From positions 167,152,001 through 167,216,000 of the forward strand of contig OX597817.1 of NCBI GenBank assembly GCA_951406725.2: a stretch of DNA of 64,000 nt. The letters run 5' to 3'. The position numbers and the translations under genes were made by a program. The notes under the pieces are model-generated. The model did no database searches. It was not told the DNA's origin and saw only the letters and a program-made list of their open reading frames with translations. This DNA is from Octopus vulgaris. Lineage: Eukaryota. This document shows positions 1 to 64,000 of this stretch, piece by piece. Each line of letters begins with the position of its first letter. Position 1 is the stretch's first letter.

Positions 1-348
<348 letters not shown>

Positions 349-609
349 CAACCTCTCTCGCTATCTCTTTCACTCTCTTTGAATGTGAGTGAACGCATGT
401 GTGAGTATATTTGTGTGTGTATTAGTTTTCAGTATACTTAAAAGTAGTAATCTAGAAATGACTTCGAGTACTATATGTATTGAGTCATTCCATAAATGTT
501 GTGGGTTTATTTCAATTGCATGAACTAAAAGTCAAAGGTGGGTTGGATAAACTACCTACATCAACTTGTTATAAAAGCAGATAGTAAGTTTACCATGTGC
601 ACCCTTAGT

Positions 610-1300
610 GCAGAATATGAAGATAAAATGGTGAAACCGTATAGCATATTATCAGTCAATATAAGCTACTAGCCCAGAAAGAATTTAAGAGACTATCATG
701 ACAATGTAGCTAGGATTGTCCATTGGACTCTTTGCAAAAAGTATGAACTTAACAGGGCAAAGTAGTTCGAATATAAACCCGAAGACATCATCGAAAATGA
801 TAATTCAAAGATCCTATGGGATTATATGATTCAGTGCGACCATGAGATAGAGAACAGGAGGCCAAACATAGTATTAATTGAGAACGAAAGCAAACGATGC
901 TGGATCATAGATATAGCATGCCCAGCTGACAACAAGGTATGCGATAAGGAAGAAAGAAAAGTTGATAGATATGACAGGTTAACTTGTGAGGTTAAGCAGT
1001 TGTGGTCACTGAAAAAGGTGGTAGTAGTACCAATAATTGTCGGAGCCCTGGGAACAGTGATTAAAATTTTGAGAAGTACATGGAACAAATAGGGGCTGCA
1101 ATAAGGGTCGAGCACTTGCAGAAAACAGCACTGCTTGGAACCATTCCAATACTCCAGATGTGCTCGAAAAATAAGTGTTGTTACTTTAGTTCACTGGTAG
1201 TGAACAGCTGGCACCATAGTACATTTCCAGCGTTAGAAGCTGTGCAAAGACAACAACAACAACAACAATAATAATAATATTAATAGTAATAATAATAATG

Positions 1301-1360
<60 letters not shown>

Positions 1361-1380
1361 GCAACTACAACAGCAGCAAC
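610..1380 (+). mobile_element. R4/Dong-clade non-LTR retrotransposon 3' fragment (RLE endonuclease) with (CAA)/(TAA)n tail
   Basis: HDNVARIVHW, RPNIV..IIDIACP, VVPIIVGALG, LQKTALLGT motifs; frameshifted. Confidence 0.85.
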
Positions 1381-1385
1381 TTTAC

Positions 1386-1508
1386 CTTGATTTTTACACT
1401 AGCAGCATTTTCGTAACCCACCCACTGGTCTCCACCGTAGGCGTATGGTACCTCCTGGTCATCAATCCACAGACTCTTCCAGCCTCGTTCGCGGATATTT
1501 TCACAGAC
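1386..1508 (-). CDS. GH18 chitinase coding exon 8 (VCENIRERGWKSLWIDDQEVPYAYGGDQWVGYENAASVKIK); gene continues beyond window start
   Basis: VPYAY..DQWVGY motif of the chitinase insertion domain; ctcag acceptor, gtaaag donor; 123 bp. Confidence 0.96.
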
Positions 1509-1660
1509 CTGAGAACAAGAATATTAACAGAAATTATTTATCAACTTATAGTGTTGCTGTAATTGTCATTCTTATTATTATCATTATTTTCAATTTGTAA
1601 AATTTACCGTTCCGAACGATGAGTTCTCTGTTTGTTTAATGATGTTTTATAATATTTATT

Positions 1661-2072
1661 AATAGTTATCGCCATACTAATATGGCATTCTTAAAAATAA
1701 GAATAAAGCTGTCGCTGATTAGCTCCATGAAGCCATCGCCTCAAGCTAGCTACTTGACACACAAACTGCGTCCGTTATTAAACCTTCGAACAGGGGAGGT
1801 CAGCCGCTTCAACCTGCTAGTCCGACAGCTACAGACATGTTTCAGGGTTGTTGCCCCTTCTCAATGCAGCGTAGTCAGACCTGCAGGTGTCGCTACTGAC
1901 CGTCTCCGTTCGAAGATTCTATTTACCTAGTTACGGTGGAATACATCCACTTGTTTTCAATAATAGAAATATTAAAATTACTAGCTTGAGGCGATGGCTT
2001 CATGGAGCTAATCAGCAACAGCTTTATTCTTATTTTTAAGAATGCCATATTAGTATGGCGATAACTATTAAT
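1661..2072. repeat. Fold-back element, ~90-bp inverted arms around a hammerhead-containing spacer
   Basis: 1661-1749 is the near reverse complement of 1981-2069. Confidence 0.9.
1828..1870 (-). ncRNA. Minimal type I hammerhead ribozyme (U3-A8 variant)
   Basis: GCUGCA UUGAGAA GGGG-CAACAA-CCCU GAAACAUGUC UGUAGC: stems I/II close, palindromic stem III ACAUGU, GUC triplet. Confidence 0.8.
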
Positions 2073-2405
2073 TTCCAGAAACGCTGTCGTAATCTCTTTT
2101 AAAGAGACTTAGTAATTTTAATATTTCTATTATAATATTTATGTTCGTGTATTTGAGCCGACATTGAACTTTCGAACCATTGTCTCATCCGGAACTTCAA
2201 CGCTCTTATCCAAAAACTCACAGCTCGTTAAAGGAAACACATATTGATATGTACGTCATTCATACCAAGTTTTAGTAGCGGAAGAAATCCTGATCTGAAT
2301 TCCGTATTGTAATTAAGTTTTAGATTAATGTTATATTCTCTTATGTTTCTTATAATATATTTGTTTTGCAAGATTTTTGATGTGAAATCGTGTGTTGAAA
2401 CAGAT

Positions 2406-2825
2406 ATTGTTGTATTTCGGAATGGTCATTTTGCCAGTTTAGCCAATAAAAACACACGCACTATATATTTGGTGTTACTTTGCTTCAGCGTTATTCATTT
2501 TTTACATTCATCTTAATCTTATTTCGGGCAGTTCTTTCGTCACACTTCTGTGACCTCATCAGTGGTCCTTTGCTTTCTTCTTTCTTATTTGTGTGTCTCT
2601 CCTTACTAAAATGGCTGACCGTTATTAAGGAGACACACACAAATAAGAAAGAAGAAAGCAAAGGACCACTGATGAGGTCACAGAAGTGTGACGAAAGAAC
2701 TGACCGAAATAAGATTAAGATGAATGTAAAAAATGAATAACGCTGAAGCAAAGTAACACCAAATATATAGTGCGTATGTTTTTATTGGTTAAACTGGCAA
2801 AATGACAATTCCGAAATACAACAAT
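2406..2825. repeat. 200-bp-arm palindrome with 20-nt spacer, carrying CTGATGA-stem-GAAA
   Basis: 2406-2605 vs 2626-2825 near-perfect inverted repeat. Confidence 0.95.
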
Positions 2826-2995
2826 TTCTTATAATACTTTCTTTTATAAATGGTAGAAATTTAATTCGTTAGTAACTTATATCTGATTTATACTACCATT
2901 TCTGATATTGTTAGTTCACCCAAAGATGTATGCGTGGCCGTAGTTCTATGACTGAAACCAGCAAAAGATTTTTAAAATGGATAAAATTCTTATAC

Positions 2996-3181
2996 CTCGT
3001 AGAAAGAGAGAATTCCTTTTTCGCTGCTGTATCTCCCCATACGACCTCCTCCCTCAACGGGTGCAAACAGTCCGTGTATCGACGGGTTAGCTAATGTGAA
3101 ACTCATTCCATATGTAGGAATGCCTACAATAAGTTTGGATTTCGGAATTCCGACATCAAGCCAGTATCGGATTGACCAATC
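2996..3181 (-). CDS. GH18 chitinase coding exon 7 (DWSIRYWLDVGIPKSKLIVGIPTYGMSFTLANPSIHGLFAPVEGGGRMGRYSSEKGILSFYE)
   Basis: KLxxGIPxYGxSF and GxLxxYE motifs; tttag acceptor, gtataa donor; 186 bp, phases 0/0. Confidence 0.96.
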
Positions 3182-3271
3182 CTAAAAAATTAAATAGAAA
3201 AATAATATTTACGTTTACGAATTTGTGTTGCAAATATATACACATAAGCACACATGCGAAACAGATAGACA

Positions 3272-3321
<50 letters not shown>

Positions 3322-3439
3322 CACGCACACACACACGCATAAATACAGACGGAAAAGCATGTGCATATAAATATAAACATCTCAAAAGAACAGAATGGAC
3401 TAAGCGGAGCAGGAGCACACACGAGGACAGAAAGTGTCG

Positions 3440-4240
3440 CTGGGGTCGATGTAATCGACTTAATACCTATGTCTGTCCTTGTTTGTCCTCTCTGTGTTTA
3501 GCCCCTTGTGGGTAGTAAAGAAATAGGTATTTCGTCTGTCATTACGTTCTGAGTTCAAATTCCGCCGAGATGACTTTACCTTTCATCCTTTCGGGGTCGA
3601 TAAATTAAGTACCAGTTACGCACTGGGGTCGATGTAATCGACTTAATACCTATGTCTGTCCTTGTTTGTCCCCTCTGTGTTTAGCCCCTTGTGGGTAGTA
3701 AAGAAATAGGTATTTCGTCTGTCAATACGTTCTGAGTTCAAATTCCGCCGAGATTGACTTTACCTTTCATCCTTTCGAGGTCGATAAATTAAGTACCAGT
3801 TACGCACTGGGGTCGATGTAATCGACTTAATACCTATGTCTGTCCTTGTTTGTCCCCTCTGTGTTTAGCCCCTTGTGGGTAATAAAGAAATAGGTATTTC
3901 GTCTGTCATTACGTTCTGAGTTCAAATTCCGCCGAGATGACTTTACCTTTCATCCTTTCGGGGTCGATAAATTAAGTACCAGTTACGAACTGGGGTCGAT
4001 GTAATCGACTTAATACCTATGTCTGTCCTTGTTTGTCCCCTCTGTGTTTAGCCCCTTGTGGGTAATAAAGAAATAGGTATTTCGTCTGTCATTACGTTCT
4101 GAGTTCAAATTCCGCCGAGGTGACTTTGCCTTTTATCCTTTCGGGGTTGATAAATTAAGTGCCAGTTGGGTACTGGGATGGATCTAATCGACTAGCCCCC
4201 TCCCCCAAAATTTCGGACCTTGTGCCTAGAGTAGAAAAGA
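3440..4240 (+). mobile_element. Head-to-tail multimer (~183-bp unit, ~4 copies) of tRNA-derived SINE family A
   Basis: Repeated unit with GAGTTCAAATTCC B-box and CCTTTCATCCTTTCGGGGTCGATAAA core (resembles the Meta-type SINE domain). Confidence 0.85.
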
Positions 4241-4645
4241 ATATTATTTTTCATTAAGAGAAGGCAGGTTAGTCAGAAAATAATGCTTTTTATATTTGGA
4301 TTACCTTTGTGGCACACCTTTGTGTATACCATGAGTAAGTCAAAAAGTAATTCAAATGAAAACTGCATAAATTTCTGATTCACCCTCATATTATTATTGT
4401 TATTATTAAAGCGGCGATCTGAGAGAATCGTTAGCACGCCAGGCGAAATGCTTAGCAGAATTTCGTCTGCCGCTACGTTCTGAGTTCAAATTCCGCCGAG
4501 GTCCACTTTCCCTTTTGGAGTCGATAAATTAAGTACCAGTCAAGTACTGTAATCGATGTAACCGACTATCCCCACACCACGCCCACAAATTCCAGGTCTT
4601 GTGCCTATAATAGAAAGGATTACTATTACTATTATTCTCATCGCC

Positions 4646-4679
<34 letters not shown>

Positions 4680-4979
4680 AGAGGAGGAGGAGGGGTAGGA
4701 GGAGGAGGAGTTTTTAGTCTTCATGGTTCGAGAAATGCGGAATACATAAAGTGTTATTCGCTCTTGAAACAAAAATGACGTAAATTTTGGAGAAATTACT
4801 GTGAGGTATTAAAAGGTTGATAAAACTGCTCAAGGTTAACGAAAATGTCCAAGATAAAGAAGAATGGTCAATGGTAAACATGCAGGGAAGTCTTTAGAAT
4901 TAACGAGGATGCTCAACGTTGAGAATTTTTAGGTTGACTAACGTGTTTTAGGTTAATAAAGATGTTCAAGATTAAAAAA

Positions 4980-5783
4980 TCTTCTCTATATATAAACGGC
5001 AGTTTGTCTGTCTGTGTGTCTGTCAGGTTGTACCCTCACCCTGACCACGGCTTTCAACCGATTCTGATGAAACTTGACACACACATAGCCCAATGTCATA
5101 ATTCAAAACTAACGCAGCGAAAATTTTGAAAAGTCCCCCCAGTTCTGAAAAAAAACAAGATAAATTCGACATGGGTCGAGAATCTAAGAATCTTTTATAT
5201 GCAACACATTTTCTACAGACTGTCTAGGGGACGCAACTCGACCTTTTTAACTCTCGGAACACGTGGGGTAAGTATCCCAAAATGTATAAAAATGTACAAA
5301 AACGGTAAAAAAGCGGGCAGCAATGTGAGTGACAACAACGAAAAAGTCAAAAGTGACCAAACTGAACAAACAAATGGAAAAGGATTTTTTGGTGCACACG
5401 ACAAAAGCGGTTTATAATAAACCAAGAGTTTGCAAGTAGCGTCCGAGGACCCTTAGGGTACGTCAAAAATTTAAGGTAAAATGTTTGGGGTGGTAGTTAT
5501 AAAGAAAGTGTAAACGAAAAAAGTATTCGAATAACTTGCGGCTGCAGCAGCTATTAGCAGAAGTGGCGGTGTTGGGGGTAAAGTCTCGAATGTAATTTCT
5601 TCCTGGTAGGAATTGGTTGGGTTGAATTATCGATAGCTGTTTGATAGTTATTTGGGAGTGAAGAGAAGACATTGCAACCTACACATGCGCCTTCGTTCCC
5701 TAGAGGGAAAGGACTAGATTGGGATTAGTCGTTGCCTACTAGGGGCTCTTACATACCCGGGCAACGCCAGGCTATGCTGCTAG
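4980..5783 (+). mobile_element. Non-autonomous Helitron
   Basis: 5' TC, 3' CCCGGGCAACGCCAGG hairpin + CTAG, between A and T, no TSD. Confidence 0.85.
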
Positions 5784-6160
5784 TGTTATATAAGAAGACC
5801 GAAACAATGTTTACAGATCCCCGTGTTTCTATTTTCTAGAATGTTCCTATGTCAATCTTCACAGTTTTATAGATAAATTGTCAATTTTGTTGTATCTCAG
5901 AAAAATCATTTTGTCAGTAACAGACACACGCATTGGTTCTATTTCACTTCTTTATTTTCATTTGTCATTTGGTTAACGATTTAATCTACCGCTCAATCGA
6001 TTGTTCGATTAATCTTTCGGTCATCAAACACTTATCCATTCGCGAACTCACAGATCTGGAACAGAGAGAGCATGTTGGGGTCGACTAAAAAATCTCAACC
6101 TCTTTTCTCTCCAACGCCGCTGGGAACGCTACATCATTTGTGTGATGTGGAAAATATTCC

Positions 6161-6388
6161 TATTTCTTTATTACCCACAAGGGGCTAAAAACAGAGGGGA
6201 CAAACAAGGACAGACATAGGTATTAAGTCGATTACATCGACCCCAGTGCGTAACTGGTACTTAATTTATCGACCCCGAAAGAATGAAAGGCAAAGTCGAC
6301 CTCGGCGGAATTTGAACTCAGAACGTAACGCAGACGAAATACCGCTAAGCATTTCGCCCGGCGTGCTAACGTTTCTGCCAGCTCGCCA
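6161..6388 (-). mobile_element. SINE family A copy
   Basis: Family similarity; direct repeat TGGAAAATATTCC at 6148-6160 and 6395-6407. Confidence 0.85.
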
Positions 6389-7111
6389 TATTGATGGAAA
6401 ATATTCCATCAATATTGCACAAATGATGTTGGCATCAATTTTAAAATCCATCCAATACTTGGCTCCCGTGCTATCCGCCCACTACAAAAAATCGAACTCA
6501 GTACACATAGCAACATTACGTCACAATTACTTTACCTCAACCGGTCCAGCTGTCTTTAATACCATACAAAAATACGTCAAAACGGAAACGGAGCCCATAA
6601 AATTCAAATGTTGCGAATGGCGACAAAAGAACTTTCACAGATATAATTGATTGATTGACTTACCAAACGATTGATCAAACAATCGTTTAGTTGAATGATT
6701 AAATGATTAACTAATTGACACATGAAAAGAAAGTAGTGATCTAGATCCAGTGCGAATTTCTTTATTGACAGAATAACACACCCTAGACACAACAAAATCT
6801 GTTTCAACTCACAAGTTTACATCAAGAACCTTGCAAGCCAAATACAAAACTAAATTGACAGTATATTTTCGGAAAAGAGGTGTCAACCGTCTTAATACGC
6901 CATCAGAGGCTTATATTGTCGATAGAATTATATAGAGAGAAACAAAGAGATGTTCAAAATTAAAGGGAAGTAAAGTAAATACTGATAGTAATATAAATTG
7001 TTCTAACAGCAGAAATTATGAATCAGTTACACATCTTAAAATGGACTCCTCTAATCTGATAGCTTGTACAGAATATGATTTATGATATTCTGTGTTAAGG
7101 TAAATGTTTAC

Positions 7112-7340
7112 TTCTTAAAGGGCCCACAGCTTTTTAATATTCTCCCAAAGAATCTAAGGAACTTGCACAAAGTAGATGGAGGGGTTTTTTAAATCAAAGC
7201 TGGACCTCTTCCTGTCGAGAGTCCCAGATGAACCTACCTCACGGCAAGAGGTGCAAATGAGGGTAGCTATATCAAACTCCATGCTTCACCAAGGGCCACA
7301 TATTAGAGGCGGCTCTTAGTAATAACAGTGTAGCAAAACG
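7112..7340 (+). mobile_element. CR1-group (L2/Crack-like) LINE 3' fragment
   Basis: KGPQLFNILPKNLRN...FKSKLDLFLSRVPDEP across a frameshift; related remnant at ~6430-6620. Confidence 0.65.
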
Positions 7341-7398
7341 ACGGTGCATCAGCATGAAACTAGAGGGAAAAAAACGTTTTTTATTGTTGTTTTTTTAC

Positions 7399-7525
7399 CG
7401 TGTTCAGTTCACTCTTTTCCCCGGGTGGATCTTTGTGATGCCGCCACATTCCACTGTGATGTCCAGTTACTTTCTCCCACTGACCATGGTAGTTATAGGT
7501 CATCAGCAACATATAATCGACATAG
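7399..7525 (-). CDS. GH18 chitinase coding exon 6 (YVDYMLLMTYNYHGQWEKVTGHHSGMWRHHKDPPGEKSELNT)
   Basis: MTYx(F/Y)HGxW...TGHxS motif; tag acceptor, gtaaaa donor; phases 2/0. Confidence 0.95.
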
Positions 7526-7690
7526 CTAGAAATGACCAGTAAAAAACATTAAAGTGTTAAAACATCAATAAATATATAAATCATAAAACATGAAAATAAA
7601 TGAGATTTAAGTCTAAATATAGCAATTAAATCTAGTGTAGGAATCAACGTAAGATTTGTCAAAGAACACCTGCTTCTAACTAGGAGGAAG

Positions 7691-8067
7691 GAAGCACTCC
7701 GTCGGTTACGACGATGAGGGTTCCGGTTGATCCGAATCAACGGAACAGCCTGCTCGTGAAATTAACGTGTAAGTGGCTGAGCACTCCACAGACACGTGTA
7801 CCCTTAACGTAGTTCTCGGGGATATTCAGCGTGACACAGAGAGTGACAAGGCCGGCCCTTTGAAATACAGGTACAACAGAAACAGGAAGTAAGAGTGAGA
7901 GAAAGTTGTGGTGAAAGAGTACAGCAGGGATCACCACCATCCCGGAGCCTCGTGGAGCTTTAGGTGTTTTCGCTCAATAAACACTCACAACACCCGGTCT
8001 GGAAATCGAAACCGCGATCCTACGACCGCGAGTCCGCTGCCCTAACCACTGGGCCATTGCGCCTCCA
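7691..8067 (-). mobile_element. tRNA-derived SINE family C (tRNA-Arg-like head); other copies 46191-46576, 60070-60484, partial 50125-50293
   Basis: GGCGCAATGGCCCAGTGG A-box and GGTTTCGATT B-box on minus; 12-bp TSD TGCTTCTAACTA. Confidence 0.85.
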
Positions 8068-8194
8068 TGCTTCTAACTAATAGTTACGCGAAAGAGAATT
8101 TGAAGGGGAGAATCAACATAGACTTCATTTGCAATATAATTCGTGTAACTATTTTGTATTTATGCATTGACACCACTTAAAAAATATAGATATA

Positions 8195-9046
8195 CTAGTT
8201 TAAGGTGGCCCGCTCTACGCGCGGGTGAGGGTGTGGTTGTTACTTTCTGTTGCTTCCTTTCTGTTTCTTATCCCCACGTTCTCCCTCTTTGTTTCTCTCT
8301 CCTTTCTCTCTCACTTTCTCACTCCCTTACTCTTCCTTTCTCTCGGACTCTCCCTTGCTTTCTATCTTTCTCTCTATTTTTCTCGATCTATCTATCTATC
8401 TCCCATTTATAAAAAAACAAAAGATCTTGAGTAAGATGAGAAAGAAAAAAATATTTTGAAAGATCAATCATAAATATCAGGCAGTGACAACGGAAAGCAC
8501 ACTTGCCTTTTGTACGCGCCACTATTTGAGCGATTAAAAATGAGGAAAAAAAGGATTTAGAACTTATTTTGGGAATTTTTGGATGATTGACCATGCAAAT
8601 GAAAGCTCTAAACACGAGCTACATGCAGCCGTAAATTTCTTTCAGAGAAAATGAAAACTGTAAGCAATAAAAACTAAAAGGCAAAAATACATAAAAATGA
8701 GAAATGTTTTCAACTTCAAAAATCTTGTCTTAATTTTCAAAATTTCAAACCTATTTTCCGCGCTTAAATTACAAATCAACTTCCACTTTACCATGTTGAA
8801 AATTTGATTGAAATCGGTCAAAAAGTGTCCAATCTAGACCTCCAAGTGTCCCCAAAAAATCAATAAAATCCCCGTTTTCACACCAAAGCAACCACTGTAG
8901 TGCCCCCAAAACGTCTCCCAATCAATTTCTCACCTCAAGTTACCCCCTCCTGTAAATTTTAATCCCCTTCCAGTCCCACTTAGACCCCTTTTTAATTAAA
9001 AATCCAATTTGTATCAACGTTCGCCTTCTTCATTTTATAGTTTAGA
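8195..9046 (-). mobile_element. Probable non-autonomous Helitron (second family)
   Basis: a|CTAG terminus with CCCGC..GCGGG hairpin; TC-type far end. Confidence 0.55.
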
Positions 9047-10277
9047 CAACTATCTACAAGTATATGGTGGGTGGATATTGTGGGTGGATATGAATTGTGG
9101 GTGGATATGAATATGCAATATTAGTTCGCCTCATTGTTAATTACAAAGTGGGAGCGCTAAGCGGTGATGTGTATAAATGCAATGTTTATAACAAGTTCGA
9201 ATATGTCAGTGGCATTTTCGTAAACAAGTTAGTCACAGCATTTTGTCTTGGAGAAAATTTCTCGCTGTAGACAAATGGTGTAAATTTCTCGCTGCTGACC
9301 AGCGGTCACCGAACTACGGCCCGCGAGGTCAGTTCATCTGGCCCTCCTCTGCACTGTATCTTTTGTGTAAGTACCTGCAATGAGCGTTAATTCCTGCAGC
9401 GATGGTGTTTTAACTTGCATTGCCGTGTGTAAATATTCTCTTCACGAGAATGTTTGCTGAAAATGAATTTGTCACTCGTACAAGTTACAAAATTGTGCAT
9501 AAGATGACTGAGCGAGGAAAACCAGTTATGAAATGGTTACATCCCATGTAAGCTTGAAGTGAATGATAATATTAATTTCAAATTCTGATACAAGGCCTGC
9601 AATTTTGGGAGAGGGGTAGTCGATTACATAGACCCCAGTGCTCAACTGCTTCTTATTTTTTATTGACCCCTCTAAGCATGAAAGACCAGTAATTTCAGGG
9701 GAGTGGTAAGTTGATTACATTGATCCTAGTGGTCAACTGGTACTTATTTTATCGACCCCAAAAGGATGAAGGACAAAGTCAACCTCGGCGGATTTGAAGT
9801 CAGAACGGGAAGACGGACGAAATGCCGCTAAGCAAAAGTGATTAGGAATATTAACAAGAAGTGTAACCTATCCTCGATTCCTGACCGCTACTTCATGTTA
9901 CAATTCAAACGCTAAGCTTTTGCATCCAAGAGTAACAGATAGCTACGAAATATCTAATGCACAAATACAACAGGGAAGTTCTTAAAAGCCGAATTATAGT
10001 TTATGCAATTCTTGTACTTGCAACAACATGTTGCAGTGTGAGGTAAGAATCGATGATATTTATTGTACAGCTGTTGATTAAATGCTATGTTATCCACAGA
10101 AGAATGACATAATTGACATTTGTATTGCATATTCGGCGTTTAAGAGCTTCACAATTCCGTCTGTTCATTTCTTGTAGGTCAAGCGAACACACTTTAAAGC
10201 TCCGGTGTTGGTTCGTGTGAAATAGAATTTGAAAGAGACAAAACATAGCTTAACACATGTCTAAACACACAGAGAAT

Positions 10278-10365
<88 letters not shown>

Positions 10366-10368
10366 ATA

Positions 10369-11136
10369 CGAGGGAGTGCTGAAAAGTTCCTGGCTTAAAG
10401 GTGTAGCGAAAGGCCTCGTTAAATAATAATAATAATAATTGTGTACAGTGCTCAGGTGCACTACAACTCATCTAAAGTGTATATATAATCAGGTGTAGTT
10501 TCAGCGGATTTCGGAAAGCATGAGGGCCTTAAAGGATGCAGTGTCATGGCAGTCAACAACTGACGCAGGCAGTTTATTCCATGCTTCAGCAACTCTGAGC
10601 GTGAAAAAATGTTTCCGAAAGTCGTGGGAGCTGTGTTGTTTTCTGACTTTGTAGGCATGTCCACGTGTGTTAGACACATGGAGATCAAAAAGGTGTTCAG
10701 TGTTGTTGTTGGTGAGGTGGTTGATAACTTTGTGGGTGTTTACCAAGTCCGTCGCCAGACGCCGGAGCTTCAGTGAATCCATGCCCAGGGAAACAAGGCG
10801 CTGAGAATATGGTAGGTGTCTGATGGAGGGTATGCGTTTGGTTGCACGTCTCTGGACAGATTCCAGGAGGTCAATGTTCTGAGCAAGATAGGGGTTCCAA
10901 ACTGATGATGCGAATTCCAAGTGTGGTCGTACCATAGCTGTATACAGTTTTAAATAGATGGCTGGAGAGCGGCTAACAAAAGCCTAATCTTCCAAGTTCT
11001 TTTACAGGGCTTAGAAAAACTGAAGGACCGCTGCAATAAGTGTGTGAATCTGAGAAGGGGAATATGTTGAACAAATTCATAATTAACTTCTCTATTTTCT
11101 TTTACCTAAAGCCAACAACTTTTCAGCACCCTTTCG
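10369..11136 (+). mobile_element. Deleted mariner element with TIRs, interrupted by a CR1
   Basis: TA|CGAGGGAGTGCTGAAAAGTT...AACTTTTCAGCACCCTTTCG|TA; transposase C-terminus GLEKLKDRCNKCVNLRGEYVE. Confidence 0.8.
10421..10985 (-). mobile_element. CR1-group LINE 3' end with (TTA)n tail
   Basis: VRPHLEFASSVWNP..LESVQRRATK..TRGH..FFTLRVAEAWNKLP. Confidence 0.92.
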
Positions 11137-11410
11137 TACAGGTTATAAACCGTACGTGTTTATATAGATGTGGAGCTGGCAGAAACGTTAGCACGCCGGG
11201 CGAAATTCGTCTGTCGTTACGTTCTGAGTTCAAATTCCGCCGAGGTCGACTTTGCCTTTCATCCTTTCGGGGTCGATAAATAAAGAACCAGTTTCGCACT
11301 GGGGTCGATGTAATCGACTTAATCCCTTTGTCTGTCCTTGTTTGTCCCCTCTATGTTTAGCCCCTTGTGGGTAGTAAAGAAATATATATAGATGTGAACA
11401 TAAATCTTAC

Positions 11411-11535
11411 TTGATAATTTTATGGGGTTCATAAGATTTGTTGATGTAGTATGATCCAGAAGCCGTAGCTAAAGTAAGCAGTAATTTTTCTTGTCCTGTC
11501 TTCTCTGCTTCAGATTCAAAGGCGGTATACAATCC
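11411..11535 (-). CDS. GH18 chitinase coding exon 5 (GLYTAFESEAEKTGQEKLLLTLATASGSYYINKSYEPHKII)
   Basis: Matches the GH18 segment after the catalytic strand; cag acceptor, gtaaga donor; phases 0/2. Confidence 0.93.
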
Positions 11536-11617
11536 CTGTAATAAGAATCAGACAAAAACTCTTAACGTGTGTGTGTGTGAAGTTGAAAATGCACAGAATA
11601 ATAGAAGATTCATATAG

Positions 11618-11682
<65 letters not shown>

Positions 11683-11781
11683 AAGTTAATCCAAACAAGA
11701 AAACACAGAAAAAAACACAGCAACGCGAGGACGTGGAACAATTAAAGTATTATTTGACGCTCAGGAAAGAAGGGAAGGAGG

Positions 11782-11816
11782 GTTTAACGTTTCGAGCGGA
11801 GCTCTTCGTCGGAAAC
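11782..11816 (-). ncRNA. Minimal hammerhead-like motif (CCGACGA core)
   Basis: GUUU CCGACGA A GAGC-UCC-GCUC GAAAC GUU AAAC. Confidence 0.6.
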
Positions 11817-11893
11817 AAGGAGAAGGAAAGATCCCGAGAAGGGAAGACAGAGGAAAAAAATATTTTTGCTGGTGGTGCTCAAGAGATCACATG

Positions 11894-11947
<54 letters not shown>

Positions 11948-11996
11948 TGTATATGTGATTGAGAAGCAAATACTCCTTGCCACAGGCTCATCCCTG

Positions 11997-12122
<126 letters not shown>

Positions 12123-12749
12123 AGGGATGACTCTGTGGCAAGGAGTATTTGCTTCTCAAGTACATGGTTTCGTGTGAAGTCCCACTGCGTGGAAGCTTAT
12201 GCATCTGTCTTCTGTGATAGCCTTGGGCCGAATAAGTTCTTGTAAGTGGAACTGATAGATGGAAATTGAAACAAACTCGCCACATATATGCGTATTTGTG
12301 TTTGGGTTTGTACCCCCATCACCGCTTGACGGCCGATGTTGCTTTGTTTACGTCCCTACAACTTAAAGGTTCGGTAAAAGAGACCAATACAATAAAGTAC
12401 TGGAGTTGATTTGTTGCAGTCCAGTGACTGAAAAAAACTAAAAGATTATATATATATATATTAATAGTAATGGTAAGACTACAAAAGAAGGAGTGAGACC
12501 GGGATATTATGTAAATATAGGAATTCATCTGTAATATAACATGTGACAATTATTCGGTTATATAGGGTTTAATCATGTTTTATTATGGAAACCGAATAAT
12601 TGTCACATATTAAATTACACACACACACACATGCATATATATATATATATATATATAGGGAGAGTTTACAAAGAAAAAACAAAAGACGAAGACAGGTGGT
12701 GTACGAAACAAACAGATGTATTAGTGTAACGCTCAGGAAGAGAGAAAGT

Positions 12750-12785
12750 CTTTTACGTTTCGAGCCTACGCTCTTCTAAAGAAAG
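12750..12785 (-). ncRNA. Degenerate hammerhead copy (G5 mutated) of the 52394 family
   Basis: CUUU CUUUAGA A GAGC-GUAG-GCUC GAAAC GUA AAAG. Confidence 0.5.
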
Positions 12786-12887
12786 GGACACAGAGAAAAC
12801 AAGGAGATAAAAAAATGTGTGAAATGGCTAACGATCTATCATGGCGACTATTGCCGGACATATATATATATATTTGCATGTATGTGT

Positions 12888-12966
<79 letters not shown>

Positions 12967-13267
12967 TGGTATATTCTGTTAAGAACGTATAAAACTCGTC
13001 CACCTTCAGATTTACCCTGGGCTATCCAGTAGTAGTATTATACGTACTTCCACTTTTGCGTTTGGGCATCCGTCGTGTGTAAATAGATAACTGAAAAAAT
13101 GTCGGGTAAATAGATAACTGAAAAATTGGAGTCACCAACAAGGAGTACGGTTGGACATATATCTTTTAATTATCACAATTGTTTCCACGCAATGTAGTTC
13201 TTCAGGCGTGCAAGTACTTGAATATGCAACTGTTTTCCTGCATTATGAGAGTAAACAATTGTAGTGA

Positions 13268-13317
<50 letters not shown>

Positions 13318-13704
13318 AAATAAGAAAATGGAGAAATACACCTTATTTATTTATATTTATTTATACATATTGTACTTATTGTATCATATTACTCATTGAT
13401 GTGCACTGTTTTGTTCTGTACTACTATGTTTGACCTTGATGTTCATATGTAGTAGGTTAATAAATTATGTGAATGGATATTATCTGGTAGTTGACTATTG
13501 ATTAACGTGTATTTCTCCATTTTCTTATTTTGTATTATTAATTTGTGGTAAAACATTTTACCTTCGCCTATATAATACAATAAATGAATTAATTGCATCG
13601 CAATTCTTAGCATTTATGTATTAACTTTGTTGGGTGCTTTACTGGCAGTATATTGGATATATGTTATCCCATGGTGGGTTGCACTCACAACCCCTATCTC
13701 AATT

Positions 13705-13805
<101 letters not shown>

Positions 13806-13830
13806 ATATGTTACATTACTCGATAGTCAA

Positions 13831-13891
13831 GATAAAACTCTGAGTTTCAGATACCGAAGTGGGAATCCACAACGTCATCTCTTCGGTTATC
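13831..13891 (-). ncRNA. Hammerhead-like motif, left arm of palindrome
   Basis: Near reverse complement of the 14264-14324 motif. Confidence 0.55.
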
Positions 13892-14263
13892 TGGCTATAA
13901 AGGGTAAAGACCCCTTTCGGTCATGAATGACCATGGGATTGTACCTAGAAAGTTACCTCCTAGACACAAGTCTGGGCAAGGTTGTTTATGGAAGACCAGC
14001 AGTCGCCCATGCATACCAGCCTCCCCTCTCCACGCCACCAGTGTTATCCAAGGGAAAGAGAAAGGTCGATACAGCTTGGCACCAGTGACGTCGCAACTCA
14101 TTTCTACAGCTGAGTGAACTGGAGCAACGTGAAATAAAGTGCTTTGCTCAAGAACACAAAACGCAGCCCGGTCCGGGATTCGAGCTCACAACCTCACGAT
14201 CGTAAGCTCGACGCTCTAACCACTGAGCCAATAGCCAGATAACCGAAGAGATGACGTTAGCCA

Positions 14264-14324
14264 GATAACCGAAGAGATGACGTTGTGGATTCCCACTTCG
14301 GCATCTGAAACTCAGAGTTTTATC
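14264..14324 (+). ncRNA. Hammerhead-like motif, right arm of palindrome
   Basis: GAUAA CCGAAGA GAUG...CAUC U GAAACUC-A-GAGUU UUAUC. Confidence 0.55.
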
Positions 14325-14428
14325 TTGACTATCGAGTAATATAACATATTATTTTATAGATAAATTTCCTCTATTTACATAATATTGAGGTCTCTTTCTT
14401 TCTTTTGTTATCTTACCGTTTTTTGTTA

Positions 14429-14484
<56 letters not shown>

Positions 14485-14738
14485 CTTAGTAGTTTTGTAA
14501 AAGAGGCTGGCTGAATAAATAATATGAATTAGAAATATATACTGGTATCGATTTGTTCGACTAAAACCTTTCAAGTCGATGCCCCAGCATGTCCGCAGTG
14601 AAATGACTGAAAGAATTAAATGGTTAAGATAAAACATTAACAATATACAGTTGAGGTAAGTCCATGTAACAGCGAGACTTCCATTTGTTCAAAGGCAAAA
14701 CTGATAATGGTATATGTAATGCAATCGAAAGTATTTAC

Positions 14739-14832
14739 CTCCATCAATGATGTAAATCGATATTTGTCTTCGGGTGGACTCCCTCTGGTTGCAGGAAATT
14801 CCCAATCCATGTCAAAGCCGTCGAAATTGTAT
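14739..14832 (-). CDS. GH18 chitinase coding exon 4, catalytic motif (YNFDGFDMDWEFPATRGSPPEDKYRFTSLME)
   Basis: Intact DxxDxDxE motif; tag acceptor, gtaaat donor; phases 2/0. Confidence 0.97.
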
Positions 14833-14935
14833 CTATTAATGGTAAAAAGGTATAAGAGATTTATTTCATTAATATAGACAAAAATAGCACTGATTGTGTT
14901 TCACGTGTTATAACCCGAACGTCTGAATGCATGTT

Positions 14936-14972
<37 letters not shown>

Positions 14973-15697
14973 GTATATATATATATATACATACGTATAT
15001 GCAAAGGGTTGGGTATGCTGACAAGTGTGCTTTCCAACTGAGGCGGCGAGCTAGCAGAAACGTTAGCACGCCGGGCGAAATGCGTAGCCGTATTTCGTCT
15101 GCCGTTACGTCCGGAGTTCAAATTCCGCCGAGGTCGACTTTGCCTTTCACCCTTTCGGGGTCGATAAACTAAGTAGCAGTTACGCACTGGGGTCGATGTA
15201 ATCGACTTAATCCGTTTGTCTGTCCTTTAGCCCCTTGTGGGTAGTAAAGAAATAGGTATTTCGTCTGTCTTTACGTTCTGAGTTCAAATCCCGCCGAGGT
15301 TGACTTCATCCTTTCGGGGTCGATAAATTAAGTACCAGCTGCGTACTGGGGTCTATCTAATCGACTGGCCCCCTCCACAAAAGTTTCGGGCCTTGTGCCT
15401 AGAGTAGAAAGGAATAATTGTGCTTCCCAACTACATCGTTTTGGATTCGGTCCCACTGTATATCACCTTAGGTGTATCTCTTCTTCAATAACCCAGGGTC
15501 GACCAAAGCTTTGTGAGTGGATTTGGTTGCTGGAAACTGAAAAGTCCCGTCGTTTATGTATGTGTGAGTGTGCGTGTTGTGTACATGTTTATATGCATGT
15601 ATATATGTAAACAGAGAGAGTGGAGAGGGAGGGAGGGCGTCTGGGAGAGAGAGTCATATTTAAATCTATATCATTAAGTCAATGGTGGTTAACTTAC

Positions 15698-15860
15698 TTG
15701 CGTAAATATTTGATGACATTTTCTATCCAAATGCGGCGGTTTCTAGAACTGGCTACCATAGGTATAAAAGGCTCGGAACCAATAATCCAGCCACCCACAG
15801 CCAATAGGACCTTTAATTTGGGGTTCTTTTTCTTCAGTGCTAATGTCCGAGCGTAAAGAC
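15698..15860 (-). CDS. GH18 chitinase coding exon 3 (LYARTLALKKKNPKLKVLLAVGGWIIGSEPFIPMVASSRNRRIWIENVIKYLR)
   Basis: KxLLAVGGW motif; aag acceptor, gtaagt donor; phases 1/2. Confidence 0.96.
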
Positions 15861-17995
15861 CTTAAATATAGAAACAATTATATATTTATTTTACTTAATT
15901 TATTTAACCGATATGGAGAACAAGCAAGAAGTTTTTTTATTATTATTTTTATATCATTATAGAACGGATTTCAACAAGAATAGATCGATTTAGTCCTACA
16001 CTGTGAACATTTGAATTATATTATCCAAGATAGAAGGTGGCGAGCGGGCAGAATCGCTAGCGGCATTTCGTCTGTCTTCACGTTGTGTGTTCAAATTCTG
16101 CCGAGGCCGACTTTGCCTTTCATCCTTTCGGGATCTATAAAATAAGTACCGGTCGAGCACTGGAGTCGATATAATCGACTTACCCTGTTCCCCTAAATTA
16201 CTGGCCTTGAGCCAAAATATGAAACCGATATTATAGAAGATAGAATACAGCTTCTTTCTAGTTAGACTAAGGACTTCATATAAACCTTAAGTTTATCTCA
16301 GTAGTACATAAACGGCGCCCTGTATGGTGTATATAGGTATCCTTTTATTCTTTTACTTGTTTCAGTCATTTTGACTGCGGCCATACTGGAGCACCGCCTC
16401 TTGTCGAACAAATCGCCCACAGGACTTCTTTTTTGTAGGCCTAGTACTTATTGTAGCTAGTTCAAGCGGCACACACTCCAGCTATGCGACTACCCCCTAT
16501 GTAACTTTTACGGCAGCTACAGCAACTCCTGTTTCTCTGAACTAACAAATTATATTCCGACTCCATCTGTGTCTAACTGAGACACATTCCATTCATGACT
16601 TCATCATCTAAATAGTTTGGGAAAGAAAAATCTCTCCAGAGTATTCTCCACGTCTACTTGTTCTATTGAGTCGCCAACTGACATGAATCCAAATTCGACA
16701 ACTACTTCAAAATTGTCAGTAGTGGAGGCCCTGCGATGGCCGAAGGCAAACACTATCTCAAAGTATCGGATTAAGCAATACAAATTTCAATAAAGCTGTA
16801 CATCGCTGATGAAGCCAGAATAATCCCGAAACAACTTACCTTGTCTTTGCTAAGAAATGAAAATAATATTGTGAGGTATACTAGCCATCTCAATATGGCT
16901 AACCACTAAGGGTGGGTGTTACTGTAGCTTGTAGCCCCAGGAGAACATCGTCTCCAGCTGGCTATAGGCACACTTTTTGTGCCCTTATGGTATTTGCAAA
17001 GAGAGGTCATCCCTCCCTCGTCAACCTATGTGATACGCACGGACTGCAGTTTCTAGGTATTGACCTGTCGTCGACGTACGACAATCACCGGTTTTCGATG
17101 AAAGGGGTCCCAATGCAAATACTTATAACGTTTTTCCAGTAACTATTCGTCACTGATCTCGAAAATCTGTATTCAAGCCAAGCAATTATTGAAAATAATA
17201 TTAATCTGATTAAAATCGCTTCTGTTTTCTTTTTCTTACTACATACCTATTTCTGATTTCTTTTGTTAACACTTGTTACATTAGATATTTTACCAATAAA
17301 CCAACTATTATTTTTTTTGTGTGTGTGTGTGTGTGCAGAGGTAGTCTCTGAATTATATGATACGTATTTCATCGACTATATCATTGAAATGTGAAAGACA
17401 AATCCACCCAGACAGAGTCTTCACTAAGGACAAGGAACTACAAGGAACCAATACTACAAGGAATCAATACTGATTGTCCCCATCCAACAATTTTATATAT
17501 AACTACTTCTAAATTAGGAACATGACCAAAAATTTGGGGGAGAGGAATAATCGATTACAACAGCTTCAGTATTTGATTGATAGTTTATTTTATCGACCTT
17601 CGAAGGATGAAATACTGAGTTGATCTCGGCCGGGATGTGAACTCAGAATGTAAAGAAATGTGACAAAGAGCGCAAATAATTATTAGTTTGATGCTAACAC
17701 GCATTATTCATCATCTGTGCGCACTAATCCTTCCTAATTTTGTTACAATGCCAGCATTTTTGAGCGAAGGGGGCTAATTCGATAACACAGATCCTAGTAT
17801 TTGACTGATATTTATTTTCTTAACCCTGAATGAAGGAAAGGAAAAGTTGGCCTTGACAAGATTTGAACTCAGAGCATAAAGCCTCTAAACACTTTTTTCG
17901 ACGAGCTAGCGATTCTCCCAGCTCGCTGCATTAATCCGTAAGCAATAAAAAAGAAGGTAATGAGAAAAGAAAATAGAATATATGAATAAATTTAC

Positions 17996-18178
17996 CTGTC
18001 CCAGGTGTAACGTCGTTCCAGTTAAAAGGTGTCAGGTTACGACCATCATCAGATATGTCAACGAATGCATATATGACGTGAGTACATAAAAAGGGATCGA
18101 TATTTTCGGGTAAGAATTCACCAATGCCTGGCCGGGTCTGTGCAAAGCTGCTATAGTAGCAGAAGACCTTCTTAGATC
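17996..18178 (-). CDS. GH18 chitinase coding exon 2 (SKKVFCYYSSFAQTRPGIGEFLPENIDPFLCTHVIYAFVDISDDGRNLTPFNWNDVTPGT)
   Basis: Manual translation; CYY...IDPxLCTHxIYAF GH18 N-terminal motif; ttccag acceptor, gtaaat donor; phases 1/1. Confidence 0.96.
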
Positions 18179-18959
18179 CTGGAAAGAAAGAGAGAGAGAG
18201 AGAGAGACAGAGAGACAGAGAGAGAGACAGAGAGACAGAGAAGGAGAGTCATTAAAATAACTATATTCATCATAAATACAGATAGTATAAAATACGTATG
18301 AGGCACATTGTCATATATACAGGTTCATGCATGCATACATGCACACATGCATACAGACATACAGACAGACAGACATACACTCACACACACATACACACAC
18401 ACGCATACATACATACATACATACATACATACATACATACATACATACATACATACATTCGTACACACACACGCATACATACATACATACATACATACAT
18501 ACATACATACATACATACATACATACATACATACTATATATATTTCTATTTTTGTTTCTTGTATTTATATTCGTGTGGCATCCTGTCTTTGTTTCGTATA
18601 CATTCGACCCTCTTTCCAAGAAATCCATTGCCTGTGGCTTGGTTTTTCCTTGGGGCTGGCCGGTTCGGAGTGATATCGAGATTAAACAGCCGAAATTACT
18701 AAGATGATCCGGTTCCCGACTGAAGATTAGAGGCTTCGAATGACCCGTCTGTTTTTTTTTGTGTCGTCTCTTTGTGTGTTTTTGCGTTCTTGTCCCACTT
18801 TGTAATTTATATTTTATATTTAATTTCTATACATATATATATATATATACACACACACATATATAGTCTACCCAGATTACAAGTTCAGGTTTATACCTGT
18901 AATTATTGGAGTATGTAACACACTGGAACCATGTAACACACTGCTTATGTAACACACTG

Positions 18960-19300
18960 GAGCCAAAATCCGGTCTATTGTCAAAGTAAGTGTCATTGCT
19001 ACACGACAATGAACGCCCACATACGGCTGGCCACACCATTGAAACCATTGAAAAACTGTGTTTCAAGTTACTGGAATACCTTGTATACAGTCTAGATGTC
19101 TTCCCTTCCGACTATCACCTCCTTAAACCATTTACATATCCTTTACAAGGACGTCGATTTGTTATGGACGAAGAAGCGTAGGAAACTGCATAGTTGGCTG
19201 AGCAACCAGCCGAAAATCTTATCCGATGGAAGAAGCAAGCTCTGGCACGCAGAAAGAAGTGCTTCGAAAAGCAAGGAGACTATGTCTAAAAAATAATGTA
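18960..19300 (+). mobile_element. Mariner transposase remnant
   Basis: LLHDNERPH and YSLDVFPSDYHL (HDNARPH / YSPDLAPSDYHL). Confidence 0.85.
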
Positions 19301-19846
19301 GCCGCTCAAACTTTCAAATTTTAGCACAAGACCAGCAATTTGAGGTGGAGTAAGTCGATTATATCGACCTCAATGCCAACTGGTACTTATTTTATCGACC
19401 CTGAAAGAATGAAAGACAAAGCCGATCTCCGGAATTTGAACTCCGAACACAAAAACGGACGAAATGCTGCTAAGCATTTTGCCCAGCATGCTAGCGATTC
19501 TTCCAGCTCACTCGCCTTGACAACAGGTAACACTGCATCCCTGTTGATAAGCTTCCCTTCCCATTTAGAAACTATTTCAGCTGCGAAGTACAACCTATCG
19601 TATATAAGGTATATATAAATGTGCTTTCCACATTAAAATACATTTCCTATGACTGATACGAACGTCCAAGGAGTATGCGAGCAAATCCACACTCACCAAC
19701 GCATAGCAAGAATAACAGTACACTGCTGGAACGATCATTGAGAATAGTGTACACTGCTGGAACGATAATTGAGAACAGTGTACATTGTTTGCCTTTAGAA
19801 CGGGAACTTATTTCGAATTCACTCCTACCCACATTCTCTTATAGAT

Positions 19847-20905
19847 CAGTGCTTCTCAAACTAACGGCGGGATTTTTCCAATGTGCTAGGGACCCGTAAG
19901 ATTTCTTAGTAATTCTTTTACTTGTTTCAGTCATGTGACTGTGGCCATGCTGGAGCACTGCCTTTAGTCGAGCAAGTCGACCCCAGGACTTATTCTTTGT
20001 AAGCCTAGCACTTATTCTATCGGTCTCTTTTAACGAACCGCTAAGTTACGGGGACGTAAACACACCAACATCTCTGTCAAGCGATGTTGGGGGGACAAAC
20101 ACAGACACACAAACATATACACACACATACATATATATATACGACGGGCTTCTTTCAGTTTCCATCTACCAAATCCACTCACAAGGGTTTGGTCGGCCCG
20201 AGTCTATAGTAGAAGGTGCCACGCAGTGGGACTGAACCCGGAACCATGTAAGTAAACAAGCTACTTACCACACATCCACTCCTACGCCTAATATTAATTT
20301 ATCCGGAAACAATATATATAATGAGTATGATAAATGTTGACAATTTCTTTTATCTCATATTTATTTTGTAAACAAATAATACAATATTACATACGCATCT
20401 TATAAGCATTTTACAAATGTTTCTTTCTTTTCTGGAAACTCGCCGCATACCTATTTCTTTATTACCCACAAGGGGCTAAACACAGAGGGGACAAACAAGG
20501 ACAGACATAGGTATTAAGTTAAGTGCGTAACTGGTACTTAATTTATCGACCCCGAAAGGATGAAAGGCAAAGTCGACCTCGGCGTAATTTGAACTCACAA
20601 CGTAACGCAGACGAAATACCTATTTCTTTATTACCCACAAGGGGCTAAACACAGAGGGGACAAACAAGGACAGACATAGGTATTAAGTCGATTACATCGA
20701 CCCCAGTGCGTAACTGGTACTTAATTTATCAATCCCGAAAGGATGAAAGGCAAAGTCGACCTCGGCGGAATTTGAACTCACAACGTAACGCAGACGAAAT
20801 ACCGCTAAGCATTTCGCCCGGCGTGCTAACGTTTCTGCCAGCTCGCCGCAGCTGATGGCTCGCGGATCGGCACCGGTCCGCGGACCACCATATTGAGTAG
20901 TACTG
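19847..20905. mobile_element. hAT-type non-autonomous element containing SINE B and SINE A insertions
   Basis: CAGTGCTTCTCAA...TTGAGTAGTACTG TIRs; 8-bp near-TSD TTATAGAT/CTATAGAT. Confidence 0.7.
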
Positions 20906-21369
20906 CTATAGATAACATCCTACAGAAATTCAAGCTGAACATTAACCGATATCATCCTCCCCGATCAGAAAGGAGTCGCCCGCTAAGTTCTTGTGCACTG
21001 TACTTTACGCATGTCCGAAATGTAAACAACAACGCGCTAATCACAGGTGTCATTTACCAAGAAAATGATAATCTGATATCCTTCATTCATATATACTTAC
21101 ATGGTGCGACACATATACACGCCATTGCGTTTCATTCGCAGTAAAACCAGATACACCCCCCACACACACACACACATGCATACACACACACACAAATGCC
21201 ATCACGTTGGCATGTGTTATTCTGCGTATGTGTGCGGTGGTATTGTGACACAACTAATCCAGTAACACACTTGCACACACTCGTGCGCGGACACACACAC
21301 ACACACACACACACACACCGCTTTGCACACATATACACACACTCTGTCTTAGCTATGTAGACACACAAA

Positions 21370-21411
<42 letters not shown>

Positions 21412-21736
21412 GATCAAAATCTATTAAAAGTACTTTTTTTATTTTGTAAATTTCCTGTCTCAAATTTCAAATGTCATCTAACGTCTCATAAAAACCGCCC
21501 AGTAAACAGAAAATTTATGATAAATTCAACTCTTTTCTAAGTCATGAGACTTCCCGTCAGTAAATTTTCCTATTCTTTTACCAGTTTTAAACTTATAAGC
21601 TCAATTTGACATTCATATCTTCCGCTAAGAGTAGCTAATGAAGAATTAATTTAGAAAACTGTCGATTTGCTAAGCTAATTTTAAAGTTTATCTGAATTCC
21701 TCAAGTCAGAAATATCCATCATCTTTTGATGCTTAC

Positions 21737-21794
21737 CTTGGACTTTTGTAATGGATATACCCGCTATCAACAGCAGTGCAACTGGTAACTTCAT
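21737..21794 (-). CDS. GH18 chitinase, first coding exon (signal peptide MKLPVALLLIAGISITKVQ-G)
   Basis: ATG at 21794-21792 preceded by a tttcag acceptor; hydrophobic N-terminus; donor G|gtaagc, phase 1, joins in frame to the 18178 exon. Confidence 0.85.
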
Positions 21795-21843
21795 ACTGAA
21801 ACTGAAATACATAAAAAATATAGAAGAAATATTACAACAGTTA

Positions 21844-22228
21844 TCTCTCTCTATATAAACGGCAGTTTGTCTGTGTGTGTTTCTGTGAGTCTGTTTGGTT
21901 GTACCCTCACCCTGACCACGGCTTTCAACCGATTCTGATGAAACTTGACACACACATAGCCCAATGTCATAATTCAAAACTAATGCAGCGAAAATTTTGA
22001 AAAGTTCCCCCAGTTCTGAAACAAATCGATAAATTCGACATGTGGTCGAGAATTAGAAACACAAACCACAGACTGTCTAGGGGACGCAACTCGACCTTTT
22101 TTAACTAAAAAAAAAATTTACCATCATTTTTTTTCCCGTTTCTTTGCTATTTTTTGGCTATAACTCTCTAAAAATGCTTTATAGTTATTTCCCTTACAAA
22201 CCTGAGCAACGCCGGGCGATACTGCTAG
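21844..22228 (+). mobile_element. Non-autonomous Helitron, ~50 bp upstream of the chitinase ATG
   Basis: A|TC...hairpin-CTAG|T. Confidence 0.88.
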
Positions 22229-22392
22229 TGAGCAATAAAAGTGAAACTAAAATATTATTAAAACAAATGACAAACACAGAAGTAGTGAACAAGTAAAATA
22301 TTACCAGCAACCATTTGCATGCGAACGGAAAATCAGAAAAGCTCGACAATGGGAAGCACACGATTTGAACGAAAACCAGAAAATGCGCAGAT

Positions 22393-22560
22393 AGGCGCAG
22401 GAGTGGCTGTGTGGTAAGTAGCTTGCTAACCAACCACATGGTTCCGGGTTCAGTCCCACTGCGTGGCATCTTGGGCAAGTGTTTTCTGCTATAGCCCCGG
22501 GCCGACCAATGACTTGTGAGTGGTTTTGGGAGACTGAAACTGATATAATCCTGTCGTATA

Positions 22561-22623
<63 letters not shown>

Positions 22624-22840
22624 CTGTCTGTGTTTGTTCCCCTAGCATTGCTTGACAACCGATGCTGGTGTGTTTACGTCTCCGTCACTTAGCGGTTCGG
22701 CAAAAGAAGCCGATAGAATAAGTACTGGGCTTACAAAGAATAAGTCCTGGGGTCGATTTGCTCGACTAAAGGCGGTGCTCCAGCATGGCCGCAGTCAAAT
22801 GACTGAAACAAGTAAAAGAGTAAAAGAGTAAAAAAAGAGT
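22393..22840 (+). mobile_element. tRNA-derived SINE family B with internal (TA)/(TG) tract; other copies 19915-20288, 26490-26965, 43165-43585, 50680-51120, 58936-59362, 60650-61045, 63705-64000
   Basis: TGGCTGTGTGG A-box, GGGTTCAGTCCC B-box, (AAGAGTA)n tail, many near-identical copies. Confidence 0.88.
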
Positions 22841-23153
22841 ATATGAAATTTACACGTCGCTTCTTCTCCATAACCAGACCGATCCATTTTCGACCGTTTT
22901 GTAACTTGCGATGAAAAGTGGATTCGGTACAACAATAATAATATTTAAAAAAAAAAACGTTCTTCGCAGTGGTTGCACCAAAATGAAGCACCGAAAACCT
23001 TCCCTAAACCCGAGCTCTTCAAAATAAAAAGGTCATGGTGACTGTTCAGCTGATGCTAGTTACCTGACAGGGGAATGATGCGGATGAACAGAGGGACGGC
23101 ACTTATCTACTTTTTCCAGTTCACGGACGCCGAGCAGGGCTTACCTTGTTTAA

Positions 23154-23374
23154 CCCTTTAGCATTCAGATTAATCTGTCAAATGTAAAGCCTGTTTAATT
23201 ACATTGTTTTAAATTAATTGTACAGCATCTTGTAACTCTGAGATTTTGACGATGTCCCTGTTTATTTTTAGAATGACTTTGTAGGGTAAGTGTGAGAGGT
23301 CAGAGCTGGCTGGTTTGAGCATAAAAATATGAAGACAATTTTGGCCTGATATGGCCGGTTTAAACACTAAAGGG
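23154..23374. mobile_element. piggyBac-type MITE
   Basis: TTAA|CCCTTTAG...CTAAAGGG|TTAA. Confidence 0.8.
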
Positions 23375-23644
23375 TTAACCCACCATCCTTCCTTATAAGC
23401 TGCAACCTCATGAACTTTAGCGTATGCCTAATCCCCATAGACGTATTTCTATTATTTTGTATTATTGCTGTCAAAATAAACTGACTGTGACTATGTCCTG
23501 TGTAATTCTAACAATATTTTGTTATACTATCATGAAATTCATCACCATATATTTCAACAATGCGGAAATTTTATTCACTAAAGTAAGTACCATTACAATC
23601 AACACACTTTTGCCAACGGGTTACAACCGGCAGGCCATGCTACT

Positions 23645-23685
23645 CCAGACTGATGATGAGCAAAAACTCAGAAACTAGTCTCTGG
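23645..23685 (+). ncRNA. Canonical minimal type I hammerhead ribozyme
   Basis: CCAGA CUGAUGA UGAG-CAAAAA-CUCA GAAACUAGUC UCUGG: perfect core, stems I/II, palindromic ACUAGU stem III, GUC triplet. Confidence 0.9.
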
Positions 23686-24061
23686 TTACAGGCTTAGCTG
23701 GATGGAGGTACTTGTCTCCCCCTTGTAAACATGAGGACACGGAAAATGTGTCAAGGCTGACAGAAACCGTTGATGCTTCCTAGGGCTAAATAGCAGAGGT
23801 GTGATCTCCTTCATGGGACTGTCACATTTAGTTGACAGTATACAACTACATATATATATGCCACGGGCTTCTTTCAGTTTCGGTCTGCCAAATCCGTTAA
23901 CAAGGCTTTGGTCGGTCTTATAGTAGAAGACACTTGTCCAAGGTCCCATGTGGTTAGTAAGCAAGCTACTTACCACACAGCAGCTCCTGCGCCTTTGTCC
24001 AAAATTTAAATTTTTGTTGTAATAATTACTGCTCTATTCTTTAGATTGTGCTTCTTTTGTG

Positions 24062-24095
<34 letters not shown>

Positions 24096-24400
24096 ATTAC
24101 CGTGATCACCGTGACCGACCAGGCAATCAGATGTTGCTACACATCGCTGGTCACAATGCGCTTCGCATTGTTTTAGCCTTCAAATGACGCCATCCTCCTG
24201 GCTAAGCGAGCAGGCCAACAGAAGAAAGAGTGAGAGAAAGTTGTGGCGAAAGAGTACAGCAGGGATCCCCACCACCCCCTGCCGGAGCCTCGTGGAGCTT
24301 TTAGGTGTTTTCGCTTAATAAACACTCACAACGCCCGGTCTGGGAATCGAAACCGCGATACTACGACCGCGTGTCCGCTGCCCTAACCACTAGGCCATTG

Positions 24401-24469
<69 letters not shown>

Positions 24470-24475
<6 letters not shown>

Positions 24476-25226
24476 TCAATATAGGGTGCCAAAAAAAATT
24501 TTGTAGAATTCTTTTGCCACCAGCGGCCTAGTAGGAAAAAAATTAAAATAGTCAAAGACCATTTTTAAGTTCAACATCAACAATAAAGGAACGGCCATAA
24601 TAGGCCATTCACCCACTAGAAATAACAGCCAAAGCTTCAACCGCAAATAAAAGTTAATTCAGTAAACCAGGAGAAAATTTAAAAAACATTTACCCTGTAA
24701 TTTCTTATACGATATACCGTTTCATCTGCTGATTAATGGTAAACTAACCTGATTAAATTAAATCAAGCCAATCTTCCACAGGCCCTCAGATTCTTCAGTA
24801 AGAAATAGCCCAAGACGGAACAGATATTTTCACGAGGCATTTCCGACGTTGCCAAGTTAATATCTGACCTAAAATTTTCAAAACGTCGCACTCGCGCCAA
24901 ATTTATCGGCAGCAAATAAATATTAGCCGTCGATTCCATTACGGAATTAACCAGAAAATTCATAATTAATCAATATAGGGTGGCAAAAAAAAATTTTGTA
25001 GAATTCTTTTGCCACCAGCGGCCTAGTAGGAAGATTGGCTTGATTTAATTTAATCAGGTTAGTTTACCATTAATCAGCAGATGAAACGGTATATCGTATA
25101 AGAAATTACAGGGTAAATGTTTTTTAAATTTTCTCCTGGTTTACTGAATTAACTTTTATTTGCGGTTGAAGCTTTGGCTGTTATTTCTAGTGGGTGAATG
25201 GCCTATTATGGCCGTTCCTTTATTGT

Positions 25227-25229
<3 letters not shown>
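24470..25229 (-). mobile_element. Penelope pseudo-LTR-like element: partial direct repeat + inverted arm + hammerhead, between (TA)n tracts
   Basis: ~24470-24535 repeated at ~24965-25031; 24576-24777 inverted vs ~25029-25229. Confidence 0.75.
24701..24805 (-). ncRNA. Type I hammerhead ribozyme with long stem II insertion
   Basis: UUUCUUA CUGAAGA AUCUG...(~58 nt)...CAGAU GAAACGG-UAUA-UCGUA UAAGAAA: 7-bp stem I, GUA triplet. Confidence 0.85.
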
Positions 25230-25277
<48 letters not shown>

Positions 25278-25723
25278 CACATACATACATACATTCATAC
25301 ATGTATGTGTATAGACCACACACACACACATTCACTGTTCATTTCAAATCTGCAGACGATTCAGTGTTCATAGCACATAGATTGATATTGCAAATGTATA
25401 GGAATTAGATAGTGCTTTAAAAATATGCTTATACATGTCTGTTCACATAGTACACAAGCACTTGTGTGTTTGTGTGTGTGGGGGGTGTATAATTTAAATA
25501 AGTTGACCTGGGAACAGGTTAACACAACTTTAATGTCACGGTTGTATAGGCAGTGAAAAATTGTGTAATAACTGCGGCTTTAAGGAATATAGATAGTCAC
25601 GAACTCAGTTCGAACATTGCATTGTAAATGTCCGTTTTTCTACCCTTTCAGGATCTTTATATGTGTATGTGTGTGTGTGTGCGTGTGTGTGTGTGTGCGT
25701 GCGTCCGTGAGTGTGTGTATATA

Positions 25724-25763
<40 letters not shown>

Positions 25764-25767
<4 letters not shown>

Positions 25768-26028
25768 AATGTAATATTTGACAGTTATTCGGTAGCCATG
25801 ATAAAACTCCGAGTTTCAGATGTCGGAGCGGAAATCCACGCCGCCATCTCTTCAGTTATCCAGCCATCGGTAAAAAAGAGATGGCGGCGTGGATTTCTGC
25901 CCCGACATCCGAAACTCGGAGTTTTATCATGGCTACCGAATAATTGTCACATATTACATTTACAGATAAATTCCTGTTTACATAATATTGAGGTCTCTTT
26001 CATTCTTTTGTTGTCTTACCATTTCTAT

Positions 26029-26030
<2 letters not shown>
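25764..26030. repeat. Hammerhead-bearing fold-back element between (TA)n tracts
   Basis: 25764-25852 inverted vs 25876-25964; homologous to the 13801-14430 element. Confidence 0.85.
25800..25860 (-). ncRNA. Hammerhead-like motif (same family as 13831/14264)
   Basis: GAUAA CUGAAGA GAUG...CAUC U GAAACUC-G-GAGUU UUAUC. Confidence 0.65.
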
Positions 26031-26071
<41 letters not shown>

Positions 26072-26697
26072 ATTAATAATTAGTAGGGGATTTCTCTAAA
26101 TGTTTGGCTGTTTGCTCACAGTTAGGTATTCAAAATAGGTTATTCACTGGTTAGTATATAAATTCAGTAATAATTCTCATATGATAAGAATTCAGAGATA
26201 AATATTCTGTTCTATTATTCTATATATGCCTTTAACCATACCGGTTTCCTGGATTATTTCATATAAATAGTAATAATAATAATAATAATAATAATGATGA
26301 TGATGATGGTGATGATTATCATTATTACGTATAATAAGGATTATTATGAAGTGGTATTAGCATTACCTTTAATTCCTTTTGATATATATACTACAGCCTC
26401 AAATAGACCTACATTTGTTTCTCCAGCATCGATTAGTAATCGCTGCAATTGCAACCTTACTATAACACTGGTGTAGTTATATATATTCCTTTATTCTTTT
26501 ATCTGTTTCAGTCATTTTACTGCAGCCATGCTGGAGTGCCGCCTTTTTGTCGAACAAATCGACCCCAGGACTTATTCTTTGTAAGCCTAGTACTTATTCT
26601 ATCGGTCTCTCTTTGCCGAAACCGCTAAGTTTCGGGGACGTAAACACACCAACATGGGTTTACAAACGATGGTCGGGGGACAAACACAGACACACAA

Positions 26698-26802
<105 letters not shown>

Positions 26803-27372
26803 CCCGACGGGCGTCTTTCAGTTTCTGTCGACCAAATCCTCTCACAAGCATTTGGCCGGCTCGAAGCAATAGTATATGACACTTGCCCAAGGTGCCACGC
26901 AGTAGGAGTGAACCCGGAACCATGTCGTTAGTAAGCAAGCTACTAACCACTCAGCCACTCTTGCATATCTAAGACGTTTTCATAAACTTCGAGGCGGTGT
27001 AAAATCAGTTTGTTTGTTTTTTCTTTCGCGAGGAGAAAATGGATTTCGACGTTAACAGAGTTATAAATAAAAGCGTGTAATAATAGAAAATATGGATGAA
27101 CACATGACAGGCGTTCTGCCGTTGGACCAAAGCAATTCCTTCGAATTTCTCTATCCATTTTAGAAATTTTATTTAAATACAGTTAATGTCATGAGTACTT
27201 TCAGAAACTTCGAGAGAACGTGAAATAATTCTTTTTATTGGAACGACAAATCCCAACGCAAAAAAACACACACACACACACACACACACACTGATACATA
27301 TACTCACGCTCACAAAAACACTCACACTGTACATCCACACACACATACACGCATACACATATTTATATACTT

Positions 27373-27374
27373 GA

Positions 27375-27410
<36 letters not shown>

Positions 27411-28000
27411 AGGGAGGGGAGGAAAGAAAGAAAGAAAGAAAAGAAAAGAAAAGAAAGGAAGAAAAAATGAAAGAAACAAAGAGAGAGAGAGAAAGAAAAA
27501 AAAGAAAGAAAGAAAAAGAAAGAAAGAAGTGAGGGGAGGGAAAAGGAGAGAAAGAAAAAAAGAAAAACAGAAAAAGAAAGAAAGAAAGAAAGAATGGAGA
27601 GAAGGAAGGAAATAAAGAAAGAAAGAAACAAAAGAAAAGAAAGGAAGAAAAAATGAAAGAAACAAAGAGAGAGAGAGAGAGAGAGAGAAAGAAAAAAAGA
27701 AAGAAACAAAGGAAAGAAAGAAAGAATGAAAGAAAGAAAGAAAGAAAGAAAGGAAGGAAGGAAGGAAGGAAGGAAGGAAGGAAGGAAGGAAGGGGAGGGA
27801 GAAAGGAAAGGAAAGAAAGAAAGAAGGAAAGAAAGAAGGAAAGAAAGAAAGAAAGAAAGAAAGAAAGGAAGGAAGGAAGGAAGGAAGGAAGAAGTGAGGG
27901 GAGGGAGAAAGGAAAGGAAAGAAAGAAAGAAAGAAAAAAAGAAAGAAGGAAAGAAAGAAAGAAAAAGAAAGAAAGAAAGAAAGAAAACAGGAAAACAAAG
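27373..28000. repeat. Polypurine (GAAA/GGAA/GA) low-complexity tract
   Basis: Direct sequence. Confidence 0.95.
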
Positions 28001-28441
28001 AGAAAAGTGGTGCAGGTGTACCTTAGACAAATTTATTGTCACGCTTTTGTAATATTAGAGATAGCTTCAGGTCAAATGTACGGGAAAAGGTATTAAACTT
28101 TTCAAATAATATCAGATACAGGTGAAATGATAAGTGCAGAGTAAATCAAGGTAAGTGAACCAGAAACAGACTTATATCCTCTTATATTTCTTCCAATAAC
28201 AATGAGTAATATGTTTATTTAGGTCACCTCTTTCTTACAGATTCTTCATATAGAGGCCCCATCAATTTTCCGGCAATTTGCATTCCGGCATTTTGATAAT
28301 CCGTAAATAGGTATGAGTAAGGCTTCTCTATACAATGGTGTCTGGTTTTGGCATAGAGCAAGACATTTTGAAAGAAGCGGGCTAGCGACCCAGTACTTGA
28401 CTGCCAGCGATCCAGTACTTGACTGGTACTTTGTTTCGTCG

Positions 28442-29038
28442 GCGGCGAGCTGGCAGAAACGTTAGCACGCCGGGCGAAATGCTTAGCGGTATTTCGTCTG
28501 CCGTTACGTTCTGAGTTCAAATTCCGCCGAGGTCGACTTTGCCTTTCATCCTTTCGGGGTCGATAAATTAAGTACCAGTTACGTACTGGGTCGATATAAT
28601 CGACCTAATACCTATGTCTGTCCATGTTTGTCCCCTCTGTGTTTGGCCCCTTGTGGGTAATAAAGAAATAGGTATTTCGTCTGCCGTTACGTTCTGAATT
28701 CAAATTCCGCCGAGGTCGACTTAGCCTTTCATCCTTTCGGGGTCGATAAATTAAGTACCAGTTAAGCACTGGGGTCGATATAATCGACTTAATACCTATG
28801 TCTGTCCATGTTTGTCCCCTCTGTGTTTGGCCCCTTGTGGGTAATAAAGAAATAGGTATTTCGTCTGTCGCTACGTTGTGAGTTCAAATTCCGCCGAGGT
28901 CGACTTTGCCTTTCATCCTTTCGGGGTCGATAAATTAGGTACCAGTTACGCACTGGGGTCGATGTAATCGACTTAATACCTATGTCTGTCCTTGTTTGTC
29001 CCCTCTATGTTTAGCCCCTTGTGGGTAATAAAGAAATA
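28442..29038 (+). mobile_element. SINE family A trimer flanked by one 17-bp TSD
   Basis: GGTACTTTGTTTCGTCG at 28425-28441 and 29039-29055. Confidence 0.88.
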
Positions 29039-29191
29039 GGTACTTTGTTTCGTCGACCTTCGAGAGATGAAAGGCAAAGCTAACCTCTGCAAGATTTGAA
29101 ATCAGAACGTGAAGAAGCGGAACAAGTAGTGTCTTATTTTCTTTTTGTGATTTTTCTTTTTTAGGCACAAACTCAACAGTTTTATAGAGAA

Positions 29192-29570
29192 CTAGCAGTA
29201 TCGCCCGGCGTTGCTCAGGTTTGTAAGGGAAATAACTATAAAGCATTTTTAGAGAGTTATAGCCATAAAATAGGAAAAAGATGGAAAAAAATTATGGTAA
29301 ATTTTTTTTAGTTAAAAAAGGTGGAGTTGCGTCCCCTAGACAGTTTGCGGTTTGTGTTTCTAATTCTCGACCCCATGTCGAATTTATCGACTCTTTTCAG
29401 AACTGGGGGAACTTTTCAAAATTTTCGCTGCGTTAGTTTTGAATTATGACATTGGGCTATGTGTGTGTCAAGTTTCATCAGAATCGGTTGAAAGCCGTGG
29501 TCAGGGTGAGGGTACAAGCAAACAGACACACAGAAACACGCACAGACAAACTGCCGTTTATATATAGAGA
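29192..29570 (-). mobile_element. Non-autonomous Helitron
   Basis: Reverse copy of the 21844/44449 family. Confidence 0.88.
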
Positions 29571-30060
29571 TTACCTCAGATTTTTTATGAGAGGATATTT
29601 CGTGCAATCAATCCGACACAAAGGTATAGAAAAAACGATAGCGCACCTACACTCACGCAATCATACATACACACACATACACATACGTATGTATGTCTGT
29701 ACGTATGTATGTGTAAATATATTTATATATGCATATTTATGCATATATATACTTACATATTTATATATATATATATATGTCTTGACAATTATTTTGTCGT
29801 ATTTACATACCGAAATTTACCGGTAAATAAATGTTGGTTACATGAAAAACCACAGGAAAATTATTTACCATTTTTATTGTATTACCATGTGGATTCCTCA
29901 TTCCATTACGATTACCCAGAAGGCGCGCATGGCAGAATTTTGGAGGGAAAATTTACGTTCCCAGTCGTTACTTGGTTTTAACATCTGCGCACTTCCCCCC
30001 ACTATCTGATGTCGCTGGGTCAGAAGTGAGGGCTGGTGGCATTTGATAAAGCTAACGAAT

Positions 30061-30131
30061 ATAGCGCTGAAGAAGGAATTCAAACTCCCTTTTTTTATAT
30101 GTTTGTGATCCAGAAACACCGTGTTCGCTAT
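30061..30131 (+). ncRNA. Type I hammerhead ribozyme
   Basis: AUAGCG CUGAAGA AGGA...UCCA GAAACAC-C-GUGUU CGCUAU: 6-bp stem I, GUU triplet, weak stem II. Confidence 0.7.
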
Positions 30132-30308
30132 TAACGGTAAGTGACTGAATTCGTATATTTGCCACTCCGGTTTTGTGTATGTGAGCCGCAAGGGCCTTCG
30201 TTTTTGGAATCTCCACTTATAGAAATGGAAAAAACGGTCTTTGACTGCCATTTCTAATTCCTTCGGTATGAGGCGAAACAGCTTGCTGCTAGCCAACTTA
30301 TTTTTCTT

Positions 30309-30345
<37 letters not shown>

Positions 30346-30346
30346 T

Positions 30347-30725
30347 TATATTAAATTAGAGACAAAACCACTATTAGGTAAATCAAACAATGAAATATTT
30401 AAGCCAATACATATGATTAATTTATATTATTTAAATATATAACAAAATTATTAAAAAAATATAATTAACATCACACTACGATCGTTTCATGCCTGCTAAC
30501 ATCTTCAAATTTTTGAGTCGCAGTCATTCATCAGGTGGTTTAAATAGACTGCGACTCAAAAATTTGAAGATGTTAGCAGGCATGAAACGATCATAGTGTG
30601 ATATTAATTATATTTTTTTAATAATTTTGTTATATATTTAAATAATATAAATTAATCTTATGTATTGGCTTAAGTTTTTCATTGTTTGATTTGCCTAATA
30701 GTGGTTTTGTCTCTAATTTAATATA
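30347..30725. repeat. ~180-bp-arm fold-back element with hammerhead, between (TA)n tracts
   Basis: 30347-30525 inverted vs 30547-30725. Confidence 0.9.
30474..30537 (-). ncRNA. Type I hammerhead ribozyme
   Basis: CAC CUGAUGA AUGaCUGC...GCAGgCAU GAAACGAUCGUA GUG: palindromic ACGAUCGU stem III, GUA triplet. Confidence 0.8.
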
Positions 30726-30809
30726 ATATAATATTTTACTATAAAATTGGATTCAATCCTAAATCTGATTTTTCCCTGTAAGTTTGGATTTATTCCCTAA
30801 TATTTATTA

Positions 30810-30855
<46 letters not shown>

Positions 30856-30862
30856 CATACAT

Positions 30863-30893
<31 letters not shown>

Positions 30894-30991
30894 AGAAGTA
30901 ATAGTGTCATTGAGACCCAAAGGTGTCGGTTAATGCTGAGTGAGTGCTATATACAGACCATAGTTAAGGTTCAGGGTTGGTCATATATCAG

Positions 30992-31143
30992 CGTGTGTAT
31001 ATAAGAATTTTTTGCGTAATGCGATAAAAAAAAAAACAAGGCTGTGTTGATATCAGAACATTTATAGATAGAAGGTCAATCTATAAATGTTCTAATATCT
31101 ACACATGCTTGGCATTTTATCTCATTACGCAAAAAATTCTTAT

Positions 31144-31149
<6 letters not shown>
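30992..31149. repeat. ~155-bp imperfect hairpin
   Basis: TATAAGAATTTTTTGCGTAATG / CATTACGCAAAAAATTCTTATA outer arms and AGAACATTTATAGAT / ATCTATAAATGTTCT inner arms. Confidence 0.75.
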
Positions 31150-31193
<44 letters not shown>

Positions 31194-32999
31194 CAATTGT
31201 GATAACCATATTTTAACACAACAAAGCTTGTACAAAGCTTTACATTTTACTTTTGATAATCATTTTTTTTAAAAAGTGAAGCTGGTCAAGTCAATAAACA
31301 CCCCTAAAAGACCTCTGCATTTTCAAACCCTCTTTGCTATAAATATGTGTGTGTGCGTATCACTCTATCGACCAGACTCTAAGATGTGGTGTTATACACC
31401 ACTGGTCACCATGCGATTCCACGTATTGTTGTGTCTTTCGAAAGATTCTACCCCGCTGGCTAGGCGAGCAAGCCTACATTTCTCCTGAACAGGACACCAC
31501 TCCTTTCCATGATTACACATTTACAGCTGAGTGGACTGGAGCAACATGAAATGAAGTGTTTTGCTCAAGACCACAACGCGTCGCCCAGTCCAGGAATCGA
31601 AACCGCAATTTTACGATTATGACTCCAACACCCTAACCACTGAACCACGCACCTTCACATATATATGTGGCGTGCTAATTATGTTTGGGTTGCTATCATG
31701 GTGGGTTGCTATCGGAAGGTGTTTTGGAGGACATTTTGTTGATTAAATTTGAGGTAATGTTATTGTTTAGAATTTATTCATATACGTAGAAACTTCTAAG
31801 CAAGTGTGCATATTTAGGAGTGTCCTTTTTGTTAGGTATGTACAGGATATGTTAGTATTTTTATTCACTTTTTGGCTTTATTGGATTTAATGCTTTCCTT
31901 TGACAATGTAAAAGTCTAAGGTACAGAGTTCATTATTTAAAACCTTAGTTATTGGGTGTGTCAACATTTGTTGTAATGGAATTTTTTAGGAGTTCATAAA
32001 GATTGTACGTAGCGAGTATGATTTAGCTCTGCGTTTCTCGACTACTTTTTATCTGTGGACCCCTTTGATTACTATTTTATTCTGGTGGGCCCCCATTGCT
32101 ATAGAATGTTTCATAACTAGTTTTCTAGAAACTTCTTTCAAGATTCCTGTTTGGTTTTTCACATAACCTGCCTAGGTTGAGCTACATAAAATGTTAGAGA
32201 AACAAACCTAGCTGTTTCTTGCAATACATACCAATACATACATCTAAAGCAGAATTTTTTCAGGGTCCCTTAAAATACTATTGAGGATCATTGGCAAACT
32301 CCAGAGGTGACACTTTCATTTCCCCTTAACCCTCACGTCACACAGTTGTTAATGTTTATTTGAGTTGGGTCACGCCCTTCCAATTGCTATAGATCCGTAA
32401 TGCATCTTACGGCTGTATCGGTCACCTGTAAGGTGAGGAATCCTACATTGGAGAGTGGTAACGACTAGGGTAGGGTAGCTGACTGATTTTTGTGATCATT
32501 CATCTTTTGGTTTCCTGTAGCTTTGCTTTCTGTTACAAACTCAGTGAACATTCATATATTCCCAATTCCAAAGAAATTTGAACAATAGATATAAGTCACA
32601 AGTTAAAAATGATTTCCAACAATTCAACTTCTCTATTTGACTTTAAGATCCCCCCACTCCAAGAGGGGCATTAACTCACACATTTTAGAGCTCTATGTGC
32701 TCCATTTTCCAGGAGCAAAAACCTTTCAATGGGTTTTATAAGATTTGGGTTTTGGAATCTGGGCATAAAGATCAGTAGTATGGGATAAATATATCAAGAT
32801 TAGGATTTTTGTTAGGGTGTGTAAAGAGGGAAAGAACCCCCCCCCCCCCATTAAAATTCTTAATCTCCAATTTTGCTGAAATTCGAACCATAGGTATTCC
32901 AGTTCATTGGAGAAAATATAAAAGAAAAATCTAATTCTTTAATTTCATTTGACACAGGCAACGTCGGATATCTCTGCTAGTGTTCGATAAAAATGACTT

Positions 33000-34510
33000 A
33001 AAACAAAAAACGGCCTTTGAGCTGCATATTCATCTTGGGAAAGAGTTGAAAGTCCATAGGTGCCAAATCTGGCGAATATGGTAGGTGGGGAGTGATACCA
33101 TGTTGCTTTTGGCGAGAAACTCACGAGTGAGGAGAACTCGTTGACAGGGTGCATTGTCGTCGTGAAGAATCCAATTCTTCGCACTCTACAGATCCGGTCG
33201 CTTTCACCGAATGTCCTCCTTCATACGTTTCAAAGTATTGCAGTAGAACTTTCGATTGACGGTCTGGCCCCGGGGGACGAATTGTCGATGCACAACACCG
33301 TGGATATCGGGAGGTAAAACGATTAGCATGCTCTTGATTGAGCTGCGGCTTTGTCATGTCGTCTTCGATCTTGGAATTTGATGGCTCGTCCATTGTGACG
33401 ACTGCTGCTTCGTCCCAGGGTCGTATCCGTAGACCCAACTATCGTTACCGGTAGTGATCCTCGAATTGAAAGATGGATCATCAGTGGCAAGTTAACGGAG
33501 ATCTTTACAAACTTCGACGCGATGTTCTTTCTGCTCAGTGATCAGCAAGCGTGAGACAAACTTGGCAGAGACACGCTGCGTGTTCAATTCAGACGTTAGG
33601 ATTGCCTGCACAGACCCATACGGCAAACCGACATCAGCAATATCGTTAATTGTCCTCCGGTGATCTTCATACACAAGCTGATGAATTTTCGCAACATTTC
33701 TCGGGTTGACGCTCGTGACAGGTCTTCCAGAAGGCGGTGAGCTGGCAGAAACGTTAGCGCGCCGGGCGAAATGCTTAGCGGTATTTCGTCTGCCGTTACG
33801 TTCTGAGTTCAAATTCCGCCGAGGTCGACTTTGCCTTTCATCCTTTCGGGGTTGATAAATTAATAACTAGTTACGCACAGGGGTCGATGTAATCGACTTA
33901 ATACCTATGTCTGTCCTTGTTTGTCCCCTCTGTGTTTAGCCCCTTGTGGGTAATAAAAAATAGGTATTTCGTCTGCCGTTACGTTCTGAGTTCAAATTCC
34001 GCCGAGGTCGACTTTGCCTTTCATCCTTTCGGGGTCGATAAATTAAGTACCAGTTACGCACTGGGGTCTATATAATCGATCGACTTAATCCCTTTGTCTG
34101 TCCTTGTTTGTCCCCTCTATATTTAGCCCCTTGCGGGCAATAAAGAAATAAGGTCTTCCAGACCGCTCATCATCTTCCGTGCCCGTCCTCCCGATTTTGA
34201 AGCGCCCGTTCCACTCAAAACATTGCGTACGACCCATTGCCTCGTCATCGTAATCTTGCCGAAGCATGTCCAATGTCTCTGTAGCAAACTTCCCAAGTTT
34301 AACGCAAAAATTCACGTCGGCTCTTTGTTCCAACTTCCTGTTCCTGACAAAATCGCAGACTACAGCACACACGTGACCACAAAAACACAAAATTCACAAC
34401 TTGTGAAGTGAACAGAGCAATGTCACTCGGCACACTGCCTTATGAAGGTCACTGCTAACTCTCAATATGCATGCAACCATATGCTGCCATCTGTTGGCGT
34501 GCTACAGAAC
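33000..34510 (-). mobile_element. Degenerate mariner transposase split by a SINE A dimer (33732-34150)
   Basis: EQRADVNFCVKLGK..EDDERSGRP HTH and downstream motifs; 12-bp TSD AGGTCTTCCAGA at 33720 and 34151. Confidence 0.85.
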
Positions 34511-34542
34511 TAGATATCTGAATAACTCACAAACGGCTATTT

Positions 34543-34635
<93 letters not shown>

Positions 34636-34844
34636 GCAAACACACGCACACACTGAAACTGTGTGTGTATGTGCGTGTATGTGTGGTTTGTTAGAAGTTT
34701 GATTCGGTTCGGCGCAACTTAAGGTTTTGTGAGCTCGTAAAACGGACCTAGGTAACCTAAGCCTGACAAACTAGGTTTGTTTTATGAGTCTACCAAACTT
34801 TAAGTTACATAGATCCAAATCAAACTGTTATTAAAATAATCCTT

Positions 34845-35795
34845 TCTACAACAGGCACAATGCCTGAAATTTTTGAGGAGAGGGGGGATATTCGATTACA
34901 TCGACCCCTGTGCGTAACTGGTACTTATTTCGTCGAGCCCAAAAGAATGAAAGGCAAAGTCGACCTCGGCGGAATTTGAACTCAGATTTGAGCGGCAGAC
35001 GAAATATCTATTTCTTTACTACCCACAAGGGGCTAAACACAGAGGGGACAAACAAGGACAGACAAACGGATTAAGTCGATTGTATCGACCCCAGTGCGTA
35101 ACTGCTACTTAATTTATCGACCCCGAAAGGATGAAAGGCAAAGTCGACCTCGGCGGAATTTGAACTCACAACGTAACGGCAGACGAAATACCTATTTCTT
35201 TATTGCCCACAAGGGGCTAAACACAGAGGGGACAAACAAGGACAGACAAACGGATTAAGTCCGATTGTATCGACCCCAGTGCGTAACTGGTACTTAATTT
35301 ATCGACCCCGAAAGGATGAAAGGCAAAGTCGACCTCGGCGGAATTTGAACTCACAACGTAACGGCAGACGAAATACCTATTTCTTTATTGCCCACAAGGG
35401 GCTAAACACAGAGGGGACAAACAAGGACAGACAAACGGATTAAGTCCGATTGTATCGACCCCAGTGCGTAACTGGTACTTAATTTATCGACCCCGAAAGG
35501 ATGAAAGGCAAAGTCGACCTCGGCGGAATTTGAACTCACAACGTAACGGCAGACGAAATACCTATTTCTTTATTGCCCACAAGGGGCTAAACACAGAGGG
35601 GACAAACAAGGACAGACAAACGGATTAAGTCCGATTGTATCGACCCCAGTGCGTAACTGGTACTTAATTTATCGACTCCGAAAGGATGAAAGGCAAAGTC
35701 GACCTCGGCGGAATTTGAACTCAGAACGTGGCGGCAGACGAAATACGGTTACGCATTTCGCCCGGCGTGCTAACGTTTCTGCCAGCTCGCCGCCT
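34845..35795 (-). mobile_element. SINE family A multimer (185-bp unit, ~5 copies)
   Basis: Near-identical units at 35191, 35376, 35561. Confidence 0.88.
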
Positions 35796-36244
35796 TAACT
35801 GTCATTAAAATGACATATGTAACTGAGTGTCACTTTCGTTTCTTTGTCCACTCATTAGTATATATATATGTGTGTGTATGTGTATGTGCATACATGCATA
35901 CATACATGTACCTGTCAACAAATCTTAGTTGATTCATACAAATCTAGGGCTCGACGGAACATATAAAATAACTTAAATACTGTCAATGCGCAGTTGTGAA
36001 ATGGAATTATAAATCAAGATTTTAATTAGTGCAGTAACAAAAATGAAACGTTTACTAATGTTGTCAATACCTTGAGGTTATCATATTCGTCAGGCAGAAA
36101 TTAAATACAAAATTTAAAAAAGAACTGCGCTTATTTATTAGTATCTGAACTGGATTACTGATGTTAGTAATATGATACGCCATTTAAGAAAATGTATCAG
36201 GCAACTATAACGTTTTCTATCGTTGGCCCACACCTTGTAAACTT

Positions 36245-36590
36245 TTGCAGAAGTATATAACCGCAACAAAATATATTTCATGGTTTCGTGGATCAAAATG
36301 CAATATATATGGGAAACTACCACCTGTGTCATCTCTTGTGAAAGGTAGGAGAGTCCAGTTTGCTGGACATTGTTGTAGAGCTGAAAAAGAAGTAATTTCT
36401 ACTCTTCTCCTCTGGAAGCCATCTACTCGCAATACCAGAGGGCGCACACTCTCCTACCCTGATGTAATCTCCAGGGATACAGGCATCTAACAACAGGACC
36501 TCCGTAATGCTATGATGGACCGTGAAGTCTGGCGTAACATAGTAAATTCCATTGTCTCGACCACGGTCGAACAATGATGATGATGATGGA
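36245..36590 (+). mobile_element. RTE-type LINE 3' end with (TGA)n tail
   Basis: IYGKLPPVSSLVKGRRVQFAGHCCR...AMMDREVW. Confidence 0.8.
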
Positions 36591-36998
36591 TCAAGGAATC
36601 AGGACAGGCAAAATAGGATTCTTGAGGAATTGAACACATAAAAGAAAGTTAAAAATAAGCTTTTCTGCAAAAGGCATAAGACCTGTAATTTTAAGGGAGA
36701 GGATTAGTCGATTGCATCGACCCCAGCGCTCAACTGGTACTTATTTTATCGACTCCGAAGAATGAAAGGAAAAGTCAGCCTCAGCTGATTGCAAATTTTG
36801 GCACAGGGCCAGCAGTTTGGGAGGAATGGGTAAATCGATCACATCAACCCAGGTGTTCAACTGGTACCTGTTTTATGGAGCCCGAAAGGATGAAAGGCGA
36901 AGTCAACTTCAGCAGAATTTGAACTCAAAATATAAAGACGAACGAAGTGCCGGCGTGCTAACGATTCTTCCAGCTCAACGCCTTAGCAATATCAGAAT

Positions 36999-37421
36999 CT
37001 AGCAGTATAGCCCGGCGTTGCTCGGGTTTGTTTTTTAGTTGCGCTTAAAACGGCAGACTTTGATGTCGCGTTAACAAAGTTTTGACATAATTTCAATCTT
37101 TTTTGAAAAGTAAAAATTTTGCATTATGTAGTTTGTTATTCTCTTTAAGTGAACATTTTTCTGGTTGAAATACACTGAAAAATGGCGACACAGCAGTCAA
37201 AAAATTGGAATTTTCGTAGAAAAAAATCACCTTTTTGTTGTAAAAAATTTTTGGTGTTAACATGGTCCGATTTGAATTGTTTCTTCTACGGAATGAAGAA
37301 GCAAGCCTTCTATCATACTCTCAATTTTGGTCAACTTGCGCCGCAGGGTCTCGAAGGAGATAGTGTTAGTTGAAGGCTACCAAACCTGCCATACACACAC
37401 ATACAGCTTTATGTGTATAGA
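36999..37421 (-). mobile_element. Non-autonomous Helitron-like element sharing the 3' hairpin-CTAG end
   Basis: CTAGCAGTATAGCCCGGCGTTGCTCGGG terminus; TC-type far end. Confidence 0.7.
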
Positions 37422-37845
37422 TAATTATTTCCTCTATAGCCACAAGGCCTAGAATTTGTGGAGATGGGTATAGTTGATTATATCGATCCCGGTGCTTGAC
37501 TGGTTCTTATTTTATTGACCTCAAATGATAACAGGAAAAGTTGACCTCGGCAGAGTTTGAACTCAAAACTTAAAGACGAGTGAAGTGCCGCTACACATTT
37601 TTTCCGGCGTGCTAACGATTCTGCCAGCTCGCAGCCTTAGGAACGTTAAAAATAATAGCAACAAAGCATTTAGAACTACGTTCTAAGCAAGTGATTATCC
37701 TAAATGTCATGGTGGTGAAACGGCTTCTCGTCTGAAAACTGTTGCATTTGATTTACTTAAGTCATAAATGGTATTAGTGAAGACATGAATGCCACAGATT
37801 TCTATTTCTGCCACTCCCCAAAAAAAATTGAATTAAATTTAAAAA

Positions 37846-37916
<71 letters not shown>

Positions 37917-38093
37917 TTTAATTTAACTTAAAAAAAATTTTTTTTTAAATGAACGAACTATTGAGTTTGGTTTCATGGCCTACCAATGTATACTATGAGT
38001 TTCTTTGTCCTAGGAGTCGGGAAGACACTCGGCAAGAAATGGAAGCAAATTTGAAAGAAGAAAAAAAAAGTAATAATAATAATAATAATAATG

Positions 38094-38160
<67 letters not shown>

Positions 38161-38180
38161 TAATAATAATAATAATAATG

Positions 38181-38244
<64 letters not shown>

Positions 38245-38579
38245 GACTAAAACAATACCTGTTGTCATAGGTGCCTTGGAAACGATAGCAAAGGGGGCTG
38301 ATTGCTACCTAGCTCAGATACCAGGAAACCCCAAAAGGCAGAAATTCAAAAGATAGTTCTCATGGGAACTGCCCATATACTACGCAAAATACTTTCTATG
38401 TAATCTCAAATTTTAAAACAAACATAATTTTCTTATGGTTTCTTAAACATTCTCTAGAACAAAACTATGTACAAAACCAGGCTTAACACCAACATGAATT
38501 TCCAACTTGTTGTCTCTTGAGTTCTCTGGGTGAAACTTGGAGCCAAATTGTACAAACGTAAAGCAAAAGTCAAACATAA

Positions 38580-38580
<1 letters not shown>
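38245..38580 (+). mobile_element. 5'-truncated R4/Dong element embedded in (TAA)n
   Basis: TIPVVIGAL...EIQKIVLMGTAHILRKIL*; (AAT)n on both sides. Confidence 0.8.
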
Positions 38581-38645
<65 letters not shown>

Positions 38646-38829
38646 CTGAGTCAATAATAATTACTTAAGTCACAAATGGCACTTAGTGAGGGCATGAATA
38701 TCACGAGTCCTATTTCTGCTACCAATTTCCGAATTACCCATTTCTGCCTCAAATGATTCCAAATGAAGGTATGAATGTCAGAATCCTATTTCTACTACTC
38801 CCCAAAATATTCTAGGTTTCTGTTGTGTC

Positions 38830-41099
38830 TGGAAATGAAATTTAGTGAAGGCATGAATGTCACAGAATCCTGTGTTCTGCTTCTATTATGTTTATATTAT
38901 TTAATCAAGTAAATAAATAAAAAGATTTCAAAGAATTTTGGTTCTGCTTCTTTAAAAAATATTCTGGGGCCGTTTACTTTACTTTTGTCATAAATGAAAT
39001 TTAGTGAAGGCATGAATGTCAAGAAATATGTTCTGAATGATTTTATTATTGAGTCAAGTGTTAAATTATAATACAAAAAGAAAAGAATGTCTCTCCCTAG
39101 ACACAACAGAATATGGGGCCGTTTACTTTACTTTTGAACTCATATAAAGAATCTTGCAAACCAAATCCAAAATCGAAATATTCTAGGTTTAATTTATTTA
39201 TCTTATAACTTACTCTTAGTGAAGGCATGAATGTCACAAAGAATCCTATTTGTATTACACTCCACCTTCCAAAAAGTATTTTGTATCTTGCTTAGGTTTT
39301 TTCTTTTTTTCTGCTTTCTTTTTTTTCACAAAAGTCTCTCAGTGGAGTCATGAATTTCAAGGAGTTTTATTTCTGCTCCTTTAAAAAATATTCTGGGGCC
39401 GTTTACTTTACTTTTGTCATAAATGAAATTTAGTGAAGGCATGAATGTCACAGAATCCTATGTTCTGCTTCTATTATGATTATATTATTCAATCAAGTAA
39501 ATAAATAAAAAGATTTCAAAGAATTTTGGTTCTGCTCCTTTAAAAAATATTCTGGGGCCGTTTACTTTACTTTTGTCATAAATGAAATTTAGTGAAGGCA
39601 TGAATGTCACAGAATCCTATGTTCTGCTTCTATTATGTTTATATTATTTAATCAAGTAAATAAATAAAAAGATTTCAAAGAATTTTGTTTCTGCTCCTTT
39701 AAAAAATATTCTGGGGCCGTTTACTTTACTTTTGTCATAAATGAAATTTAGTGAAGGCATGAATGTCACAGAATCCTATGTTCTGCTTCTATTATGTTTA
39801 TATTATTTAATCAAGTAAATAAATAAAAAGATTTCAAAGAATTTTGTTTCTGCTCCTTTAAAAAATATTCTGGGGCCGTTTACTTTACTTTTGTCATAAA
39901 TGAAATTTAGTGAAGGCATGAATGTCACAGAATCCTATGTTCTGCTTCTATTATGATTATATTATTTAATCAAGTAAATAAATAAAAAGATTTCAAAGAA
40001 TTTTGTTTCTGCTCCTTTAAAAAATATTCTGGGGCCGTTTACTTTACTTTTGTCATAAATGAAATTTAGTGAAGGCATGAATGTCACAGAATCCTATGTT
40101 CTGCTTCTATTATGTTTATATTATTCAATCAAGTAAATAAATAAAAAGATTTCAAAGAATTTTGGTTCTGCTTCTTTAAAAAATATTCTGGGACCGTTTA
40201 CTTTACTTTTGTCATAAATGAAATTTAGTGAAGGCATGAATGTCACAGAATCCTATGTTCTGCTTCTATTATGATTATATTGTTCAATCAAGTAAATAAA
40301 TAAAAAGATTTCAAAGAATTTTGTTTCTGCTTCTTTAAAAAATATTCTGGGACCGTTTACTTTACTTTTGTCATAAATGAAATTTAGTGAAGGCATGAAT
40401 GTCACAGAATCCTATGTTCTGCTTCTATTATGATTATATTGTTCAATCAAGTAAATAAATAAAAAGATTTCAAAGAATTTTGTTTCTGCTTCTTTAAAAA
40501 ATATTCTGGGACCGTTTACTTTGCTTTTGTCATAAATGAAATTTAGTGAAGGCATGAATGTCACAGAATCCTATGTTCTGCTTCTATTATGATTATATTA
40601 TTCAATCAAGTAAATAAATAAAAAGATTTCAAAGAATTTTGGTTCTGCTCCTTTAAAAAATATTCTGGGGCCGTTTACTTTACTTTTGTCATAAATGAAA
40701 TTTAGTGAAGGCATGAATGTCACAGAATCCTATGTTCTGCTTCTATTATGTTTATATTATTTAATCAAGTAAATAAATAAAAAGATTTCAAAGAATTTTG
40801 TTTCTGCTCCTTTAAAAAATATTCTGGGGCCGTTTACTTTACTTTTGTCATAAATGAAATTTAGTGAAGGCATGAATGTCACAGAATCCTATGTTCTGCT
40901 TCTATTATGATTATATTATTCAATCAAGTAAATAAATAAAAAGATTTCAAAGAATTTTGTTTCTGCTCCTTTAAAAACTATTCTGGGGCCGTTTACTTTA
41001 CTTTTGTCATAAATGAAATTTAGTGAAGGCATGAATGTCACAGAATCCTATGTTCTGCTTCTATTATGATTATATTATTCAATCAAGTAAATAAATAAA
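38830..41099. repeat. 159-bp tandem satellite (~11 homogeneous units plus degenerate left flank)
   Basis: TTCTGGGGCC recurs at 39391, 39550, 39709 and onward. Confidence 0.95.
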
Positions 41100-41154
41100 G
41101 TGAGGCCAGATTTCACTCCTAACGGAAAGAAAAAACAACGTTCTGTTTACTTAC

Positions 41155-41328
41155 ATCAGATTTCCTCACTGGAAGAATATCACAGTGATTCTTGTAAATA
41201 ATTTGTGATTCCTGAGTGTCTTCAGCTTAGTCTCTCACTTCACAAACTGCGTTTGCTGTATCAGTGCGACAATTTAAGGGTCGTGTGGACCCTACAGGCG
41301 TTGTCATTCGTTGATGAAAGCTTTTATA
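41155..41328 (-). promoter_or_regulatory. Candidate TATA box plus non-coding first exon of the chitinase
   Basis: TATAAAAG on minus at 41328-41321, then a non-repetitive stretch with no ATG between about 41297 and 41155, ending in the strong donor GAT|GTAAGTAA; the ATG exon has an acceptor, so an upstream exon is expected. Confidence 0.35.
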
Positions 41329-42554
41329 GTAAAACAAAATTACAAAAATATACACATGCTTTTCTTTCAAGTTCACTAATTTTTGATCTGGATCAAATCC
41401 AGCGAATACTCTTACGTCATATGATTTGAAACTGTATAAAAAGAAAATAGAAAATTTAATAAAATAAAAATACGAAAGCTACGATGAATAACAAAAAGAT
41501 AAAAAATATATAAATATATATATATATATATATAAAAGCAACGACAAAATACACAATACGCAAAAACCCCCTCTGAAATAACAATGATAGCAGTAATGAA
41601 GTGCAGAACAGGAGACAATAAAAATAAATTAATACAAAAACAAAAAAAAGAGAAAAAAACAAACAAAGAAAGATAAAACAAAGAACCAACGTTTGGCACT
41701 GAGAGATTCGAAATAAATAAGAGAACAAGCTTGTATAAGCAAGAACGAAGATGTCTGGAATTTTCGACACGGAAAGAATCAATACGTTTGGTATGTGTAT
41801 TGAGGATTAGGACTGGCTATTACGTGTACCGGTTTTACTGTGTGTTGTTTCATTTGTACCTTTTTTGATAGGAAGCAAAGCAAAGGGGAGAAATAGGGAG
41901 ATTGGACAAGGGGAAAGGAAAAAATAACTACGGTGTGGTGTTAGAGTTGAAGATGTACGGGAAGGGACAACAGGTAGAAGAAGTGAAAGTTTGTCAGATT
42001 TCTTTCTTTTTTTTTTTCTTTATTTTATAATTTTTTTTTTTTTTTTTGGTATTTTTAAGGGGTTTCTGGCAAAGAAATGGAAAGACACAAAAAAAAAAAA
42101 AAGTGAGATGAGAAAAGACAGTAATGAACGATGATGCGGTTTGCCATGTATGTTTAATGTGTGCACTGAAATAATGCCATCAACGGCCATCATAGAGGAA
42201 GGGTAGGGGAAATGGGAGTGTGTAGTGTAGGGTCGGAGGGTTGTATGTGTTGCTTTATAGAGTGCGAGATAGAGAGATACATTGTTAGATACATACATAC
42301 ATACATACATACATACATACGTACATACATACATGCATGCATACATACATACATGCATACATACATACATACATACATACATACATAATACATACATACA
42401 TAATACATACATACATACATACATACGTGCGTACATACATATACATACATAGATAGAGTGAGAGATAGCGAGATAGAGAGATAGATAGTTAGATACATAT
42501 CTATCTCTCTATCGTATGTATGTATATATGTATGTATGTATGTATGTGCGTGTG

Positions 42555-42651
<97 letters not shown>

Positions 42652-42727
42652 CGAGAATTCACGAAAAAACAAAAGTCGAAGACAGGTGGTGTAGAAAACA
42701 AACAGATGTATAAGCATAACGCTCATA

Positions 42728-42769
<42 letters not shown>

Positions 42770-43365
42770 GTGTGTGTGTTGTGTGTGTGTCTGTGTGTCT
42801 GTGTGTATGTATGTATGGTTTATGTACCTGATCCGTTTTCCTTCGTCATTTTGTGTATATTAATTATTTTATAATCCTAATGCAGGAGACGAGATGTCAG
42901 AATCATTATGGCATTGGTAAAAAATGCCTTGCGGTATTTATTCCAGCTCTTTATAGTGTACGTTCGAATCCAACCAAAACCCCTTTACTCTTTTGGAAAC
43001 AAATAAAGCACAGTGCTAGCCAGCCACATTCCTCAAACGTTAGTGCCATTGTGCCTAAATTAAAAACAACTGTCATTCTGATATATATTACATTAATTTG
43101 ATGCATTTGGTATTATATTCATTTCTATCTACATTAATCATATTGAGCACTATAAGAGACTCTCTTTACTCTATTTACTCTTTTACTTGTTTCAGTCATT
43201 TGACTGCAGCCATGCTGGAGCACCGCCTTTAGTCGAGAAAATCGACCCCGGGACTTATTCTTTTGTAAGCCCAGTACTTATTCCATCGATCTCTTTTGCC
43301 GAACCGCTAAGTGACGGGGACGTAAACACACCAGCATCGGTTGTCAAGCAATGCTAGGGGGACAA

Positions 43366-43414
<49 letters not shown>

Positions 43415-44029
43415 ATATATATACGACAGGCTTCTTTCAGTTTCCGTCTACCAAATCCACTCACAAGGCATTGGTCGGCCCGGGGCTATAGCAGAAGACA
43501 CTTGCCCAAGATGCCACGCAGTGGGACTGAACCCGGAACCACGTGGCTGGTTAGCAAGCTACTTACCACACAACCACTCCTGTGCACGAAAATTGTTTTT
43601 TTTTTTCTGACTGCATTAGGAGACATTCTCTAATATTATTATCGCAGCCTCTATCTAACTGTTGGTTTTAATGTTAAATTTCGATAGTCGAGAACTTTTT
43701 AATGTACACACACACATACACACACTCACACACACATACATGTACGTATATATATATATATATTTTATATATATAATAACGTTGACCTTACGAGTGAATC
43801 GTACATAAATCTCCTAAGAACGAAGAGAAGCCATGAGAGAAAGTGAGTTTCTGGAGTTTGATAAGAAACTAAATAGATACATTTGCATAGTCTTTTATTT
43901 GTTTCAGACATTTGATTGCGGCCATGCTGGAGCACCGCCTTTAGTCGAACAAATCTATCCGGGACATATTCTTTGTAAGCCTAGTACTTATTCTAATTTA
44001 CGGGGACGTAAACACACCACCATCGGTTG

Positions 44030-45190
44030 ACCTGTGATTATGGATGAGGAGGAGTGACCTGAAGACAGAGACAGAAGCACTCATATGCGCAGCTCGGAAA
44101 CAAGCGTTAAGGACCAGCTACACGAAGTGAAAAATTGACAACACTACCGATAGCGACAAATGCAGAATGTGTGGTGACAGAGGAGAAACGGTGTGGCACA
44201 TCGTTAGCAAATGCCCGAAATTGGCACGACGCGAATACAAAAGACGCCATGACAATGTGGCAAGAATGATCCATTGGGAGCTCTGTGGAAATCACGGCCT
44301 AAAAAAAGCGAAAACGTGGTATGAGAAAAATCCAGGAGTCACCAGAATTGAGAATTACAAAATCCTGTCGGATGCTATGATCTAGTGTGATCACCTGACC
44401 AGACATCGGAAACCGGACATTGTTGTGGTGAATAAAAAAGAAAGAACATCTCTCTCTATATAAACGGCAGTTTGTCTGTGTGCGTGTCTGTGTGTCTGTT
44501 AGGTTGTACCCTCACCCTGACCACGGCTTTCAACCGATTCTGATGAAACTTGACACACACATAGCCCAATGTCATAATCCAAAACTAACGCAGCGAAAAT
44601 TTTGAAAAGTTCCCCCAGTTCTGGAAAAAAAATCGATAAATTCGACATGGGGTCGAGAATCAGAAACACAAACCACAGACTGTCTAGGGGACGCAACTCG
44701 ACCTTTTTAACTCTCAAAAAAAATTTACCATCATTTTTTTGCTATTTTTTGGCTATAACTCTCTAAAAATGCTTTATAGTTATTTCCCTTACAAACCCGA
44801 GCAACGCCGGGCGATACTGCTAGTGTATGATAATCGACATACCATGCCACGGTGACAACAGGATCAGTGTGAAAGAAGAAGAAAAAAATAAATAACTATG
44901 ACGATTTGAAGAGGGAAATACGAAGGTTGTGGTCAATGAAGAGAGTAGACGTAATACCAATAGTAATTGGGTCACTTGGAAGTATCAGCACTCAACTACC
45001 AGCATGACTGAAAAAGATCGGTGCAAGTGTGAAGGTAGAACACCTTAAAAAATCAGCATTGCTCGGAACTGCAAGAATTCTTCGCAGAGTTCTTGAAGCA
45101 TGACCAGTAAACAAGCATCACCTTAGTTTGCTGGCTGTGGACAGCGGACACTTTCCATCATACTCAGTAAAATAAACTGTGAGTTTTCAT
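44030..45190 (+). mobile_element. R4/Dong-clade LINE 3' part (CCHC + RLE), split by a Helitron
   Basis: CRMCGDRGETVWHIVSKC..EYKRRHDNVARMIHWELC; KPDIVV..IID; KSALLGTARILRRVL*. Confidence 0.88.
44449..44823 (+). mobile_element. Non-autonomous Helitron inserted in a LINE
   Basis: Excision restores AGAACA|TGTATG with no TSD. Confidence 0.93.
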
Positions 45191-45640
45191 ATAATAATGG
45201 AGGAGGAGAAGAAGAAGAAGAAGAAGAAGAAGAAGAAGAAGAAGAAGAAGAAGAAGAAGAAGAAGAAGAAGAAGAAGAAGAAGAAGAAGAAGAAGAAGAA
45301 GAATGCCCTGATGCAGTACCAGACAGTGGCTCTCATGGCTTCTGATCTTAACTGATTGGAAGTGTTATCATGGACATTGTTTTGTCTTGGTATAAAAAGA
45401 TGGGCTACAGCAAATATTCTGCTCAATACCACAGATTTGCTTGTCAGTTGTTTGACCTTAACCAGTTGAGCATGTCCCTTAGTGGCTGACGATATGTGCA
45501 TCTCTGATCACGAGCAGAAGTAGTGGGGGAGCATCATAGCCATGTGTTGAGAGGGATTCTTTGGGGCTTGAATAATTCACCTCTGGAAACATGGGTGTTT
45601 ATTTCAACATCCTTAAACAACCCTTGTGAAGGCGCATAGT

Positions 45641-45984
45641 GAAGGCGCATGGCTCAGTGGTTAGAGCGTCGAGCTTACGATCGTGAGGTTGTGATCTCGA
45701 ATCCCGGACCGGGCTGCGTGTTGTGTTCTTGAGCAAAGCACTTTATTTCACGTTGCTCCAGTTCACTCAGCTGTAGAAATGAGTTGCGACGTCACAGGTG
45801 CCAAGCTGTATCAGCCGTTGCCTTTCCCTTGGATAACACTGGTGGTGTGGAGAGGGGAGGCCGGTATGCATGGGCGACTGCTGGTCTTCCATAAAAGCAA
45901 CCTTGCCCGGACTTGTGTCTAGGAGGGTAACTTTCTAAGTGCAATCCCATGGTCATTCATGACCGAAGGGGGTCTTTACCCCTT
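45641..45984 (+). mobile_element. tRNA-derived SINE family D; relatives at 13897-14231, 31380-31660, 54155-54395, 61360-61520
   Basis: GGCGCATGGCTCAGTGGTTAGAGCG head; TAAACAACCCTT direct repeat on both sides. Confidence 0.82.
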
Positions 45985-47129
45985 TAAACAACCCTTATTC
46001 AGGGACCTTTTGAGTGGGATGGGTTACTCGACCAGAGGAAAACTGGTTTCAAATTTTGGTACAAGGCCAGCAATTTGGGGGAGATGATAAGTCGATTACA
46101 TCAGTTCCAGTGTATAACTGGTACTATTTTATCGACTCCGAAAGATGAAAGACAAAGCTGACCTCTGCGGAAGTTGAACTCAGAAGATTTAGGAAGCACT
46201 CCGTCGGTTACGACGACGAGGGTTCCGGTTGATCCGAATCAACGGAACAGCCTGCTCGTGAAATTAACGTGTAAGTGGCTGAGCACTCCACAGACACGTG
46301 TACCCTTAACGTAGTTCTCGGGAATACTCAGCGTGACACAGAGAGTGACAAGGCCGGCCCTTTGAAATACAGGTACAACAGAAACAGGAAGTAAGAGTGA
46401 GAGAAAGTTGTGGTGAAATAGTTCAGCAGGGATCACCACCATCCCCTGCCGGAGCCTTGTGGAGCTTTAGGTGTTTTTCGCTCAATAAACACTCACAACG
46501 CCCGGTCTGGGAATCGAAACCGCGATCCTAGGACCGCGAGTCCGCTGCCCTAACCACTGGGCCATTGCGCCTCCACGCTCAGAAGATAGAGACGGACGAA
46601 ATTCTATTAAGCCTTTTGTCCGGCGCGGTGACGATTCAGCCAGCTCGCCGCCTTCCGAATGCGTTAATATTGATTTTAAAAAAAGAAACCCTTAAACTTT
46701 GCGTTCTTTTCAAGGAGTCCATCTTGTTGCAAAAATTCGGAGTAAGTCTCTAGTTTGAGGATATTTTCACCCCTACATACCTAAATACCTACCTGTCTTC
46801 TGCCACTCTCGATGGTTAATGTAAAGGGTTATGGGTGCTACTTTCTCTCCTAGCTAAAGCATACAAAGAAAATAAAAGGCTGGATTATGGGATCAGGAAA
46901 AGATGTGTATGCAAGATTTCGGGTTAACCAAGAGTGCAGAAATAAGTTAATGTACTTAAATCTTGCGAAATTACGAATTTGATGACCTCTAGGACCAGCC
47001 CGTAACTTTTTTATGTTTATTAGACTTCAGAATTGACAAAATGAATGTTTATTTTATTGGAAATAAGCGAGACTGAATGTTAGCTTCTGTTTAGCAATAA
47101 TGTCGGTCAATATATATATGACTGACTGG

Positions 47130-47780
<651 letters not shown>

Positions 47781-48013
47781 CAGATAGACAATAAGACAAA
47801 CAGACCGAAAAGAGAGAGAAAAAGAGAACTATGAGGTGTGAGAGTAGAGTAACAGGTAGATAGAGAGACAGAGAGAAGAAAATGGAAAACAAGTACAAAA
47901 CGTGAGAGGTGGTACCAGGTAGAAGAATGAAATTCTTATCAGGAGATCCTTGCTCGGATTTAAGTAAAATAAACAGACGACCTCCTCATTCACAAAACAT
48001 GTATATGCATATA

Positions 48014-48054
<41 letters not shown>

Positions 48055-50889
48055 CCATGAGTTAAATATATAAAATAAGACTAAGAAGAAAATACAATGA
48101 AACTCAAATTCCTGTTTTTCTGAAGAATTGCAAGACCTTTTGAAATCACACATTTCGTGCCAACTACACTAAATTGAACAGTTAAGCAGCATGTGCAATG
48201 ATTGGTCGTTGTAAACAACAGCAAAGGTTAGTTGTTTGAATAAACTCGCTTATGCACTGCATTACCGAACTTCCGCCCCACCACATCCGCTTTTGTTATC
48301 ACCCGTGCCGACGCCAACTCTTCCATCAACGCCAGCAACGCATTCATTACCACCAACGCCATATGTATTCTTTCCTGCTCTAGGCACAAGGCCCGAAATT
48401 TTATGGGAGGGACGCCAGTCGATTAGATAGACCCCAGCATGCAACTGGTGCTTATTTTATGGACCCCGAAAGGATGAAAGGCAAAGTCGACCTCGGCGGA
48501 ATTTGAATTCAGAACGTTAAGACAGACGAAATACCTATTTCTTTACTACCTACAAGGGGCTAAACATAGAGGGGACAAACAAGGACAGACATAGGTATTA
48601 AGTCGATTACATCGACACCAGTGCGTAACTGGTACTTAATTTATCGACCCCGGAAGGATGAAAGGCAAAGTCGACCTCAGCGGAATTTGAACTCAGAACG
48701 TAGCGGCAGACGAAATGCCGCTAAGCATTTCGCTCAGCATGCCAACGTCACAAATGTGTTGCGAAATAACTCTGCCTCCTCTATCACCGCTAGGGCTACC
48801 ATTTCCATCACCCCCAACATCATTTCTGTCACACCACCAGCACGACTGCCATCACCATCATCATCACTATCACCACAACCATCAAAACCACTATCTACTC
48901 TATCACTGCCAGCGTCACCTCCGATGCCACCTCCATCTCCACCTGCCCCTCATCCATCACCATCATCATCTTATCCGTCATCACCAATACCACCTACAAT
49001 GATTTCAAATTTTGGCACAAGGCCAGCAATTTCGGAACCGGGGGTAAGTTAGTTTCTTCCATTAAAAAAGTGCACTACGTCCCTCTGTCCCCGCCGGTGC
49101 CACCACCAACAACAATCCCCAATACCGCCCCTGTTACCAGCAGCGCTACCATCTTCATCACCTCCAACACCTCCATCACCCCTAACATTACCTCTGTCAC
49201 CACCAGCGCCACCAACTCCATCACTCCCAACATCACCTCTATCACCACCTCTGCCACCGCCTCTAACACCCCAAACTTCCGCCACCCACATCCGCTTTTG
49301 TTATCACCTGCGCCGACGCCAACTCTTCCATCAACGCCAGCGACGCATTCATCACCCCCAACGCCACATGTATTTTTTTCTGCTCTAGGCACGAGGCCCG
49401 AAATTTTTGTGGAGGGACGCACAGTCGAGTACATCGACCCCAGTATGCGACTGGTACTTAATCTATCGACCCCGAAAGGATGAAAGGCAAAAGTCGACCT
49501 CGGCAGAATTTGAGCTCAGAACCTTAAGACAGACGAAATACCTATTTCTTTACTACCCACAAGGGGCTAAACACAGAGAGGACAAACAAATGGATTAAGT
49601 CGATTATATTGACCCCAGTGCATAACTGGTACTTATTTAATCGGCCCCGAAAGGAAGAAAGGCAAAGTCGACCTCGGTGGAATTTGAACCTAGAACGTAG
49701 CAGCAGACAAAATACCTATTTCTTTATTACCCACAAGGGGCTAAACACAGAGAGAACAAACAAGGACAGACAAACGGATTAAGTCGATTATATTGACCCC
49801 AGTGCATAACTGGTACTTATTTAATCGGCCCCGAAAGGAAGAAAGGTAAAGTGGACCTCGGTGACATACTCTGTCGCCACCAGGGCCACTACCACCACCT
49901 CCATCACCCCAACAGCGTTTATATCACTCGCCAGCGCCACCACCACCTCCATCACCCCAACACTGCCTCTGACTCCACCAGCGTCGCTGTTCCCCATCAC
50001 CCCACCCCGTACCACCTCCACCGCCACCATCAACACCACCACCACCACCCCACCACCACCACCCCTACCACAACTAACCTTTGCTGAGTGGTTGGTTGGT
50101 TAGAAGAATAATACTTCCAATAAAGAGCCGGCCTTGTCACTCTCTGTGTCACGCTGAATATCCCCGAGAACTGCGTTAAGGGTACACGTGTCTGTGGAGT
50201 GCTCAGCCACTTACACGTTAATTTCACGAGCAGGCTGTTCCGTTGATTCGGATCAACCGGAACCCTCGTCGTCGCAACCGACGGAGTGCTTCCCACTTCC
50301 AATAAAATTCAGCCGGTGTCATTTCATTGTCAGAAAAATAGTGAAAAACATTGATTTCGGAGGAAGGATCAAGCAAAGGAGGGGAGAAGAGGATGGGGAG
50401 TGACGAGAAGAATAAGGAAGAAGTGGTCGAGGAACGGTAGTGGCGGCGGCGGCGGCGACAGTGGCAATGACGGTGAGGGGGGGAAGGGTGTGGTTGAGGT
50501 GATGATTGTAGTGGTGGCGGTGGTGGAGAAGGGAGCGTATGGGAAATTAACTGACAACCGACCAAAATTGTCATACTCACCTATACATACACACAAACAC
50601 AAAGGCACACACACACACACACACACTACGAATACACATATGTGCAAGCATACACATACATTCACACATGCACATATACTCTTTTACTCTTTTACTCTTT
50701 TACGTGTTTCAGTCATTTGACTGCGGCCATGCTGGAGCACCACCTTTAGTCAAGCAAATCGACCCCGGGACTTATTCTTTGTAAACCCAGTACTTATTCT
50801 ATCGGTCTCTTTTGCCGAACCGCTAAGTGACGGGGACGTAAACACACCAGCATCGGTTGCCAAGCAATGCTAGGGGGACAAACACAAAC

Positions 50890-50958
<69 letters not shown>

Positions 50959-51907
50959 TACGACAGGCTTCTTTCAGTTTCCGTCTACCAAATCCACTCA
51001 CAAGGCATTGGTCGGCCCGGGGCTATAGCAGAAGACACTTGCTCAAGATGCCACGCAGTGGGACTGAACCCGGAACCATGTGGTTGGTTAGCAAGCTACT
51101 TACCACACAGCCACTCCTGGGCCTATGCAAACACACTAACACAAAGCAAAACTGTTAAGAGACAATCGCAAGATTGCTGGATTCGAATATGACGCAGTAT
51201 TTGCCACGGTTTCCTGCTATCAGAGTTCAAATCCCGTCTAAGTCTACTTTACTTTTCATCCTTTTGGGACCAAGATCGATAACATGTACCAATCCAGCAA
51301 GGAAAATTGGTGGAACTATAAACAACATAGGATTGGATATGTTGCAGTACCTGCTGTTGCTGTTGAGCGAAGCGGTCTTCGTCCCAGAGCTCGCAAGATG
51401 GGAGAAGCCCGAATCGTGGTCCTTTGCTATTCGTAAGACCCGCAGAAGAGAAAGCAGGTCAACCCTCGACACCGAGAGCATCGACGGATGGATGAATGCG
51501 CATCCAGGTTCAGCGGTTGCGTAGGAAGTCGGGGACAAGAAACAGGAAGAAAGAGTGTGAGAAAGTTGGGGCGAAAGAGTACAACAGGGGTTACCACCAT
51601 CCCCTGCCGGAGACTCGTGGAGCTTTATGTGTTTCCGCTCAATAAACACACACAACGCCCTGTCTGGGAATCGAAACCGCAATCCTCCGACCGCGAGTCC
51701 GCTGTCCTAACCACTGGGCTATTGCGCCTCCTGCAGTACCTGCTGCAATGGTGCTAAAAGCTCTCTCGATCCACGTCCACAAGCTTTGGCTTAGGATAAG
51801 CATTTGTAGTGTGAAGACGGAGGAGTCGCATGAATGGGCAACAGTCTGTCTTCTTCATAAAATATTGTCATTGGGAATAGACAGAGAGAAAAAGGATTTT
51901 CTATGTA

Positions 51908-51954
<47 letters not shown>

Positions 51955-51961
<7 letters not shown>

Positions 51962-52148
51962 CATTAAGGACTGAACACGAAAAGTGGACAGTCAACATGC
52001 TAGATATAGACGTCAAATCGCCATTCTCCACAAAAGATTATGTTCTCAAATCAAACTCAGCATAATCTTTTGTGGAGAATGGCGATTTGACGTCTATATC
52101 TAGCATGTTGACTGTCCACTTTTCGTGTTCATTCCTTAATTGGTATAT
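51955..52148. repeat. ~88-bp-arm palindrome between (TA)n tracts
   Basis: 51955-52042 inverted vs 52061-52148. Confidence 0.9.
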
Positions 52149-52229
52149 ATAAATATTTTAATCTTCGGATTCTTTTTTTAATATGCTAGACCTCTGGTTT
52201 TAATTGATAAATATCAATTTCTACCCTTA

Positions 52230-52308
<79 letters not shown>

Positions 52309-52393
52309 AGAGTTTACGAAAAAAACAAGACAAAGACAGGTGGTGTACAAAACAAACAGTTGTATTAGTATAACGCTCAGGAATAGAAAAAGT

Positions 52394-52429
52394 CTTTTAC
52401 GTTTCGAGCCTACGCTCTTCTACAGAAAG
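52394..52429 (-). ncRNA. Minimal hammerhead-like motif (CUGUAGA core)
   Basis: CUUU CUGUAGA A GAGC-GUAG-GCUC GAAAC GUA AAAG. Confidence 0.6.
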
Positions 52430-53022
52430 GGACACAGAAAAAACAAAGAGAGAAACAAGGAGAGAAAAAAATGTGTGTAGTGGCTAACGATCTATCATGT
52501 ATATATACATATACATACATACATAAATACATATATACATATATATATATGCATGCATACCATTTACTATGGCTGCTGGGTCGAATTATATGCGTATAAA
52601 GTAGCATTCAGGATCGGAGAAAAATTTCTGGGAGTACCTAATGTCTTTGTTCTGAATATCGCCGGTATGTGATTGTGTATTTGTTTACGTTTACTATGTG
52701 TTGTATGTATAGGACATCATGATGAGGGGAGTGTCAATTTTAAGTATTTGATATGTCTAATAATATTAATTGGCGCGTCTCCGTAGATGGACTTCTGTGT
52801 ATCTTTGTAAACTTGCATAATTATTATCTTCTATGTACATTTCGCTAGAATTTTAATTCGTCTTTTAATATGCCATTGTATGCTTTATTTTTATTTATTA
52901 TAACTATATTTATTTCTCTTATTGTAACAAATTTATACTAAATGTTTTAAGCGTTAACTCAAGGTGTTATATGCAAAATTTATATTTTTATATGATATAT
53001 TAATATTTATCTTTATGATATA

Positions 53023-53461
53023 CTAGCAGCATAGCCCGGCGTTGCCCGGGTATGTAAGAGCCCCTAGAAGGCAACGGCTAATCCCAATCTGGTCCTTTCC
53101 CTCTAGGGAACGAAGGCGCATGTGTAGGTTGCAGTGTCTTCTCTTCACTCGAATACTTCTGTGTATACGATGTTCCTAGCTGTCCCTTTGGGCGATAAAA
53201 AGGTCGAGTTGTGTCCCCTAGACAGAAAATGTGTTGCATATAAAAAGCTTAGATTCTCGACCCCATGTCGAATTTATCTATTTTTTCAGAACTGGGGGAA
53301 CTTTTCAAAAGTTTCGCTGCGTCAGTTTTGAATTATGACATTGGGCTATGTGTGTGTCAAGTTTCATCAGAATCGGTTGAAAGCCGTGGTCAGCGTGAGG
53401 GTACAACCTGACAGACACACAGACAGACACACAGACAAACTGCCGTTTATATAGAGAGAGA
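53023..53461 (-). mobile_element. Non-autonomous Helitron (shorter relative of 4980-5783)
   Basis: a|CTAG hairpin end and GA|t end; 3' segment shared with the 4980 copy. Confidence 0.88.
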
Positions 53462-54416
53462 TTTATATTTATATATTACTAAATTTTTAAATTTTTAATG
53501 TCGGGCTTTATAGATATAAATGAGTATATGAAGATTTGTATGTGTTTGGTCATTCTGTGGATTTTCTGATGTTCCTGTGGTTGTTACTCGCATTGCCTCA
53601 CCTCCGTTTAAATATACTTTGTGTTTTATCCAACAGGTTTTTTAACCCAGTGTTTGAATGCTCTTATATATAGCTTCTATGTGCTTCTACTTTCAATGTC
53701 GCAAGAATTTTTTCCTTTTTCTGTTGTGGCTGATTGTATAGTTCTTTATCTGTGGTGAAAACTGCAACAATTTGTTCTGATAAAAATTCCTGATGAAAAA
53801 ATACAAATTGAACAAAAAAAAAAGAAGCTTTAAAAATATTGTATCGCCTCGAGCACTTTAATAAACATTGCAAAAATTTGCAGATTAAAAAAATTAATAC
53901 ATTAGAAACAATATTTTTAAAAATCAATACAGTGGTTCAGAAACAAGGAAGCAAAATATGAAATATGTGCTTTAAATTTCATTTTAGGTTTTTGAATTCC
54001 TTTGTTTGTGTATATATATATTTTTTTATAAAACTCAACAAGAACTATATTCTTAATTGCATGGATGGAAAAATTTCGAGCGAATCAACATTACTGGAAA
54101 AAATCAAGATTGTCAGTAGAGAGGAAATAAAGACCGATATTGAAGTGGTAAGAAGAGGCGTGTGGCTTAGTGGTAAGGGTGTCAGCATCATAATCATAAG
54201 ATTGTGGTTTCGATTCCTGGACTGGGCGACGCGTTGTGTTCTTGGGCAAAACACTTCATTTCACGTTGCTCCAGTCCGCTCAGCTGGCAAAAATGAGTAA
54301 CGCTGCGATGGACTGGCGTTCTGTCCAGCTGGGGAACACATACGCCATAGAAACCGGGCCCATGAGCCTGGATAGGTTTTAAAAGGACGCATTTATCTTT
54401 ATTTTAAGAAGAGGAT

Positions 54417-54682
54417 TGGAACGAGGAGGAAATCTGTTCAACGAAAAAAAGGAAAGCTGGCGACACTGAGGGGCATCCCACGAGAGCTGGGATGCGGGAG
54501 GAGCGTGTCTGCATACGCGGATGACGTCACCGTCATAGTGTCGAGCTACCAACACATCGAGCTGGTCGGCGAGACACTAAAAGAATACGAAGCGGTAACG
54601 GGAGCAAAAATTAACCGGGAAAAGTCAGTGGGCTTGCGGCTCGGCACCTGGAGAAGCAGCCCCATGCCGTCCAACAGCGTCT
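54417..54682 (+). mobile_element. Inverted reverse-transcriptase fragment of the Tx1/L1 element
   Basis: SAYADDVTVIV...YEAVTGAKINREKS. Confidence 0.88.
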
Positions 54683-56026
54683 CGCATCTTGTACGTCCGC
54701 AGCTGTGATAGGCCTTTCACAAGACTCCACCTCTCTTGCTGAGAGTCGTGGCAAGGCATGCAGGTAGGCACTAAAGTCCACTCTGCATTCTGACCCACCA
54801 CTTGTCCCAAACAGTTGGGTGAAGTGTTGTTGAAAAGCCTCACACATCCTTTTAGGCTCGAGCAATTCGCGCCCCTGTTCATCTATAAGAGACTTGATGG
54901 TGGCTCTGTTGCCTCGTTGCGTCTCCACCACTCGGGCCTCTTGGGCGGCTCCAACTCCTTCGTTCCTCAGAGCACGCATCCTAGCTCTGACAACGCATCC
55001 CTCGTGTTTGGCGTTGAAGTGTTGGTCGAGGGTCAATCTCGCCGCCAGCACGTTGGACGCGATGCCAGTTCTAAGCGCCTCTTCTAAAACCTTAACTAAT
55101 TCTCCCTCTATTCTATTTCGGTCTAATGCTAGGGCTTTACTGTATCTGACTGATTCTGCTTTAATTGCCTTTTTTAGGGCATACCACCATCTGTTGTTGA
55201 TGATGGTACCCGTCAAAGCTCTCTTAACTAATGTGCTGATCCGGTCCCTGTAAACCTGTCGTGCTGTAAAAGACGCGTTCAGTTTCCAGTAACCAGGACC
55301 TTGCCTATGTGTCTTATCTAAGTCAAGTGTACAAGTCACAAACTTGTGATCTGTGTAACTGACTATATGAAATTGTGGACAACCTACACTATTTTTATCT
55401 ATTGTCCTACAGAATATTCTATCTAAGTATGATCTGAACGACCCGATGCGGTTACTCCATGTCCACATTGGCACATTCGGGTGGTCCAGTCGGTACCTGT
55501 CAGACAGTTGGAAACGTCTGAGCAGGTCTTTGAGGCATTTGCATCCCCTTCTATTGCTATCTCTGCCCACGTAGTCTAGATGCGTGTCCAGGGTGGCATT
55601 CCAATCCCCCACTAAAAGTAAAGGACGAGACGTTCCCATGAAAGACTCTAGACGTCGAAAGAAATCTGGTCGGCCTGTTAAGGACGGAGCATAAACTGTT
55701 ATCAGTCGAAAAGCACACTCATTGCTGCCATCGACATCCAAAACGACCAGCCTACCCTCCGGGTCTAGGAAAATTGCTCTTACTTTGAGATCCAGACTCT
55801 TCCGGAGAAGCACCGCAGTGCCACCTCCGCCCATTCTCGGTAGACACGGAGAAAAATAAATGTTGAAATGTGTACCGAACATGTGCTGGAGTGCCCGCAA
55901 GCTGTGGAGTTTGGTCTCACTGATGGCTATGATATGCAGATTTAGTGACTTGATATCATTTAACAGGTAGCCTTGTTTCTAAGGCGACCCCAAGCCACGT
56001 ACATTTATACCTCCTATTCTGAGCAT
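54683..56026 (-). mobile_element. Tx1/L1-clade ORF2 N-terminal part (APE endonuclease), one premature stop
   Basis: MLRIGGINVRGL, ISETK, VYAP, LVGDWN, SYLDRI, TDHKFV, GPGYWKLN; TAG at 55981-55979. Confidence 0.92.
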
Positions 56027-56094
56027 GTTCCGATAAAAAATTGTGTTTTACACACGAAAAGAAAGTGCAAAAAAGGAAAGAGAGAGAGAAAAGG

Positions 56095-58330
56095 TTACTT
56101 GTTGTCCGAAAGTCCTTTGTTTTTCACCTCACAGTCTTCTTCCATGAGGTTTTTATATAGTTTCTTTGATGAATATTTTTGAAATCTCCCTACTGCATCA
56201 GGGTAAAGAGATTTCAGGGTGCTGTATGTGTTCTGTGTTACGTGTATTATTTTAATGTGTTGTGGTGGTGTTGTGCGTGGGTGGTTATTTGTTTTTATGT
56301 CGTTTTCAGTTATGTTGGTGTTTGACCTAATGTGTTCCATTAGGTCGTGATTGTTTGTGTTTATGGCTGTCAACATTGTTGGGGGGTTTGATGATGGTGT
56401 GTTTGTGTTGATGTGTTCGTTTTCTGTGGATGTTTTTGTTTCGGGAGTGGTGAATCTTCTTGCTTTGTTTGTTATATTTTCTTTTCTTTTTTTCCCTTTT
56501 TTCTTTTCCCCCCTGTGGCTATTTACCAATCTTCTGTGTCTTCTTCGTCTAATGACAAATCAGAGGAATCAGAGATTGGGAGGAGGAAAATATTGGGGTC
56601 TATTGTAGACTGTGTTGATTTTGTTGTTGGTGTTGGTTGGTGAGCGTTTGGTTGTGGTGTATGCGGTTTTGGAGGTGGGGTGTGGGTATTTTGTGTTTGA
56701 GTGATTGTAGGTATTGTTGTGTTGTTTGGGGTCTCAATTTTGTGGGGATTTGGAGTAGTAATTGTTTCTTCATTTTCGATGAGTGTCTTTTTGGCAGATG
56801 TCCTTGGTTTGGGAGTTGGTTTATTCTTGGTTGTTGTTGTTGGTGTTGTTTCTGTTCTTGGTGCAGTTGGTGGTGTTGTTTGGTTGGGTAGGTTTGTTTT
56901 TTGTTGATTTTCTGTGATTAGTCCTTTTTGTACAAATTGTGGTGTGGGTAGTAACGCTGGCTTTTTTGTTTTTTTCCGGCTGCTGTTGTTGTTGCTTTTG
57001 TTTTCTTGCGGCAGATTTGCAATCTTTTTTTAGATGTTGCTCACTGCCGCATATGTAGCAACGTGGTCTTCTGCCATCGACGACCACATACAACTTGTGG
57101 TCTTCTGATACACATATCTGGGTGGGTATTTTCTTTATATCATCTTGGTTTATGTGTAGTAGAAATTCTACTATTTTTCCCACCCAGTTTTTGTGTTCCG
57201 TGACCGTAGTTTCTAAAATTGTGAAATCTTCCATTTTCACACATAAGGCCTTTGCTAGCCATAGATTGTTCGCTATTTTGGGGACATTGTTTAAAGTGAT
57301 CTTAGTCACTTTCTGTCCACGATAGCTTGGTATTAATGTGAGTTCATCTGAATGAAGAGTTAGCGTTGAGAAACGTTTTGCTAACTCTTCAGTGTGGAAG
57401 ACCACTTGTACGTGCGCGAACTTGTTCCACCAGGTCACATACTCTTTGAAGTTCCAGATGGGTTTCAAGCATTTTTCGATTTTGCTTGTGTTAGCCTTCT
57501 CTGGACTTTTTGTTTTCTTATTAATTATTTTATATATAATAGTTTGTTTTTTTTCATTTTCCAATATTTCTTGTGGTATGTTTATTTTTACTATACCATC
57601 TACTTCCGTTATTAAAACTTTCGTATCTTTTATCTGCTGTGCAGTAAAATATACTGTTGTCTTTTTTTCTTTTATCGCCTCAGCGAAATTTGTTGTTGTT
57701 TTGTTATTGATGTTGCTGGTAGTGATGTTGTTGTTGGCTGCAGTTGGTAAAATCGGTGTATTTGGTTTGATTGTGCAAGTAGGAAGGGGTGGAAAATTAC
57801 TTGCATAGTTTGTCCCTGCGTTCGAGCAGCTTTTGTCAATTTGTTTGGTGGTCACAGTCTTTTGTCTATTTCCTTCAGTTCTTGGTGTTGGAGGAAACAA
57901 GGTCTGAACGGAATTGTTGTTGTTGTTATTGTTGTTTTTGTTGTTGGTGTTGGCGGTGGTGTCAGTGGCAGAAGAGACAGCCGTGGCAGCAGATGTCGGA
58001 ATGGTGGCGCAATTGTTGTTATTCTTGTTGTCATTGTTATTGTTGTTGTTGTTGGTAGTTGAGGTAGTGGATGAGGTGGCGGTGGTGGTGGTGGTGGAGG
58101 CGGTGATGGTAGCAGTAGTAGTCTCGTTGTTGTTGTTGTTAGTGGTGGTGGTGGTGGTGACAGGGCTGTTACTGCAAGTGGTTGCAGCGTTCACTGCCAC
58201 GTCATTTAGGTTTGCACTTTGCGTGCATAAGTTCTTTTTTCTTCTCCTAGCGTTTCCAGACTAGGAAAATGTTGGTCGATAAAGGAACGCGACCAGCGTT
58301 CTACAATACAATTTCTCGACATTTTGAAAA
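56095..58330 (-). mobile_element. Tx1/L1-clade ORF1 (gag-like, zinc knuckle), disrupted
   Basis: CYICGSEQHLKKDC CCHC knuckle; N/T-rich low-complexity ends; upstream of ORF2 on the same strand. Confidence 0.8.
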
Positions 58331-58519
58331 TGTCGAGAAGAAAATTATACAAATTAAATAGGGTTGAAACTGCCCCTAGGGGCGAATTCCTCCCTTGGAA
58401 AAGCACTCAAACGAAAGTTGGGTGCCTTACACACCTTATTTACAAAAATGTACACAAGATATGGGCTATAAATAGTCAAAATAAACGATTATCTTCGGAG
58501 CCGAAGTGACAGCACGTCC

Positions 58520-58530
58520 GTAGATGGATG

Positions 58531-58622
<92 letters not shown>
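58520..58622. repeat. (GATA)n microsatellite
   Basis: Direct sequence. Confidence 0.97.
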
Positions 58623-61539
58623 CTTTGCTCGATGCAATCAATCAATAAGTCAAGCTTAGTGAAGCTCAGTCAAGCTTAGTCAAGCTCAGTCAAGCTCAGT
58701 CAAACTAGTCCTCTACACTTATATCCACCTGTGTGAACGTACGATATCAGGGTTCTTCCTAGCGAAGGTTTTCCGTCTTCTTAATATCATTGCAACTAAG
58801 CGGCGATATCTAAGAACTTCATATTGCCCTCCTAAATATTCCGCATACACAAAGACAAAGACTCTCTCTACACCTCATCCACATTCAGCCAAACTCATAT
58901 ACACAAAGTTACAATAAAAATAAATACTCTACACATGGCGCAGGAGTGGCTGTGTGGTAAGTAGCTTGCTAACCAACCACATGGTTCCGGGTTCAGTCCC
59001 ACTGCGTGGCATCTTGGGCAAGTGTCTTCAACTATAGCCCCGGGCCGACCAATGCCTTGTGAGTGGATTTGGTAGACGGAAACTGAAAGAAGCCTGTCGT
59101 ATATATGTATATATATGTATATGTATGTATATGTATGTGTTTGTGTATCTGTGTTTGTACCCCTAGCCTTGCTTGACAACCGATGCTGGTGTGTTTACAT
59201 CCCCGTCACTTAGCGGTTCGGCAAAAGAGACCGATAGAATAAGTACTGGGCTTACAAAGAATAAGTCCCGGGGTCGATTTTCTCGACTAAAGGCGGTGCT
59301 CCAGCATGGCCGCAGTCAAATGACTGAAACATGTAAAAGAGTAAAGAGTAAAGAGTAAAGAGTACATCCGCACATATTTTCGACTGCAATCACACTCACT
59401 CACTGAACCTCAAGCACACATGCGCATACGCACACGTACATACGCATACACGCACCAACAAACCGACGCATGCCCAAGTGACACACATCTATAAACCTAA
59501 AGTGTTTATATATAAACTCTTCTAGTGTTCCTGGACTTAAGCAAGCTTTCGTGACCTTAATGTGTTAGTTTGGGATAAACAGTGATGTAGAAGTATTCTC
59601 TCTGTTGCCGTGTTTATCTGCTATGGAAACACACATTGTGACCTTTGCAAATACGTTTGCCAATAAACTGTTGTTTGTTAAAATGAAGAAATGTAAATTC
59701 TGCCGTTTGAATTTAGAAATTTCAAACAAATTAAAAGCTTTAACCTCAAATTAACAATAAATTAACAACAAAACAATTCTAAAATTACAATAACAATACA
59801 ACGAACACAGCAACAACTCTGTCATGGCAGCTGTAACCACAACTGCGACAGCTATGTTTTTTCCCCACTTTGAAGATGGTATATTGGCGGTTTGGAGGAT
59901 ATAAAAGCATGCGAAACAAGTAAAAGGCTGGCATGCGAGTCATCTCGCTGGACGCCAGGCCTATATAGGGTAAAATAACAATACAGAATGTAGATAGAAT
60001 TTGTAATTTTGTGCACGGAATTCCGAAAGGATCTGACCTTTCTTTCATTCTATTTAATCTATATCTGGAATGGAAGCACTCCGTCGGTTACGACGACGAG
60101 GGTTCCGGTTGATCCGAATCAACGGAACAGCCTGCTCGTGAAATTAACGTGTAAGTGGCTGAGCACTCCAATTAACGTGTAAGTGGCTGAGCACTCCACA
60201 GACACGTGTACCCTTAACGTAGTTCTCGAGGAGATTCAGCGTGACTCAGAGTGTGACAAGGCCGGCCCCTTTGAAATACAGGTACAACGGAAACAGGAAG
60301 AAAGAGTGAGAGGAAGTTGTGGTGAAAGAGTACAGCAGGGTTCACCCCCCCCCCCCTGCAGGAGCCTTGTGAAGCTTTAGGTGTTTTCGCTCAATAAACA
60401 CTCACAAAGCCCGGTCTGGGAATCGAAACCGCGATCCTACGACCGCGAGTCCGCTGCCCTAACCACTGGGCCATTGCGCCTCCACTTAACGAAATACATA
60501 AAGTAGCCAACGAGACTCCGATAAATCACACAGTATCATCCATAAGAAAAAGTGGGAAAGGACCCATTGGATGATGTAGTAAGACACTTCTAAAAAGGCG
60601 GGTTGGTCACGGATGAAATCCCTTTTTATCATATATCTGCTCTATTATTACTCTTTTACTCTTTTACGTGTTTCAGTCATTTGACTGTGGCCAAGCTGGA
60701 GTACCGCCTTTAGTCGAGCAAATCGACCCCAGGACTTATTCTTTGTAAGCCTAGTACTTATTCTATCGGTCTCTTTTGCCGAACCGCTAAGTTACGGGGA
60801 CGTAAACACACCACTATCGGTTGTCAAGCGATGTTGGGGAGAGAAACACAGATACACAAACGCACACACACATATACTCGTACATATATATACATATATA
60901 CGACGGGCTTCTTTTAGTTTCCGCCAGTTCCTCGGCCCGAGGCTATAGTAGAAGACACTTGCCCACGGTGTCAGGCAGTTGGACTGAACCCGGAGCCATG
61001 TGATTGGTAAGCAAGCTACTTACCACACACCCATTCCTGCGCCTATTATTGTTGCTCTTTGGCTAAACACGTCAACATACTAACATGTATGCTACAAAGA
61101 AGCAAATTGATATAATAAATAACATTATTCCTCATCCCTAAAGCGGCAAGCTTGCGGGATCGTAACACGACGAGCAAAATGCTTAGCGGCACTGGGGTTG
61201 TTGTAATCGGTTTACTTCTCTACCCCCGAAACTCTTGGCCTTTCACCAAAACAAAAAAAAATAAAAAATAACAATAAAAAACACAAAAGCTAAGTTCGTC
61301 CACGACGCTACAGACGTTGTTTCTCAGCGAATCCTAAACCACCCACCGCCTAAAATAGTGGAGGTGCGTGACAGAGTGGTTAAGGTGTTGGACTCGTGAA
61401 TATAAGATTATGCTTTCGATTCTTGGACCGGGCGATGCGTTGTGTTCTTGAGCAAAACACTTCATTTCACATTGCTCCAGTTCACTCAGCTGGCAAAAAT
61501 GAGTAATTCTGCGACGGATCTGCCGAACTCATTATCATG

Positions 61540-62420
61540 ATGGTATCTTTCCTTGAAGGAAAGGCGGTGAGCTGGCAGAAACGTTAGCACGCCAGGCGAA
61601 ATGCCTAGCCGCATTCCGTCTGCCGTTACGTTCTGCGTTCAAATTCCGCCGAGGTCGACTTTGCCTTTCATCCTTTCGGGGTCGATTAAATAAGTACCAG
61701 TTACGCACTGGGGTCGATATAATCGACTTAATCCGTTTGTCTGTCCTTCTTTGTCCCCTCTGTGTTTAGCCCCTTGTGGGTAGTAAAGAAATAGGTATCT
61801 TTCCTTGAAGCGAAATTCACATACTTTTCTGTACACATTTTGAGATAGATGATAAAGACAACATGAGATGGAAGCATTAGGAAACACAGATAAAATGCTA
61901 TTAATGTGAGCTTTTTCAAAAGCCAGGGCTCAGTCCTTGACATAATTCATTTAGCTCATTAAAAAGGCGGGTGTAAGTTTCTTGATTTTTGTTTGGAAGC
62001 AATGCAAACAATTTTGGAACACTGAATGAATCCACTTGAATATGAAGCATGTACAACTGATAAAATACATTTGGTGGGGGGCACCTAAAAGTTCCATCAC
62101 CTGCCCAGTGATTTACATTCACTAAATCATCAAACCCTTTATCAGTTGTGAACACAAGTAATCTGTCTACATCAGTTTCACCACTATCAAATTGCAAGAA
62201 AAGTTTGCCACTATCAGGAACTTGTATTCACCAGGTATCTCATAACCAAATCGACTCTTAGGGATTGGAGGGGCACTTACTTTTGCTTAACGCCAGTTCC
62301 TTATATTGCAACTTACACACGAAGAGGAGGGCAGGTGAGCCATTTCATTTTCATCAAGCTTTTCACAATCAGTCGCAATTAATGAAGGAGAAGATTCCCG
62401 AGACATCCTTGTAAGTTGGA
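61540..62420 (-). mobile_element. MULE transposase remnant interrupted by SINE A (61561-61793)
   Basis: WAGDGTFRCPP..FYQLY..FALLPNKNQETY, CLYHLSQNVYRK; 17-bp TSD GGTATCTTTCCTTGAAG. Confidence 0.85.
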
Positions 62421-62763
62421 TAAATAATTTAACGAAGTACTTACACGAACACACGAGGCTTACTGTTACACGAGGTTAAATGGCTCAGTGAATTGCTTAC
62501 CGACAGTTATTAGCTATTAAAGTTTTAAAATTTGGGGTAATTTTAGCCAAACGTAAGCCACAGACACATTCATGCCATAGTAACCAGTCAAACATGAGAA
62601 TTCTTGTCTGCGAGAAAGTACGTGTTGGCTAATATGTTCCAATCATTGAGATGGTAGTCATATTTGGTAAAAAATAATAGCCTAATAGACCTTAAATCAC
62701 GCACCAGAGGGGGATGCAGTTTCGTACCCAAAAAGAAAATTATGCAAAACGAAAAAGCATTTT

Positions 62764-63024
62764 ATGAGTACAAGAAAACGTAGTGAGAATATGTATTGGC
62801 GAGGCACGCGACAAGGATGCATGGGGTCTGTGTCAGTGAGGAGAGACACAAAGTTTGAAGGTGGCACTCTTCCTCTTTTGACTGTTGTGCTTTTCCTTTT
62901 CTCATGGCCTAAGGAATTGACTTCAGTCCGGTTTTGTGTTGAAGAACTAGGGATGAGCCATTGCTCAGCTGTTGATTATAACAGCTATGTTAGGGATGTG
63001 CGGAGGGCTTGCTCCGTTATCTAG
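62764..63024 (+). mobile_element. Merlin (ISXO2/IS1595-like) transposase N-terminal remnant
   Basis: YWR...C..SVSVRRDTKFEG..LPL....F.W....AVDYNSYVRDV pattern. Confidence 0.6.
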
Positions 63025-63865
63025 TTAAGGTTGTAGATGTTTGATTTTTATAAATATTTAATTTGTAATGTGCTATTTTGTTTTTTGATAAATCTTTTAA
63101 GTTTGTGTTTTAAGTTTCTTATTTTGAGAAATATTTAATCTGTAATGTGCATATTGAATGCTTAAAACTACAAAATACGTGTTGTTTACTCGTTTTTTTA
63201 ATCATTGGGTGGTTGTGAGGTGTGCTAGAAATAACAGCTGAATAGGCCTTAAATCACGCACCCTCACAATTTTTGAGGGAGTGCATAATTGTATGAAGTC
63301 TCGCATATATATGTTGTGAGTAAATCGTTTGTTTACGGTTTCATATAAAAACACAGGTGCTATTTTCAAGATGTTGACAAAATGTGTAGTCACACACATA
63401 ATGACAGCTTCTAAATCCTGCTTCCTGACTGGGTGAAAATGATAAAACTTTGAACCTCTATAACTGTTTTATTTTAGATATTTCTGTAAAATGCTAAATA
63501 TCTCCAGCAATTCAGCTTGGAAATCTACATTAATGTAGCAAATTTTTAAATTTTCAATAAACTTTGGTTTCTGAAATCTTGGCTGGCAAACAGAAAAGAC
63601 CCAAACGACCGAATAGGTGACTGAAATGATTCTTTCACTTAACTGAATTACTTTGTAAATCATTACTATCATCAACAACAACAAAAACAATAATAGAAAT
63701 AGCGAATGAGTGGCTGTGCGGTAAGTAGCTTGCTTATGAACCACATAGTTCCGGGTTCAGTCCCACTGCGTGGCACCTTGGGCAAGTGTCTTCAACTATA
63801 GCCTCGGGCCGACCAAAGCCTTGTGATTTGATTTGGTAGACGGAAATTGAAAGAAGCCTGTCGTA

Positions 63866-63930
<65 letters not shown>

Positions 63931-64000
63931 GTTTGTCTGTGTTTGTCCCCTCCCCAATATCGCTTGACAACCGATGCTGGTGTGTCTGTGTCTACATCCC

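What the first reader, a model, noticed from the sequence alone, without database searches (positions are those of the whole stretch)
23645..23685. Textbook 41-nt minimal hammerhead 1.9 kb upstream of the chitinase ATG
CCAGA CUGAUGA UGAG/CUCA GAAACUAGUC UCUGG has every conserved core nucleotide, a 5-bp stem I and a self-complementary ACUAGU stem III that is most stable as a dimer. Cleavage is predicted after C23680. It is the best candidate for an active ribozyme, and it is not in a palindrome.
Basis: partly seen in the sequence, partly recalled or inferred. Interest (0 to 1): 0.75.

Follow-up and report, generated by a model that had tools for sequence, protein, structure and literature searches.

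The report
Stranded copy of a hammerhead retrozyme
The hammerhead motif is real, but it sits in a shortened, solitary copy of a 350-base protein-free repeat found at hundreds of places in this genome, a known kind of jumping RNA that was likely pasted in by Penelope-type enzymes, and because it lies on the strand opposite the chitinase and is predicted to cut only as a pair, it likely does nothing at this spot.

Summary
The motif at 23645-23685 is real (0 of 300 shuffles give one), but it is not a free-standing minimal hammerhead. It is the core of an extended type I hammerhead (23630-23703; Rfam HH9 full-length match, E 2.7e-7, below the family cut-off). It lies in a 220-bp, 5'-truncated copy (23630-23849) of a 350-bp non-coding repeat: 97 exact core matches genome-wide, roughly 650-1,500 copies estimated. 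Copies end at two fixed points, often beside TA or TC microsatellites. 58 of 124 insertions are back-to-back palindromes, and their arms share source variants. This is the footprint of Penelope-like (PLE) reverse transcription on a circular or multimeric RNA, so the family is a non-LTR retrozyme. Helix III is one base pair plus a palindromic loop, as in salamander hammerheads, and the monomer is predicted to misfold, so cleavage likely needs a dimer. This copy is single, 7% decayed and antisense to the chitinase, so it cannot cut that mRNA. Its 'textbook' U-A pair is probably CpG decay from the family's C-A mismatch. The scan has already reported sister families (360 and 485 bp) with this footprint elsewhere in the genome. 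New member of a known kind; interest 0.3.

The parts
23630..23849 (+). 220-bp 5'-truncated copy of the 350-bp retrozyme unit (about 50 nt before to 169 nt after the cleavage site); single, no inverted arm
   Evidence: BLAST to the tandem copy L004, 92% identity, only match in the window; genome hits; differs from the family majority at 16 of 220 sites
23630..23703 (+). Extended type I hammerhead: distal helix I (23633-36 with 23691-94), internal loop with UAC on the 5' strand (23641-43), proximal helix I, core, helix II, helix III
   Evidence: Rfam HH9 RF02275 positions 1-77/77, 33.3 bits, E 2.7e-7, below gathering 52; pair counts across copies
23645..23685 (+). Hammerhead core as reported: helix I 5 bp (6 bp in most copies), CUGAUGA, helix II (U-A plus 3 bp; C-A mismatch plus 3 bp in most copies), 6-nt loop II, GAAA, helix III, C17
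   Evidence: sequence; alignment; column counts
23674..23679 (+). Palindromic helix III: one A-U pair capped by a CUAG tetraloop; 6-bp duplex in a dimer
   Evidence: monomer pair probability 0.000, self-duplex -4.8 kcal/mol
23680..23681 (+). Predicted self-cleavage site after C17 (GUC)
   Evidence: position in the HH9 alignment; cleavage itself untested
23841..23859 (+). 3' end of the insertion at family end-point A (AC-rich stretch, unit +161..180), running into (AT)5
   Evidence: 77 of 182 arm ends fall at A, 40 of them beside a TA or TC run; sequence
21737..21801 (-). First coding exon of the GH18 chitinase (ATG at 21794), preceded by a splice acceptor; transcribed opposite to the hammerhead strand; not part of the element
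   Evidence: sequence; ORF list; Pfam GH18 on downstream exons; one contig of a run only guessed to be RNA matches 21736-21801 and continues 128 letters elsewhere

Best explanation
This hammerhead lies in a lone, 5'-shortened copy of a 350-base non-coding repeat family, a retrozyme whose RNA is predicted to cut itself as a dimer and was likely copied into the genome by a Penelope-like reverse transcriptase, so this copy is likely inert. Steps: (1) inferred: read-through transcription of tandem copies gives multimeric RNA. (2) predicted: two hammerheads pair through the palindromic helix III and cut after C17, releasing a 350-nt monomer that is ligated into a rod-like circle, in which the single hammerhead is folded shut. 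(3) shown as a genomic pattern, inferred as mechanism: a PLE RT/GIY-YIG protein nicks AT-rich or microsatellite DNA and starts reverse transcription at one of two internal points of the RNA (about +170 and +228 from the cut), often from both DNA strands, runs across the cleavage site and stops at random. (4) shown: the window copy is such a product, ending at the +170 point before (AT)5. It has since decayed, has no partner, and is antisense to the chitinase.
For: 97 exact core matches genome-wide against 0 for the reversed control. Unit length 350 from a tandem copy; up to about 2.6 units in L257. Longest ATG-ORF in the unit 14 aa on the ribozyme strand and 48 aa opposite; GC 0.41. Real 350-nt stretches fold as circles far better than shuffles, z -4.0 to -8.2 in 5 of 5. 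Two pairs in the long stem around the hammerhead show linked compensatory changes: C-G/U-A 46:21 against 11:6 discordant, A-U/G-C 65:8 against 4:5. Core positions differ less than base-matched positions in copies picked without the core, 12 observed against 22.4 expected, P 0.012. 150 of 182 arm ends fall at two points; 58 of 124 insertions are head-to-head and 0 tail-to-tail, with 35 A+B, 3 B+B and 0 A+A. 28 of 124 have an arm longer than one unit, and 46 of 74 5' ends lie upstream of the cut. Arms or passes of one insertion agree at non-CpG variant sites (82% and 88% against 54% and 64% in controls) but not at CpGs. Intact RT plus GIY-YIG ORFs of 781 aa exist in this genome. PLE features (5' truncation, inverted copy, microsatellite bias, internal start in an AC-rich stem-loop, both strands extended) are described in PMC8557442 and PMC11167929.
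Against: No cleavage or circular RNA was shown. No autonomous PLE shares DNA with the unit: BLAST against 40 GIY-YIG loci gave nothing at E 1, so the partner enzyme is not identified. 5' ends do not pile up at the cut site (2 of 10 hits start at +1 to +4, both ambiguous by microhomology). Only 2 insertions end there (L049/L203, L200), which fits uncleaved templates as well as circles. A third stem pair shows no covariation (P 1.0) and another is paired in only 40% of copies. Copies are related, so the covariation P values overstate independence. Three other copies gave no Rfam hammerhead match. No long array that could be the source was found; only the best 40 candidates per DNA search were scored. 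Arm ends were sampled by patterns that force 3' ends beyond 0 or +136. Shared variants between arms could also come from a homogeneous multimer or from conversion between arms.
Confidence: 0.82

Rival explanations
1. The repeat is the terminal repeat (pLTR) of an autonomous or deleted Penelope-like element, and the copies are 5'-truncated ends of that element, not products of an independent small circle.
For: Insertion scars are those of PLEs. Li et al. (10.64898/2026.07.22.740005) report retrozymes homologous to PLE pLTRs in Xenopus. PLE ORFs with their own hammerheads are present.
Against: In long copies the DNA upstream of the hammerhead is the unit itself, head-to-tail (L004, L016, L177, L257), never an ORF. 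No homology to 40 GIY-YIG loci. Architecture is canonical (6-bp helix I, 6-nt loop II), not the PLE minimal type of PMC4209133.
Confidence: 0.08
2. The hammerhead is a vestige: with a C-A mismatch at the base of helix II and a one-pair helix III it no longer cuts, and the family spread from uncleaved tandem transcripts.
For: C10.1-A11.1 in 110 of 156 segments; monomer misfold 0.95-0.99; no pile-up of ends at the cut. In PMC11167929 hammerhead mutants did not affect insertion in vitro; in Li et al. 8 of 9 tested dimers did not cleave.
Against: Core is less variable than expected. Helix III is an exact palindrome and the double fold is strongly favoured. One palindromic insertion has both outer ends at C17 (L049). 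A U-U mismatch at the same position is tolerated in axolotl Amex2 (PMC7229834) and in examples in PMC3088659.
Confidence: 0.07
3. This particular copy was co-opted as a regulatory ribozyme near the chitinase, for example cutting an antisense transcript in its 5' region.
For: It carries three substitutions that move it towards the HH9 model (U10.1, loop II CAAAAA, UAC on the 3' strand of loop 1; family frequencies 0.20, 0.04, 0.02) and is the only one of 4 copies tested to match HH9.
Against: It has 16 differences in 220 nt, six of them G-to-A, and has lost the sixth pair of helix I. C-to-U at 10.1 behaves like the other CpGs (CG 95, TG 40, CA 16, TA 1) and arises after insertion. It is on the wrong strand to cut chitinase RNA and has no partner for a dimer; the active monomer fold costs 10.9 kcal/mol.
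Confidence: 0.03

Closest known systems
Metazoan non-LTR retrozymes (Cervera and de la Pena 2020, PMC7229834; mussel 350-390 bp, axolotl 330/350 bp; Li et al. 2026, 10.64898/2026.07.22.740005)
   Same: 350-bp unit, one type I hammerhead per unit, GC below 50%, no ORF, highly self-paired predicted circle, partial tandems and many monomers, PLEs in the same genome.
   Different: Mostly dispersed, truncated and palindromic insertions (longest found about 2.6 units), about 4% decayed per site. Circular RNA and cleavage untested here.
Axolotl HHR_Amex1 and newt satellite hammerhead (PMC7229834, section 15)
   Same: Helix III is one base pair capped by a palindromic tetraloop; dimers needed for efficient cleavage.
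   Different: Here in an invertebrate-type genome, where PMC7761336 says most type I hammerheads cleave as monomers. It also has a mismatch at the base of helix II (C-A), recalling Amex2 (U-U), so it combines both weaknesses.
Rfam Hammerhead_HH9 (RF02275)
   Same: Whole model aligns to the window copy: distal helix I, UAC in loop 1, CAAAAA loop II, core.
   Different: 33.3 bits against gathering 52; helix III reduced; three other copies did not match. HH9 as conserved amniote intronic ribozymes is recalled, not checked.
Minimal hammerheads of Penelope-like elements (PMC4209133)
   Same: Palindromic helix III region, dimer-type, PLE-style insertions.
   Different: No extra nucleotide plus G10.1-C11.1, no long helix II, helix I not short; not attached to a PLE ORF in any copy examined.

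Membership tests
Type I hammerhead ribozyme | Core C3 U4 G5 A6 N7 G8 A9, G12 A13 A14, A15.1-U16.1, H17 | tested here: met
   sequence; HH9 alignment; 25 of 44 copies picked without the core are intact
Type I hammerhead ribozyme | Helix I open, helices II and III closed | tested here: met
   helix III is only one pair as a monomer
Type I hammerhead ribozyme | G10.1-C11.1 at the base of helix II (highly conserved, exceptions published) | tested here: not met
   U-A in the window copy, C-A in 110 of 156 segments; U-U exceptions in PMC3088659 and PMC7229834
Type I hammerhead ribozyme | Loop 1 / loop 2 elements for the tertiary contact | tested here: inconclusive
   window copy aligns to HH9 at these columns; most copies differ at one loop II and one loop 1 base and 3 of 3 others gave no match
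Type I hammerhead ribozyme | Site-specific self-cleavage | not testable with these tools
   only folding energies and two insertions ending at the cut
Rfam HH9 (RF02275) | Score at or above gathering 52 bits | tested here: not met
   33.3 bits; no gathering-level match in the window
PLE minimal hammerhead | Extra nucleotide after A9, long helix II, short helix I with ill-defined loop 1 | tested here: not met
   3-4 bp helix II, 5-6 bp helix I with extended stem against PMC4209133
PLE minimal hammerhead | Located in the terminal repeat of an RT/GIY-YIG element | tested here: not met
   no DNA match of the unit to 40 GIY-YIG loci; search not exhaustive
Non-LTR retrozyme | 150-450 bp unit with one type I hammerhead, GC below 50%, non-coding | tested here: met
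   350-351 bp, GC 0.41, longest ORF 14 aa sense
Non-LTR retrozyme | Tandem copies with consecutive hammerheads | tested here: met
   family level: L004, L016, L177, L200, L257; the window copy itself is single
Non-LTR retrozyme | Highly self-paired predicted circular RNA | tested here: met
   z -4.0 to -8.2 in 5 of 5 stretches; two compensatory pairs
Non-LTR retrozyme | Abundant linear and circular RNA in tissues | not testable with these tools
   only assembled contigs of runs guessed to be RNA were offered
PLE-mobilised insertion | 5' truncation, adjacent inverted copy, microsatellite or AT-rich target, two internal start points | tested here: met
   against PMC8557442 and PMC11167929
PLE-mobilised insertion | Identified partner element | tested here: inconclusive
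   intact RT/GIY-YIG families exist but share no DNA with the unit

The most novel reading that the evidence does not exclude
The family records a specific mechanism: one Penelope-type enzyme pair holds a single 350-nt RNA circle and starts from both cut DNA strands at two different fixed points 58 nt apart (35 A+B, 0 A+A among 58 palindromic insertions; arms share source variants), while the ribozyme is locked to dimer-only cutting by a one-pair helix III, a C-A mismatch and a built-in misfold. That would give a testable, protein-free substrate for how PLEs make their inverted and tandem insertions, and an amphibian-style dimer hammerhead in an invertebrate.
Probability: 0.5. Interest if true: 0.5.

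Novelty: new member of a known kind. Interest (0 to 1): 0.3.

Why it matters
The finding as given is ordinary: a dead copy of a mobile repeat that happens to lie near a chitinase on the other strand. The family behind it adds one more case to animal retrozymes and offers genomic evidence on a step that is mostly inferred in print, namely mobilisation by Penelope-like enzymes through two internal start points and priming from both DNA strands. It is older and more dispersed than the young arrays this scan noted elsewhere in the genome, which suggests that this route ran repeatedly. It also warns that the most 'textbook' copy of a decayed repeat can owe its look to CpG decay.

Tried and rejected
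Rfam at gathering level on the window: 0 matches; at E 10 on 1.3 kb: no hammerhead family; only the 111-bp scan gave HH9. Search for an autonomous partner: no BLAST match of the unit to 40 GIY-YIG loci. Test for ends at the cleavage site: of 16 hits, 1 true end, 9 substitutions, 2 sharing a deletion, 4 unrelated; of 10 hits, 8 substitutions and 2 ambiguous starts; not an enrichment. A looser core pattern found 124 matches; the 100 listed showed no second family with a different helix II. Expression: no RNA holder listed; contigs of four runs only guessed to be RNA cover the unit but cannot show strand, ends, level or circles, so nothing is concluded. The upstream 5' exon of the chitinase was not located: a donor scan gave 23 sites and no convincing one, so 'inside intron 1' remains likely, not shown. 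No target-site duplication was evident at the window copy. C/D snoRNA matches (SNORD109A, SNORD44, SNORD98) rest on the UGAUGA word, far below their cut-offs, and were rejected. Literature searches for octopus or cephalopod with hammerhead or retrozyme returned no description of this family. The supplement of PMC7229834 could not be read, one file of PMC4209133 was not searched, and preprint supplements are closed; any of them may list it.

Full report
Observation. The 41-nt motif is at the stated coordinates on the plus strand. A loose core pattern alone is not above chance in this window (8 matches, mean 3.75), but a descriptor that requires paired helices I and II finds only this site and none in 300 of 300 shuffles. 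C23680 is C17 of a GUC triplet. The chitinase ATG is at 21794 on the minus strand, and two downstream exons match Pfam GH18 below the curated cut-off. The hammerhead is therefore antisense to the gene, and the minus strand of 21801-28500 holds no hammerhead core. One contig from a run only guessed to be RNA matches exactly 21736-21801 and goes on for 128 letters elsewhere, so the ATG exon is likely spliced to an upstream exon. I could not place that exon, so the copy lies either in a 5' intron or upstream of the gene.

It is an extended, not a minimal, hammerhead. Window 23630-23703 aligns to all 77 positions of Rfam HH9 (33.3 bits, E 2.7e-7, gathering 52), including the distal part of helix I, UAC in loop 1 and the six-base loop II. 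This is the canonical metazoan type I layout of PMC4209133 (first two of four parts read): 6-bp helix I, 4-bp helix II, short palindromic helix III. It is not the PLE minimal type. Three other copies gave no hammerhead match. The base of helix II is not canonical: C-A in 110 and U-A in 39 of 156 segments. That position is a CpG and varies like the three other CpGs of the unit (CG 95, TG 40, CA 16, TA 1), so the pair that makes this copy look textbook is probably decay. PMC3088659 (passages).1-11.1 among the most conserved pairs and notes U-U exceptions.

It belongs to a repeat family. The flank search gave 61 matches among 40 scored candidates, those outside the window itself covering the part from about 23624 onward at 82-97% identity. 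An exact 33-letter core pattern matches 97 places against 0 for the control, and a pattern 100 nt downstream matches 88. Cross-checking the two samples suggests about 650 copies with the hammerhead (7 of 47) and about 1,560 with the downstream part (4 of 71), both very rough. Tandem copies give a unit of 350-351 bp, GC 0.41, with no ORF beyond 14 aa on the ribozyme strand. The longest array found has about 2.6 units (L257). The window holds a single 220-bp piece, 23630-23849, which differs from the family majority at 16 sites.

The RNA is structured and was under selection. Five real 350-nt stretches folded as circles at z -4.0 to -8.2 against 60 shuffles each, with the hammerhead at the tip of a long stem. 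Two stem pairs switch in concert between copies (46 C-G and 21 U-A against 17 discordant; 65 A-U and 8 G-C against 9). A third pair does not covary, and another is paired in only 40%. Related copies are not independent, so this is two events, not a statistic. In copies chosen by the downstream pattern the core shows 12 differences against 22.4 expected from base-matched sites (P 0.012), and 25 of 44 are intact.

Predicted switch. As a monomer, core C3 pairs with helix III bases at probability 0.95-0.99 and the active fold costs 7.9-10.9 kcal/mol in 5 of 5 contexts. In the natural tandem L004 the double hammerhead costs 5.8 against 22.3 for two single ones. These energies ignore tertiary contacts. 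The one-pair helix III with a palindromic tetraloop is what PMC7229834 (sections 14 and 15, passages) describes for axolotl Amex1, which cleaves poorly alone and well as a dimer. PMC7761336 (passages) says most invertebrate type I hammerheads work as monomers.

How it moved. I mapped 60 of the 97 core matches and 70 loci of the 88 downstream matches; after removing duplicates, 124 insertions with 182 arm ends. 77 ends fall at about +170 from the cut (an AC-rich stretch), 73 at about +228 and 32 elsewhere; sampling forces ends beyond 0 or +136, which does not create two peaks. 40 of 77 and 22 of 73 are followed by TA or TC runs, against 5 of 32. 58 insertions have two outward-pointing arms and none point inward; 35 use one point each, 3 use the second twice and none use the first twice. 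28 have an arm longer than one unit, and 46 of 74 5' ends (not deduplicated) lie upstream of the cut, so the template was circular or multimeric. In 155 insertions, arms or passes of the same insertion agree at non-CpG variant sites (210 of 256 and 151 of 172, against 54% and 64% in controls) but not at CpGs. They were copied from one source sequence and decayed afterwards. This test and the 'twin-primed' reading were prompted by earlier notes on sister families. Truncation, inverted copies and microsatellite bias are PLE features (PMC8557442, passages). Extension of both strands and two internal starts, one in an AC-rich stem-loop, were shown in vitro for an anole PLE (PMC11167929, main text). 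Intact 781-aa RT plus GIY-YIG ORFs are present here, but none of 40 such loci shares DNA with the unit, so the partner is inferred. The window copy ends at +169 before (AT)5, with no inverted arm.

Against my reading. Cleavage and circles are untested. Ends do not accumulate at the cut: one palindromic insertion has both outer ends there and one more ends there. Li et al. (first three of five parts read) found 8 of 9 Xenopus dimers inactive in vitro, and PMC11167929 found the hammerhead dispensable for insertion. The window copy has three changes towards the HH9 model, which leaves a small opening for co-option, but it also has six G-to-A changes in all, a broken sixth pair in helix I, and the wrong strand.

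Comparison and novelty. It works like, and meets every feature testable here of, an animal non-LTR retrozyme; it is not an HH9 member by score and not a PLE minimal hammerhead. Searches for octopus or cephalopod with hammerhead or retrozyme found no description; unread supplements may hold one. That the genome is a cephalopod's is recalled from its repeats and from the wording of earlier notes, not tested. The scan has reported 360- and 485-bp families with the same footprint; none matched this sequence. Verdict: new member of a known kind, interest 0.3; the copy is most likely inert.

Noticed in passing
window 2522-2709: Inverted pair of a different hammerhead-like core with an extra G after A9 and a 6-bp helix II, the layout of PLE minimal hammerheads; helix I and III partners were not evident.
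   Followed up: partly
L111-L114 and L116, 3' untranslated part: PLE family with many intact 781-aa RT plus GIY-YIG ORFs and an upstream ORF; near its 3' end a hammerhead-like motif with the U3-A8 core variant and a palindromic helix III, ending in (TA)n (read by eye).
   Followed up: partly
L120:2266 (-), L124:4210 (+): A second PLE family with a complete hammerhead core and a different six-base palindromic helix III.
   Followed up: no
L049 / L203 (G000:C3:116938181-116938287): Small palindromic insertion whose two outer ends both stop at C17, as if primed on the 3' end of a cleaved RNA.
   Followed up: partly
L207 and L210: Two loci on different contigs share the same 8-base deletion over C17 and the 3' strand of helix I, suggesting that a non-cleavable variant was itself copied.
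   Followed up: no
L178, L179, L180, L190: Four copies with identical flanks and ends, so part of a larger duplicated segment or host repeat.
   Followed up: no
window 22850-23045: Broken fragment resembling a mariner transposase (label recalled from the motifs, not tested).
   Followed up: no
window 24466-25230: Nested inverted duplication of about 250-300 bp, seen by eye, of the kind PLE-type insertions leave; similar short palindromic blocks at 25770-25960 and 30340-30780.
   Followed up: no
window 39354-41099: Young tandem array of eleven 159-bp units at 98% identity.
   Followed up: no
window 3440-4193, 28488-29042, 34893-35746, 49450-49863: Tandem arrays of a 183-185 bp dispersed repeat.
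   Followed up: no
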